64,000 nucleotides of DNA, from the NCBI RefSeq assembly GCF_006345805.1, contig NC_043003.1, forward strand, positions 18,042,001 to 18,106,000, given 5' to 3'. The notes under the pieces were generated by a model that saw nothing but the letters and a program-made list of their open reading frames with translations, was not told where the DNA came from and did no database searches. Positions 1-64,000 of the stretch are shown piece by piece. A program made the position numbers and the translations under genes. The stretch's first letter is position 1, and each line of letters opens with the position of its first letter. The stretch is from Octopus sinensis. Lineage: Eukaryota.

Positions 1-949
1 AACATTCAATTCACGATGGAATATAGCCATCAACAACTTCCCTTCCTCGACATCCTCATTAAGAAATCTAACAACGTAATAGAAACATATATACTATAAG
101 CCCATCTACCGTTCAACTCATGCCACCCCAGACACACCAGAATGAATATCTCCTTCAACCTAGCAAAAAGGATATGTACTATAGTTTCTAATACAAGCAC
201 CAGAGACACACGACTATATGAACTAAAAGATACACTCAACACCAGGAACTACCTACATTCACTAATTGGCATATGCTTTCAACGTGCCCTACAACTCAGC
301 ATCCACGAACTCAGATATCCCAAATTAAAGAAGGATTTACAACCAAAAGCCCTATCAAACATCTCCACATACAACCCTCTTAACAATGAAGCCTTCGACA
401 CCATCCTTCAAAACATTCCCCTGCTAAAAAAAGGACCACAGAATGAACTTAATCCTCCAAACACACACCATCATAAAAAGCAAGACACAACCCAAATCTA
501 TGAAAAGTCTCCTAACACAAGCCCGAATACGCTCAACAACAACGCAGAAGCCGTCAGTAAAAAAATGCGGAAGACCCAACTGGGGGATATGCGTCGATTT
601 AATTGAGGGATCTGAGTTTTCCTTCAAACAGGGACAACGTTTCACAGTGAAAAGCAGTTTCACAGTGAAAAGCAGTTTCACATGTGCTTCGGAGAACCTA
701 ATACACGCACTAACCTGCTCTGGGTGTCAAGAGCAATACATAGGTCAAACAAAAAACAGTCTACGTGAAAGGATGACCCAGATCAAAATTCCCAAAAACA
801 GAAAAATAGCATTCAGCATCCACATTTGCGCCAATAACAAAAATCCAAGCTTCAGAATTTTCTCCTCTACCAATTCAGGAACGATACAACCTGTAGCCAA
901 CGAAATAATAAAGAAATTCTCTTTGTTACAAAATACAGACTCCTTTTGA
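1..949 (+). mobile_element. Penelope-like element (PLE) fragment, RT thumb + GIY-YIG endonuclease, frameshifted
   Basis: Translates to FTMEYSHQQLPFLDILIKK, CHP.HT.MNISFNLAKRIC and SENLIHALTCSGCQEQYIGQT. Colinear with the PLE at 5995-7893 but broken by frameshifts and a short tandem duplication (tttcacagtgaaaagcag) near 640-680. Confidence 0.9.
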
Positions 950-1090
950 ACGCATCTACAACAAACGACATATCCACCTCGGCTTTAGAATAACACAAAC
1001 ACACACGCAAATATCAAAAATGATACACTCAAGAGATACCCAAGAATTCATTAAAAAAACAGTCACTGCTATAATCCACAACGAGTTTCA

Positions 1091-1284
1091 AATATAGTTT
1101 CAAATGCTTTTACATCGGCCATTCCTTTCACTATCTTAACCGCCACTGTGAAATTCTATCTAAATCATTTGTTGGGCCTGTGATAAAAGCTGACTCATTT
1201 ATAGATATTTGACACATTTTTATACTTACATATTTATGCACTCACACACACATGTATATTATTAGTCATAAATGCAACTAGTTT

Positions 1285-1316
<32 letters not shown>

Positions 1317-1361
1317 TACACTAGCAGAGATACCCGGCGTTGCTCGTGATTAAAACGGTAT
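1091..1361. repeat. ~270-bp block duplicated at 3645-3914; both copies end in a minus-strand Helitron-like 3' end
   Basis: aatatagtttcaaat...catcggccattcctttcactatc...ggcgttgctcgtgattaaaa is present at both positions. The reverse complement of 1321-1358 gives hairpin cgagcaacgccggg followed by CTAG|T. Confidence 0.75.
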
Positions 1362-1544
1362 AGTTTTTATTGCTTTATTTATTTCTGTCATGTGACTGCG
1401 GCCATGCTGGAGCATCGCTTTTGGGTCACTTGACCATTTAACATCCTACTACTATCATACCACCTGCATTCCTTTATTGTTCTCTCTTCTCTTTCTCCTT
1501 CTTCTTTTTCGTCTTCTTCCTCTGCGCCACCTCCTTCCTTACTT

Positions 1545-1579
<35 letters not shown>

Positions 1580-1689
1580 TCCTCCACAACAAGTCACTTT
1601 CAGAGCACTTGACCATTTTACACCCTACTACTATCATGGCATTCCCGCATTCTTCTTCTTCTTCATCTTCTTCTTCCCTGCCAAGAATT

Positions 1690-1925
1690 CACAACGACCT
1701 CGAACCCACAAGAGTAAACAAAAGAGAAAAAGACAGGAAGAAAAAAAGGAAAATGGCCCTTGTATTTGAATACTATGGAAATATTCTTTTAAAACAACTT
1801 TTCATTACTTTTACCAACATTTAATTGTTTTCTATACTTACAGTTGAAAAAGTCACAATGGCTGAAACCGGTACTGAAAAAATTTTCTAAAATTACTTAA
1901 GCATTTTCTATCTTGACTTTTTCCA
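1690..1925 (+). repeat. Hammerhead-bearing dispersed repeat (probable PLE terminal repeat); second copy at 4876-5110
   Basis: gaacccacaaga.taaacaa...aaatattcttttaaaa...ttgaaaa...gaaacc.gtactgaaa...gcattttctatcttgactt is shared by both copies. Confidence 0.75.
1841..1876 (+). ncRNA. Minimal type I hammerhead ribozyme, U3:A8 core variant
   Basis: CAG-TTGAAAA-AGTCA(caa)TGGCT-GAAA-CCGGT-A-CTG. Stems I and II pair, stem III is the palindrome ACCGGT, and the cleavage triplet is GUA. Confidence 0.65.
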
Positions 1926-1941
1926 TATATATGTGTGTGTG

Positions 1942-2282
1942 TGGAAGCGAAATGGCCCAGTGGTTAGGGCAGCGGACTCGCGGTCGGAGGATCGCAGTTT
2001 CGATTCCCTAACCGGGCAGTGTGTGTTTACTGAGCGAAAACACCTAAAGCTTCACGAGGCTCCAGCAGGGGGGGTGGCGACCATTGTTGTACTCTTTCGC
2101 TCCAACTTTCTCTCACTCTTTCTTCCTGTTTCTTGAGTAACGCTGCGATGGACTGGCAACCCGTCCAGCAGGGGAGAACACATACGCCATAGAAACCGGG
2201 AAAACGGGCCCATGAGCCTGGCTAAGCTTGAAAAAGGCACATAAAAATATAATAATAATAATAATATAATAATAATAATAAC

Positions 2283-2349
<67 letters not shown>

Positions 2350-2370
2350 TAATAATAATAATAATAATAA
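1942..2370 (+). mobile_element. tRNA-derived SINE family A (tail type 1) with (AAT)n tail
   Basis: tRNA-like head with A box (tggcccagtggttagg) and B box (gtttcgattcc). The body is shared with copies at 11460, 18915, 20995, 27368, 32554, 47099 and 61342. Confidence 0.85.
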
Positions 2371-2751
2371 TAGGGAGTCTAACTCCAAACTTACAGGGAA
2401 AAATTCTATTTAGTATTAAATCAAATTTCACAATATAAATATATAATATATAAATTAGAGAAAAACTACTATTATGCAATTCAAACAATGATAGACATAA
2501 ACCAAATCATAAATAAAAAATAAAATATATTTTTTAAAACATATAACTAGATCACAAATAATACAAAAATGAATGAACAATATATTATAAGTACTTATAA
2601 GTACTTATTTTGTACTTTTTGCAATCTAGTTATATGTTTCAAAAAATATATTTTATTTCTTATTTATGATTTGGTTTATGTCTATCATTGTTTGAATTGC
2701 ATAATAGTGGTTATAATATATATATATGTATATATATATATGTGTATATAT

Positions 2752-3130
2752 ATAGAAATATTAAAATTACTAAGTCTCTCTAAAAGAGAACACGGCAGCG
2801 TTCCTGGAAATTAATAGTTATCGCCATACTAATATGGCATTCTTATAAAAATAAGAATAAAGCTGTCCGCTTATTAGCTCCATGAGGCCATCGCCTTAAG
2901 TTAGCTATTTGATACACAAACTGTATCCATATAACCTTGTTCGAAGGTTATATGGATACAGTTTGTGTATCAAATAGCTAACTTAAGGCGATGGCCTCAT
3001 GGAGCTAATAAGCGGACAGCTTTATTCTTATTTTTATAAGAATGCCATATTAGTATGGCGATAACTATTAATTTCCAGGAACGCTGCCGTTTTCTCTTTT
3101 AGAGAGACTTAGTAATTTTAATATTTCTAT
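2752..3130. repeat. Near-perfect palindrome, 187-bp arms, 5-nt spacer; third (direct) copy of the arm at 3295-3432
   Basis: 2752-2938 is the reverse complement of 2944-3130 with one mismatch (gagaacacggc vs gagaaaacggc). The spacer is gttcg. Confidence 0.95.
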
Positions 3131-3221
3131 TATTGAAAACAAGTGGATGTATTCCACTGAAACTAGGTAATAAAACCTTCGAACAGGGATTGTCGGAAGC
3201 GACATCTACTGGTCTGACTAC

Positions 3222-3263
3222 GCTACATTGAAAAGGGGCAATACCCCGAAACGCGTCTGTAGC
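3222..3263 (+). ncRNA. Minimal type I hammerhead ribozyme, U3:A8 core variant, inside a 360-bp tandem unit
   Basis: GCTACA-TTGAAAA-GGGG(caata)CCCC-GAAA-CGCGT-C-TGTAGC. Perfect 6-bp stem I, 4-bp stem II, palindromic stem III ACGCGT and a GUC cleavage triplet. Confidence 0.8.
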
Positions 3264-3431
3264 TGTCGATCAAGTAGTGTGGAGCGACTGACCTCCTTGT
3301 TCGAAGTTATATGGATACAGTTTGTGTATCAAATAGCTAACTTAAGGCGATGGCCTCATGGAGCTAATAAGCGGACAGCTTTATTCTTATTTTTATAAGA
3401 ATGCCATATTAGTATGGCGATAACTATTAAT

Positions 3432-3579
<148 letters not shown>

Positions 3580-4126
3580 TTTCTTTATATTTAGTTATAT
3601 ACATATATGTATACACACGCACACAGATTGGGGGTAGAGACTGGAATATAGTTTCAAATACACTTACATCGGCCATTCCTTTCACTATCCTAACTGCCAC
3701 TGTGAAATTCTATCTAATTCATTGTTGTTGGGCCTGTGATAAAAGCTGACTCATTTATAGATATTTGACACATTTTTATACTTACATATATATGCACTCA
3801 CACCTACACACACACACACATGTATATTATTAGTTATAAATGCAGTTAGTTTTATAATATATATATATATATATTAGCAGAGATAACCGGCGTTGCTCGT
3901 GATTAAAATGGTATTGACTTATTTCCCCAGGATTTATTCTTTGTAAGCCTAGTACTTATTCAAAGTTGCGGGAACTTAAACACAGCAACATCGGTTGTCA
4001 AGCAATGTTGAGGGTACAAACACAGACACCCACACAAATATACACATATATACGACAGTCTTCTTTCAATTTCCTTGTACGAAATCTACTCAGAAGGCTT
4101 TGGTGGGTCTGAGGCTATAGTATATA

Positions 4127-4694
4127 TACTACTATTTGCGGTTGGAGCCCTGGCTGCTCTTTCTAGTGGGTCGAACGGCCTATTGTGGTCGTTCCTCAAT
4201 TGTTGTTGAATTTATTTATAGTCTCTGACTATTTCCTCTTTCTCGCTAGACCGCTGGTGGCAAAATAATTTCTATTGAATTTTTTGCTACCCTAAATTGA
4301 TTAATTGATGATTTTCTGATTAATTCCGAAATTGAATCGGCAGTTTATATTTGCTGCCGATAAGTTGGCGCGAGTACGATGGCTTTGAAAATTTTAGGTC
4401 AGATATTACCTAGGTATAGATGTTGCTGCCTCGTGTAATTTCTGCCCCTCCTGGCTTCTTTACCGATGAGCGCGTGGCCTTTTGGAAGATTGACTTGATT
4501 GGGTTTAATTTAATTTAATCAGGCCGGTTTGCCATTAAAAAACGCCGAAACAATGCATTGTCTAAAGATGAATAAGGGTAAATGTTTTTTTTATTTTTCC
4601 TTAAATTTCGGAATTACTACTATTTGCGGTTGGAGCCCTGGCTGCTCTTTCTAGTGGGTCGAACGGCCTATTGTGGTCGTTCCTCAATTGTTGT

Positions 4695-4695
<1 letters not shown>
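4127..4695 (+). mobile_element. 488-bp unit with 81-bp terminal direct repeats carrying a hammerhead (PLE pLTR/retrozyme-like)
   Basis: tactactatttgcggttggagcc...cctcaattgttgtt occurs at 4127-4207 and 4615-4695, with a hammerhead motif at 4458-4567 between them. Confidence 0.7.
4458..4567 (+). ncRNA. Type I hammerhead ribozyme, CCGAUGA core, long stem II insertion
   Basis: CTTTA-CCGATGA-G...(~75 nt)...ACGCC-GAAA-CAATGCATTGT-C-TAAAG. Stem I is CTTTA/TAAAG, stem III is the 12-nt palindrome ACAATGCATTGT, and the triplet is GUC. Confidence 0.65.
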
Positions 4696-4776
<81 letters not shown>

Positions 4777-4783
4777 GTGTGTA

Positions 4784-4814
<31 letters not shown>

Positions 4815-5016
4815 TGTGTGTGTGTGTGTATGTATGTGTGTATATATATATATATATACATGTATGTATACATGTACCTTGAACCCACAAGAATAAACAA
4901 GAGAGACAGAGAAAGGCAGAAACAAGGAAAATGCCACTTATATTTGAACGCTATACAAATATTCTTTTAAAAAAACTTTTCTTTTAATTTTTCTAAATTT
5001 AATTATTTAATTGTTA

Positions 5017-5053
5017 TAGTTGAAAATGTCTCAAATGACCGAAACCAGTACTG
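5017..5053 (+). ncRNA. Degenerate U3:A8 hammerhead (paralogue of 1841-1876)
   Basis: TAG-TTGAAAA-TGTC(tcaaat)GACC-GAAA-CCAGT-A-CTG. There is a mismatch at the base of stem II and another in stem III. Confidence 0.45.
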
Positions 5054-5119
5054 AAATGTTCTTTATAAAATTATTTTAGCATTTTCTATCTTGACTTATT
5101 TTTTCATATATATATATGA

Positions 5120-5935
5120 ATACACTGGACCCGGAGGAATTGCAATCCCAGAGGCACAATCAGTGCGTGACCTGGGTATTTACATGAGTGATGACGCAAC
5201 CTTTCGTGTACATGTTGCTAAATTGGCAATGAAATGTAGACGACTGGCCGGATGGATTCTCAGAACCTTTAGAACAAGAGAACAAGAAACCATGATGGTC
5301 CTCTGGAGGACACTTGTCCTAAGCCACTTTGACTATTGCTCTCTCAGCTATGGTCACCATCCAGTGCCAAGTTGATCACAGAACTTGAGGCGATCCAACG
5401 TAGCTACACGAAGAAGATAGCCTCTGTGCAGAATATAAGCTACTGGGAAAGACTCAAGAGATTAAAACTCTATTCCTTGGAGCGTAGGCGAGAAAGATAT
5501 GCCATAATATAATCTGGAAGATCCTAGAGGGACTTGTCCCAAACTTTGGCATCGAGAGTTACACAAATGCCAGAACTGGGCGCCACTGCGTGGTGCCAAG
5601 GACTCCAAATTTGCCATCAAGATGTAGGACAAGATACTGTGATAGCCTGGGCTTCCGAGGCCCACAGCTCTTCATATCCTCCCGAAGAACCTAAGAGACC
5701 TGCATGGGGTGGATGCAGATGTCTTTAAAATGAAACTGGATCTCTTCTTGTCAGGTATCCCAGATGAACCAACTTCACGGCAGGAGGCGCAGATGAGGGC
5801 AGCTGCATCGAACTCTCTCATGCACCAAATGGCAGTTGCTAAAAAGCATTCGTGAAGTAAAACCATGTAGCAACACCAAATGGCGGTGCCCCAGCATGGC
5901 CACAGCTCGTGAGCTGAAAATAGAATCAATCAATC
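5120..5935 (+). mobile_element. CR1-group non-LTR retrotransposon 3' fragment (RT C-terminus + 3' UTR), frameshifted
   Basis: VRDLGIYMSDD..F..HV, GWILRTFRTRE, LSHFDYCS and LERRRERYAII.. are present. The fragment ends in cagcatggccaCAGCTCgtGAGCTGaaa followed by a (TCAA)n-like tail. Confidence 0.85.
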
Positions 5936-5994
5936 ATATATATATATTTCATATATATATATATATATATGACTTGTTTTTTCATATATATATA

Positions 5995-8760
5995 TATGAA
6001 AGAAGCCGACAAAGGGAGCGCTGTGGTCCTTATGGACACGGAGTTTTATAAACACCTGGCGCTTTCCATGCTAAACAATAACATTTTCTATGAGGTTATT
6101 AACAACTATAAACAACAAAAAACAATCAGAAACCTCACCACACTCATACTCCAACACGGTCAGGGACTCACAGAAAAAGAAAGGGATTATATCACCAATT
6201 TCAAATGCAAGCCCAGCCTTTTTTATGGCCTTCCTAAAATCCATAAAAACAAATACATCACCGAAGCCTGCAGACTCTCCTCTGACATCCACATCAACAT
6301 CAAAGCACAGGAGGACCTAAAACTAAGGCCCATCGTGGCTGGCACCTCCTGTGAAACACACCGCCTGAGTAATTTCCTAGACATCCTTTTGAAACCTTTC
6401 CTTACCCACATCAAAAGTTTCATTAGGGATGATCTGGACATGCTCAAACACCTCCCGAAAACAGTTAACGAGGAGGCACTCCTGGTATCCTTTGATGTCA
6501 TCAACCTCTACACCAACATCCCACATGAATATGGTATTGAGGCAATTGATTTCTGGCTAGAAAAAAACACCCAGAGTCATTCCCTGACCGCATTCACAAG
6601 ACCTTTATTACGGAATCACTCAAGTTCATTCTAACAAACAATTTTTTCCTCTTTGGCAACACACACTACCGTCAAAAATGTGGTATTGCGATGGGTACCA
6701 AGGCTGCACCAGTCCTTGCGAATCTCATAATGGGTTTCTTCGAACTATCACTCTATGAAATATCACGCCAGAAATTTGGACATGTTTTCCACACCTACCT
6801 AAAGGAAAACTGGAAAAGGTAATTGGATGATTGTTTCATCATATGGAAAGAACCTTATGAAAAACTTATGGAATTCAAAACCATACTGAACAACGTACAT
6901 CCCAACATCCAATTCACTATGGAATTAAGCAAACATCATCTCCCTTTCCTTGATCTCCTAATTATAAAAACACCTAAGAACCAAATCATAACAGACATCT
7001 ACCACAAACCTACAGACTCACAACAATACCTCCTCCTTAGTTCATGCCACCCAAAACACACCAAGACAAATATCCCTTTCAACTTAGCTAAAAGGGTATG
7101 CACCATTGTCTCGGATTCAAAAACACGAGAAATACGCCTTCAAGACCTCAAAAAAACACTATTACAACGCCAATATCCCTCCACCCTTATAGAGTATAGA
7201 ATAAAACGCGCCAAAGAACTAGACAACATTACACTGAAAACCACCCAACCTAACACCACACACAACCCCAAAATACTTCCATACATTTCCACCCACAACC
7301 CCAAAAATATCGAAGCATACACCACAATCATACAAAACCTCAGTCTACTGTCAACAGACCCAAAAATGAAAAACATTATAAATACACACAAAATCCTCAA
7401 ATGTAAAAAGGCAACACAAATTTTTTAAAAAGACTCTTGACAAATGCCAAACTTCACACACCACATCCACCCCCAGCAGTTGAAAAAATGTGCACGCCCA
7501 AACTGTGGCACCTGCCCCTTCCTACTTGAAGGCTCTGAATTTATCTTCAAACAAGGAACGAAGTTTAAAATCAAGACTAACTTCTCCTGTTCCTCCGAGA
7601 ACCTTATCTACGTTCTCACATGCGCTGGTTGCCAACATAATTATGTTGGACAAACGAGTCTCCCGTTACGTAAACGAGTAGCGGTGCATAAAGAACAAAT
7701 AAATCTCCCGGAATACCGACAAATTCCACTGAGTGACCACATAGACTCATGCGCTAAAGACATAAATCCCAAATTCCACATATTCCCCTTCTACCAATGT
7801 AAAGACGGGATCACCACACAGGAGAGAATTAACAAGGAGAATCTCTTTATTGAAAAATTCAAAACGCAACTTAATATACAAACTCCTCGTTGATCATACT
7901 TCCTTTTTCTACCTCATTCTTCATGGATGGACTAACACAAATATATAAGGATACCATGCATTCATCACTTCCAGCTAAAACTTATATTCTTTAAATATCA
8001 TTATTATTATTGTTGTTATTATTACTATCACTTTTTTTATATATGACATAACAATCTGAAATGTAATTATAAATTGGTTTATGCAAATTTATATAATTAG
8101 AAAATAATATAAATAAAGTGTTAAAATCTGAATGTTAAGTTAGCAAACAATTATATAAAAAAGATAATGCAAATGAAGCTAAAATGATAATTTTATAATT
8201 TAAGGTTTATTAACACCCTTTATCACAAAAAATTGATAAACACAAATTGAAGAGCTCAAAACCCATAGAGTTGTCTCCCCTTATTCACAACACAGGAACT
8301 GAAGAACTACAATTACTACTACTTCCTGTTTTGCCAACACCCTTAATTAAACTAAACAACATATGGCTTTAATCCCATTGGATCTTAATACTTCAAGGTA
8401 ATTTTTTCGTGAACAATCATTAAACTCAAGATACACAAAGATTTCATAATGTATCGGAGTACTTATTTTTTAATTTTTGTACATATTTATCATTATTTTT
8501 TTGCAAAAAACAATGCAATTTTCTTTTTTCCCCTTTCTCACTTTTAAAAAAAATTTTTACTTTACAATTCTTGAAAAGTCACATTATGACGAAAACCGGT
8601 TTGAATTAATATATATTTATATATTTTATCAATTTTTCAAAAACTTTTTCCATACACCCATCTACATTAAAATTTTCTTTCAATTTAGCATTCTGCATTT
8701 TTACAATTTTTCCTTGCTTATCATTTCTCCACGTGCGGTCAACACAACCCTACCATTTAT
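5995..8760 (+). mobile_element. 5'-truncated Penelope-like element (RT + GIY-YIG, Neptune-like Cys-rich linker), recently inactivated
   Basis: ADKGSAVVLMD, FYGLPKIHK, LRPIVAG, SFDVINLYTNIP, GIAMGTKAAP, R*LDD (TAA at 6820-6822 replaces the Tyr of YxDD), CARPNCGTC and NLIYVLTCAGCQHNYVGQT. Frameshifts lie near 6565 and 7425. The ORF ends at 7893 and a hammerhead follows at 8566. Confidence 0.92.
8566..8607 (+). ncRNA. Minimal type I hammerhead ribozyme, U3:A8 core, in the PLE 3' region
   Basis: AATTC-TTGAAAA-GTCA(catta)TGAC-GAAA-ACCGGTT-T-GAATT. Perfect stems I and II and an 8-nt palindromic stem III (AACCGGTT), on the same strand as the PLE ORF. Confidence 0.75.
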
Positions 8761-8763
8761 TGA

Positions 8764-8835
<72 letters not shown>

Positions 8836-8882
8836 GCACATATACATAATACATACATACATACATACATACATACATACAT

Positions 8883-9297
8883 ACTCTTTTACTTGTTTCA
8901 GTCATTTGACTGTAGCCACGCTGGATCACTGCCTTTAGTCGAGCAATTTGACCCCAGGACTTATTCTTTGTAAGCCTAGACCTTATTCTATTGGTCTCTT
9001 TTGCCGAGCCGCTAAGTTACGGGGACGTAAACACACCAACATCAGTTGTCAAGCGATGTTGGGGGCACAAACACAGACACACAAATGTATACACACACAC
9101 ACGCGCGCACATATATATATACATACATATATACGACGGGCTTCTATCAGTTTCCGTCAACCAAATCCACTCACAAGTCTTTGGTCGGCCCGAGGCTATA
9201 GTAGAAGATACTTGCGCAAGCTGCCACGCAGTGAGACTGAACCCGGAAACATGTGGTTCGTAAGCAGCCTACTTAACACACAGCCACTTCTACGCCT
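8883..9297 (-). mobile_element. SINE family D (tRNA head, internal (TA)n(TG)n, LINE-like tail)
   Basis: Reverse complement of the ggagtggctgtgtggtaag...cagtcaaatgactgaaacaagtaaaagagt family. Further copies lie near 3930, 10410, 12584, 13135, 19365, 19810, 20510, 25240, 43409, 44420, 44975, 46930, 49149, 56619 and 63150. Confidence 0.85.
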
Positions 9298-9360
9298 ATG
9301 CATACATACATACATACATACATACATACATACATACATACATACATACATACATACATA

Positions 9361-10322
9361 GCGGCCCTCTCAGATATGCCCTCAGTTGCCCGGATAGCCA
9401 CCCTCGCTAGCTACGCAGACGATACGAAAGACTCACAGAAAATACAAAACCCTAGTGATACTGCACGTCTGCGGCAGAAGTTGAACTCAATTTACATATG
9501 GGCTGAGGACAATAATATGAAATTTAATGCTGGAAAGTTCCATGCCCTACGCAACCAGCACCCAAAACTGAACGTAGATCCCAGAACCTATATCAGTGCG
9601 GGACCTGGGTATCGACATGAGTGATGATACCGCTTTCCAAGTGCACATTACCAAGATGGTGACAAGGTGCAGACGGCTGTCTGGCTGGATCCTGAGAACC
9701 TTCAGAACCAGAGAGAAGGAAACCATCATGGTCCACTGAAGGACATTCGTCCTCAGCCGCCTGGACTACTGTTCCCTGTTATGGTCACCCCACAGTGTAA
9801 AATTAACAGCGGATCTTGAAGCAATGCAAAGAAGATCGTCTCATCGCAATAGCTCAGCTACTGGGAAAGGCTGAAACAGCTAAGACTATACTCCTTGCAG
9901 CGAAGGCGGGAGAGATATGCAGTAATATACACCAGGAAGACCCTGGAAGGGATTGTGCCAAATTTTGGTATTGAAAGCTACACAAATGCAAGGACGGGTC
10001 AACACTGCACAGTGCCAAAGATCCCAGCAATGCTAATGCGCTTCAGGACCAGTTACTACAACAGCCCGGATTTCAGGAGCGCACAGATTTTTAATATTCT
10101 CCCAAAGAGCCGGAAAGACCTACACAAAGTGGATATTGGTGTTTTCCTACCAAGACTGGATCTCTTCCTGTCGAGAGTCCCAGATGAATGTACCTCGCGG
10201 CAGGAGGCGCAAATGAGGACAGCGACATCAAACTCCCTTATTCACCAAATGCCACATATCAGAGGAGGCTCTCAATAATAACAGTCTAGCAAAACAGTGG
10301 TACCCCAGCATGGCCAGAGCTT
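9361..10322 (+). mobile_element. CR1-group LINE 3' fragment, same family as 5120-5935, with internal deletions
   Basis: ATLASYADDTK (RT catalytic motif), WAEDNNMKFNAGKF and QRRRERYAVIY...EGIVPNFGIESYTNARTG. Ends in ccccagcatggcca. Confidence 0.85.
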
Positions 10323-10326
10323 ATAC

Positions 10327-10366
<40 letters not shown>

Positions 10367-10409
10367 TTGCAGAGATACGCAGCCTTGCTTGAGATTAAAA
10401 TAGCATAGA

Positions 10410-10560
10410 AATTTTAGTCGAGCAAATCGACCCCAGGACTAATTCTTTGTAAGCCTAGTACTTATTCTATCGGTCTCTCTTGCCGAACCGCTAAGTTACG
10501 GGGACGTAAACACACCAGCATCAGTCGTCAAGCGATGTTGGGGAGACAAACACAGACACT

Positions 10561-10616
<56 letters not shown>

Positions 10617-10618
10617 AA

Positions 10619-10655
<37 letters not shown>

Positions 10656-10828
10656 AACATATATACGACGGGCTTCTTTCAGTTTCCGTCTACCAAATCC
10701 ACTCACACGGCTTTGGTCGGCCAGAGACTATAGTAGCAAACACTTGCCCAAGGTTCCACGCAGTGAGACTGAACCCGGAACCATGTGACTGGTAAGCAAG
10801 CTACTTACCACACAGCTACTCTTGCGCC
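10410..10828 (-). mobile_element. SINE family D
   Basis: Near-full copy with an internal (CA)n(TA)n microsatellite. Confidence 0.85.
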
Positions 10829-11079
10829 TCTAAACATTACGGATCTGCAATTAAGCAGCGCTGTGGGGCTCTTGGGTTTATGTTGTGGCTCTGTAATAAT
10901 TAACTTAAGTTATATTGCTTTAAAGTTAAATAGGGTATTTATTAGAACAGCTGTATTGATAAGTTTTTTTATTTACTGTACTACGTAACAAACGTCTCGA
11001 GTTTTTCTTTTTTTTTTTTTAGTGATCTTACGATAACATTTATATATTAAGGAAAATTTAAATCATGCAATATTCCTGA

Positions 11080-12032
11080 TCACGCTATTTAATTTCCTCT
11101 TTTTTATTCGGTTAATTTGATATTCATACCTGTCAAATACGGCTTGTACTCTCTGCCAATGTTTTTTTTTTTTTGTTTTTTTGCAGTACTATCAGCCGTC
11201 ACGCAGAAGCGAATAGGGCTTAGTAATATGAACGATTTAATTGCCTAAGTAGTTGCAAGCAGACACGTTTTCAGCCTTTGCACCTTTGACCCAGTGGCAT
11301 ATCCAGAATCTGATAGCTGGAAGGAGGGTGAGCTGGCCGCACCTGCACACAGGTAGCTCTCAATAACAGCCACGCTATATAATTTCCTCTTTTTTTCCGT
11401 TAATTTGATATTCATACCTGTCAAATACGGCTTGTACTTTCTGCAGTACTATCGGCCGTGGAGGCGCAGTGGCCCAGTGGTTAGGGCAGTGGACTCGCGG
11501 TTATAGGATCGCGGTTTCGATTCCCAGACCGGGCGTTGTGAGTGTTTATTGAGCGAAAACACCTAAAGCTCCACGAGGCTCCGGCAGGGGATGGTGGTGA
11601 TCCCTGCTGTACTCTTTCACCACAACTTTCTCTCACTCTTACTTCCTGTTTCTGTTGTACCTGTATTTCAAAGGGCCGGCCTTGTCACTCTCTGTGTCAC
11701 GCTGAATATCCCCGAGAACTACGTTAAGGGTACACGTGTCTGTGGAGTGCTCAGCCACTTACACGTTAATTTCACGAGCAGGCTGTTCCGTTGATTCGGA
11801 TCAACCGGAACCCTCGTCGTCGTAACCGACGGAATGCTTCCCCCCACACTATCGGCCGTCACGCAGAAGCGAGTAGGGCTTAGTAATATGTACGCTTTAA
11901 TTGCCTAAGTAGTTGCAAGCAGATATGCTTTCATCCTTTGCGCCTTTGACCCAGCGGCATATCCAGGATGTGATAGCAGGAAGGAGAGAGAGCTGGCCGC
12001 ACCTGCACACAGGTAGCTCTCAATAACAGCTG
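11080..12032. repeat. Tandem duplication of a ~290-bp unit; second copy interrupted by a family A SINE
   Basis: cacgctat.taatttcctc...cacctgcacacaggtagctctcaataacagc occurs twice. The SINE at 11460-11847 splits copy 2. Confidence 0.85.
11460..11847 (+). mobile_element. SINE family A (tail type 2) with 12-bp TSD
   Basis: TSD actatcggccgt at 11448-11459 and 11848-11859. The same tail occurs in the copy at 20995-21369 (-). Confidence 0.9.
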
Positions 12033-12583
12033 AATAGACGGGAGCAATTTAAAATGAATTTCATTGCTCAAGGGTGCATCGCGCTGCTCGGTCCCGATAT
12101 TGAACGCACGACCTTGTGATCGTAAACCGAACACTCTAACCACCTAGTCTTGATATCGTTTTATTACTGTTCGATTTGAATTTGTCTCTGGTCACTGAAT
12201 ATTGATTTTAATTGATCAGCATTGAGTGGGCCATAAACTATGTATCTAAAACATTATTTGCCGCGACAGAGGAAAATATTTGTACGTTATTGATTCATAC
12301 GATAAAATTATATTTAAACGCAATAAATTTCAAAGTTCGTATCCGTGTATGTGTGTCGGAAAGCGAGGGAGGAAGAGAGGGGGTGACAATGGGGGGGGGA
12401 GACAGACAGACAGAGAGTTAGAAAGCGAGGGAGAAAAAGGAAGTAAAAAATAGGAGAGAAAGATAGAGCTTTGAATTTATTTGATTTTACCTTTTTAAAT
12501 AAGGTTTTCAGGTTTGTTTTGTTTCGTTTTTCATTGGGTTTTTTTAATGAAAAGAACCCAATGTCGTTAGCTCGGCGTTCCCT

Positions 12584-12770
12584 GCCTGTGTGGTAAGTAG
12601 CTTGCTTACCAACCACATGGTTCCGGGTTGAGTCCCACTGCGTGGAACCTTGGGCAAGTGTATTCTACTATAGCCTCAGGCCGACCAAAGCCTTGTGAGT
12701 GGATTTGGTAGACGGAAATTGAAAGAAGCCCGTCGTATATATGTATATATATATATATATGTGTGTGTGT

Positions 12771-12809
<39 letters not shown>

Positions 12810-13066
12810 ATGAGTGTGTGTGTGTGTATGTATGTGTGTGTGTGCGTGTGTGTGAGTATGTATGTGTGTGTGTGCTTGTCACCCCCCAACATCGCTTAAA
12901 AACCGATGCTGGTGTGTTTACGTCCCCGTAACTTAGCAGCTCGGCAAAAATGACCAATAGAATAACTACTAGGCTTACAAAGAATAAGTCCTGGGTGTCG
13001 ATTTGCTCGACTAATGGCGGTGCTCCAGCATGGCCACAGTCAAATGACTGAAACAAGTAAAAGAGT
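12584..13066 (+). mobile_element. SINE family D
   Basis: Head gtgtggtaagtagcttgcttacc, internal microsatellite and tail cagtcaaatgactgaaacaag. Confidence 0.85.
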
Positions 13067-13560
13067 AAACGTTTTGTTCTTGAAATATGTTCCATGTCTC
13101 AAGGAAGCTTTGCATAAAAATGATTTCATATCTTCATTTTTAACTTGTTTCAGTTTTTTTGGACTGCGGCTATACTGGGGCACCGCATTGGAGAGTTTAG
13201 TCAAACAAGTCGACCCCAGTTCTTATTTTTTAAGTCTGATACTTATTCTACTAGTCACTTTTTGCTGAACCGCTATGTCACGGGGACGTAAACGAAGCAA
13301 GCGAAGTTTGGGGAACGCAAACACACACACACAAGTATCTATATGTATATCTATATATCTATATGTATATGTATATTATAAATGTATATGCATATATATA
13401 TATATATATATATATGTTATGTATGTATATGCTCATAAGTGTGTGTGTGTGCGTAGTCAATTAAAAAACACAGAGAAAAGAAAAAGAAAAAACAAAGGAA
13501 CGTATAGGCGTAGCACAAGCAATGTATTAATAAGACGCTCTGAGAAAGACAAGAGCAGTA

Positions 13561-13595
13561 GTTTTACGTTTCGAGCATAGCTTTTCTTCGGAAAC
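13561..13595 (-). ncRNA. Minimal hammerhead-like motif, CCGAAGA(A) core
   Basis: Minus strand GTTT-CCGAAGA-A-AAGC(tat)GCTC-GAAA-CGT-A-AAAC. It lies in a repeat (13500-13640) homologous to 27800-27990 and loosely to 15410-15580. Confidence 0.55.
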
Positions 13596-13728
13596 AGGGA
13601 AAACAGGAAAGTCCAAGACGAAGGAGGGATAAAAATCGCCAACAATCACGTACACACACATACATACACACACATACACACACATACACACACACATACA
13701 CATACACACAAATACACACACACATACA

Positions 13729-13767
<39 letters not shown>

Positions 13768-14328
13768 ACACATACACACACACACTCACACATACATACA
13801 CATAAGACGGGTTCTTTCAGATTCCGTCTATCAGATTCATTCGCAAGGCTTTGATCGACCCGAGGGCTATAATGGACATTTTCTCAAAGTGTCACGCAAT
13901 AGAACTGAATCTAAGGCCATATGGTCGGAAAGGTCGAGAGACTCATATGGCACTATGTACTTGTTCTTGTGATGTTCAAAGTGCTTAATTCTTACCTGTA
14001 ATCACCTGATGAAAACAGTATTTTTTTTTTTTTTTGCAAGATGTTACACTTCTGTTTATCAATATAAAAAATCACTTCAGAAATAGCTGCAGTGAACTAC
14101 AATGCATCCTATGCTATTTGTCTATCCTTCATCTACCTCGAAACCTGCAATTCGTTTGGATTTAGAGTCGATAGACGATGGTACAATAGGTGCAGCGAGT
14201 GTACCCATGTGTGACATCGATGATTTGTTATGTACTCAGTCAGCCATTTGTGAATGCATACATAACCGAATACAAATCCGGGTTTACTTTAGTAACTACG
14301 AATTTGTTTGAATATCGTTTGTATACGA

Positions 14329-14363
<35 letters not shown>

Positions 14364-14559
14364 TGGGTGGAGATGTATTGTCTATTTTCAGTGTAACCGA
14401 CTTTGGCCAGAGCAGCGACTATAATAGAAGGCGTTATGTAATAACATTTTTATTAGCAGATAGTTTAATGATTTAGTATGAAACACACTAGATTTGTTGG
14501 CTACATACGGATGATTAAAGTTACAGCCAATGTAGTGTAGATTCTAGACGTAGTGTAGG

Positions 14560-14960
14560 TTCTCTGGAGGTTTATGATAAGTTTGGCATACACCTGGGCT
14601 TAGATCTTGCTATACATCTAGAAAAATCGAGGTTTTAGAGTTAACACCCAACGAAATGTGTCTCAAATTTTTAAAGAATTTAATAAGTTTCTTTCTATAT
14701 CTAACTCTACGCCGTTTAACTTAAATAAAGAGAACAGAATCTCTTCGGGAGTTTCTATTACAATGGGTATTAACTATAGAAGTGTAAATTTCCTTCATGT
14801 AGCGCTTGATCTTAATGCAGGCCTATATCAAACTTACAATAAATTAAATGGCAATCAACACCATGTTAGCCATAACTCTAACCATCCAAATTCAGTCATC
14901 AACATCTATACTCAGGGATGTCTCGTACAGAATCTCTAAACTATCTCGCAATACAAAGCA
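14560..14960 (+). mobile_element. Degenerate PLE RT thumb fragment (second PLE lineage)
   Basis: SITMGINYRSVNFLHVALDLNAGLYQTYNKLNGNQHHVSHNSNHPNSVI..RDVSYRISKLSRN resembles the PLE VNFLDV..L..G.Y.PY.KPN......SNHP motif. Confidence 0.6.
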
Positions 14961-14968
14961 CAGTCTAC

Positions 14969-15010
<42 letters not shown>

Positions 15011-15617
15011 TTTACCGTTTACTTGCTTCATTTATTGGACTACTGCAGCCATACTGGAGCACCACTTGAAGGGTTTTAATTGAACGAATTGACTCCAGTA
15101 TTAATATTTCAAAGCCAGTTACCCATTCTATCGGGTTCTTTTACCAAACTACTAGCTTACGTGAACGTAAACAAACCAAACGGTAGTGGGAACACACGCA
15201 CACACATACACACACACACAGATATATGTGGGGGCCTGCGTGTGTGTTTTCATATTTGATTTATTATCCGTTATAATAAAAACAATTTTACATTAATGTG
15301 ATAGACTAATAAGGACTTATGTAGAGTACAAATCTAGATGCTGGCCTAACCTTCGAAAGGACTGGATTGTCAGCAACATTCTTGTTTAAGAATTGTATAT
15401 ATATATATGGAGAATTCACAAAAAAAAAACCGAAGTCAGGTGGTGTAGACAACAAACAGATATATTAGTATAACGCCCGGGAAGTGAAAAAGTCCTTAAC
15501 GCTTCGAGCCTACGCTCTTCCACAGAAAGGAACACAGAAAGAAACAAGGAGAGAAAATAAAGAATGTAGTGGCTTGCGATCTATCATGACCATATACATA
15601 CATACATACATATATAA

Positions 15618-15703
<86 letters not shown>

Positions 15704-16050
15704 ATAATATATATATTATATATATATAAACATTATTGGTGAATTGAAGAAATGGAGCTGAACGCAGATTGAACAGAAATCGTTTATTTCATTCTACACG
15801 TGTTTCGAAAGGCACAAATTACCAAAATCCTGTTTACTGCTGTGATTTTTGCTACTAAGGTATCGGTTAAACTTTTGATTAATCTACTACAAAGATTATT
15901 CATCTTTCTATTCACATTATATATATATAATATATATATATAATATATATATATATATTTATATTATATATATATATATATATAATATATATTATATATA
16001 TATATATATATTTATTTATATGTGTATATTTATAATGTATATTATAATTT

Positions 16051-16742
16051 CTGACCAAGACCACAAAAATGAAGATCTACCAGGCATGTGTACTCAGCAC
16101 TCTAGTGTATGGAAGCGAGACCTGGACGCTATACACACTCCAAGAGCGTCGCCTAAACATCTTTTACCTGCGCTGCCTCCGAAAAATCCTCCACATCAAA
16201 TGGCAGAATCATATCCCCACAAAGATGTCCTCAGGCAAGCAGGAATACCAAAGCATGTTTGCACTCCTCACACAAGACGTATGAGATGGCTTGGGCATGT
16301 TAGCCGTATGAAAGATGGCAGAATCCCAAGGACATACTCTACGGAGAGCTTGCTAGGGGTACTAGGTCTGTGGGTAGACCGATCCTACGTTACAAGGATG
16401 TTTGCAAAAGGGATATGAAGGCCTGCAACATCAACATAGCAGTTGGGAGGCAGTCGCCGGCAACCGTGGAGAATGGCGACGTACAGTAAAAGAGGGTATA
16501 CAGAGGAGTGGACAGAAAGAGGAGAGAAATGGAAAGAAAGAAGAGACATAAACAAGAGACCATGGCACTACAACCGCCAGCCAGGAACAGTCTCCGCTAC
16601 ATTTGCAGTACCTGCCAGAGGGAGTGTTTGCCACAGCAGAAATGTAACAGGAAATAAAATATAACAGCCGGACTAGACCTAGAAAAAAAAAAAAAAAAAA
16701 ATCCGCAACTCATTGTCTCCCGAGACAGAAAGTGCCAATACA

Positions 16743-16745
<3 letters not shown>
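16051..16745 (+). mobile_element. RTE-clade LINE 3' fragment
   Basis: KMKIYQACVLSTLVYGSETWT..ERRLNIFYLRCLRKIL, RMRWLGHVSRMKDGRIP and GRP.LRYKDVCKRDMK, with frameshifts. Confidence 0.9.
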
Positions 16746-16765
<20 letters not shown>

Positions 16766-16773
<8 letters not shown>

Positions 16774-16869
16774 AATTGAAGAATTGAGTTGAACGAAGAT
16801 TGAACAGAAATCGTTTAAAACGATTTCTGTTCAATCTTCGTTCAACTCCATTTCTTCAATTCAATAATA
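16766..16869. repeat. ~50-bp-arm palindrome at the end of a dispersed repeat (related copy 15730-15920)
   Basis: tattattgaattgaag...aaatcgttt-a-aaacgattt...cttcaattcaataata, centred on 16817. Confidence 0.85.
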
Positions 16870-17023
16870 ATATTAAAATTCATTATCCGCACCAACGCAC
16901 GGTTGCAACACCATATGGTTGTACCTCCAACCGTGCTGTCTTCTGCTGTGATTTTTGCTACCAAGGTATCGGTTAAACTTTTGATTAATCTGCAACAAGA
17001 TTATTCATCTTTCTATTTCACAT

Positions 17024-17097
<74 letters not shown>

Positions 17098-17180
17098 ATA
17101 TATGTATTGTATATTATATATGTATATTTTATATATGTATATATATATATATATTAATATATATATATATATTATATATA

Positions 17181-17220
<40 letters not shown>

Positions 17221-17616
17221 AGAGAGAGAGAGAGAAATGGTAAATGAAAGACGGAAGATGGAATGTATGGGAATTTATTATTAATAACGACAATTGTTTC
17301 GACACATCCAGAATCGATACCTCATGGGTAGGACAGATGTGCCTCATCGTGTGACAAACTCGTTAAACTAACAGTTCCGCAATGTATCTTCTCATTTTGA
17401 AGAAAGAAAAGCACCAAAACGAAGTAAATATCTTCATTTACATAGAAGATCAAAAATATAATCACAGATGCAAAATTGAAATGAACACGCAATACAGCAA
17501 GGAAAGTATTTATATATATATATATATATGGCCGTTTTAGCAACATTATACTCCCCAGGACAAATGAACGAACTAGGCTCTGTGGTATTTACCTATTGAT
17601 AACAAGCCACAACATA

Positions 17617-18109
17617 CCGTAAATCCTCAAATATAGTCCGCCCTTGAGTATAATACGTAGGGGATTTTTAGGGGGCTGTACTTCTGAAAAACCTAAACCT
17701 TGTGTATAATTCGCACCCCTTCTCTAACTTGAGTCGTGCGTAATTAAGCCAGCAGCACCCAGAATAATGGTGTTCTTAACTGTTATATGGGAATGTAAAT
17801 ATGTTTGCAAATTGATTTTTTTTTTTTACATGTTATTCTGTGTTCTGAATACTTTTATTTTAATAAATGTTGCTTACTGCAAGTTATGGATGATTATTTT
17901 ATGACTTCATTGCTTTCAGGCTTAGCTTAAGGTATTTTCGCACCCAACATCACAAAATGCATCTAAATAAATATTGCCGGACAGCAAATATAGAGTCGGA
18001 CCTTGCTGAGAAAATATTTTTCATTTTTAACCTCGTATATAGTACGCACTAGGGATTTTGACCTTTAAATTTTGGGGAAAAAATGCGGATTATACTCGAA
18101 GATTTACGG
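17617..18109. mobile_element. Tc1/mariner (Tc2/pogo-like) MITE; inverted second copy at 60560-61069
   Basis: TIRs CCGTAAATCCTC.A.TATA / TATACTCGAAGATTTACGG with TA at one flank. The interior is highly similar to the reverse complement of 60560-61069. Confidence 0.85.
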
Positions 18110-18620
18110 TGGATGGATTAGAATTGGGGCCCGAAAACCTTGAGACCTGTAGGCGACAGCGTAGGGTACTTATGTCTTAAGAGAGTAGTGTATATATATA
18201 CGTTAGCTGTATCAGATACTTTATGTGCGTGTGTGTGGTAAAATGTAGTTTTCGTTTTGCTTTTTTTTTTCTAAACATACATAAATATTGTGAATTCGTC
18301 ACCTCACCACCACCTCCAAATCTTCTCTTACCCCACTCTAAACCCTCTCTTAAGCCTCCCTTGTTATTTACAAATCGAACGTTATCGTTTCAAATAAACA
18401 TACAAAGCATAAACCCTGTTAGAAACCAACCAATCAATTGCTATTTACGATATGAATTCGTTCAATGAAAAATGAGAATTTTCTTTACTTTATCTTTCTC
18501 TTTCACAGCTGAACTATACACATCCGGTTTCGTATGTTGTCTTTTTTTCTTTCACTGCATTTAAACATACGTTTATTTAGTTGAACAAGATTATTTTTAT
18601 TCATTTTATCATTACCATTA

Positions 18621-18672
<52 letters not shown>

Positions 18673-18698
18673 CATCATTATTATTATTATTATTATCA

Positions 18699-18761
<63 letters not shown>

Positions 18762-18914
18762 TGCTTATCAACTCGCGACTGATTACATTAAACTGTCAGA
18801 AGACAGTTATCTATCAAAGCTTACATGAGCTGATAAGATTATGTAAATCAAAGGAATTATTGTCAATAGCAGTTAAAGATCTATGCTGTCGCTACTGCTG
18901 TTGCTGTTGTTGTT

Positions 18915-19303
18915 GTTGAGCGAAGTGGTCTTCATTCCAGAGCTCACAAGATCGCGCCTCTGTAGTGGGAGAAGTCCGAAACGTGGTCCTTTGCTATTCG
19001 TAAGATCCGCAGAAGAGAAAGCAGGTCAACCCCTGACACCGAGAGCATCGGCGGATGGATGAATGCGCATCCAGGCTCAGCGGTTGCGTAGGAAGGAAGT
19101 CGGGGACAAGAATCAGGAAGAAAGAGTGAGAGAAAGTTGGGGCGAAAGAGTACAACAGGGGTCGCCAACACCCCCTGCCGGAACTTCGTGGAGCTTTAGG
19201 TGTTTTCGCTCAATAAATACACACAACGCCCGGTCTGGGAATCGAAACCGCGATCCTCCGACCGCGAGACCGCTGCCCTAACCATTGGGTCATGGCGCCT
19301 CCA
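18915..19303 (-). mobile_element. SINE family A (tail type 3, ends in (CAA)n)
   Basis: Same head and body as the other A copies, followed by an unrelated ~200-bp tail. Confidence 0.85.
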
Positions 19304-19971
19304 CTTATTGTTGCTGCCGCTGCTGCTTTGCCGATTATCTTTTATCTTCTATATTTTACTTGTTTCAATCATTGAAATGCGGCCATAATGGAGCACTTCC
19401 TGGAAGGGTTTTGGTCGAACAAATGGACTCTAGTACCTTTATTCTATCACTCTCTTTTACCGAACCACTAAGTTGCGGGTATGTTAACAAACCAACACCG
19501 GTTATCAAGCCGTGTGAATGGGGACAAATACAGACACTAAGACACACGCATACACATACGTGTGGGGGTAGGTGGGGTGGGGTGCGGTTGGGTGAGTGTG
19601 TGTGTATGTCTATATGTCTGTGTTTCTCTTCCCCACAATCGGCTGACAACCGATTTTAGTGTGTTTAACTTAGCGGTTCGGCAAAAGACCCCCGATAGAA
19701 TAAGTACTAAACTTAAAAGAATAAGTCCTTGGGTCGATTTCTCCGACTAAAAAAAAAACCTTTAAAGTGCTCCAGCATGACAGTAGTCATGACTGAAATA
19801 AAAGAATACAGGAGCGGCTGTGTGGTAACAAGCTTGCTTCTCAACCACATAATTCCGGGTTCAGTCCCACTGAGTGGCATGGTGGGTAAGTATCTTCTAA
19901 TATAGTGTCGGGCCGACCAAATCCTTGTGAGTGGGTTTGGTAGGCGGGAACTGAAAGAAGCCCATCGTATA

Positions 19972-20020
<49 letters not shown>

Positions 20021-20096
20021 TTGTACCCACCCCCTCACCACTTGATAACCGGTGTTGATGTGTTTACGTCCCTGTAACATAGCAGTTCAGTACAAG

Positions 20097-20358
20097 AGAG
20101 TTGCTGAAGCATGGAACAAACTGCCGGCATCAGTTGTTAGTTGTCGGAGCACTGCATCCTTCAAAACTTCCATGCTTCCTGAGATTCGCCAACACTACAC
20201 TTGATTTTCTCCCCTCCATACACACACAAGCATGTATCTGACTCATACACTGTTCACTTTCCAGACATTTCTACCTTACTGCATGTACTTTATATGCACT
20301 TTCTGACAAGTTGTGGAGCACCTGAGCACTGTATACAATAATTTCATTATTATTATTA
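20097..20358 (+). mobile_element. CR1 LINE extreme 3' end with (ATT)n tail; second copy at 28815-29128 (-)
   Basis: RVAEAWNKLPASVVSCRSTASFKTSMLPEIRQH, then a 3' UTR ending gagcactgtatac..aatttcattattatt. Confidence 0.8.
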
Positions 20359-20602
20359 TATAAGAGGCTCATAGAATAAGTACCAGGCTTAAAAACTAAG
20401 TACCGGGGTCGATTCATTTGGCTAAAAATTCAAAGTGGTGCCCCAGCATGGCCGCATTCTAACGACTGAAACAGGTAAAATAAAAAGAATTACGTATATA
20501 ATTCTATAGGCGTAGGAGTGGCTGTGTGGTAAGTAGGTTGCTTACCAACCACATGGTTCCGGGTTCAGTCTCACAGCGTGGCACCTTGGACAAGTGTCTT
20601 CT

Positions 20603-20832
20603 ACTATATATTTCTTTACTACCCACAAGGGGCTAAACACAGAGGGGACAAACAAGGACAGACAAACGGAATAAGTCGATTACATCGAACCCAGTGCGTA
20701 ACTGGTACTTTATTTATCGACCCCGAAAGGATGAAAGGCAAAGTCGACCTCGGCGGAATATTGAACCCAGAACGTAATGGCAGACGAAATACGGCTAAGC
20801 ATTTCGTCCCGCGTCCTAACGTTTCTGCCAGC
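20603..20832 (-). mobile_element. SINE family C inserted into a family D SINE
   Basis: The D consensus cttctactata|gcctcgggccgacc is split by the reverse complement of the C element. Confidence 0.8.
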
Positions 20833-20994
20833 CTCGGGCCGACCAAAGCCTTGTGAATGGATTTGCTCCAGCATGGCCACAGTCAAATGACTGAAACAAG
20901 TAAAGCGTAAACCCAACAAAACCCTAGCACGAGTTTAGTAGCAACGCAATGCAGGGTAACTTGTAACTGGTTAAGAGTCTAAATGCACCATAGG

Positions 20995-21369
20995 AAGCAC
21001 TCCGTCGGTTACGACGACGAGGGTTCCGGTTGATCCGAATCAACGTAACAGCCTGCTCGTGAAATTAACGTGTAAGTGGCTGAGCACTCCACAGACACGT
21101 GTACCCTTAACGTAATTCTCGGGGATATTCAGCGTGACACAGAGAGTGACCTTTGAAATACAAGTACAACAAAGGAAACAGTGAGAGTAAGTTGAGAGAA
21201 AGTTGTGGGTGAAGAGTACAGCAGGGATCACCACCATCCCCTGCCGGAGCCTCGTGGAGCTTAGGTATTTTCGCTCAATAAACACTCACAACGCCCGGTC
21301 TGGGAATCGAAACCGCGATCCTATGACCGCGAGTTCGCTGCCCTAACCATTGGGCCATTGCGCCTCCAC
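20995..21369 (-). mobile_element. SINE family A (tail type 2)
   Basis: Reverse-complement match to 11460-11847. Confidence 0.88.
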
Positions 21370-21649
21370 AAAGGCACCATATGCACATTAATACTCATTT
21401 GTCTTCGCCAAAAATTGACCGGCCACAGATGTTAGTGACAGTTATAAAAATGCAATTTCTTTTATTTTACGTAGAATTTACTTTCAATCGTATCTTTCCT
21501 TAGCGACCAGCAATAAAAAGGAAAAAAATCTTGTTCTGTTAGATTTGCAAATAATTCAATCTGCTAAATTTTATAACCGAAAAGCTTCTACTGCGAGCGT
21601 ACGTGTGTGTCTGTGTGTGTGTACATGTGTATGAACATATATACATATA

Positions 21650-21757
<108 letters not shown>

Positions 21758-21913
21758 TAGTTAAGGTGTGCTCTGTTAACGTATGAGTACAAATAGAGCT
21801 CGTTCACACTTAGAATTCTCAAATAGTGATTAAAAAGCTACCAAACCATACTTACTCTTCCTTATGGCTCTTTTGCTTTTTACTTTATACATAAATATAT
21901 AGATATTATATAT

Positions 21914-21971
<58 letters not shown>

Positions 21972-22299
21972 TGTATGTATGTATGTATGTATATGACTGT
22001 GTGTATGCGTGTGTGTGTCTGTGTGTGTCTGTGCAAATGTCGAACGATGAGATGTGTACTCAACACCGTGTTGGTGGATAAATATTCTTTGTTTGTGTAT
22101 TAAGGCTACCATCGGTTTCATGCTGAGAAAATAGCTTAACAATTTTTCAAGCCGATCACATAGAGAAGTTGCGTTCGTCTCCATTTTGGATTAAAGCACG
22201 AAAAAAATAGACACACAAACACATAAAAATACGATAGACTCTCCCGTCAGTTTCGATGTATGAGGATCCGGTAAACTACACTTTTTTGTTAGTCATAAT

Positions 22300-22990
22300 G
22301 CTTATGTCGAATGTGACATTTAAGGTCTGCCAATGATTTACAAAGAAGCCTGCAGACATTGCAAGTACGAAGATTACTGGTCAGTGCAGGCGGTGTATTT
22401 GCTGTCGCTTCTCTCCTTAGTCTCTTGCATCACTTTGACATTTTCTTCGCTCCGGGATTGTATGCTCAAAGGTGCTGTGAGCTATATTGACTGCTGAGAG
22501 GTTACTCTTCAGCTTGTCCTTATATCTAAGTTATGGTCGACCAACATTCCTGTGTTCACTGTCAAACTGATTGTACATGAAGACTTTGTGTATTCTTTCG
22601 TCATTCATTCTGACGACACGATCAGCCAAGTACAATTGCGACTGCGCAAGGAAGCTTTCGATTCCACCAATCTTACACTTGCTAAACAGGTCGACATTAG
22701 ACACTCCGTCTTTCAGCATATAACCGCGGATTGTCCTGAGACAGCCTTTGTGGAAGACATTTAGTTGGTTAATGTGTCACTCATAGGTTATCCACGATTC
22801 CGAGCCATACAGGAGAGTAGTAAACATGGAAGCTTTATAGACATGTATTTTGGTGTCAAGTTTAATACCTCTTTAATTCCATAGGCGATGACGTAGTATG
22901 TCAAATGCGCTGGTAGCTGTCGCAAGACAGTTGACGATTTCATCATCAAGGGTTCACTTTACTACCAGGATATGTAAATGATTTCACATA
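22300..22990 (-). mobile_element. Degenerate RTE-clade LINE 3' fragment
   Basis: VVRMNDERIHKVFMY.Q....RNVGRP*LRYKDKLKSNL on the minus strand, with stops and frameshifts. Confidence 0.7.
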
Positions 22991-23021
22991 CTTTAGAGTT
23001 TTCCTATCAATTTGTATAGGA

Positions 23022-23370
23022 ATTTCGTCTGCCGTTACGTTCTAAGTTCAAATTCCGCCGAGGTCGACTTTGCCTTTCATCCTTTCGGGGTCGATTAAAT
23101 AAGTACCAGTTACGCACTGGGGTCGATATAATCGACTTAATTTGTTTGTCCTCTCTGTGTTTAGCCCCTTGTGGGTAGTAAAGAAATAGGTATTTCGTCT
23201 GCTGTTACATTCTGAGTTCAAATCCCGCTGAGGTCGACTTTGCCTTTCATCCTTTCGGGGTCGATAAATAAAGTACCCGTTTCGCACTGGGGTCGATGTA
23301 ATCGACTTAATCCCTTTGTCTGTCCTTGTTTGTCCCCTCTATGTTTAGCCCCCTGTGGGCAATAAAGAAA
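23022..23370 (+). mobile_element. Two tandem 5'-truncated family C SINEs
   Basis: gtcgactttgcctttcatcctttcggggtcgat...gtttagcccc.tgtggg..taaagaaata occurs twice. Confidence 0.85.
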
Positions 23371-24119
23371 TATATATGTATATATCCACATGTGAGTGTC
23401 TTTGTGTCTGTCTCTCAACACCGCTTGACAACTGGTTTGTTTTTGTGCCCGTAACTTAGTGGTTCGGTAATAAGAAACTGCTAGAATAAGTTCCAAACTT
23501 TAAGATAGGTCCTGAGGTCGATTTGTTTGACTGAAAACCTTGAAGGCGGTTCCCATGCACGACCGCAGTTCGATGGCTGAAACAAATAAATTACAAAAGT
23601 ATGGATATAACAAAAATAGGCTGGAGAGTTTTAAATCATAGGTTTAGCCAAACAGAGCTAAGATACATCTAAACAAAAACAACGAACCTAATAATTCTTT
23701 CTGCTAATGGCACAAGGCCAGAAATTTTAAGGAAGGAGACTAAGTTGATTACATCGACCTCAATGCTCAATTGATACTTAATCTGTTGACCCCGTAAGTA
23801 TAAAAGACAAAGCTGACCGCGGCTGAATTTGAACCCAAGACATCAGGAGCCGGAAGAAATATAGCTAAGCATTTTATCCGACTCGCTAACTATTCTGCCA
23901 GCTCGCCGCCTTTTCAATGATGACAATAATCCTTTCCACTATAGGCACAAGGCCTGAAATTTGGGGAGAGGGGTATAATCGATTATATCGACCCCAGTAC
24001 ACAACTGGTACTTATTTCATCGACCCCGAAAGGATGATATGGCAAAGTCGACCTCGACGGAATTAATTAATTAATTAATGGATAGATAGACAGACAAACA
24101 GACAGACAGGCTGACAAGC

Positions 24120-24243
<124 letters not shown>

Positions 24244-24948
24244 CGATTGATAGATGCATAGGTGTGTGAATGGATGAATAGATGATGGTTTTACACCAGT
24301 GACCGTACTCTTACGAGTAAATTCTCTCATCGCCATTTCAGCAAGCACGATGAAAAATACGATTCATTGAAGATCTCTAATTATTTGGACACATGTCTTA
24401 ATACCATCTTCTACATGTCGAAATCATTTTAATAAAAGTCATTGCGCTAGTGGTGTGTTTTCCTCAACACAAAAATATTTTTTAAGGAGTATTTAATGCT
24501 CACAACAGCATCAATGAGATTTCAAAAAGAAAACGAAAAATCACCAAGAATTATGATACTGAGTAATGTCCCTTATACCTGCATCGGTAAATTTTTTTTA
24601 CATATATATACGTCCGTAAAACATACTTGTATATTTTTAGTACCACGCCATCAAATTAAACTGCGTTTCGTGTGTATTTTTTGTAAAATTGAATTTGCCT
24701 GATTAAACCAAGGCGCTTATTTTGTTATTTTACTTCTTTACTGCGAGTGACGTAATAAACATTAAAATAGTGCCTGAAAGTTGGTAAGAAATAATATATT
24801 TAAACACACACACGTACACAAATACACATACATTATAAAAACGGAGTAAAAAGACAAGAATAATATACATACATATACATACACACGTACACAAACACAC
24901 ATACACACATGCACACACACATATACACACATATATATATATATACAT

Positions 24949-24980
<32 letters not shown>

Positions 24981-25707
24981 GTATATATCTGTGTGTGTGT
25001 ATGTACATGTATGTATAATGTTCTTGTCTTTTTACTCGGTTTTTTTAATCAACTATGTACATATCTATATATATATATAATATATATAGATATATATATA
25101 TATAGTTCTAAAATCTATAAGTTGTAACAATACTAGATGCTAACGTTTTTTTGTTTTTGTGGCAAAAAAACAAAACAAAAAACAAAGAAGTGTGTGTGTG
25201 TGTGTGTGTGTGTCTGTCTGTCTGTCTGTCTGTCTGTCTGCTTGTCTGTCTGTCTCCTTCCCCCCCACACCATCGCTTGATAACCAATGTTGGTGTGTTT
25301 ACGTCCCCGTAACTTAGCGGTTCGACAATAGACAGCGATAGAATAAGTACTAGGCTTACAAAGAATAAGTCCTGGGGTCGATTTGCTCGACTAAAGGCGG
25401 TGCTGCAGCATGGCCACAGTCAAATGACTGAAACAAGTAAAAGAGTAAAAAGAGAGAGAATTTTTTTTTCTTAACATGAAATGGTTATGTGGATCCAGGA
25501 GGGTGAAATAGGAATCAAAGATATCCACGAGCAAAAACTGATTGAGAACTACTGGTTTAACTCTTTGCCTGTTCTGTGTATTATATGTGGTACACACGAC
25601 ATATTTCCTGGCATCGTGCATTATGTGATACACATTCCCAACTTTTTTCAACACTGTACGTGGTAGAAATTTTGTTTCAATTTCAGAGCAGTATTCAAAC
25701 CAGATGT

Positions 25708-25952
25708 GGGGGCGCGTGGCTTAGTGGTTAGGGCGTCAGCATCATGATCGTAACATTGTGATTTCGATTTCTCGACAGGGCGATGCATTGTGTTCTTGAG
25801 CAAAACTCTTCATTTCACGTTGCTCCAGTCCACTCAGCTGGCAAAAATGAGTGACGCTGTGATGGACTGGCGTCCCGTCCAGCTGGGGAACATACGCCAT
25901 AGAAACCGGGAAACTGGGCCCATAGCCTGGCTAGGCTTTAAAAGGGCGTATT
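25708..25952 (+). mobile_element. tRNA-derived SINE family B (shares tail type 1 with family A); copy at 58484-58727
   Basis: Head ggcgcgtggcttagtggttagggcgtcagc...gtttcgatt and tail gatggactggcgtcccgtccagc...gagcctggctagg. Confidence 0.85.
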
Positions 25953-26076
25953 TATAATTTTTTTTTTATTCTACCAGATATGAGTTTTAAGACATGAGTA
26001 AACTATGATCGACATCTCTTTCTTTTTTTTCTTTGGTTGGCTTCTTTTTGTTTCATTTTTTGTTGTTTTTTTCTTG

Positions 26077-26147
<71 letters not shown>

Positions 26148-27223
26148 ATGTATGTATGTATATATATATATCTGTTTTTATTTGTTATTCTCCGTATATC
26201 CTAGTTATTCAGTGGAGTATTTGAAAGGAAATAGTTTCGAAATTGGAAATAACCCAAAGAAAAATCGCAATATTATTACTCTGATGTCTGTAAATGTATG
26301 AACCAGCGAAATGCCATAAGAATATTATACAGAATAATAAGGAAACTATTGTAATGGATGTTTCTTTGTTAGATTTGCCAGCAGACAACTTATAGAAATT
26401 CCAACAGAATCATTTACCATCGACCTAAAAAATATGTAATATATATTTTACGATCCGGTTTTAACGTTCATATACAGATAGCTGTGTTGTATGTCTACAT
26501 ATATAAGCACGTATGTATGTGTGTTTGGCGTGTATGTAAACATATATATATATATATATATATAGTGGTTACGGTGTTGCACTCACGATCTCTAGATCGC
26601 AGGTCATGAGATCGATTCCTGGACCGGGCGGCGCATTGTGTTCTTTAGCAAAACACTTCATTTCACATTGGTTTAATCACCCTTTCGATCGGATGTGACT
26701 GGGGTGATGTTGGCCTGTTCGCCTAATCAGTGGTATGGCGTCTTTCTATGGAGACAAAAGGGTGTATAAGACTGAAAAAAAGTGCTCAAATAAAATTGAG
26801 ACAGAGGTAAAAAAAGAAAAAAAAAGAACATTGGTTAGAGGACAAACATGAAATTCGGGCTAACGAATTTATATAACACCACGCTTCCATACATTTGATC
26901 ATATATAAATATTACCATGGCTTTTAACATATAAAAATAATACATATATAAAAAAAACACAGACGGTAAAAAATATATATGCAAATAAAAATACAAATAT
27001 ACAGAACGGCCTATCAAGAAGGTACATACAATCGACTAAAACTAAAGCAATCCAATGAATTACTAAAGCGTGTCAAGCGACTAAAGATCTAAATAAAAAT
27101 ATGAATTGACTAAAAAATTTTTTTACTCCCCTCAAAAATATGGCAAAAAAGAGAATTCCACAAAATCAAGTCAAAACACATCTATGGCCATTTCGGGATG
27201 AACGACTTTCTGAGATTCCTGTT

Positions 27224-27308
27224 CATCCTGATGAGGGGGGTCATTGTCGAGATGCACCTTAACTCTTAATCGGACCGCGGCAATGAACTCCCGAAATGGC
27301 CATAGATG
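27224..27308 (+). ncRNA. Type I hammerhead ribozyme with canonical CUGAUGA core and 15-bp stem II
   Basis: CATC-CTGATGA-GGGGGGTCATTGTCG...CGGCAATGAACTCCC-GAAA-TGGCCAT-A-GATG. Palindromic stem III ATGGCCAT. Its 3' half is copied in inverted orientation at 27157-27198. Confidence 0.75.
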
Positions 27309-27367
27309 TGTTTTGACTTGATTTTGTGGACTTTTCTTACGCTCCTGGACTACCATATATATATATA

Positions 27368-27649
27368 GGTTAGGGCAGCGGACTCGCGGTCGGAGGATGG
27401 CGGTTTCGATTCCCAGACCGGGCGTTATGAGTGTTTACTGAGTGAAAACACCTAAAGCTTCACGAGGCTCCGGCAGGGCGTGGTGGCGATCCCTGCTGTA
27501 CTCTTTCGCCACAACTTTCTCTCACTCTTTCTTCTGTTGGCCTGCTCGCTTAGCCAGCGGGGTGGCGTCATTTGAAGACTAAAACAATGCGAAGCGCATT
27601 GTGACCAGCGATGTGTAGCAACATCTGATAGCCTGGTCGGTCACGTGAT

Positions 27650-27657
<8 letters not shown>
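27368..27657 (+). mobile_element. SINE family A (tail type 4); other copies at 32554-32798 and 47099-47410
   Basis: Tail ggcctgctcgcttagccagcgggg...ctggtcggtcacgtgat. The 32554 copy has a 14-bp TSD, atatatgtgattag. Confidence 0.85.
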
Positions 27658-27691
<34 letters not shown>

Positions 27692-27892
27692 ATTAAAAGT
27701 AAAAGAATAAAAGACCCATATATACATTACATACATAACATACATACATACATAACATACATATATACATACATACATACATACATACATAGTTAATCCA
27801 AACATGAAAACACAAAGAGAAAACACAACAACACGAGGACGTGGAACAAGTATAGTATTATTGGACGCTCAGGAAAGAAGGAAAGAAGGAGG

Positions 27893-27926
27893 GTTTAACG
27901 TTTCGAGCGGAGCTCTTCGTCAAAAA
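27893..27926 (-). ncRNA. Degenerate minimal hammerhead-like motif
   Basis: Minus strand GTT-TTGACGA-A-GAGC(tcc)GCTC-GAAA-CGT-T-AAAC; homologous to 13561-13595. Confidence 0.45.
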
Positions 27927-28597
27927 CATAGGAAAAGGAAAGATCCAAAGAATGGAAGACGGAGGAAAAAATCGCCAACGAAACACACGCGGTCACTACA
28001 TACATACATACATACATACATACATACATACATACATACATACATACATACATACATACATACATACGACGGGCTTCTTTCAATGTCTATCTACCAAACC
28101 AACTCACAAGGTTTGCTATAGCAGAAGACACTTGCCGAATGGACCACGCAGTAGTATTGAACCCAAGACCATATGGTTGGGAAGCAAGCTTCTTGACCAC
28201 ACAACCATGCCTACATCCACATGTTCATTTGCATTCCTCGTTGTTAACTTTTCAGCATTCATTTTACCTTCCATGCTAAAACGTATCAGCCGAAATAATA
28301 TTCTAAGGAGTGTCTGCGAACTTGACATCGTGCCAAAAAAACATCCAGGCTGTTATCATCATATGCTGCGAAGAACAAGTTCAGACAACAAATGCTAGCA
28401 CTGAAATCGCTTCCTAAAGTAAAGTAGACCATCGTGAGATGTTTTTGTAATGTTAAATGATAACCAGATATGCTTACGCTAGAATGAACGTGAAAACAAG
28501 GCGCTAAAATAAGTCAATTTAGAATGGAGAAATGAAAACATACCCAACATCAACTATCACTAAAATAGAATAATATAACACACATAACACACACACT

Positions 28598-28642
<45 letters not shown>

Positions 28643-28749
28643 AAACACAGACAAAACCAAACCCACACACCCACGCATACAACCACTCTACAAACACGCA
28701 CCTACACACGCACTTACACGTACTCACTCTTACAAACATGGAAAAGCTC

Positions 28750-28812
<63 letters not shown>

Positions 28813-29439
28813 TAATAATGAAATTATAGTATACAGTGCTCAGGTGCACCACAACTTGTCAAAAATGCGTATAAAGCATATGCGGTAATGTGCAAATGTC
28901 TGGAAAGTGAACAGTGTATGAGTCAGATACATGCTTGCGTGTGTATGGAGGGGAGAAAATCAGGTCTAGTGTTGGCGAATCTCAGGAAGCATGGAAGTTT
29001 TGAAGGATGCAGTGCTCCGACAACTAACAACTGATGCCGGGAGTTTGTTCCATACCTCAGCAACTCTTGGCGTGAAAAAATGTTTCCGAAAGTCATGGGA
29101 GCTGTGCTGTTTTCTGACTTTGTAAACATGTCTTAATATTGATTTAACTCCAGGCCAGAATGAATGAATTTCTGTATGGTCACTCGAACTACTAGAAATA
29201 ACAGTAAAATGATCCTCAAACTGCATCTTATGAAGTATTAAAAAACAAAAGAAGAAAACAGCAACGAACGTATTGGGTGATGTAGTCTTTAATACACCGT
29301 GTCCGCAAAATTAAATGAATTCGACCGGTTGGTGATGTGTAGGATACCTTTGATCGTGGATATGCTCCATAAGGAGTCAGGTTGGGCTAAACAACAGCAA
29401 TCACAACAACAACATAATATTGGTTTCACTACACAGTCT

Positions 29440-29885
29440 TTATTAGAGGGGGGAAGAGGAGGACGTGGTGGTGGTGGTGGTGGTGGTGGTGGTGGTGGAG
29501 AAGGAGGGGAGGAGGGGGAGGAGGAGAGGGGGAAGAGGGAAGGAGGATAGGCAAGTGTGGAAAGATGAACAAGAGAAGCAAAAGGGGTAAGATGGAGAGC
29601 ATGAGGAGGAGGATGAGGAGGAAGGGGCGGAGAGGAGGAGGAAGGGGCGGAGAGGAGGAGGAGGACAACGACGACGACGGCGAGGACGATGACGATCAAG
29701 AGGAAGCAGCGGATGAAGAGGAGCAAGAGAAGAAGAAGGAGCAAGACGAGAAGGATGAGTAGCAAGAGGAAGGGCAGGAGGAGCAAGAGCAAGAGGATGA
29801 GAGGCAAGAGCAAGAGGAGAAGCAAGAGGAGAAGCAGGAGAAGAAGGAGAGTGAGGAGAAAGAAGACCAGAGAAGGAGAGAACTT
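29440..29885. repeat. Purine-rich low-complexity tract (GGT/GGA/GAC/AAG triplets)
   Basis: Compound trinucleotide repeats; the ORFs over it are homopolymeric. Confidence 0.85.
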
Positions 29886-30800
29886 AATGTTTAAACGTTT
29901 CGCTAACGTTCAGCCTCCATACTTTTTTTCGTTGACACAAGACGACTGACTGAAGATGGAGAAGGAACGGAGTGATTTTTACCACAGTCCTCGGAGCGGC
30001 ACCAAATGATGCAACTTGTGACGCTCTGAGAAAAAGCAGCTGCTGTTTTTTTTTGTTTTGTTTTGTTTTGTTTTTTTGCTTCCTAAGATGCAAAATCGCT
30101 TTTTCTCTTTCTCTGCCTTTCCACCTCCTTTGGACACAAAACCCTGAAATAAAACTTACCGCAACACTTGTAATAGCTGGACTTTCAGCTTCACACTGCC
30201 AGTTTTTTTCACAATGAAGAACAGCTCTGGAATACTTTAGTAGTCTTTCTGGGTCATTAATGCTTGCATGTCTAATTAACGGACCGAACTCGACCTCCTG
30301 CAATTTTTTATCACTTCGACACTCACCTTTTATCTGTACTGAAAAGATAATGTCGACCCAAAGGTTAATGCCGCAGGCAATGTTCTTTGCTGTGACGGTC
30401 ATGTTGTGTCTTTCCATGTATTGTGGAATTAGTTTATGGACACTAGACATACGCTTTGCCCTCAATTTCCTGGTCACTGTCTTCCTGGTTATCTTAGTCA
30501 ATGGTTTCCTGATCGTCGTCTCAAGATAGTATGGACGGTGTCCTTCGCTGAGTCCGGTGTTGCTACTAGTATTTCTTCGTGAACAGCAGTGAACAGTGTC
30601 TCACCACAACGTCCTGCTATTACTGTTGCTGTCTGTATTGTTCCTTACCTTTCAGCTTCTTTAACACTTCTGAGCAGAAAGCACTTAAGCGGACATTCCT
30701 GACGTATATATACTAACTAGACTATTCCTCCTACTCTGTATGTAGTAACTGCTCTATTCCTCTAATCTTAAACAGTAGCATAGCTAGGGTGGATACAGGA

Positions 30801-31030
30801 GGGCGGCGAGCTGGCAGAATCGTTAGCACACCGGGCGAAATGCTTAGCAGTATTTCGTCTGCCGCTACGTTCTGAGTTCAAATTCCGCCGAGGTCGACTT
30901 TGCCTTTCATCCTTTCGGGGTCGATTAAATAAGTACCAGTTACGCACTGGGGTCGATATAATCGACTTAATCTGTTTGTCGGTCCTTGTTTGTCATCTCT
31001 GTGTTTAGCCCCTTGTGGGTAGTAAAGAAA
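30801..31030 (+). mobile_element. Full-length SINE family C with 16-bp TSD
   Basis: TSD tagggtgg(a/g)tacagga at 30785-30800 and 31031-31046. Head ggcggcgagctggcagaa with B box gagttcaaattcc. Other copies lie near 32220-32540, 56170, 57203-57428, 59016 and 61570. Confidence 0.9.
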
Positions 31031-32989
31031 TAGGGTGGGTACAGGAAGCCGTCTGCCCCAGGAGATGCTTCTATAGGGCAGCTCTTTTGGATCTACTGTA
31101 TAAGCCTGTATAGGCTCGAGGGCCCGGAAGGGAGGATAACTCAAGGGCTGCCTCTGGCGGCACATTATCTACGCCATTGATCTTAAAGTTTTTCTCTCCA
31201 AAATCGAGTTGTTGTCTTCGTGTGCTATCAGAACTTATATGTCAGTAGAAAGCCCTACACCAGCCCTCACCACCTGCCCATATTGTGTGACAAACTTGAC
31301 AATGGACTAAGAGTAACGTCAGCCCGACGACTATCACGGCGACTCGTATTTCTTCGCTTCGTATTTTGGTGGATTAGTTTATGAACAGAATCCTGACGTC
31401 CATGCTCACCTTGCCTCATGAACACGTTCTCGGTTTTAAACAGGACACAAATAAATCTATATAACAAGCCCTACCCAGTAGACGAGATCTCGTGTCACGT
31501 ATCAGCAAAGCTGTCTTTAACTGACCTTTTGATAACACAAAGAAGGGCTCTATATCATTAGAAATACACAATTAAGTCGCTTCCCTCTGTCGTTTCCCAC
31601 GCTTGTGTGATGGCTTCAGGTAGAACGCAGTTGTTTGTTTTGGTAGCAAAGTGTTGGCAAACACTCTCGTCTTTCAGTTACATGGGCCATATCTAGAGTC
31701 CGTCTCTTGCTTGTAATGTCAGCAACGCTCGCTTCTAGGTTACTGAAATTGTGTGGCTGATATCAGAAATTTCAGGAATATTTTCATAAGGCAAAATGCA
31801 TGCGTCTAGTCGTAATAGCTGCAGTAGTAGCAGCAGCAGCATTGCAAATGTTCAAGTAAACATCACTTCCACTTTGAAACCAATTTTTTTTTTTATCCTT
31901 ATGAAAACTTTACGTTCTTCTATGTAGTTATTAGTTTTTTTGTCTTAATGTATTCAACGTGGATGTTGTCTTTATGGCTTGACGCCATCTTGCTTTGAGT
32001 GTAAACACAAATGAAATTATTTTTAAAATTCTGTAATATTACAAGTCTTGTTTTTCATTCGATATGTGAGTGGAGAGTGGACGGTGGAGTGACGACCGTA
32101 ATATTCTAGATGCATTCGCTGATGAAAATATTTAAAACTTAATGAGTTTTTCTTCAGTTATTGGTAAATATCCAAATTCTGCAGAGCGATAAGTCAGCAA
32201 ACAGCAACACCAATAAAAATCCTTTCTACTAAAGGCACAAGGCCTGAAATTTTGTGGGAGGGGACTAGTCAATTACATCGACCCCAGTGTTTCACTGGTA
32301 CTAAATTTATCGACTCTGAAAGGATGAAAGGCTAAGTCGACCTCGGCGGAATTTGAATTCGTCTGCCGTTACGTTCTGAGTTCAAATTCTGCCGAAGTCG
32401 ACTTTGCCTTTCATCCTTTCGGGGTCGATAAATTAAGTACCAGTTACGCACTGGGGTCGATGTAATCGACTTAATCCGTTTGTCTGTCCTTGTTTGTCCC
32501 TTCTGTGTTTAGCCCATTGTGGGTAGTAAAGAAATAGGTATATATGTGATTAGGTGGAGGCGCAATGGCCCAGTGGTTAGGGCAGCGGAGTTGCGGTCGT
32601 AGGATCGCGGTTTCGATTCCCAGACCGGGCGTTGTGAGTGTCTAAAAAGCTCCACGAGGCTCCGGTAGGGGGTGGTGGTGATACCTGCAGTACTCTTTCG
32701 TCACAACTTTCTCTCACTCATTTGAAGGCTAAAACAATGCGAAGCGCATTGTGACCAGCGATGTGTAGCAATATCTGATGGCCTGGTCGGTCACGGTGAT
32801 ATATGTGATTAGATCGAATTATCGTCTCCGTTGTATTATTGACAAGGCCTTTACTCGAACGCAGAATGATGAAAGCTAAAGTTGGCTCCAACAACAGAAC
32901 TCATAATAATGAACCCCCTTACTTGTAGCGAACCCAGTAATTTATCAAAAGGTTTGGTAAAAAGCGAGTGACATACAACTGAATAGCAG

Positions 32990-33660
32990 GACAATGGGGT
33001 GACAGCCGATTAAATGTCAACCAAATGGGCGAAAGCCAATCATAGCATCGATTTTCTTCTCTATATCATTCAGATTCCAAGGCAAGCCTATCCCTATGAG
33101 AGGTCTCCGAAAAAATTCGAAAGATTTTATAGGCAATTTCTGCAACTTCCAAGACACGATTCCACCAACTTGGTGTTTGAGGATGAGTGTAGAATCCAGG
33201 TGTATATTTTAAAATGATATTTAAGTCAAAACTCTGGAAAGGATACAAATTATATTTTTCTTTAGTTGTGTGCTCATGTCACAATAACTACAAGATTAAA
33301 ACTTATGCTGCCGAGACAATAAAAACATATATCGGTCTGGTCGCAAATATCTTCAGGGTCCACTTCATACAATACATCACCTCTTTCAATGGTAGCGAAC
33401 AACAAGTCTACCTCACTTTCAAAAATCATTTGGAACCTGAAGGATCGCGTCGTCACGAAACCAATTATCTGATGGAGAGTTGCTGTAAGAGCAAAACAGT
33501 ACAGTGGGCGAGGTAGCGTATGCAGTCTGTGCACCACGGAAATGCTGACGGTGTTAAGTTTACAAACAAACATCCTTAGCAAAGGGAAAGAAACATTTCC
33601 ACTTGTCTGTACACAAAACCCTTCAAAGTACAAGCCTTCAGGCACATCCATGTTCCGACC
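32990..33660 (+). mobile_element. Degenerate PLE GIY-YIG endonuclease region (second PLE lineage)
   Basis: KTYIGLVAN.FRV.FIQYITSF, KIIWNLKDR, WRVAVRAKQYSGRGSVCSLCTTEMLTVL, preceded by a CN......ECR linker; frameshifted. Confidence 0.65.
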
Positions 33661-35009
33661 AAACACCAAATTCAATCCAACTAAACCACTTCTCCGCTTG
33701 ATCCACTCCATCCTTTTTCCCTGTCGCCAATCTCTCGCCACATACAACCATTTACATCACTGCATCATTTACAACTTCAGAAAGCCGGCCGAGAGCAGTT
33801 TACAAAACCACGCACTACTACACTAAATACACAAAACACGATTGTAGGCATCAGTTAATGTTACAGGGATGCTTGACAAAACCTATTAATATCCAGTCTC
33901 CCATTTCTGACAAAGATTAAATACAGCCCTCGAACAATGAAAATATAAAACAAAACCGAAAAAAGAACACATTGGTATGGGATATGGCGCCGCAAAAGCG
34001 TACACTGTACATTCCACCTAAGAAAAGATGTCGTGCATACCTCGGCAGCTAGTTCTTGGGTGTTGTTCAGCCATTGTTTGTGGTTGTTCACCATGTGTCT
34101 ATACTTAACTATTTATAGTTGCGTCCAAAGCAATGCGGTCATTATTATTTATTATTTAACTGGGCGTGCATGAGCATTTAATACGTTGCAGTTATTACTA
34201 TTCCACTCTGTCTACAGTTATGAACATTTTGCAACTGTTTTGACATCTGTATTCATCGAAGGGGAAATGAAATTTCTATCCTTTTCATGAGTTAATTTCC
34301 GTAAAAAGAAAAACAAGATGGAATCAAATATAAGTCGGAAGTTTTTATTTCATTTTTGTTTTGGTTTGTGAGCGCGTGTTTTAAGCCAGGAGATAAAAAC
34401 ATTTGAAAATTAAATGTAATAATACAAAATAAGTTGAAGAGATTTGTGATGTATTTACGAAAGAGATATAATTTATTGCTGAAACGAAGATAAATTTAAA
34501 TACTTTTCCAACGAAACATGTCTTTAACCGTAATTTTGGCTAACCACTATATATTTTGGCGAGCAGTAGTTTAACCAATCCGACTGGCGAATGTTACCAA
34601 ATCTGTTCTACTGGCAGGAAACCCAGAGTATCGGTTGTGGTACACTAAATGGAACGCACATAATATACGTGTGTGTATGTGTGTGTGTGTGTGTCTGTCT
34701 GTCTGTCTGTCTATCTGTCTGTCTGTCTATCTGTCTGTCTGTTTGTCTGTCTGTATGAGTGTGTGTAAATGTGTATAGGTGTATGTACATTAGCGTGTGT
34801 ACGCGTTTGGTGGTATAAACAAGAGAAACAAAAACTCAATAAACAAACAGAATTAAACTTCATAGCTAATGAGTACTCAATGATCGTTGGACAGTTTTAT
34901 GTTATCTATTATAAGCTGAAAACCTCCCTGGCTGTTATCCAGAGTTTAATGTTCCCGATCTTCGGACGATAGGAAATGAAAGATTCAACGTAGTAGTTAG
35001 TGAAATTTA

Positions 35010-35055
35010 TACATGCATACATACATACATACATACATACATACACACACACACA

Positions 35056-35086
<31 letters not shown>

Positions 35087-36135
35087 TACATACATACATA
35101 CATACATACATACATACATGCATGCATGCATACATACATACACACATGCATACATTGAAACATACATACATACATACATACATACATACATGCATGCATG
35201 CATGCATGCATGCATGCATACATACATACATGCATACATACATACATACATACATACATAATACATACATACATACATACATACATACATGCATGCATGC
35301 ATACATACATACTACATACATACATACATACATACATACATGCATGCATGCATACATACATACATACATACATACATGACCTGTTTCATTTTTTTAAACA
35401 GCGGCCATGCTGGGGCACCGCCTTGAAGGACTTTAATGGACCAAATTTTCTCCAGTACTAAAGTTGAGCTCTTATTTTATTGGTCTCTTTTGTCAAACTG
35501 CTACATTACAGGAGCGCAGATATACCGACACTAGTTGTCAAGTGGTGAGAACAGAAGAACGTAAACACAAAGATACACACACACAACACACACACGCGCA
35601 CACACACACACACAACACACATACATACATACATACATACATACATACATACATACATGCATGCATGCATACATACATACACACATGCATACATTGAAAC
35701 ACATACATACATACATACTACATACATACATACATACATGCATGCATGCATGCATGCATGCATGCATGCATACATACATACATGCATACATACATACATA
35801 CATACATACATAATACATACATACATACATACATACATACATGCATGCATGCATACATACATACATACATACATACATACATACATACATACATGCATGC
35901 ATGCATACATACATACATACATACATACATGACCTGTTTCATTTTTTTAAACAGCGGCCATGCTGGGGCACCGCCTTGAAGGACTTTAATGGACCAAATT
36001 TTCTCCAGTACTAAAGTTGAGCTCTTATTTTATTGGTCTCTTTTGTCAAACTGCTACATTACAGGAGCGCAGATATACCGACACTAGTTGTCAAGTGGTG
36101 AGAACAGAAGAACGTAAACACAAAGATACACACAC
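35010..36135. repeat. 553-bp near-identical tandem duplication (degenerate SINE D tail + (CATA)n/(CATG)n)
   Basis: The ~205-bp unique block at 35378 and 35931 is identical, and idiosyncratic microsatellite interruptions (tacattgaaac, cataatacat) are repeated. Confidence 0.9.
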
Positions 36136-36237
36136 ACAAACACACACACGCGCACACACACACACACACACACATACATACATACATACATACATACATA
36201 CATACATACATACATACATACATACATACATACATGC

Positions 36238-36280
<43 letters not shown>

Positions 36281-36695
36281 GTTTCCTTTGCCTTTCATCC
36301 TTTCGGGGTGGATAAATTCAGTACCAGTTGCGTACTGGGTCGATCTAATCGACTGGCACCCTCCCCAAAAATTTTTGGTCTTGTGCCTAGAGTATAGAAA
36401 GGAATACAAACAATTATACAAAAAAAATGCAGAGTTATTTCCCTTGGCTTATTTTATTTTCTAACATTTTATGACATCGCAAATTTAGGTAAGGAGAAAC
36501 GGTTGATTATATCGACCTTGGCACCTGACTGATATCAATTTTATCGACCTCGTTCTTCGCAAAAATGATAATTTAACTTGACCTCGACAGAATTTGAATT
36601 GCGAAAAATAATGAAATGTAACTAAATTCCGCAGAACTTTTTGTCCGCTGATCTCCTAATTCTGTTATTCACAGAATTATTATTGGTGATGAAAA

Positions 36696-37085
36696 TCTTT
36701 ATATATAAAAGTGAAGTTGTGTGTCTGTCTCCTATGATTTAGATTCCTAACTACTTCCACATTTTGCGGTGCAGTTTAACCAAAACCGGATATCTTATAG
36801 TCGTGATTCATATCGAGCCCTTCTGGGTATTAGCGCGCGTCTACGATGAGTCTACGATTTTTAAAAAAATTTACCATCATTTTTTTTCCATTTTAATGCA
36901 TTTTTTTCGCTATTTTATAAGGGAAGTAACTCTCTAAAAATGTGTACGATGAGTCAACGATTTTTTAAAAAATTTACCATAATTTTTTTTCCATTTTTAA
37001 TGCATTTTTTTGGCTATAACTCTCTAAAAATGCTTATATAGTTATTTCCCTTACAAACCCGAGCAACGCCGGGCGATACTGCTAG
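36696..37085 (+). mobile_element. Non-autonomous Helitron, 390 bp
   Basis: A|TC 5' end (tctttatatataaaagt) and a 3' hairpin cccgagcaacgccggg followed by CTAG|T. Confidence 0.85.
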
Positions 37086-37126
37086 TGATTAATAAAACAC
37101 GAAAAGGGCAACGTAAATTTTATGAC

Positions 37127-37560
37127 AGCATCGGTTTCTTCGTCTCCGTTTTCCCCTACCTTATATAGCTGGCATGCATCTACCACCTTCTGTTCACTCA
37201 CAGCTACATCAAGCCACACTCAACTTACAACAGCTACTTCTACCGCTTCCTTATATTTCTTACTATCACCATCACCACCTCCACCACCAACATTATAGCC
37301 TTCCATATTTTCTTACTTTGGTCGCTCTTTCCTCGAATATCATCGCATTTCTCACCTCCTCCTCCTTTCACTCCTAAACGCCACTCCGTCTTCCTCTCTT
37401 CATCCTTTTTCCCCACTCTTGAATTTCTTCCTCATTTTTCTTACCTATTTACTTCCCTTTTCCTTCCTAACATGCCTTTCACCCCCTCCCCACCTTCTCT
37501 CTCTCTCTAAAACTATTTCCTCTCTCTTACTTTCTCTCTCCTTTTCTCTTCTTCTACTTC
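37127..37560. repeat. ~430-bp pyrimidine-rich repeat; second, highly similar copy at 50540-50975
   Basis: atgacagcatcggtttc.tcgtctccgttttcccctacc...cttcctaacatgcctt is shared. Confidence 0.9.
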
Positions 37561-37670
37561 TAATTTATATTGCTTGTTACTCTCTCCAATATCTCTCTTT
37601 CTTTCTCTCCTCCTCTCTTCCTTCTCCTTTCTCTTTTTCTGTCTATCTATCTACCTATCTGTCTATCTAT

Positions 37671-37733
<63 letters not shown>

Positions 37734-37829
37734 CCAACCTACCTATCTACCTACCTACCTACCTATCGATCTGTCTGTCTATCTATCTATCTCTCTACCT
37801 ACCTATCTATCTATCTATCTATCTATCTA

Positions 37830-37864
<35 letters not shown>

Positions 37865-38241
37865 GTTTGTCTATCTGTCTATCTATACCCCCACACACAC
37901 ATCCTTTCTCTCTCACTCTCTCTCTCTCACTCCCCTTCTCTCTCTCTCCCTCTCTTCCTCTCCACTTTCTTGATCCTTTCATCTCAATTTACCTTTCTTA
38001 TGTCGTTATTACACCTTATTCAATCATTATTTTTCTTTGCTTATTTTTATATACACTTAGTTTTATCGGTTGGGGCAGCGCCTTCCAACTTTTGATGCAG
38101 AAATATTTAATCTTGCCAGCAATAAGTGGAAACTTATAGCTTGTTACTCTTGTCTATTTCAGCTACCACCCTGCAAGAATGCAGACCTGCAAACTCGCAT
38201 ACACATATCCAAATGCTCAAACTGATATGTATGCTTATAAA

Positions 38242-38298
<57 letters not shown>

Positions 38299-38371
38299 GG
38301 ATATATATAAATTATACATATGCATATATATATATATATATATATATTTACATATTTATATATACATACAC

Positions 38372-38456
<85 letters not shown>

Positions 38457-38751
38457 TTATGAGTACATATATTTATACAAATTCACAGAGATATGTTTCA
38501 TGTAGCCAAGATAGTTGCTCTAATTAATGGCATATGTCACGAAAATCTACATGAATCTCTGTATTGTGTGTGTGTGTGTGTTGTGTGTGTGTGTGTGAGT
38601 GTGTGTGCTCACGTAATTATATATCAGGATTGCTAATCACAACTACTGGACCTACACTGTGTAAATAATACAACCCGAACAGACACGCGTGCATACACAC
38701 ACACAGATATAGACACACACACACACACATATATATATATACTCACACATC

Positions 38752-38789
<38 letters not shown>

Positions 38790-39149
38790 ACAGATCGTGT
38801 GAGACAATGAAAAGAACGAGAGTTTAATTTGATTCACTTTCGTTTCTGTAGCATAAACTATTTCTATGAGCAGCAAACTTTCGTTGCAAATTTTTCAAAT
38901 TTTTCAAAACCAAATTTATGCGTACTTTGCCAGGAATCGATCACAGTAATTTTTTTACTGTGGACAGTTTGTGTGGTTGACGCTGTGGCGTAAAGGAATT
39001 ACAAAAATACAGAATATACACACACATATGGACATACACACTCGCACGGACACACACACACACGCACGCACGCACACACACATGTACATGTATGTATGTA
39101 TATATATATACACACACATGTATATGTAAGTATGTATATATATATATGC

Positions 39150-39184
<35 letters not shown>

Positions 39185-39319
39185 TGTGTTTATATATGTA
39201 TGTGTAAGATGCGTATGAATATACATATAATGTGTGTGTAATTACATACACACACACATATATATACATATATACATACACATATATATGTATACATTCA
39301 TATATATATATATATATGC

Positions 39320-39350
<31 letters not shown>

Positions 39351-39358
39351 TGTATGTA

Positions 39359-39415
<57 letters not shown>

Positions 39416-39702
39416 TACACATACACACGGGCACAGATATAAATGGCTGGGTAGGTGTACATATAGGTGTGGTACATCTGGCTGTATTATGGCGAGCAGT
39501 ATTTATAGATAACACGTAAATGCTGCTGTGTGTTCAACTCTGTACTTGAAAGTGTGCTTCGGTGTATGTATGACTGCATTTCACAACTGATCTCCAATTA
39601 AACCTACATATATATATATATATATATATATGATATATATAATTATATAATATATATATATATTATATGTATATATATATAATATATATATTATATATTA
39701 TA

Positions 39703-39764
<62 letters not shown>

Positions 39765-40394
39765 TGTAGGATATAGCATATATATAGCATATATAGTAAA
39801 ATGAAATGAACTACGGTTGAAACATTCCTGTCACAACCTGGGACCGTGAAGACCTTGCTTAAATGCAAGAAAGTATACTAGTCCTTTAATATTTGATATT
39901 CAATATTTCATCTATTCAATAAGACAATCAATACTTTATTTCATTTTACCATGTATACTAAATATACTATATATACTATATATCTATATCCTACATTAAT
40001 ATTATAAGAATATAAATAGAACATGAAAAACAGACAGAGTTGGAATTCCTTTGAATAATATATTCCTCTATACACAATCATACAAACCCCTTTATATTTA
40101 TATATATATATATATATATATATCCATGTTATAAATTCTGAGCGAACCACAGATTGTCGGAAAAGTTTCTGAAACCATTCTGAAACGCATACTGACTCGA
40201 AATCAAGTTATTTCATAAGCTTGTGTGCCTTGTGTGCCTTGTACCATTTTCGGTGAATTCCAGATAGTTGTAGAGTTGTTGCTGCGGCAGTCGAGAGGTG
40301 AAATGCGTAAATAAGTTAATCAAACTGTCTCAGTTCTTGCACATTTTATTTAAAGAAATGTTAGTGTAAAGAGCTAATAAGAATGGTTTGAGCC

Positions 40395-40494
<100 letters not shown>

Positions 40495-41034
40495 TTCGAG
40501 AATATTTGTGTATTAATTTCCACATATTTTTCAGTTATTTCTACATAAAACGAAATAAACAAATAAAGTTAATAATACAGACGACAAGAACTGTTAGATT
40601 CTAAGTTTACTTCGAATAAAAATATTCGTAGAAAGTATTGTTTTCTCGTTATTAAAACCTTTCTAAAAATTGGACTTTTATATGTAGAAACCAAAAATGT
40701 TCTTCTTCATTTAAGAAATATTCATTATTGACAGTATTTTTTTTCTGTTTACTGTTCATATTTGCAAAACATGCGTAGCTGCTTATGAAAGTTCAAATAT
40801 ATAAACACTTCGAAAAGCAGGACAAACATGCATGTTTACATACGTAAATACATACATACATAAATAAATACCTGCATGCATGCTCGCATTACTATAATTT
40901 GTTGTAAGTTAATATAATTATTTAAAATTTAATTATAATTTAAACAAGCAACAAAAAAGTTCGAAATGTCTGGGCGGTAAAATTTCAGAATATAAACAAA
41001 ATATTTTCGTAACTCGCAGTATAATAAATAACTC

Positions 41035-41095
<61 letters not shown>

Positions 41096-41229
41096 CACAC
41101 ACACAACACACACACAACACACACACACACATATATATATATTCAACGAAACATTATCAACAGATTTTTTTTCTACATATAATATAATGCAAACAACTGA
41201 ATTAATTGTTTTTAATTAACTAAAATATC

Positions 41230-41263
<34 letters not shown>

Positions 41264-41685
41264 TAATAATAATAATAATAATAATAATATAACAACAACA
41301 ACAACAACAACAGCAACAGCAGCAACAACAGTAGACGTTCCAAATTTTGGGACAAGGCCAGTAAGTCTTTTTAGGGGAAAGATATTAGTCGATACCGTCG
41401 ACCCCAGTACTTCCCTGGTACTTTATTTTATCGACCCTGTAAGGATGAAAGGCAAAGTCGACCTCGAAGGGGAGATACTTGAAATGTGGTGGATAACAAA
41501 TAAGTTTTATAAGAAATAAAATTACAAACCAGTACAAGAATAGGTGTTTTCACAGTGTTAAGCGGCACCGAGAAGCCATAACATGAAATTTTTGCGGAAA
41601 TAGTTTTTTATTTGTCTTTACGTTTTTATTCTTACAAAAGTTTGTTGTTGTCGTTGTTTTGTCATTTTTCTTCGTTTTCCCGGTT

Positions 41686-42201
41686 TTAATCAACCATTTG
41701 GTTGCAGGCCTCTTCTAAATCATCACACATAGTTTTATATTTCGCCTGTTCATCTCCGAGTTCTTTTGTAAGTTTGTCGATATCATTCTCAAGTTTTTCG
41801 ACATTTCGTTCAGCCTCTAACGCCCTGCTTTCAGCTGATTGAAGCTTTGTAGAATCATCCTCGGCTTGTACTCTTTTCTCTTCTAATAAACCTTCTGATC
41901 GGGTAAGATCCGATTCTAAAAGATTGATTTTACGGTTTAGATCTTGGGTCTCGCTCTCCGTCTCGGACAGTTTCTCTTCTGTATATCGTAATAAGTCCTG
42001 TGTTTTCTCCAACTGACCAGTTAATTCATCAAAATCTCTTTCTAAATTTCCATGCTTCTTCTGAAGCCACGCCAGTTCGTCATCAACTTTCTTTTTCTCT
42101 TCTTCCAACTGTTGGTATTTGTTCGAAATGTCTTCAGCTTTTTCCAAAGCGTTTACTCGCTCCAGAATCAAAGCATTCATTTTTTTCTTGCACGCTTCCA
42201 T
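41686..42201 (-). CDS. Short intronless tropomyosin-like coiled-coil protein, 171 aa
   Basis: MEACKKKM N-terminus (cf. MDAIKKKM), LQKKHGNLERDFD, LNRKINLLESDLTRSE and AESRALEAERNVEKL. No Pro, continuous heptads, aaacATG context and TAA stop. Confidence 0.9.
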   Translation of the reverse strand: MEACKKKMNALILERVNALEKAEDISNKYQQLEEEKKKVDDELAWLQKKHGNLERDFDELTGQLEKTQDLLRYTEEKLSETESETQDLNRKINLLESDLTRSEGLLEEKRVQAEDDSTKLQSAESRALEAERNVEKLENDIDKLTKELGDEQAKYKTMCDDLEEACNQMVD

Positions 42202-42317
42202 GTTTACTTATATATTCTAATATAAGAGCCACGCGTTAACTTTCAAATCTAAAGTTAAGATATTCCGGTAATATATTCCAAAATATATATATATGATTTA
42301 TTAAGCACAGTCGAAGT

Positions 42318-42442
42318 GCTTCTTTGACTCCGAGGAGAACAACTTAATGAATCTGTAACAGAGCCAGAAGTGGTTGTAACTGCTTGATCAACTAACGTTA
42401 ACTACTTCTGTGTATCACTAACGTATGAGAGTTACCTACCTT
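42318..42442 (-). promoter_or_regulatory. Conserved upstream non-coding block of the 171-aa gene (probable core promoter/5' UTR)
   Basis: Aligns without gaps to 54747-54871 with about 23 mismatches in 125 bp, at the same distance from the ATG, with no codon periodicity. Confidence 0.6.
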
Positions 42443-42939
42443 GATTTATACAAATTCATCAATGTCATGATGAAATATATGAATGAACTATGGCGAGATA
42501 TTTTTCCAGGATTTTTATCGCTTTCTTTGACTTGTTTGTGATTTTCCCATTCTATATCGCTTTATCTCTGTAAATAGTTGTCGACACTAATAGTAATCCA
42601 CGCCATATATATGCGTCTATGTGTAAATGCACATATGTGTGTGTGTGTGTGTGTGTGCATTGTGCAGGTATATATTTTTCTATAATATAAATTGAACATG
42701 GGCTATCGTTGTATTCTTTCTTGTCTTGAGGTTCACACCCAAACGGCTGGGTGGATTTGTGTGGGAAATGACACACACGTGGAGACGGATGCATAGATTG
42801 GAATGTGGTTTGTACTTTTTTCCTAGCCCCCATAGTTACCGAAAAAATCTATTCAAGAGACCCGAAATAATAAGGTTGAGAAACGCTGTTATAGATTATA
42901 CCTAACCGAAAACGATCCCACCCACATCATCCAAACAAA

Positions 42940-42966
42940 CCGGGTGAAACCGGGCTTAGCTGCTAG
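42940..42966 (+). mobile_element. Helitron-type 3' end
   Basis: ccgggtgaaaccggg hairpin followed by gctgCTAG|T. Confidence 0.55.
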
Positions 42967-43024
42967 TATGTATATATATATATATAGATATATATATATA
43001 TATGTATGTGTATATGTATATATA

Positions 43025-43081
<57 letters not shown>

Positions 43082-43085
<4 letters not shown>

Positions 43086-43260
43086 TCTGTAATTATAAAC
43101 ATAATTATAATTAGGGGTCAGCTAATCGCTTCACAACATACCGAATTAGAAATAGGAGTTAAAAATTCCTTTTCTACCTAACTCCTATTTCTAAATTCGG
43201 TATGCTGTGAAGCAATTAGCTGACCCCCTAATTATAATCATGTTTATAATTATCGAATAT
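43082..43260. repeat. Foldback element: ~80-bp inverted arms, 17-bp spacer
   Basis: atattc..aattataaacat...gaaataggagtta / taactcctatttc...atgtttataatt..gaatat. Confidence 0.9.
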
Positions 43261-43408
43261 TTGTATAATAAAGGTTATTTTAACGTACCGATCTACTTGG
43301 TAAAATCATTAATTAATTAATTGATTAATTAATTTAATTAATTAATTTTACCCTTTTATTATTAATATACGTACATATATGTATATATATATATATATAT
43401 ACTCATTT

Positions 43409-43808
43409 ACTCTTTTGCTTGTTTCAGTCATTTGACTGTGGTCATGCTGGAGCACCGCCTTTAGTCGAGCAACTCGACCCCGGGACTTATTCTTTGTAAG
43501 CTCAGTACTTATTCTATCGGTCTCTTTTTGCCGAACCGCTAAGTGACGGGGACATAAACACACCAGCATCGGTTGTCAAGCAATGCTAAGGGGACAGACA
43601 CAGACACACAAACATACACGCACACACACATATATATATATATATACATATATACGACGGGCTTCTTTCAGTTTCCCTCTACCAAATCCACTCATAAGGC
43701 TTTGGTCAGCCCGAGGCTATAGTAGAAGACGCTTGCCTAAGGTGCCACGCAGTGGGACTGAACCCGGGACCATGTAGTTCGTAAGCAAGCTACTTACCAC
43801 ACAGCCAC
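43409..43808 (-). mobile_element. SINE family D
   Basis: Near-full copy with an internal microsatellite. Confidence 0.85.
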
Positions 43809-43857
43809 GTATGTATGTATGTATGTATGTATGTATGTATGTATGTATGTATGTATG

Positions 43858-43894
<37 letters not shown>

Positions 43895-44090
43895 GAATGG
43901 AACCTTAACCTCCATTATTCTTAGACGCAATGTATTATACTACTCGAGTAATAAATTATCTATGGAATTTCAGTTTGTATAAATTGCTTCCTAAAAGGAA
44001 ATCTATCCACTTGTATTGACCTCTGTTAACCGTTATTCAAAGGAGTGCTGCCCGGCAATACTGCCCAGACTTATAAATCCCATTTCATCT

Positions 44091-44171
<81 letters not shown>

Positions 44172-44240
44172 TGTGTGCGTGCGTGTGTGTGTACGCGTGC
44201 ATGGGAATGTATAAGTGTACGTATACGGGTGGGGGTATGC

Positions 44241-44278
<38 letters not shown>

Positions 44279-44385
44279 GTATGTATATACGTATATATGC
44301 ACGCGCATCTATATATCTATCCATCTATATACATGCATATGTGTGTGTGCACACATATACATACATACATACATACATACATACA

Positions 44386-44418
<33 letters not shown>

Positions 44419-44921
44419 CTTTCATCTTTTACTTGTTTCAGTCGTTGAACTCCGGCCATACTGGGGCGTCTCTTTGAAGAATTTTTAGTCTAATGAATCG
44501 ACTTAATATCTTTCTAAGCCTGGTACAAATTCTAACGGTCTCTTTTGCCGAACCGCAAATTTCCGGGGGCGTAAATACACCAACACCGGTTGTCAAGCGG
44601 TGGTGTGGGACAAACCTAAACACGATGGACTTCTTCCAGTTTCCTCCTACCAAATCCACCCACAAGGCTTTGGCTAGACTAGGCTATAGTAGAAGACACT
44701 TGCCCAAGGTCCCGTGCAATGGGACTAAACCCAGAACCATGTGGTTGGGAAGCAAGCTTCTTACCACACAGCCACTCCTCTAGGTTTGTGAGTACATATA
44801 TATGTATTTATATATAAATATACATACATAGAAACACATATATGTACTTCTATATATGTGTATATATATGTAAACATACATACATACATACATACATACA
44901 TACACAGACACACAAACATAT

Positions 44922-44968
<47 letters not shown>

Positions 44969-45140
44969 CATACGACGGGCTTCTTTCAGTTTCCGTCTAC
45001 CAAATCCACTCACAAGGCTTTGGTCGGCCCGTGGCTATAGTAGAAGACACTTGCCCAAGGTGCCACGAAGTGGGACCGAACCCAGAACATGTGGTTCATA
45101 AGTAAGCTACTTACCACATAGCTACTCCTACGCCCATATA

Positions 45141-45228
<88 letters not shown>

Positions 45229-45306
45229 ATACTTTAATTGTTCCACGTCCTGCGTTGCTGTGTTTTTTCTCTTTTTTTCTTTTTTTCTGTGTTTTCTTGT
45301 TTGGAT

Positions 45307-45354
<48 letters not shown>

Positions 45355-46221
45355 ATATATAAAGTTGAATTGAAAACGTGAAACTATCGCATGTTTATTT
45401 AACATTCAAAACCCTTCACTGTAACTATTTTTGCCCGCCATAACCTATTGATGGTATTTTAAGCTTAAAAGATTAATACTCAGGGAAGTTATTTCTAAAC
45501 TATAATTTAACTATTATTTATTAAACTATTATTGCAATATAGAGTAACTTCCCCTTCACTACGTAACTACATGCAACAATGCATTTTTGACAGCAAAAAA
45601 AAAACTGCGTTTCAAACTTTACTTTTTGTATTACTCAGTCAAATGGAATGAACTTATTCTAAGATCTACACTTTACTAGAATTTTCTTTCTTAATTTTCT
45701 TTTGTTTACTTCTCTGTAGTGTCTAGCGCAATAATTATTAATACGGTATTTCGACTTACATGACAGAAATATCGGCAAAAACTAATCAAAAAACGGAAAC
45801 AGGAAATATAAAGGTATTAATTAGCTTGGCATCCTTTGGAAAATGCCGATTTGTTTTGCTTTTTACTTGCGAGACTGATTTCTGCATTCTTCGTTTAGTT
45901 TTGAATTTTGCTTCATGTGGTAAAACAATAAAAATTATTTAAATTCTTTAAATTCTGCTAATATTACCTCATTTGTTTTCTATTTCGTTTTTTGCATTTG
46001 GTTTGCAAGATTCTTGGCGGGAACTCATGAGTTAAAACCTATTTTGCTGTACCTCAGGAGGGTCAATATCATAGGCTCGAGGATAGGCGGTGGAGTGGTT
46101 GCAAATGCACCTCCTAAAACTTTTTGTAGAGCAATGAATACGCTTTGAACAGCTTCGGGTGGACCTAGGCTTGCACCCGCTGAGCAAATTTCGTTCCAGC
46201 ACTCATGTTCATTATGCCAAT

Positions 46222-46484
46222 AATAAACATACGCACAGTTTCTATTTCACTTCTTTCTTTTTTCTTTATTTGTCAATTGGTTAATTACATAACTAATTAA
46301 CTAACCGATTTTTTTACTAACCGTTCGTTCAATTAATTAAAGTCCTTTTTAATCGTCATTCGTGACCCTATCAGTGATATATTCTCCCTAGTCCAAGTCT
46401 GCTTCCTAACTGCTTAAATAATTAACCAATTGACAAAAAAAAAAAAGATAATGAAGTGGAATATAACCGATGCGTGTGTTTATT
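46222..46484. mobile_element. MITE-like element with ~65-bp imperfect TIRs
   Basis: aataaacatacgca...tttgtcaattggttaatta / taattaaccaattgacaaa...tgcgtgtgtttatt. Confidence 0.6.
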
Positions 46485-46576
46485 TTTAAGATAATGTCCC
46501 TTCTGAGATATAACCAAAGACCTCACTTTGCTCGTTCAAAATCTATTTCATGATAAAAATTATAATACCTTTGAAG

Positions 46577-46796
46577 AAGTGGTTCCCAAAGTGGGCGGTG
46601 GAAAGATCCGGGGGGTATTGAAGAAAATAGGGGTGGGATGACCAAAGCGGGGCAATGGATGTAAAAAAAAATCAAACAAAATAAAGGGTTAATTAGTTTG
46701 TTTTATTTGTAAAATACTGTTATTTTGAATTTGCTGCAGAAAATGGTCTACGTCTGTGATGGTGAGCAGCGGCTTGAAAAAGTTTGGGAACCCCAG
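46577..46796. mobile_element. hAT (Charlie-like) MITE, degenerate
   Basis: Ends a(c)gtggttcccaaa ... tttgggaacccc(a)g resemble CAGTGGTTCCCAA-type TIRs. Confidence 0.55.
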
Positions 46797-49148
46797 CCTT
46801 AAAATAAAGGTTCTCAAACTGAGCTTCTCATACCTCTAGGAGTATGCAAGAGAAATTACGGAGGCGTGTGAGATTTGTAAAAGACTTGCAAAAGACTTTA
46901 CAAAAAGACTTGTAAAAAAACTTAGGTGCAGAAGTGGCTGTATAGTAAGTAGCTTGCTTACCAACCACATGGTTCCGGGTTCAGTCCCACTGCGTGGCAC
47001 CTTCTACTATAGCTTCGGGCCGACCAAAGCCTTGTGAGTGGATTTGGTAGACGGAAACTGAAAGATGTATGTGCGTGTGTGTGTGTGTGTGTGTGTGTGG
47101 AGGCGCAATGGCCCAGTGGTTAGGGCAGCGGACTCGCAGTCGTAGGATCGCGGTTTCGATTCCCAGGCCGGGTGTTGTGAGTGTTAATTGAGCGAAAACA
47201 CCTAAAGCTCCACGGGGGTCCGGCAGGGGGTGGTGGCGATCCTTGCTGTACTCTTTCGCCACAACTTTCTCTCACTCTTTTTTCTGTTGGCCTGCTCGCT
47301 TAGCCAGCGGGGTGGCATCATTTGAAGGCTAAAACAATGCGAATCGCATTGTGACCAGCGATGTGTAACAACATCTGATAGCCTGGTCTGTCACAGTGAT
47401 CACAGTGATATATATATATATATATATATATATCATTATTTTCTTAAATTAAAAGTTATCAGTTATACAAAAAGAATCTTAAAAAACAGAATGACACAAA
47501 CCTTTTGGAAAGGAATTTATGTATTGTGTTAAGTGCTTTCGCTGTTTATAGCTTTTCATGCACACGTATAACCTTCGCAGAGTATTCTTTTAATTGAAGT
47601 TGGGTGTGGGACAAAAATGATGGAGAAACATTGGTTTAATATCTCTGAATATCTACTTTTGTGGTAATCTTGCCAGCTTGCAATCAACTAACAGAGAGAA
47701 TCACTCCAAGTAAGACATTGTGTCTAAAGCCGTATCGAATCAACCAATCCAGGAACCCTGGTCACTTCAAATTGAAAACTGCCTGCACAGGGATAAAAAG
47801 GTCCTCTCTCCAATGCTTCTACTACAAAATAAACGCCGTAGCTTTTTTCTTTGTCATTCCGTATTTTTCTATTCCAAATCCATTTCTGGTTTTAATAACA
47901 GCACCTGATCATTGGGTGCCGTTAGTGTGGACACTCTTTAACAAGCAACTGAACCAGGTTTCGAGTCTGAGGATAAATTTATATCCTGATGCGTTGCTTA
48001 TCGCTGTCTCTTCTCTTGCTTAGAGCCGTTGTTTGTCAGAGAAAGTCATTCTCTGATAAGAAAGAGTACCACTAAATATGGCAGGGGGCGCAATCTGTTT
48101 TATTTGTCTAACAAGCCCTCATTCGGCTACTGACCGTACCTCTGAACTACAAGGGTTTCTAATAATTCTCACTAGGTTTTCATTTTCTTTCTCCAACTCA
48201 AATGTAACTTTGAATTAATCAAACATTCTTTTTTCATGAAGGATTGAATTAGTGGTTTATCTTGATCAGGGCCTAAAAGAGGCGAGAGTTCCAGCTGGTT
48301 CGTCGATCTAGGAACGCAAGGAGGGACTCGTAAATATCTGGTAGGACCTTCTAGATCCTTACCTGAAGGAAAAACGCACAACCACCCCACCTTTGAATTT
48401 TAAGAGGGTCCTCTACCATTAACACCCTCCGGAGACTCGTCAGCAGTTTTAGCCCGACTAAAAAATTTATCTGAGAAGCCCTTGCAAAGAACCTATGAGT
48501 TATGGATTCTTCTTCCTTTACTTCTATTAGTCTCTGGAGACCTTGAAAGGTCCAACGTTCAACGTGGTCGCTCTACATGCTAGAAATAACTGCCGAACCT
48601 CCCTCAGATGACTTGGGCTAAACAACAACAACCTGCTAGCATATCGAACTTAGCTCAAATGTTTTCGTCCAAAATACTGCCTGGTCATGAATTGTTGTCG
48701 TTGTTGTTGCTGCTGCTACAACTGCTGCTGCCGCTGCTACTGCTGTTGCCGCTGCTGCTGCTGTTTGCTACGGATCACTTCTAATCGAGTAGACTTATTT
48801 ATAAAAGGTGGTTCATCTCACCTCTATCAATTTTGTTTCGTTTTTTTTTTCCTACTTGTTTATTGTTTTTAAACCACGTGTATCAAAGAATACATTATAC
48901 TATGTATCTTTCTCGTAACGTTTTTCTTTTCTTTTTCTTTTTTTTTCCGGATCCCCGAGTTTTCAGCAACGAAGATTATGATTTTGTATAAAACGAGAAA
49001 AAAAATAATAAAGTGTAGCTTTTCAAATTTTTGATTCCCAACATCAAATGATTTTTGGTTTTAACATTCTTTCTTTCGAATATTTTCTTCGGTGTGGATG
49101 TGTGAATGTGTGCGCATGTATGTATGTATGTATTTATGTATACTCTTT

Positions 49149-49347
49149 ACTCTTTTACTTGTTTCAGTCATTTGACTGTGGCCATACTGGACCACCGCCT
49201 TTAGTAGAGCAAATCGACGCCACGACTAATTCTTTGTAAGCTTAGTACTTATTCTATCGGTCACTTTTGCCGAACCGCTAAGTTACGGTGACGTAAACAC
49301 ACCAGCATCGGTTATCAAGCGATGTTGGGGGGGATAAACACACACAC

Positions 49348-49392
<45 letters not shown>

Positions 49393-49558
49393 TACGACAG
49401 GCTTCTTTCAGTTTCCGCCTACCAAATCCACTCACAAGGCTTTGGTCGACCCGAGGCTATAGTAGAAGACACTTGCCCAAGGTGCCACGCAGTGGGACTG
49501 AACCCGGAACCAGATGGTTGGTAAATAAGCTACTTACCACACAGCCACTCCTGCGCCT
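49149..49558 (-). mobile_element. SINE family D
   Basis: Full head-to-tail copy. Confidence 0.88.
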
Positions 49559-51050
49559 ATGTATGTATGTATGTATGTATGTATGTATGTATGTATGTAT
49601 GTATGTATGTATTTATGCGTACCATACTTAATGTAAATATATCGCGAAAAGAAGATTTATTGCTGTATTCATCCGGGGATAGTATCTCTAATGGACGTGG
49701 ACGTGCTATGTATAAAAGTACAATATATATCAGGAGCAAGTAACGGCCGGTGAGAACTGGACAGCATTTCCGCCTACTGCGGGTTCTCAATAGCACGCTA
49801 AGAGGAAATCAGTCCCTCTGTGTGTGTGCGCGCGCGCGTGTGTGTATGCGCGTGTGTGTGTGTATGCGCGCGAGCGTGCGCGCGTGAGAGAATGAGAAGG
49901 TGAATAAGAAGGTGAATGAGTGAGTGAGTGAGTGAGTTTCTTTTAGATTATCATTATAATGTATAAATAATATATATCATAATCTGTGTTACTTTCTTTA
50001 ATTTCCTGCCTCACAATTTGACAGACATACCTCACATATTTTACTAATTTGCTATATTCCTATTTCTAACTAACAAATTGACAAAAAGCAATGTATTCAG
50101 CATATAAAAAAAAAAACCTCTACCGCCCACAAGAATTTCAAAACTATTTCCTCTGCATTCGTTCATCACCTAAACTAAACTCGCAGTCGCCCACCAGTGC
50201 TAAATATCGCCCGGGGTTGACAAAATCCTGAGTTAATAAGCTTTGGCGAACATTTGAGTTATTTCCCCTTAGTTAATATTTTTACGAAGTTTCGATTATC
50301 TCAAATTTAGGAAAAGGAATTCTATCGATTATCTCAAACTTTGCTAGTGCAAACTTTATTAATTTCATGCCTCTTCTTTCTTTCTCAGGAACGGTGAAAT
50401 AAAAGTTGATTCGGCCGGATAGGGGCCTTGTAATTAAAGATATATTACTAAGTACTGCTGAATTTTCTTATCAGACGCTCTTACATGCATCAAATAATGT
50501 AAGTAATTGATAAGACGCGAAAAGGAGCAACATAATTGCTATGACAGCATCGGTTTCCTCGTCTCCGTTTTCCCCTACCTTATATAGCTGGCAAGCATCT
50601 ACCACCTTCTGTTCACCCACAGCTACATCAAGCCACACTCAACTTACACACCTACTTCTACCGCTTCCTTATATTTCTTACAATCACCATCACCACCACC
50701 TCCACCAACATTATAGTCTTCCATATTTTCTTACTTTGGTCGCTCTTTCCTCAAATATCATCGCATTTCTCACCTCCTCCTCCTCCTTCCACTCCTAAAC
50801 GCCACTCCGTCTTCCTCTCTTCATCCTTTTCCCCACTCTTGAATTTCTTCCTCATTTTTCTTACCTATTTACTTCCCTTTTCCTTCCTAACATGCCTTCA
50901 CTCACCCACCCCCCACCCCGCCCCGCCCTCTCTCTCTCTCTCTCTCTCTAAAACTATTTCCTCTCTCTCTCTTACTTGCTCTCTGATGTTAGAATCTCAT
51001 TTTCTCTTCTTCCACTCGTAACTTAAATTTCTTATTTCCCCCACCAGCAT

Positions 51051-51129
<79 letters not shown>

Positions 51130-51216
51130 TTCTCTCTCTTTCTCTCTATCTATCTATCTATCTATCTCTATCTCTCTCTCTTTCTTTCTCTCTCTTTCTC
51201 TCTCACTCTCCCTGTA

Positions 51217-51276
<60 letters not shown>

Positions 51277-51323
51277 GATTTATATATATTATATATATAT
51301 GTATATTTATATATATATATGTA

Positions 51324-51364
<41 letters not shown>

Positions 51365-51431
51365 AATTTATATAAAATGTTATATCTTCATTTTCTTACT
51401 CTCTTTGAGTATATGTATATGTGTGTATGAG

Positions 51432-51462
<31 letters not shown>

Positions 51463-51521
51463 TGTGTGCGTGTGTGTGTGTGCCCCTTCCTCTATCTATC
51501 TATCCGTCTATCTATCTATCC

Positions 51522-51566
<45 letters not shown>

Positions 51567-52100
51567 ATTCTCGTTCTTTTCAACTTACCTTTCCGTTGTA
51601 GTAATTACACCTTGCTCAAAATATTTCTTTCTTTCAGATGCTTTTCTTACTTTTTCTTTTTTACATCAGGAGGGCCATCTTTCTAGTTTTTCATGCGAAA
51701 TCTTCAATCGTCCCACAAAGAAGTAAAAACGTATAGCTTATAGCATTCGTCTGTTTCAGCCACCACCCAGCAAGAATAGGTTTAAAGGAGCGACGAAGAA
51801 AGCGCTTTCCAGAATTTATAATTTCTGATCTTATTGAGATACTAACTTTCATCCCTCTGGAATCGGTAAAACAAAGTAGGAGTCAAGTATTAGGGTCGAT
51901 GGTATCAACAGGCACTCTCCCTACAAAATTGTTAGCTTTGCGCCAAAATTAGACAGGGTCATCGTAATCATCATCATTATCAACATCATCATCATCATCA
52001 TTATACATTAATCTATGTAGGCAGGTATGTATAATTGCATAAGTATGCATATGTGTGTATATATGCGTACGTGTGTGTGTCAGAGAGAGAGTGTGTGTGT

Positions 52101-52202
<102 letters not shown>

Positions 52203-53997
52203 TGTACGTGAGAGCTATACTTAATTGTATTTTGACGGCAGTATTTATAGATATCGTGCAAATAGCGCGGAGAGTATAATCCTTCCTGTATTTGGGAAAA
52301 GTCGTCGTCGTCGTCGTCGTCGTCGTGGTTGTCGTTGTTGTTGTTGTTGTTGTTCTAATGAGCGTCTCTTGTTACTTTTCTCCAATTAAATGTTTAAAAA
52401 CCACCAAAGAGATTTCAGCGGAACACAAGTTGTTTTAGGAAAAATTTTTTTCGAAATCTCTTTGAAAAAGTAAACCACAGCCAGAAATGAGGTTATTTTC
52501 TTAAGTGTTGCGTTTCTTGGGCTATTTTAGCCATTTTTCAGTGAATTCTAATCAGTTGTTGCTGCTGCAGCCGATATATACAATGTATAACCAAGATAAG
52601 CAATCCTTCAAACATTTTGTGTATTTTAAGTTGAGAAGTATTGGAATAAAGAGCTAACAAAACGTTTGTATGTTTGTCTGTTTTCAGAAATACATGCACA
52701 TTGGTTTCCAGATAATTTTCTATTTTCTTGTTTTGTTTTTACCATAAAAATATAGAAAGAAAGTTAATACTGTCCAAAGTGAGTAGTCGTTTTATGTCAG
52801 AGCGTAAGTTTACTCAGACTAAAATATTTTCGGAAGACATTTTGATGGCTGTTTCTCTGTTGATGTTCATTTTTTTAAATCCAGTCGATATTTAATGTTT
52901 TAATGGGAAACACATACGAGTTTTTTTTTTTTCAAACAAGGAAGATTTATTGTTCACAGAATATGGCCATTGAAATTATTTCAGATTTGTTTGTAAAAAA
53001 CATACGTAGCTACATACATAATTTCAAAAGATTAGTATACACGCATATATACGTGCATACATATGTTCATACATACATACATACATACATACATACATAC
53101 ATACATACATACATACATACATACATACGTACGTACGTACGTACATACATACATATATACATACATGCATACATACATAGGTGTTTAATTACATACATAA
53201 ATATATGCATACATATATACACATTCGTGCTTACATATGTTCATACAAGCATACTGGTATGAGCATACAAACATATATGCATACACGCGTGTGCAATTAT
53301 GTACATAAAACATGCATACATACATACATACATACATACATACATACATACATACATACATACATACATACATACACACACACCTTCCTTTATGTATGTA
53401 TGTATGTATGTATGTATGTATATATACATACATGCATGTATGCATATATGCATAGATACATGCATGTATGCATATATACATACATGCATACATACGTATA
53501 TGCAAACATAATCTTCCTGTGTTAAGTTTAACATAGTTATTTAACAATTAACAATAATTTAACAATTAACAAGCAAACAAGTTGAGAACGATTTGGGTGG
53601 ATAAAAGTTCAAAATATCAGCAAAAGCTTTCATAACTTAAAAGCAAATGAAAGAAATAATTAACTTAATTTTCATATATTTTTTTTAAAATTAACCTACC
53701 ACTAACAATAATAATAAAAGCTGCTTGAATTGTGTAGCGTAAGATTTGAGTGTCATAAGAAAATGTAATACGAACCAGTACAAGATACAATAATTGGGTA
53801 TTAACACTGTCAAATAATGACAATGAGTAAATCGTAACATTTTTAAAGCAATTACTTAGATTTGTCTTTATGCATTATTCTTGCGTGTTTTTCGTTTGTT
53901 TTTTTTTCAGGGAGTGGGGGAAGATTGTTTTGTTTTTGTTTTTTGTTTTGATTTTTGTGGGGTGGTTAGATAAGCTCAGCTCTTAATCATAACTGTT

Positions 53998-54627
53998 CTA
54001 ATCCATCATTTGGGAGCACGCTTCATCCAAATCTTCGCACAAAGTTTTGAATTTTTTCTGTTCTACTTCGAGCTCTTTCGTGAGCTTTTCGATATCATTC
54101 TCAAGTTTTTGGACATTTCGCTCAGCTGTCAATGCCCGATTCTCGGCAGACTGGAGCTTCTCGGAATCCTCTTCGGCTTGCACTCTTTTCTCTTCCACTT
54201 GACTTTCAGATCGGGTAAGATCTAATTCTAAAAGATTGATTTTTCGGTTTAAATCTTGTGTTTCGCTCTCTGTCTCCGATAATTTCTCTTCTGTATATCT
54301 CATCATGTCCTGTGCTTTATCTAATTGGACAGATACTTCATCAAATTCTCTTTGTAAATTACTATACTTCTTGTGCATCCACACCAATTCCTCATCAACT
54401 TTCTTTTTGTCTTCTTCCACCAGCTGGTATTTAGCTAAACTTTCGTTCAAATCATCGTTCTCTTTCTCCAGAGTTCCATACTTTTTCTGTAAAAACATAT
54501 AATCGTCTTGAATTTTATCGCGTTCTTCTTCAACCTGCTTTAGCCTTAATTCCAGTTCCTCGGCTTTTTCCAGAGCATTTACCCGATCTGCGACTAAGGC
54601 ATTCATTTTCTTCTTGCACGCTTCCAT
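53998..54627 (-). CDS. Short intronless tropomyosin-like protein, 209 aa (paralogue with 38-aa internal duplication)
   Basis: About 127 of 171 alignable residues are identical to the 171-aa paralogue. Extra segment ELELRLKQVEEERDKIQDDYMFLQKKYGTLEKENDDLN; aaacATG context and TAG stop. Confidence 0.9.
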   Translation of the reverse strand: MEACKKKMNALVADRVNALEKAEELELRLKQVEEERDKIQDDYMFLQKKYGTLEKENDDLNESLAKYQLVEEDKKKVDEELVWMHKKYSNLQREFDEVSVQLDKAQDMMRYTEEKLSETESETQDLNRKINLLELDLTRSESQVEEKRVQAEEDSEKLQSAENRALTAERNVQKLENDIEKLTKELEVEQKKFKTLCEDLDEACSQMMD

Positions 54628-54746
54628 GTTTATTTGTGTATTTTATATATAAGTGAATCACGCGTAAAAAGTCTTGGCTCAAATGGGAAAATAATCCGGA
54701 AGTTTATTCTGATATATATTTTGGAAAGCACGACTTGGAAACAAGA

Positions 54747-54871
54747 GCTTCTCTGACTCCGTGGAGAATAGCTTTGTGAGTCTGCAACAGAGCCAAAAGT
54801 GGTTGTAACTGAATAATCAACTAACGATAACCTCTTCAGTAGTTCTCTAAATTTTGAGAGTTACCTACCTT
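54747..54871 (-). promoter_or_regulatory. Conserved upstream non-coding block of the 209-aa gene
   Basis: Counterpart of 42318-42442; contains TCAGTT (Inr-like) on the gene strand. Confidence 0.6.
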
Positions 54872-55818
54872 TGTGTGTATACACTACACCTTTTCACTCA
54901 ATTTTTTGAAAATAAAGCTCAACTCAGTTTCAAACTAAAATAAATTTGATCATAGATTAAAACAACTGGGCACTGATTTAGATAACAGGGTGTTCGGGTT
55001 AAGATCTGACAGCTTTTATACCCCATCCAAAAATAAAATCCTTTTTTTTTAAATCAAAATGTGTCAACTAGGTTCACACACACACACACACACACACACA
55101 TACATACATACATACGAGGAGCTTTCATGCAGTTTCTATTAATCAAATTCACTGAAAACAGTAGAAGGCACTTGACCAAGGTTACGTGCAGAGGGACTGA
55201 AACCGAAACCTCGTGGCTGTAAAGCAAACTTCATAACCACACCGCCACGAACTTCAATTTAAGTCATATGAATTCTCATTTAAATCAAACGAATAGCAAT
55301 TTAAAATAAATTAAAGTCAATTTAAAACAGAGCAAAATTTATTTTAAACAAACCAAAGTTATCATTAAAAAAATACATGAATTTAAATCTATTGAAAGTG
55401 AAATCTATTCATAAATAAATGGAAAGGTTTGAAATTTAGCACCGATATTACTAATTAGTATATCCAGTACGTTCGTCGGTATTTTAATTAATCGGGTAAA
55501 CTTTGAAGATTTAGCTGCTCTTTCTAGCAGTTGGAACAACCTCGAACAACACGTGTATACAGACGTCTCAACATGTCCACATCTCTTGATTAATGTTGGA
55601 TCAGTTGAAAGAGGAAGGAGACTGTCGCTAATTATAAGTATTACGAATGAGGGTACTTCTATGAGACTGTCCGAACTGCTAGAAATAGCCACCGAATCTT
55701 CAAATTTTACCCTATAACGGATGAACGTATGGGATAACTTAATTAGTAATTTCTTCGCTAAAATTCGCACCTTTCTCTTTTATTAATGGATAAATTCCAT
55801 TCTCAAAATATTTAATCC

Positions 55819-55856
<38 letters not shown>

Positions 55857-56035
55857 TGCAGACAGACAGACAGATGGACAGACATACAGACAGACAGACA
55901 GACATGCAGACAGACATGCAGACAGACAGTCAGACAGACAGACAGACAGACAGACATGCAGACAGACATACAGACAGACAGACAGACAGACATGCAGACA
56001 GACAGACAGACAAACAGACTGAGAGACAGACAGTC

Positions 56036-56099
<64 letters not shown>

Positions 56100-56397
56100 G
56101 GACGGACGGACGAACGGACGGGTGGATATAAATTTCATGTGTCGTTTTGTTCAGACTAGATAATTATTGTAAATAAGGCTGCGAACTGACAGAACAGTGA
56201 AGCACGCCAGACAAAATGCTTAGCAGTATTTCGTCTATTTTTTACATTCTGAGTTCAAACTCAGCCGTGGCCGATTTTGGCTTTCATCCTTTCTGGCTCG
56301 ATAAAATAAAGTGCCAACTGGGCGCTGCGGCTGATATGATCGACTAGTTCCTTCCTCCACACAAAATTTCAGGCCTTGTGTCTATTAGAAATGACTA

Positions 56398-57160
56398 TTA
56401 TTACATCCGCCTTAACGAAGGCGAAGGTATTGTTTTCAGTCGTGCTCGTTTGTTTGTTTGTTTCTTCGACGAAATATCTCAAAAACCGCTGGATGGATTC
56501 GGGTAAAACTTTCAGAGATGTTTGACCTCCTGACTGGCACGAACTGGTTAAATTATGGGGACGATCCGGTACTGGACAAGGATTCTGGATTATTTTTCCG
56601 AGTTTTTTTACTCAATTTAGGAGTAGGAGTGGCTGTGTGGTAAGAAGCTTGCTTACGAACCACATGGTCCCGGGTTCAGTCCCACTGCGTGGCACCTTGG
56701 GCAAGTGTCTTCTACTATAGCCTCTGGCCGACCAAAGCCTTGTGAGTGGATTTGGTAGACGGAAACTGAAAGAAGCCCGTCGTATATATGTGTATATATA
56801 TATGTATGTGTTTGTGTGTTTGTGTTTGTTCCCCCAACATCGCTTAACAACCGATGCTGATGTGTTTACGTCCCCGTAACCTAGCGGTTCGGCAAAAGAG
56901 ACGGGTAGAATAAGTACTAGGCTTGCAAAGAATAAGTCCTGGGGTCGATTTGCTCGACTAAAGTCGGTGCTCCAGCATGGCCACATTCAAATTACTGAAA
57001 CAAGTAAAAGAGTAATTTCATTTTTAGTATTCTCGTTTGCGAGAGCAGTCGAGTTTATTTCAGATATTCTCATTTTAAAAATCATCTATGGCTAATCGTT
57101 GAGAGGACGTTGGTGTCGCCTTGGCGAAGGTTTGCGCTCTCTCTGAGTGCTCTTATTGTA
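56398..57160 (+). mobile_element. Non-autonomous Helentron/DINE-like element interrupted by a family D SINE (56619-57013, AATTT TSD)
   Basis: 5' ttacatccgccttaacgaaggcgaagg, (GTTT)n, atatctcaaaaaccgctggatggatt; 3' cgccttggcgaaggtttgcgctctctctgagtgc. The SINE is flanked by aattt on both sides. Confidence 0.6.
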
Positions 57161-57706
57161 ATTCAGAAAATTTAATTTGTTCATTCTTAAAAAGCACTTT
57201 ATGAGCTGGCAGAAACGTTAGCACGCCGAGCGAAATACTTTGCCGTATTTCGTCTGCCGCTACGTTCTGAGTTCAAATTCCGCCGAGGTCGACTTTGCCT
57301 TTCATCCTTTTGGGGTCGATAAATTAAGTATCAGTTACGCACTGGGGTCGATATAATCGACTTAATCCCTTTGTCTGTCCTTGTTTGTCCCCTCTATGTT
57401 TAGCCCCTTGTGGGTAGTAAAGAAATAGAATAATTACTATTTTGCATAAAGGAAGTACCATAAACAAATGATATTTGTTTTATGACCAGCTGAAAAACGT
57501 AAACATTAGTTTTCAAGAGAGATAACTCTTGACAACTTGTGCGATCAAATCTAAGGAGATGCTTTTTCTATTCAAAGCGATTTTAACTTAATATTCATAC
57601 GCCATCATCATCGTCGTCGTCGTCGTCATCATTGTCATCATCATCGTCGTCGTCATCATCATCATCATCATCATCATCATAATCATCATCATCATCATCA
57701 TCATCA

Positions 57707-57746
<40 letters not shown>

Positions 57747-58483
57747 CATCATCATCATCATCATCATTATTTTACTGTGAGTGGTCGTAGAAATTTGCTT
57801 GCGTACAAATTTTATCTTTCTTTGCACAGTTCGTGTGCAGCCATGCGAGCAACCATCACTCAAATGCCATATTGACTGCCTAAGTAATTGCACTCTATTT
57901 TTATTAAAAATTTCGGTAATGTTTCGGTATTTGTACATACGCCAGTCGTCAATGAAAGTGTGTGCGAGTGTGCGTTAGGCTGTTCAGCTTGTCTTGCAGA
58001 TGAAAGACAACGTCATATACTCACTCATGGCGTCATAGACTTTTACCGTAAGATTGCTAAAAATTTTATTGTGAAAATAGACGATTAATCTCTTCAATTA
58101 AAAAAAATCGATTTCATCTAGAAAACCTTACGTACGCACATCTTGTGTGAGCATGTGTGTGTGTGAGTGCGCGTGCGCACGCGACGTAGTTCTTATAGGT
58201 GCAGGCGCACATAGGTGCTCAGTCTAGATGCAGCCTTGTAGACCAACATGACATTGCTGAGCTATAAATATTCTAGACTACTTGTAATTGCCAACTCGTC
58301 ACTCACCAACATTCTGCAACAGACTAGTCTCTAGCCGACAGGGGGAAGCCGCTTTATTTAGCCTGCTAGAATTAGAAGCTTATCATGCTCAGTTCACATT
58401 CGTCAGCTGTAAAAAAAAAAAAACGATGAGGGCGCAGTTGATAATACAGCCCTAGATATAAAAAAAAAAAATGAGTGGAGGCG

Positions 58484-58727
58484 CGTGGCTTAGTGGTTAG
58501 GGTGTCAGCATCACGATCGTAAGATTGTGGTTTCGATTCCCGGATCGGGCGACGCGTTGTGTTCTTGATCAAAACACTTCATTTCACGTTGCTCCAGTCC
58601 ACTCAGCTGGCAAAAATGAGTAACGCTGCGATGGACTGGCGTCCCGTCCAGCTGGGGAACACATGCGCCATAGAAACCGGGGAACCGGGCCCATGAGCCT
58701 GGCTAGGCGTTAAAAGGGCGCATTTAT
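58484..58727 (+). mobile_element. SINE family B
   Basis: Close match to 25708-25952. Confidence 0.88.
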
Positions 58728-59831
58728 TTATTATTTATACAAAAAGAAGCCATCATAATCTATACTTGAATATCTTTGATAATATATCTGCTCGTTCAGA
58801 ACTCTCTAACATAGGGTTCAACAACACATAGCTTGCCGGAATCTTGATCGCCGCGACCTGTGTCTATCATTTCTATAATGACTTTTGCTCGTCTAACACA
58901 GCGTGTACTGCAACAACTATCACCAACTTCTCCTCTATTTGTCATCCTCATTTTGTATTTGCTGTCATAAGGACAGTGCCAGACACGATCATTTAACCAA
59001 TTTAAAAGACATTAAGGCGGCGAGCTGGCGGAATCTTTATCGTAGCTGGAAAAATGCTTGATGGCATTTACTCTGACTTTACCTTCTCAGTTCAGACTCC
59101 GCCGGGGCCAACTTTGCCTTTCAATTTTTCAGGATCGATAAAATAAGTGCCAGTTGAACACTGGAGTCGATGTAATAGACTTACTACTGCCCATAAATTC
59201 ACTGGCTTTGTGCCAAAATTTGAAAGCAATTTTAGAGACATACCGTCTGCAAACTATAGCTTGTGTTGTGTTGTATCGTCTGCAACTATAGCTTACAGAA
59301 GATGTAAGGGACATAACTTTTATAGATTAAACAGCTACTGTAACATTTTTCCCTTCGGTACTATATTGCTAGCCATATACATATAATCAATAGGCAGACG
59401 GGCAACATGGTGGTTAGAGTGCTGGACACACGATCATAAAGATGTGAGTTCGATTCCTGCACCAAGCAGTGTTTTGTGTCCTTGAGCAAGGCACTTCATT
59501 TAACGTTGCTTCAGGTTGCTCAACAGAAAATTAGCAACAGTTAAGTCTGGCGCAGCCAGTTGCGCAGCTAGAGTGCATGCTGCCTGAGGCAACCCTTGAG
59601 CTACTCCCGCCCTGCACCCGATACAGACTGATGCATTAGACCCAAAAGTGGCGCCCCTTACCCGTCCAATTATGCTGCCGGTTGCACCCTTCTCTCCTTC
59701 GGCTGTATGCTGTTTGATATACCTTATTTGTCTATGTTATTCATATACATACCATTGGCTACTCTGAGTTGTCTCGACTCGGCTCGTTTTCGTTTCACTT
59801 CCGCAACTTACTTGGGCCATAAATGTGTTCT

Positions 59832-59933
<102 letters not shown>

Positions 59934-60559
59934 CGTGCGTGTGTGTGTGTGTGTGCGTGTGGTTCTTCAGCACACAAGTTAAGCAAATGCTGTGTTGATG
60001 ATAACTATCGAGGCAGAAACACGAATCCACAGCTGTTCCCTTATTTCCATATAATCCAACTATCCTATCCTTAACCACATGCCAATTTTGGAGAATCCTT
60101 GATTCCCAAAACTATCTCCCCTTCTCATTTGGCTTCAGTTCCAATTGCCACCGGGCGACTAGAGATAATTTCAATAAACCAAGAATTTAACCTGTATGGT
60201 GTTTAATATACCCTTTTTTCAACTTTAGGGATTACTAGTCGCGTGTAAGTGCAGCCCTCTTCTCTTTCCGACTGTCACAATCCGCGATGTTCCGTTGGGT
60301 TTTGGATGAAAGGGCCGAGAGAATATCAGTCTGCTTACAACTACGTAAGCACTTAAAACAACTAACAAAAGCATGAAACATGCTACCGAGTCACACTCAC
60401 TTGAGAGCTGTGCCTATGGTTCTCCTCTTTATACATACATTCTTTTACAGTCTTTATCCATTAATTAAATATTAAGCCTGTTTTATATACAGATTGGTTC
60501 TACTTTGGTATGTGATCTACAACTTAAAGGGCCATTACTTTAGGTTACTTTTTAGTTCA

Positions 60560-61069
60560 CCGTAAATCCTCGTGTATAATCCGCATTTTTTCCCCAAAAT
60601 TTAAAGGTCAAAATCCCTAGTGCGTACTATATACGAGGTTAAAAATGAAAAATATTTTCTAAGCAATGTCCGAGTCTATATTTGTAGTACGTCAATGTTT
60701 ATTCAGACGCATTTTGTGATGTCGGGCACGAAAATACCTTAAGCTAAGCCTGAAAGCAATGAAGACTTAAAAGAATCATCAATAACTTGCAGTAAGCAAC
60801 ATTTAATAAAATAAAAGTATTCAGAACACTGAATAACATGTAACAAAAACAATTTGCAAACATATTTACATTCCCATATAACAGATAAAAACATCACCAT
60901 TATTGTATTACGCATGCGCGGAAGTGTTTGTTCGACTAGGTGCTGCTGGCTTAATTACATACGACTCAAGTTAGAGAAAGGGTGCGTATTATACACTAGG
61001 TTTAGCTTTTTCAGAAGTACAGCCCCTGCGTATTATACTCAAGGGTGGACTATACTCGAGGATTTACGG
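60560..61069. mobile_element. Tc2/pogo-like MITE (copy 2)
   Basis: CCGTAAATCCTCGTGTATAATCCGCA ... TATACTCGAGGATTTACGG|TA. Confidence 0.85.
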
Positions 61070-62740
61070 TACTTTCCAATTTCTAAAAACTCTTAAGACA
61101 TTGGCTAAAGATTTTTTACAATAAATTCTTTTGTATATACATAGCATTGTAAATGATTTTTTTCAAAATTCTTACTATTTTAATAATAATAAAGCCATAT
61201 TTCATTTATGTCTTAGTAAGTAATAATATGAAACCAAGAATAACTAATATGATAATTAAAATAAACGCGTAGAACACAGTTTGACAGCCGCATGTTTTGC
61301 AACATAAAGAAACTAAAAACTAACTTAAAGTAATTTATAGTGGAAGCGCAATGGCCCAGTGGTTAGGGCAGCGGACTCGCGGTCGGAGGATCACCTAAAA
61401 GCTCCATGTTGTACTCTTTCACTCACTCTCTCTTCCTGTTTCTTAAGTAACGCTGCGTCCCGTCCAGCTGAGGGGAACACATACAGAAACCGGGAAACCG
61501 GGCCCACGAGCCTGGCTAGGCTTGAAAAGGGCGCATAAAAAAAGGTAATTGCCAAAGCAATACTTGGCTGCATTTCTATTGGTTCTTTACGCGCTGAGTT
61601 CAAATCCTACCGAAGTCGACTACTTCTTTCATCGCCTTTGGTGTCGATGGAATAATTTTTAGCTGTGCACTGGAGTCGATGTAATTGACTAGTTCACCAA
61701 TATTTCACGCCTTGTGTCTATAGCAGGAACGATTAAATATATACAGACTTGGTGAAGAAAGGACACCTACGAATATCGTTCTTGTAGTAGCTTAAGCGAC
61801 ACCAGTGATTGATTATTCAGTGTTTTCCTATATCGGTGGGACAGATTTATTTTTAGCATGAGATTGGCTTTGAATACCTGCTATTGACGACACTCAAATA
61901 GACGGAAATGCATCTGGCATTCTCACTAGGCCCTGCCGGATGGGTTTTCCTTTTCCACCCGGTGTATACTGCTGCGCTTTTAAACACAGCAGATCCATAA
62001 TAAATATTATCTCCGGACTAATACCGCAGTAAATTTGCCTTTCAAAGATTAAGAGACGATATCAATAAAGTACAAAGAGAGAGATATTTTTACCCACGAG
62101 AGTTCCGGACTCATTTGCATACATTAAATATGATACGAAAACGGCTATTTTAGTAGCTTGTTTTAAGTGTCCACTAATAATGTTTTCATTTACGACGCTA
62201 ACATATTTATAGCCTTCTCATGAATTACGACGTAATTATGGGTGTACTTATAACTTTGATGAGAGAAAGTAGACAGGAAGTTGACACCAAGACCGATTCA
62301 AACAACCAGTGCTTATTCTGGTTAATAATATTGAGCTCATTATATTCTAGAGACCGTTGTAAGTGACCAAATTTAACTAACGATTGCTACCATAAATATT
62401 ACTGGAGCACGCCTTTCAAACGATAACAGCGACAGTAAACGTGACTTTGATTTTGCGGTTTTGCTCTTGTCTACTACTGAGTCACTAACATAACCTTGGC
62501 GGTTTCTATAGACTATCGATAAAAGAGTTCATTGCTAGAATAAACGAAGTACAAATTGACTGTTATTTGGGGGGATATTCTTGTAGACAACGACTGTTTC
62601 TGAATGTGTGAATGTGGCGGCTTGTTTTTTGAGTCTCAGGTCTTAGTCAACTTTCAAATGGCATTAACTGTAAACATGGTAATTGGTCCGCAACGACTGG
62701 TTGGCGGCGTCGAGGCTCCACCACACGACATACGAGAAGC

Positions 62741-62771
<31 letters not shown>

Positions 62772-63630
62772 AAGAAGAAGAGGGGAGTAGGAGAAGAAGG
62801 AGGAGGAGGAGGAGGAGGAAGAGGGGGGAAGAAGAAGAAGAAGAAGAAGAAGAAGAAGAAGCTGACGTGATATGTATCAACAAATTGCTAAATGCAACGC
62901 GCTGAAATAACAGCCTCGATTCGCAAGTATGCGTTCAAGATGACTTGTTTTAAAGATCAACAAAGATTAAGAGATGATATCAATAAAGTACAATATCAAA
63001 TTTTTTCACCCACGAGAGTTCCGGACCCAGTAATGAACTCATTTGCATACAGCCAATCAGAGCTCACCTTGAAAATTCACATACTGTGTAGCCAGTCAGG
63101 CATAGAATGGTGTATGCCACTCGCTGAGTACAACACCTTTTATTTCTTAACTTATTTCAGCCATTGGACTGTGGCCATGCTGGGGCACTGCCCTGAAGAG
63201 TTTTACTAGAACAAATCGACCCCACCAATTATGCTTTATTTTATTTTTAATCTGGTACTTATTCTATAGTTCTCTTTTACTGAATTGCTATGTTCGGGGA
63301 AGAAAACAAACCAACACCAGAAGGTGAGTTACAAACACAGACACACAAAAATGTGTGTGTGTGTGTGTGTGTACGTGCGTGTGTGTGTGTGCGTGTGTGT
63401 GTGTGTGCACGTGTGTGTGTGCACGTGTGTGTGTGCACGTGTGTGTGTGCACGTGTGTGTGTGCACGTGTGTGTGTGCACGTGTGTGTGTGCGTGTGTTT
63501 GTATACACATATATAGATGATGATTATGATGACCATGATGATATCCACACGACGGGTTTCCACACAGTTTCTATTTATCAAACTCACTCACGAGACATTG
63601 GGGCCCGGGGTCATAGCTTCTTAATGATGT

Positions 63631-64000
63631 CTACAACTCTTTCCTGCAATCAGACCTAGACACAATGCAGCAATGGATCACAGACTGGCAACTGAAACTG
63701 GCTGTGGACAAGTGTACCACCATGCATTTTGGGAGAAAAAACCCTGCGTCCACATACTCCCTCCACAACACTGATATCAAGAAATCCTCTTGCGAGCGTG
63801 ACCTAGGCATCACTGTCAGCAGTGATTTGCGTTGGACAAAGCATATCTCTAAAATTGTCAAGAAGGCCGAGGGTGCCTTGGCATCACTCAGCAAGACTTT
63901 TGTTAGCCGCTCTCCAGCCATCTATTTAAAACTGTATACAGCTATGGTACGACCACACTTGGAATTCGCATCATCAGTTTGGAATCCCTATCTTGCTCAG
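63631..64000 (+). mobile_element. CR1 LINE RT C-terminal region, open to the window end
   Basis: [45 protein letters not shown] and LYTAMVRPHLEFASSVWNPY. Confidence 0.88.

What the first reader, a model, noticed from the sequence alone, without database searches (positions are those of the whole stretch)
54445..54558. 38-aa internal duplication distinguishes the paralogues, the same length difference as yeast Tpm1/Tpm2
The 209-aa protein carries two related segments (EEERDKIQDDYMFLQKKYGTLEKENDDL and EEDKKKVDEELVWMHKKYSNLQREFDEV) 38 residues apart. The 171-aa protein has one and is colinear with canonical Tm, so the 209-aa form is the derived duplication. 38 = 5 heptads + 3, so it adds about one actin-binding period and a heptad stammer. 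Established: S. cerevisiae Tpm1 (199 aa) and Tpm2 (161 aa) differ by 38 aa and span 5 vs 4 actins. Inference: independent convergence on period-wise length tuning of tropomyosin.
Basis: partly seen in the sequence, partly recalled or inferred. Interest (0 to 1): 0.72.

Follow-up and report, generated by a model that had tools for sequence, protein, structure and literature searches.

The report
Octopus short tropomyosins differing by 38 residues
Two neighbouring octopus genes encode unusually short tropomyosin-like proteins that differ by exactly one repeated 38-residue block, as the two yeast tropomyosins do, but the shorter protein may have lost the block rather than the longer one having gained it.

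Summary
Window 54445-54558 (- strand) encodes residues 24-61 of a 209-aa ORF. That is exactly the 38 aa (114 nt) missing from the 171-aa paralogue 12 kb away.

The block is a true repeat of the next 38 residues (z about 4.9; 0 of 20000 shuffles that keep the heptad register). Both copies match canonical tropomyosin residues 24-61 best. The 209-aa form has one +3 heptad break (a stammer) near residue 67; the 171-aa form has none.

Both proteins belong to an apparently undescribed short tropomyosin family: Tm 1-~114 joined in phase to Tm ~227-284. Their coding sequences have no introns.

The 209/171 pair is conserved in O. vulgaris, O. bimaculoides and Argonauta hians under purifying selection. 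A distant relative from an unidentified marine organism has three units (247 aa), so the lengths run 171/209/247.

The yeast facts check out in the literature.

The only outgroup has multiple units. Unit trees favour an old duplication with later loss in the 171-aa gene (9-15 lnL; p-AU 0.07-0.11), which is not decisive.

Actin binding is inferred, not shown.

The parts
53998..54627 (-). 209-aa short tropomyosin-like gene with an uninterrupted CDS and two 38-aa units
   Evidence: ORF. Pfam PF00261 Tropomyosin scores 67.6 bits against a cut-off of 38.6. The protein is identical to one on O. vulgaris OX597820.1. 209-aa orthologues exist in O. bimaculoides and Argonauta. dN/dS is 0.13.
54445..54558 (-). 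Unit 1 (residues 24-61), the 38 aa absent from the 171-aa paralogue and the stretch named in the finding
   Evidence: It fits canonical Tm 24-61 best (score 51). Between Octopus and Argonauta it shows 11 nonsynonymous differences over 95 sites against 14 synonymous over 19 sites.
54331..54444 (-). Unit 2 (residues 62-99), the copy that aligns with the single unit of the 171-aa protein
   Evidence: Identity to the 171-aa unit is 21/38 in Octopus and 24/38 in Argonauta, but only 11-13/38 to unit 1. It also fits canonical Tm 24-61 best.
54418..54450 (-). Residues 60-70, where the heptad register shifts by +3 (a stammer) at the junction of the two units
   Evidence: Viterbi register assignment puts a break at residue 67 (…abc|abcd…) in all three 209-aa orthologues at penalties 6 and 8. 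No break appears in the 171-aa proteins or in four canonical tropomyosins. The core residues L60, L/I64, Y67 and V/L70 are kept in Argonauta.
41686..42201 (-). 171-aa short tropomyosin-like paralogue with one unit and an unbroken heptad
   Evidence: ORF. Pfam PF00261 scores 70.3 bits. It differs by one residue from the O. vulgaris protein P0001, and orthologues exist in Argonauta (P0002) and O. bimaculoides. dN/dS is 0.18. It maps to Tm 1-~114 plus Tm ~227-284 at an offset of exactly 112.
42019..42132 (-). The single unit (residues 24-61) of the 171-aa protein
54628..54871 (-). 5' flank shared with the 171-aa gene (counterpart at 42202-42442), which shows that the pair arose by tandem DNA duplication
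   Evidence: blastn finds 73% identity running from within the CDS (54557) to about 245 nt upstream of the ATG. See also the alignments.

Best explanation
The window carries a tandem pair of tropomyosin-derived genes whose coding sequences have no introns. Both belong to a short tropomyosin family built from the N-terminal ~114 residues of canonical tropomyosin joined, in heptad phase, to its last ~58 residues. Sixteen heptads are missing.

Within this frame the proteins differ only in how many copies they hold of a 38-residue module. The module is homologous to Tm residues 24-61 and contains the LQKK…E.E.D motif. The 171-aa protein has one copy and the 209-aa protein has two. A distant relative has three copies (247 aa).

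Each extra module adds five heptads plus three residues. It therefore lengthens the rod by about one actin subunit (38 x ~1.5 A = about 56 A) and introduces a stammer at the module junction.

By inference, the proteins form parallel coiled-coil dimers that lie head to tail along actin filaments and span about 4, 5 and 6 actin subunits. This is the same length tuning as fungal Tpm2/Tpm1, reached independently.

The length difference is old, because it predates the Octopus-Argonauta split, and both genes are kept by purifying selection.

The direction of change is open. The sequence evidence leans towards a two-unit ancestor, with the 171-aa gene having lost exactly one module, rather than a gain in the 209-aa gene.
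For: Shown:
- A single 38-aa / 114-nt indel separates the paralogues.
- The repeat is significant.
- All units map to Tm 24-61, and the 171-aa protein maps to Tm at offsets 0 and 112 (HMMER against PDB tropomyosins).
- Pfam Tropomyosin scores are above the cut-off.
- The stammer is present only in multi-unit forms.
- AF2 predicts one continuous helix over residues 2-208, pLDDT 95.
- The 209+171 pair has the same order and orientation in O. bimaculoides and Argonauta hians.
- dN/dS is 0.13-0.18, and unit 1 itself is constrained.
- A poly-A mRNA contig (L005) encodes a 247-aa three-unit relative, with offset-38 diagonal score 144 and offset-76 score 88.
- Tara metatranscriptome fragments P0005 and P0087 are colinear with the 209-aa protein without gaps.
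- The short family is monophyletic (100/98) and the three-unit relative X247 is sister to all octopod genes (98/98).

On direction:
- Unit 1 of the 209-aa protein is more canonical-like (score 51) than unit 2 (36) or the 171-aa unit (46).
- Unit 2 and the 171-aa unit share K-Y-Q at unit positions 5-7, whereas unit 1, X247 unit 1 and canonical Tm have K-L-K/R.
- Constraint trees for a lineage-specific gain are 9.1-14.7 lnL worse, while the 'old duplication' trees equal the free tree.

From the literature: the fungal 161/199 pair differs by a 38-residue insertion after codon 35 that adds one actin-binding period (PMC3805550).
Against: - No biochemical or expression data exist for the octopus genes. 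None of the 209-aa proteins is in the 15-billion-protein collection, and no transcript contig was found for them.
- Actin binding and stoichiometry are inferred only from homology and length.
- The AU tests on direction do not reach 0.05, being based on only 38 columns.
- Counting events gives a tie of three events under either scenario.
- The organism behind the 247-aa relative is unknown.
- Signs of gene conversion between the Octopus paralogues could blur the unit relationships (68% against about 55% identical synonymous codons; the 5' flank is 67-71% against 53-57% identical).
Confidence: 0.6

Rival explanations
1. The ancestor was 171-like with one unit. After the tandem gene duplication, the 209-aa lineage gained a tandem 114-nt internal duplication and its upstream copy then diverged quickly. 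The three units of the distant relative arose independently.
For: - The 171-aa form has an unbroken heptad and is colinear with canonical Tm 1-114.
- The 171-aa genes sit on the shortest branches at the base of the octopod clade.
- Tyr at unit position 27 is shared by both units of the 209-aa protein and is absent from the 171-aa unit.
- In fungi the direction is a gain (PMC3805550).
- The AU test does not reject this scenario (p = 0.07-0.11).
Against: - It is 9-15 lnL worse than the free tree.
- It needs parallel L-to-Y and K-to-Q changes in unit 2 and in the 171-aa unit, or reversal of unit 1 towards the canonical ELE.KL start that X247 unit 1 also keeps.
- All outgroup relatives found are multi-unit.
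Confidence: 0.3
2. The proteins derive from tropomyosin but no longer decorate actin. They would be coiled-coil proteins with another role (for example tissue-specific scaffolds), and the 38-aa step would simply reflect an easy slippage unit.
For: - The central 112 residues of tropomyosin are lost.
- Residue 4 is Cys rather than Ile, and the C-terminus is altered.
- The 209-aa gene is absent from annotation.
- There are weak Pfam hits to many other coiled-coil families.
Against: - The N-terminal MEACKKKM… and the C-terminal segment, which form the head-to-tail overlap in tropomyosin, are the best conserved parts and align end to end with Tm 1-64 and 160-281.
- The deletion keeps heptad phase exactly, at 112 = 16 x 7.
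- The lengths 171/209/247 step by exactly 38 in two distant lineages. This is the step seen in actin-binding fungal tropomyosins (PMC3805550) and is not a heptad multiple.
Confidence: 0.15
3. The ORFs are decaying retrocopies or chance ORFs, and the repeat is only coiled-coil periodicity.
For: The CDS has no introns, the surroundings are rich in repeats, and the 209-aa gene is not annotated.
Against: - Both ORFs are intact in three species with saturated synonymous sites but dN of about 0.09; dN/dS is 0.13-0.18.
- The repeat exceeds register-preserving shuffles (0 of 20000).
- Relatives are transcribed (poly-A contig L005 and Tara metatranscriptomes).
Confidence: 0.02

Closest known systems
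Saccharomyces cerevisiae (and Nakaseomyces glabratus) Tpm1 (199 aa) / Tpm2 (161 aa)
   Same: - The two paralogues differ by exactly 38 residues.
- The extra block is an internal repeat near the N-terminus (after codon 35 in yeast; after residue 23-26 here).
- It adds one actin-binding period, giving 5 against 4 actins.
- Fungal tropomyosins also carry a stammer (PMC3805550, PMC12440208, PMC2120352).
   Different: - The event is independent. The octopod units map to animal Tm 24-61 and the family groups with animal tropomyosins.
- In fungi the 161-aa form is universal and the 199-aa form is clearly derived. Here both forms are old, and the direction leans towards loss.
- The one-unit octopod protein has no stammer. 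Here the stammer comes with the extra unit.
- A three-unit (247 aa) member exists.
Canonical animal tropomyosins (284-aa high-molecular-weight and ~248-aa low-molecular-weight isoforms; Pfam PF00261)
   Same: - The N-terminal MxAxKKKM motif, the LQKK motif, the C-terminal overlap region and the a = 1+7n heptad phase are shared.
- The Pfam score is above the cut-off.
   Different: - The proteins are 171 and 209 aa.
- The central 16 heptads (about Tm 115-226) are missing.
- The coding sequence is a single block rather than many alternatively spliced exons.
- Length varies by copy number of one 38-aa module with heptad breaks, not by exon choice with unbroken heptads.
Predicted proteins 'tropomyosin-2-like' (Argonauta hians, P0002), 'Hypothetical predicted protein' (O. 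vulgaris, P0001) and 'tropomyosin Por p 1.0101' (O. bimaculoides, P0003)
   Same: These are the orthologues of the 171-aa gene.
   Different: - They are automatic annotations only.
- The O. bimaculoides model replaces the N-terminus with an upstream exon.
- The 209-aa partner is not in the protein collections for any species.

Membership tests
Tropomyosin (Pfam PF00261) | The profile match is above the curated gathering score | tested here: met
   67.6 bits (209-aa protein) and 70.3 bits (171-aa protein) against a cut-off of 38.6. PDB tropomyosins match at E = 2e-15.
Tropomyosin (Pfam PF00261) | A conserved N-terminus (MDAIKKKM…) and a C-terminal overlap segment at the two ends of the chain | tested here: met
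   Residues 1-64 align to Tm 1-64 and residues 86-207 align to Tm 160-281. MEACKKKMN and C..L.EAC.QM are invariant in six octopod sequences.
Tropomyosin (Pfam PF00261) | An uninterrupted heptad coiled coil over the whole length with no proline | tested here: inconclusive
   The 171-aa protein is unbroken. The 209-aa protein has one +3 break near residue 67. Fungal tropomyosins also have a stammer (PMC3805550). AF2 predicts a single helix over residues 2-208. Only a monomer could be predicted.
Tropomyosin (Pfam PF00261) | Canonical animal length (about 248 or 284 aa, giving 6 or 7 periods) | tested here: not met
   The proteins are 171 and 209 aa, and 112 residues (16 heptads) are missing relative to 284-aa tropomyosins.
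Tropomyosin (Pfam PF00261) | Cooperative head-to-tail binding along F-actin with an integral number of actins per molecule | not testable with these tools
   This rests only on a length argument: (L-10)/39.3 gives 4.1, 5.1 and 6.0 for 171, 209 and 247 aa.
Fungal-type Tpm1/Tpm2 length pair | The paralogues differ by exactly one 38-residue block that repeats neighbouring sequence | tested here: met
Fungal-type Tpm1/Tpm2 length pair | The longer form is the derived one (a gain) | tested here: inconclusive
   Constraint trees for a gain are 9-15 lnL worse, with p-AU 0.07-0.11. The outgroup relatives are multi-unit.
Fungal-type Tpm1/Tpm2 length pair | Common descent with the fungal duplication | tested here: not met
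   The units are copies of animal Tm 24-61, and the family is nested with animal tropomyosins. The resemblance is convergent.
Processed pseudogene / dead retrocopy | Loss of coding constraint (dN/dS near 1, stops or frameshifts) | tested here: not met
   The ORFs are intact in three species and dN/dS is 0.13-0.18.

The most novel reading that the evidence does not exclude
Animals possess a previously undescribed family of miniature tropomyosins whose length is quantised in exact 38-residue steps (171/209/247 aa, about 4/5/6 actins). The steps come from gain and also loss of one actin-period module that overrides heptad continuity. Octopods have kept a 4-actin and a 5-actin form side by side since before the Octopus-Argonauta split. 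This would be an independent replay of the fungal Tpm2/Tpm1 solution. It would suggest that 38 residues plus a stammer, rather than 35, 39 or 42, is the physically preferred increment for adding one actin to a short tropomyosin.
Probability: 0.4. Interest if true: 0.7.

Novelty: new variant of a known kind. Interest (0 to 1): 0.55.

Why it matters
Tropomyosin length is thought to set which actin filaments are coated and how. So far the only natural pair differing by exactly one actin period through an internal repeat is the yeast Tpm1/Tpm2 pair.

An independent animal series with one, two and three modules, each adding 38 residues and a stammer, would give a second natural experiment. It would bear on why the increment is 38 rather than a heptad multiple, and on how register breaks are tolerated on actin. 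It would also show that period-wise length tuning can run in both directions.

It also flags conserved octopod genes, the 209-aa forms, that are missing from current protein sets.

Tried and rejected
- Word-indexed protein searches with the 209-aa protein, with the six-sequence profile and with P0005 found only the three annotated octopod 171-type proteins, two MERC fragments and one Logan fragment. No decapodiform or other molluscan member turned up.
- A full HMMER scan of 1.84 billion representatives found only the octopod cluster and P0005 ahead of ordinary tropomyosins.
- The Elysia hit P0004 is just the C-terminal part of a canonical tropomyosin.
- A scan of JGI metagenome contigs found nothing.
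- The organism behind SRR9970006 could not be identified. A literature search for the run gave 0 papers.
- A literature search for cephalopod intronless or retrogene tropomyosins found nothing relevant.
- Exact look-ups of the 209-aa proteins returned only genome contigs and no transcript assemblies.
- The idea that the two units are simply canonical periods 1 and 2 was rejected, because both fit Tm 24-61 better than any other placement.
- The idea that the repeat is only coiled-coil periodicity was rejected by register-preserving shuffles.
- Dimer structure prediction was not possible with the tool. The monomer model only shows one long helix.

Full report
**What is at the coordinates.** The - strand of the window holds two uninterrupted ORFs. 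One, at 53998-54627, encodes 209 aa. The other, at 41686-42201, encodes 171 aa. Both match Pfam Tropomyosin well above the gathering score: 67.6 and 70.3 bits against a cut-off of 38.6. Both also match solved tropomyosins at E of about 2e-15. The stretch in the finding, 54445-54558 (-), translates to residues 24-61 of the 209-aa protein.

BLASTP of the two proteins gives 61% identity with one 38-residue gap. The DNA alignment shows one 114-nt gap, and similarity continues about 245 nt upstream of the ATG. The pair therefore arose by tandem DNA duplication that included the 5' flank.

**Is the repeat real?** Offset 38 is the best self-diagonal of the 209-aa protein.

Coiled coils resemble themselves anyway, so I shuffled residues within heptad register classes. 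Unit 24-61 against unit 62-99 scores 68, compared with a shuffle mean of 4.8 (sd 13.0). No shuffle of 20000 reaches the observed score. The two orthologues behave the same way.

As an independent check, each unit was slid along five canonical 284-aa tropomyosins. Each fits best at residues 24-61 and not at the following period.

**What the proteins are.** The 171-aa protein aligns without gaps to canonical Tm 1-~114. It then aligns to Tm ~227-284 at an offset of exactly 112 residues, which is 16 heptads. Other offsets score far lower.

A simple Viterbi register assignment finds no break in the 171-aa proteins or in four canonical tropomyosins. It finds one break of the form …abc|abcd… near residue 67 in all three 209-aa orthologues. 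An AF2 monomer model is a single helix over residues 2-208 with pLDDT 95. The dimer could not be modelled.

**Age and constraint.** The 209-aa protein is encoded identically on O. vulgaris chromosome OX597820.1. O. bimaculoides and Argonauta hians both carry a 209-aa gene upstream of a 171-aa gene, in the same order and orientation.

- dN/dS between the two Octopus species is 0.13 for the 209-aa gene and 0.18 for the 171-aa gene.
- Between Octopus and Argonauta, synonymous sites are saturated while dN is about 0.09.
- The extra unit itself is constrained.

The length difference therefore predates the Octopus-Argonauta split and is maintained. None of the 209-aa proteins is present in the protein collections, and only the 171-aa genes are annotated.

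**A wider family.** An exhaustive HMMER scan found one further relative, P0005, a Tara Oceans metatranscriptome fragment. A search seeded with P0005 found P0087 (180 aa, also Tara) and P0088. P0005 aligns to residues 38-152 of the 209-aa protein at 37% identity with no gap, so it also has two units.

P0088 lies on a 953-nt poly-A mRNA contig from SRR9970006 (L005). Its ORF is split by a frameshift in an A9 run. Read through, it encodes 247 aa, which is exactly 171 + 2 x 38. It has three units (Trp at residues 46, 83 and 121; offset-38 diagonal score 144) and two register breaks.

On the 171 shared columns, the short family is monophyletic (100/98). The 247-aa relative is sister to all octopod genes (98/98). 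The 209-aa genes form a clade (89/99). The source organism is unknown.

**Direction of change.** Several results speak against treating that as settled.

- Both forms are old.
- All outgroup relatives found have multiple units.
- Unit 1, the supposedly extra copy, is the more canonical-like one, scoring 51 against 36 for unit 2 and 46 for the 171-aa unit. It keeps the ELE.(K/R)L start also seen in X247 unit 1 and in canonical Tm.
- Unit 2 and the 171-aa unit share a derived K-Y-Q.

The maximum-likelihood unit tree places unit 1 outside a group that contains unit 2, the 171-aa unit and the later units of the relative. Forcing the two units of the 209-aa protein to be sisters costs 8.4-9.1 lnL. 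Forcing fully lineage-specific duplications costs 14.7 lnL, with p-AU between 0.07 and 0.11. Trees with an old duplication equal the free tree.

Against this, Tyr at unit position 27 unites the two units of the 209-aa protein. Counting events gives a tie. Only 38 columns are available. I conclude that the direction is unresolved and leans towards loss of one module in the 171-aa gene.

There are also signs of gene conversion between the Octopus paralogues, which adds caution. Identical synonymous codons reach 68% between them against about 55% in all other comparisons. The 5' flank is 67-71% identical between them against 53-57% to Argonauta.

- Tpm1 (199 aa) is Tpm2 (161 aa) with a 38-aa internal duplication (PMC12440208).
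- Tpm2p spans four actins and Tpm1p spans five (PMC2120352).
- The insertion lies after codon 35 and adds one actin-binding period.
- Fungal tropomyosins carry a stammer (PMC3805550).

The octopod case has the same step size, the same N-terminal location and the same kind of register break. It arose independently within animal tropomyosins.

**Verdict.** The yeast parallel is apt and is strengthened by the 171/209/247 series. The claimed direction is not supported. Function on actin is a reasonable inference but is untested.

Noticed in passing
window 5969-7893 (+) and 142-949 (+): ORFs that look like retroelement remains. ORF 7444-7893 has a weak GIY-YIG hit (PF01541, 21.7 bits, just under the 22.6 cut-off). 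It follows ORFs at 5969-7428 that look reverse-transcriptase-like by eye but gave no Pfam hit. This may be a Penelope-like element.
   Followed up: partly
window 54628-54900 (-) and 42202-42474 (-); L003 and L004 counterparts: About 250 nt upstream of both genes is 67-71% identical between the Octopus paralogues but only 53-57% identical to the Argonauta orthologues. It contains splice-like motifs (AAG|GTAGGTAAC … TTGCAG|A). This suggests a possible 5'UTR intron and gene conversion in the Octopus lineage.
   Followed up: partly
L003 10001-14687 (O. bimaculoides): The annotated 193-aa model P0003 ('tropomyosin Por p 1.0101') replaces the conserved N-terminal 33 residues of the 171-aa ORF with an upstream exon. 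The intact 171-aa ORF is at 14172-14687. This is either a mis-model or an alternative first exon.
   Followed up: no
L005 541-549 (Logan contig from SRR9970006): A run of nine A residues causes a frameshift that splits the 247-aa ORF into 137-aa and 91-aa gene calls. This is probably an assembly or sequencing homopolymer error.
   Followed up: yes
window about 56629-57015 and about 43407-43808: A repeat of about 400 nt at 88% identity, in inverted orientation, lies near both tropomyosin-like genes. Related pieces occur elsewhere (for example the ORFs at 56612-56986 and 27952-28398 share a …RRHLP..PRS..EP.T.W… translation). It is probably a dispersed octopus repeat.
   Followed up: no
window 51400-53550, 34900-35400, 37400-38150, 59700-60080: Long microsatellite tracts (CA, TATC/ATAC and similar) generate many spurious ORFs in the list.
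   Followed up: no
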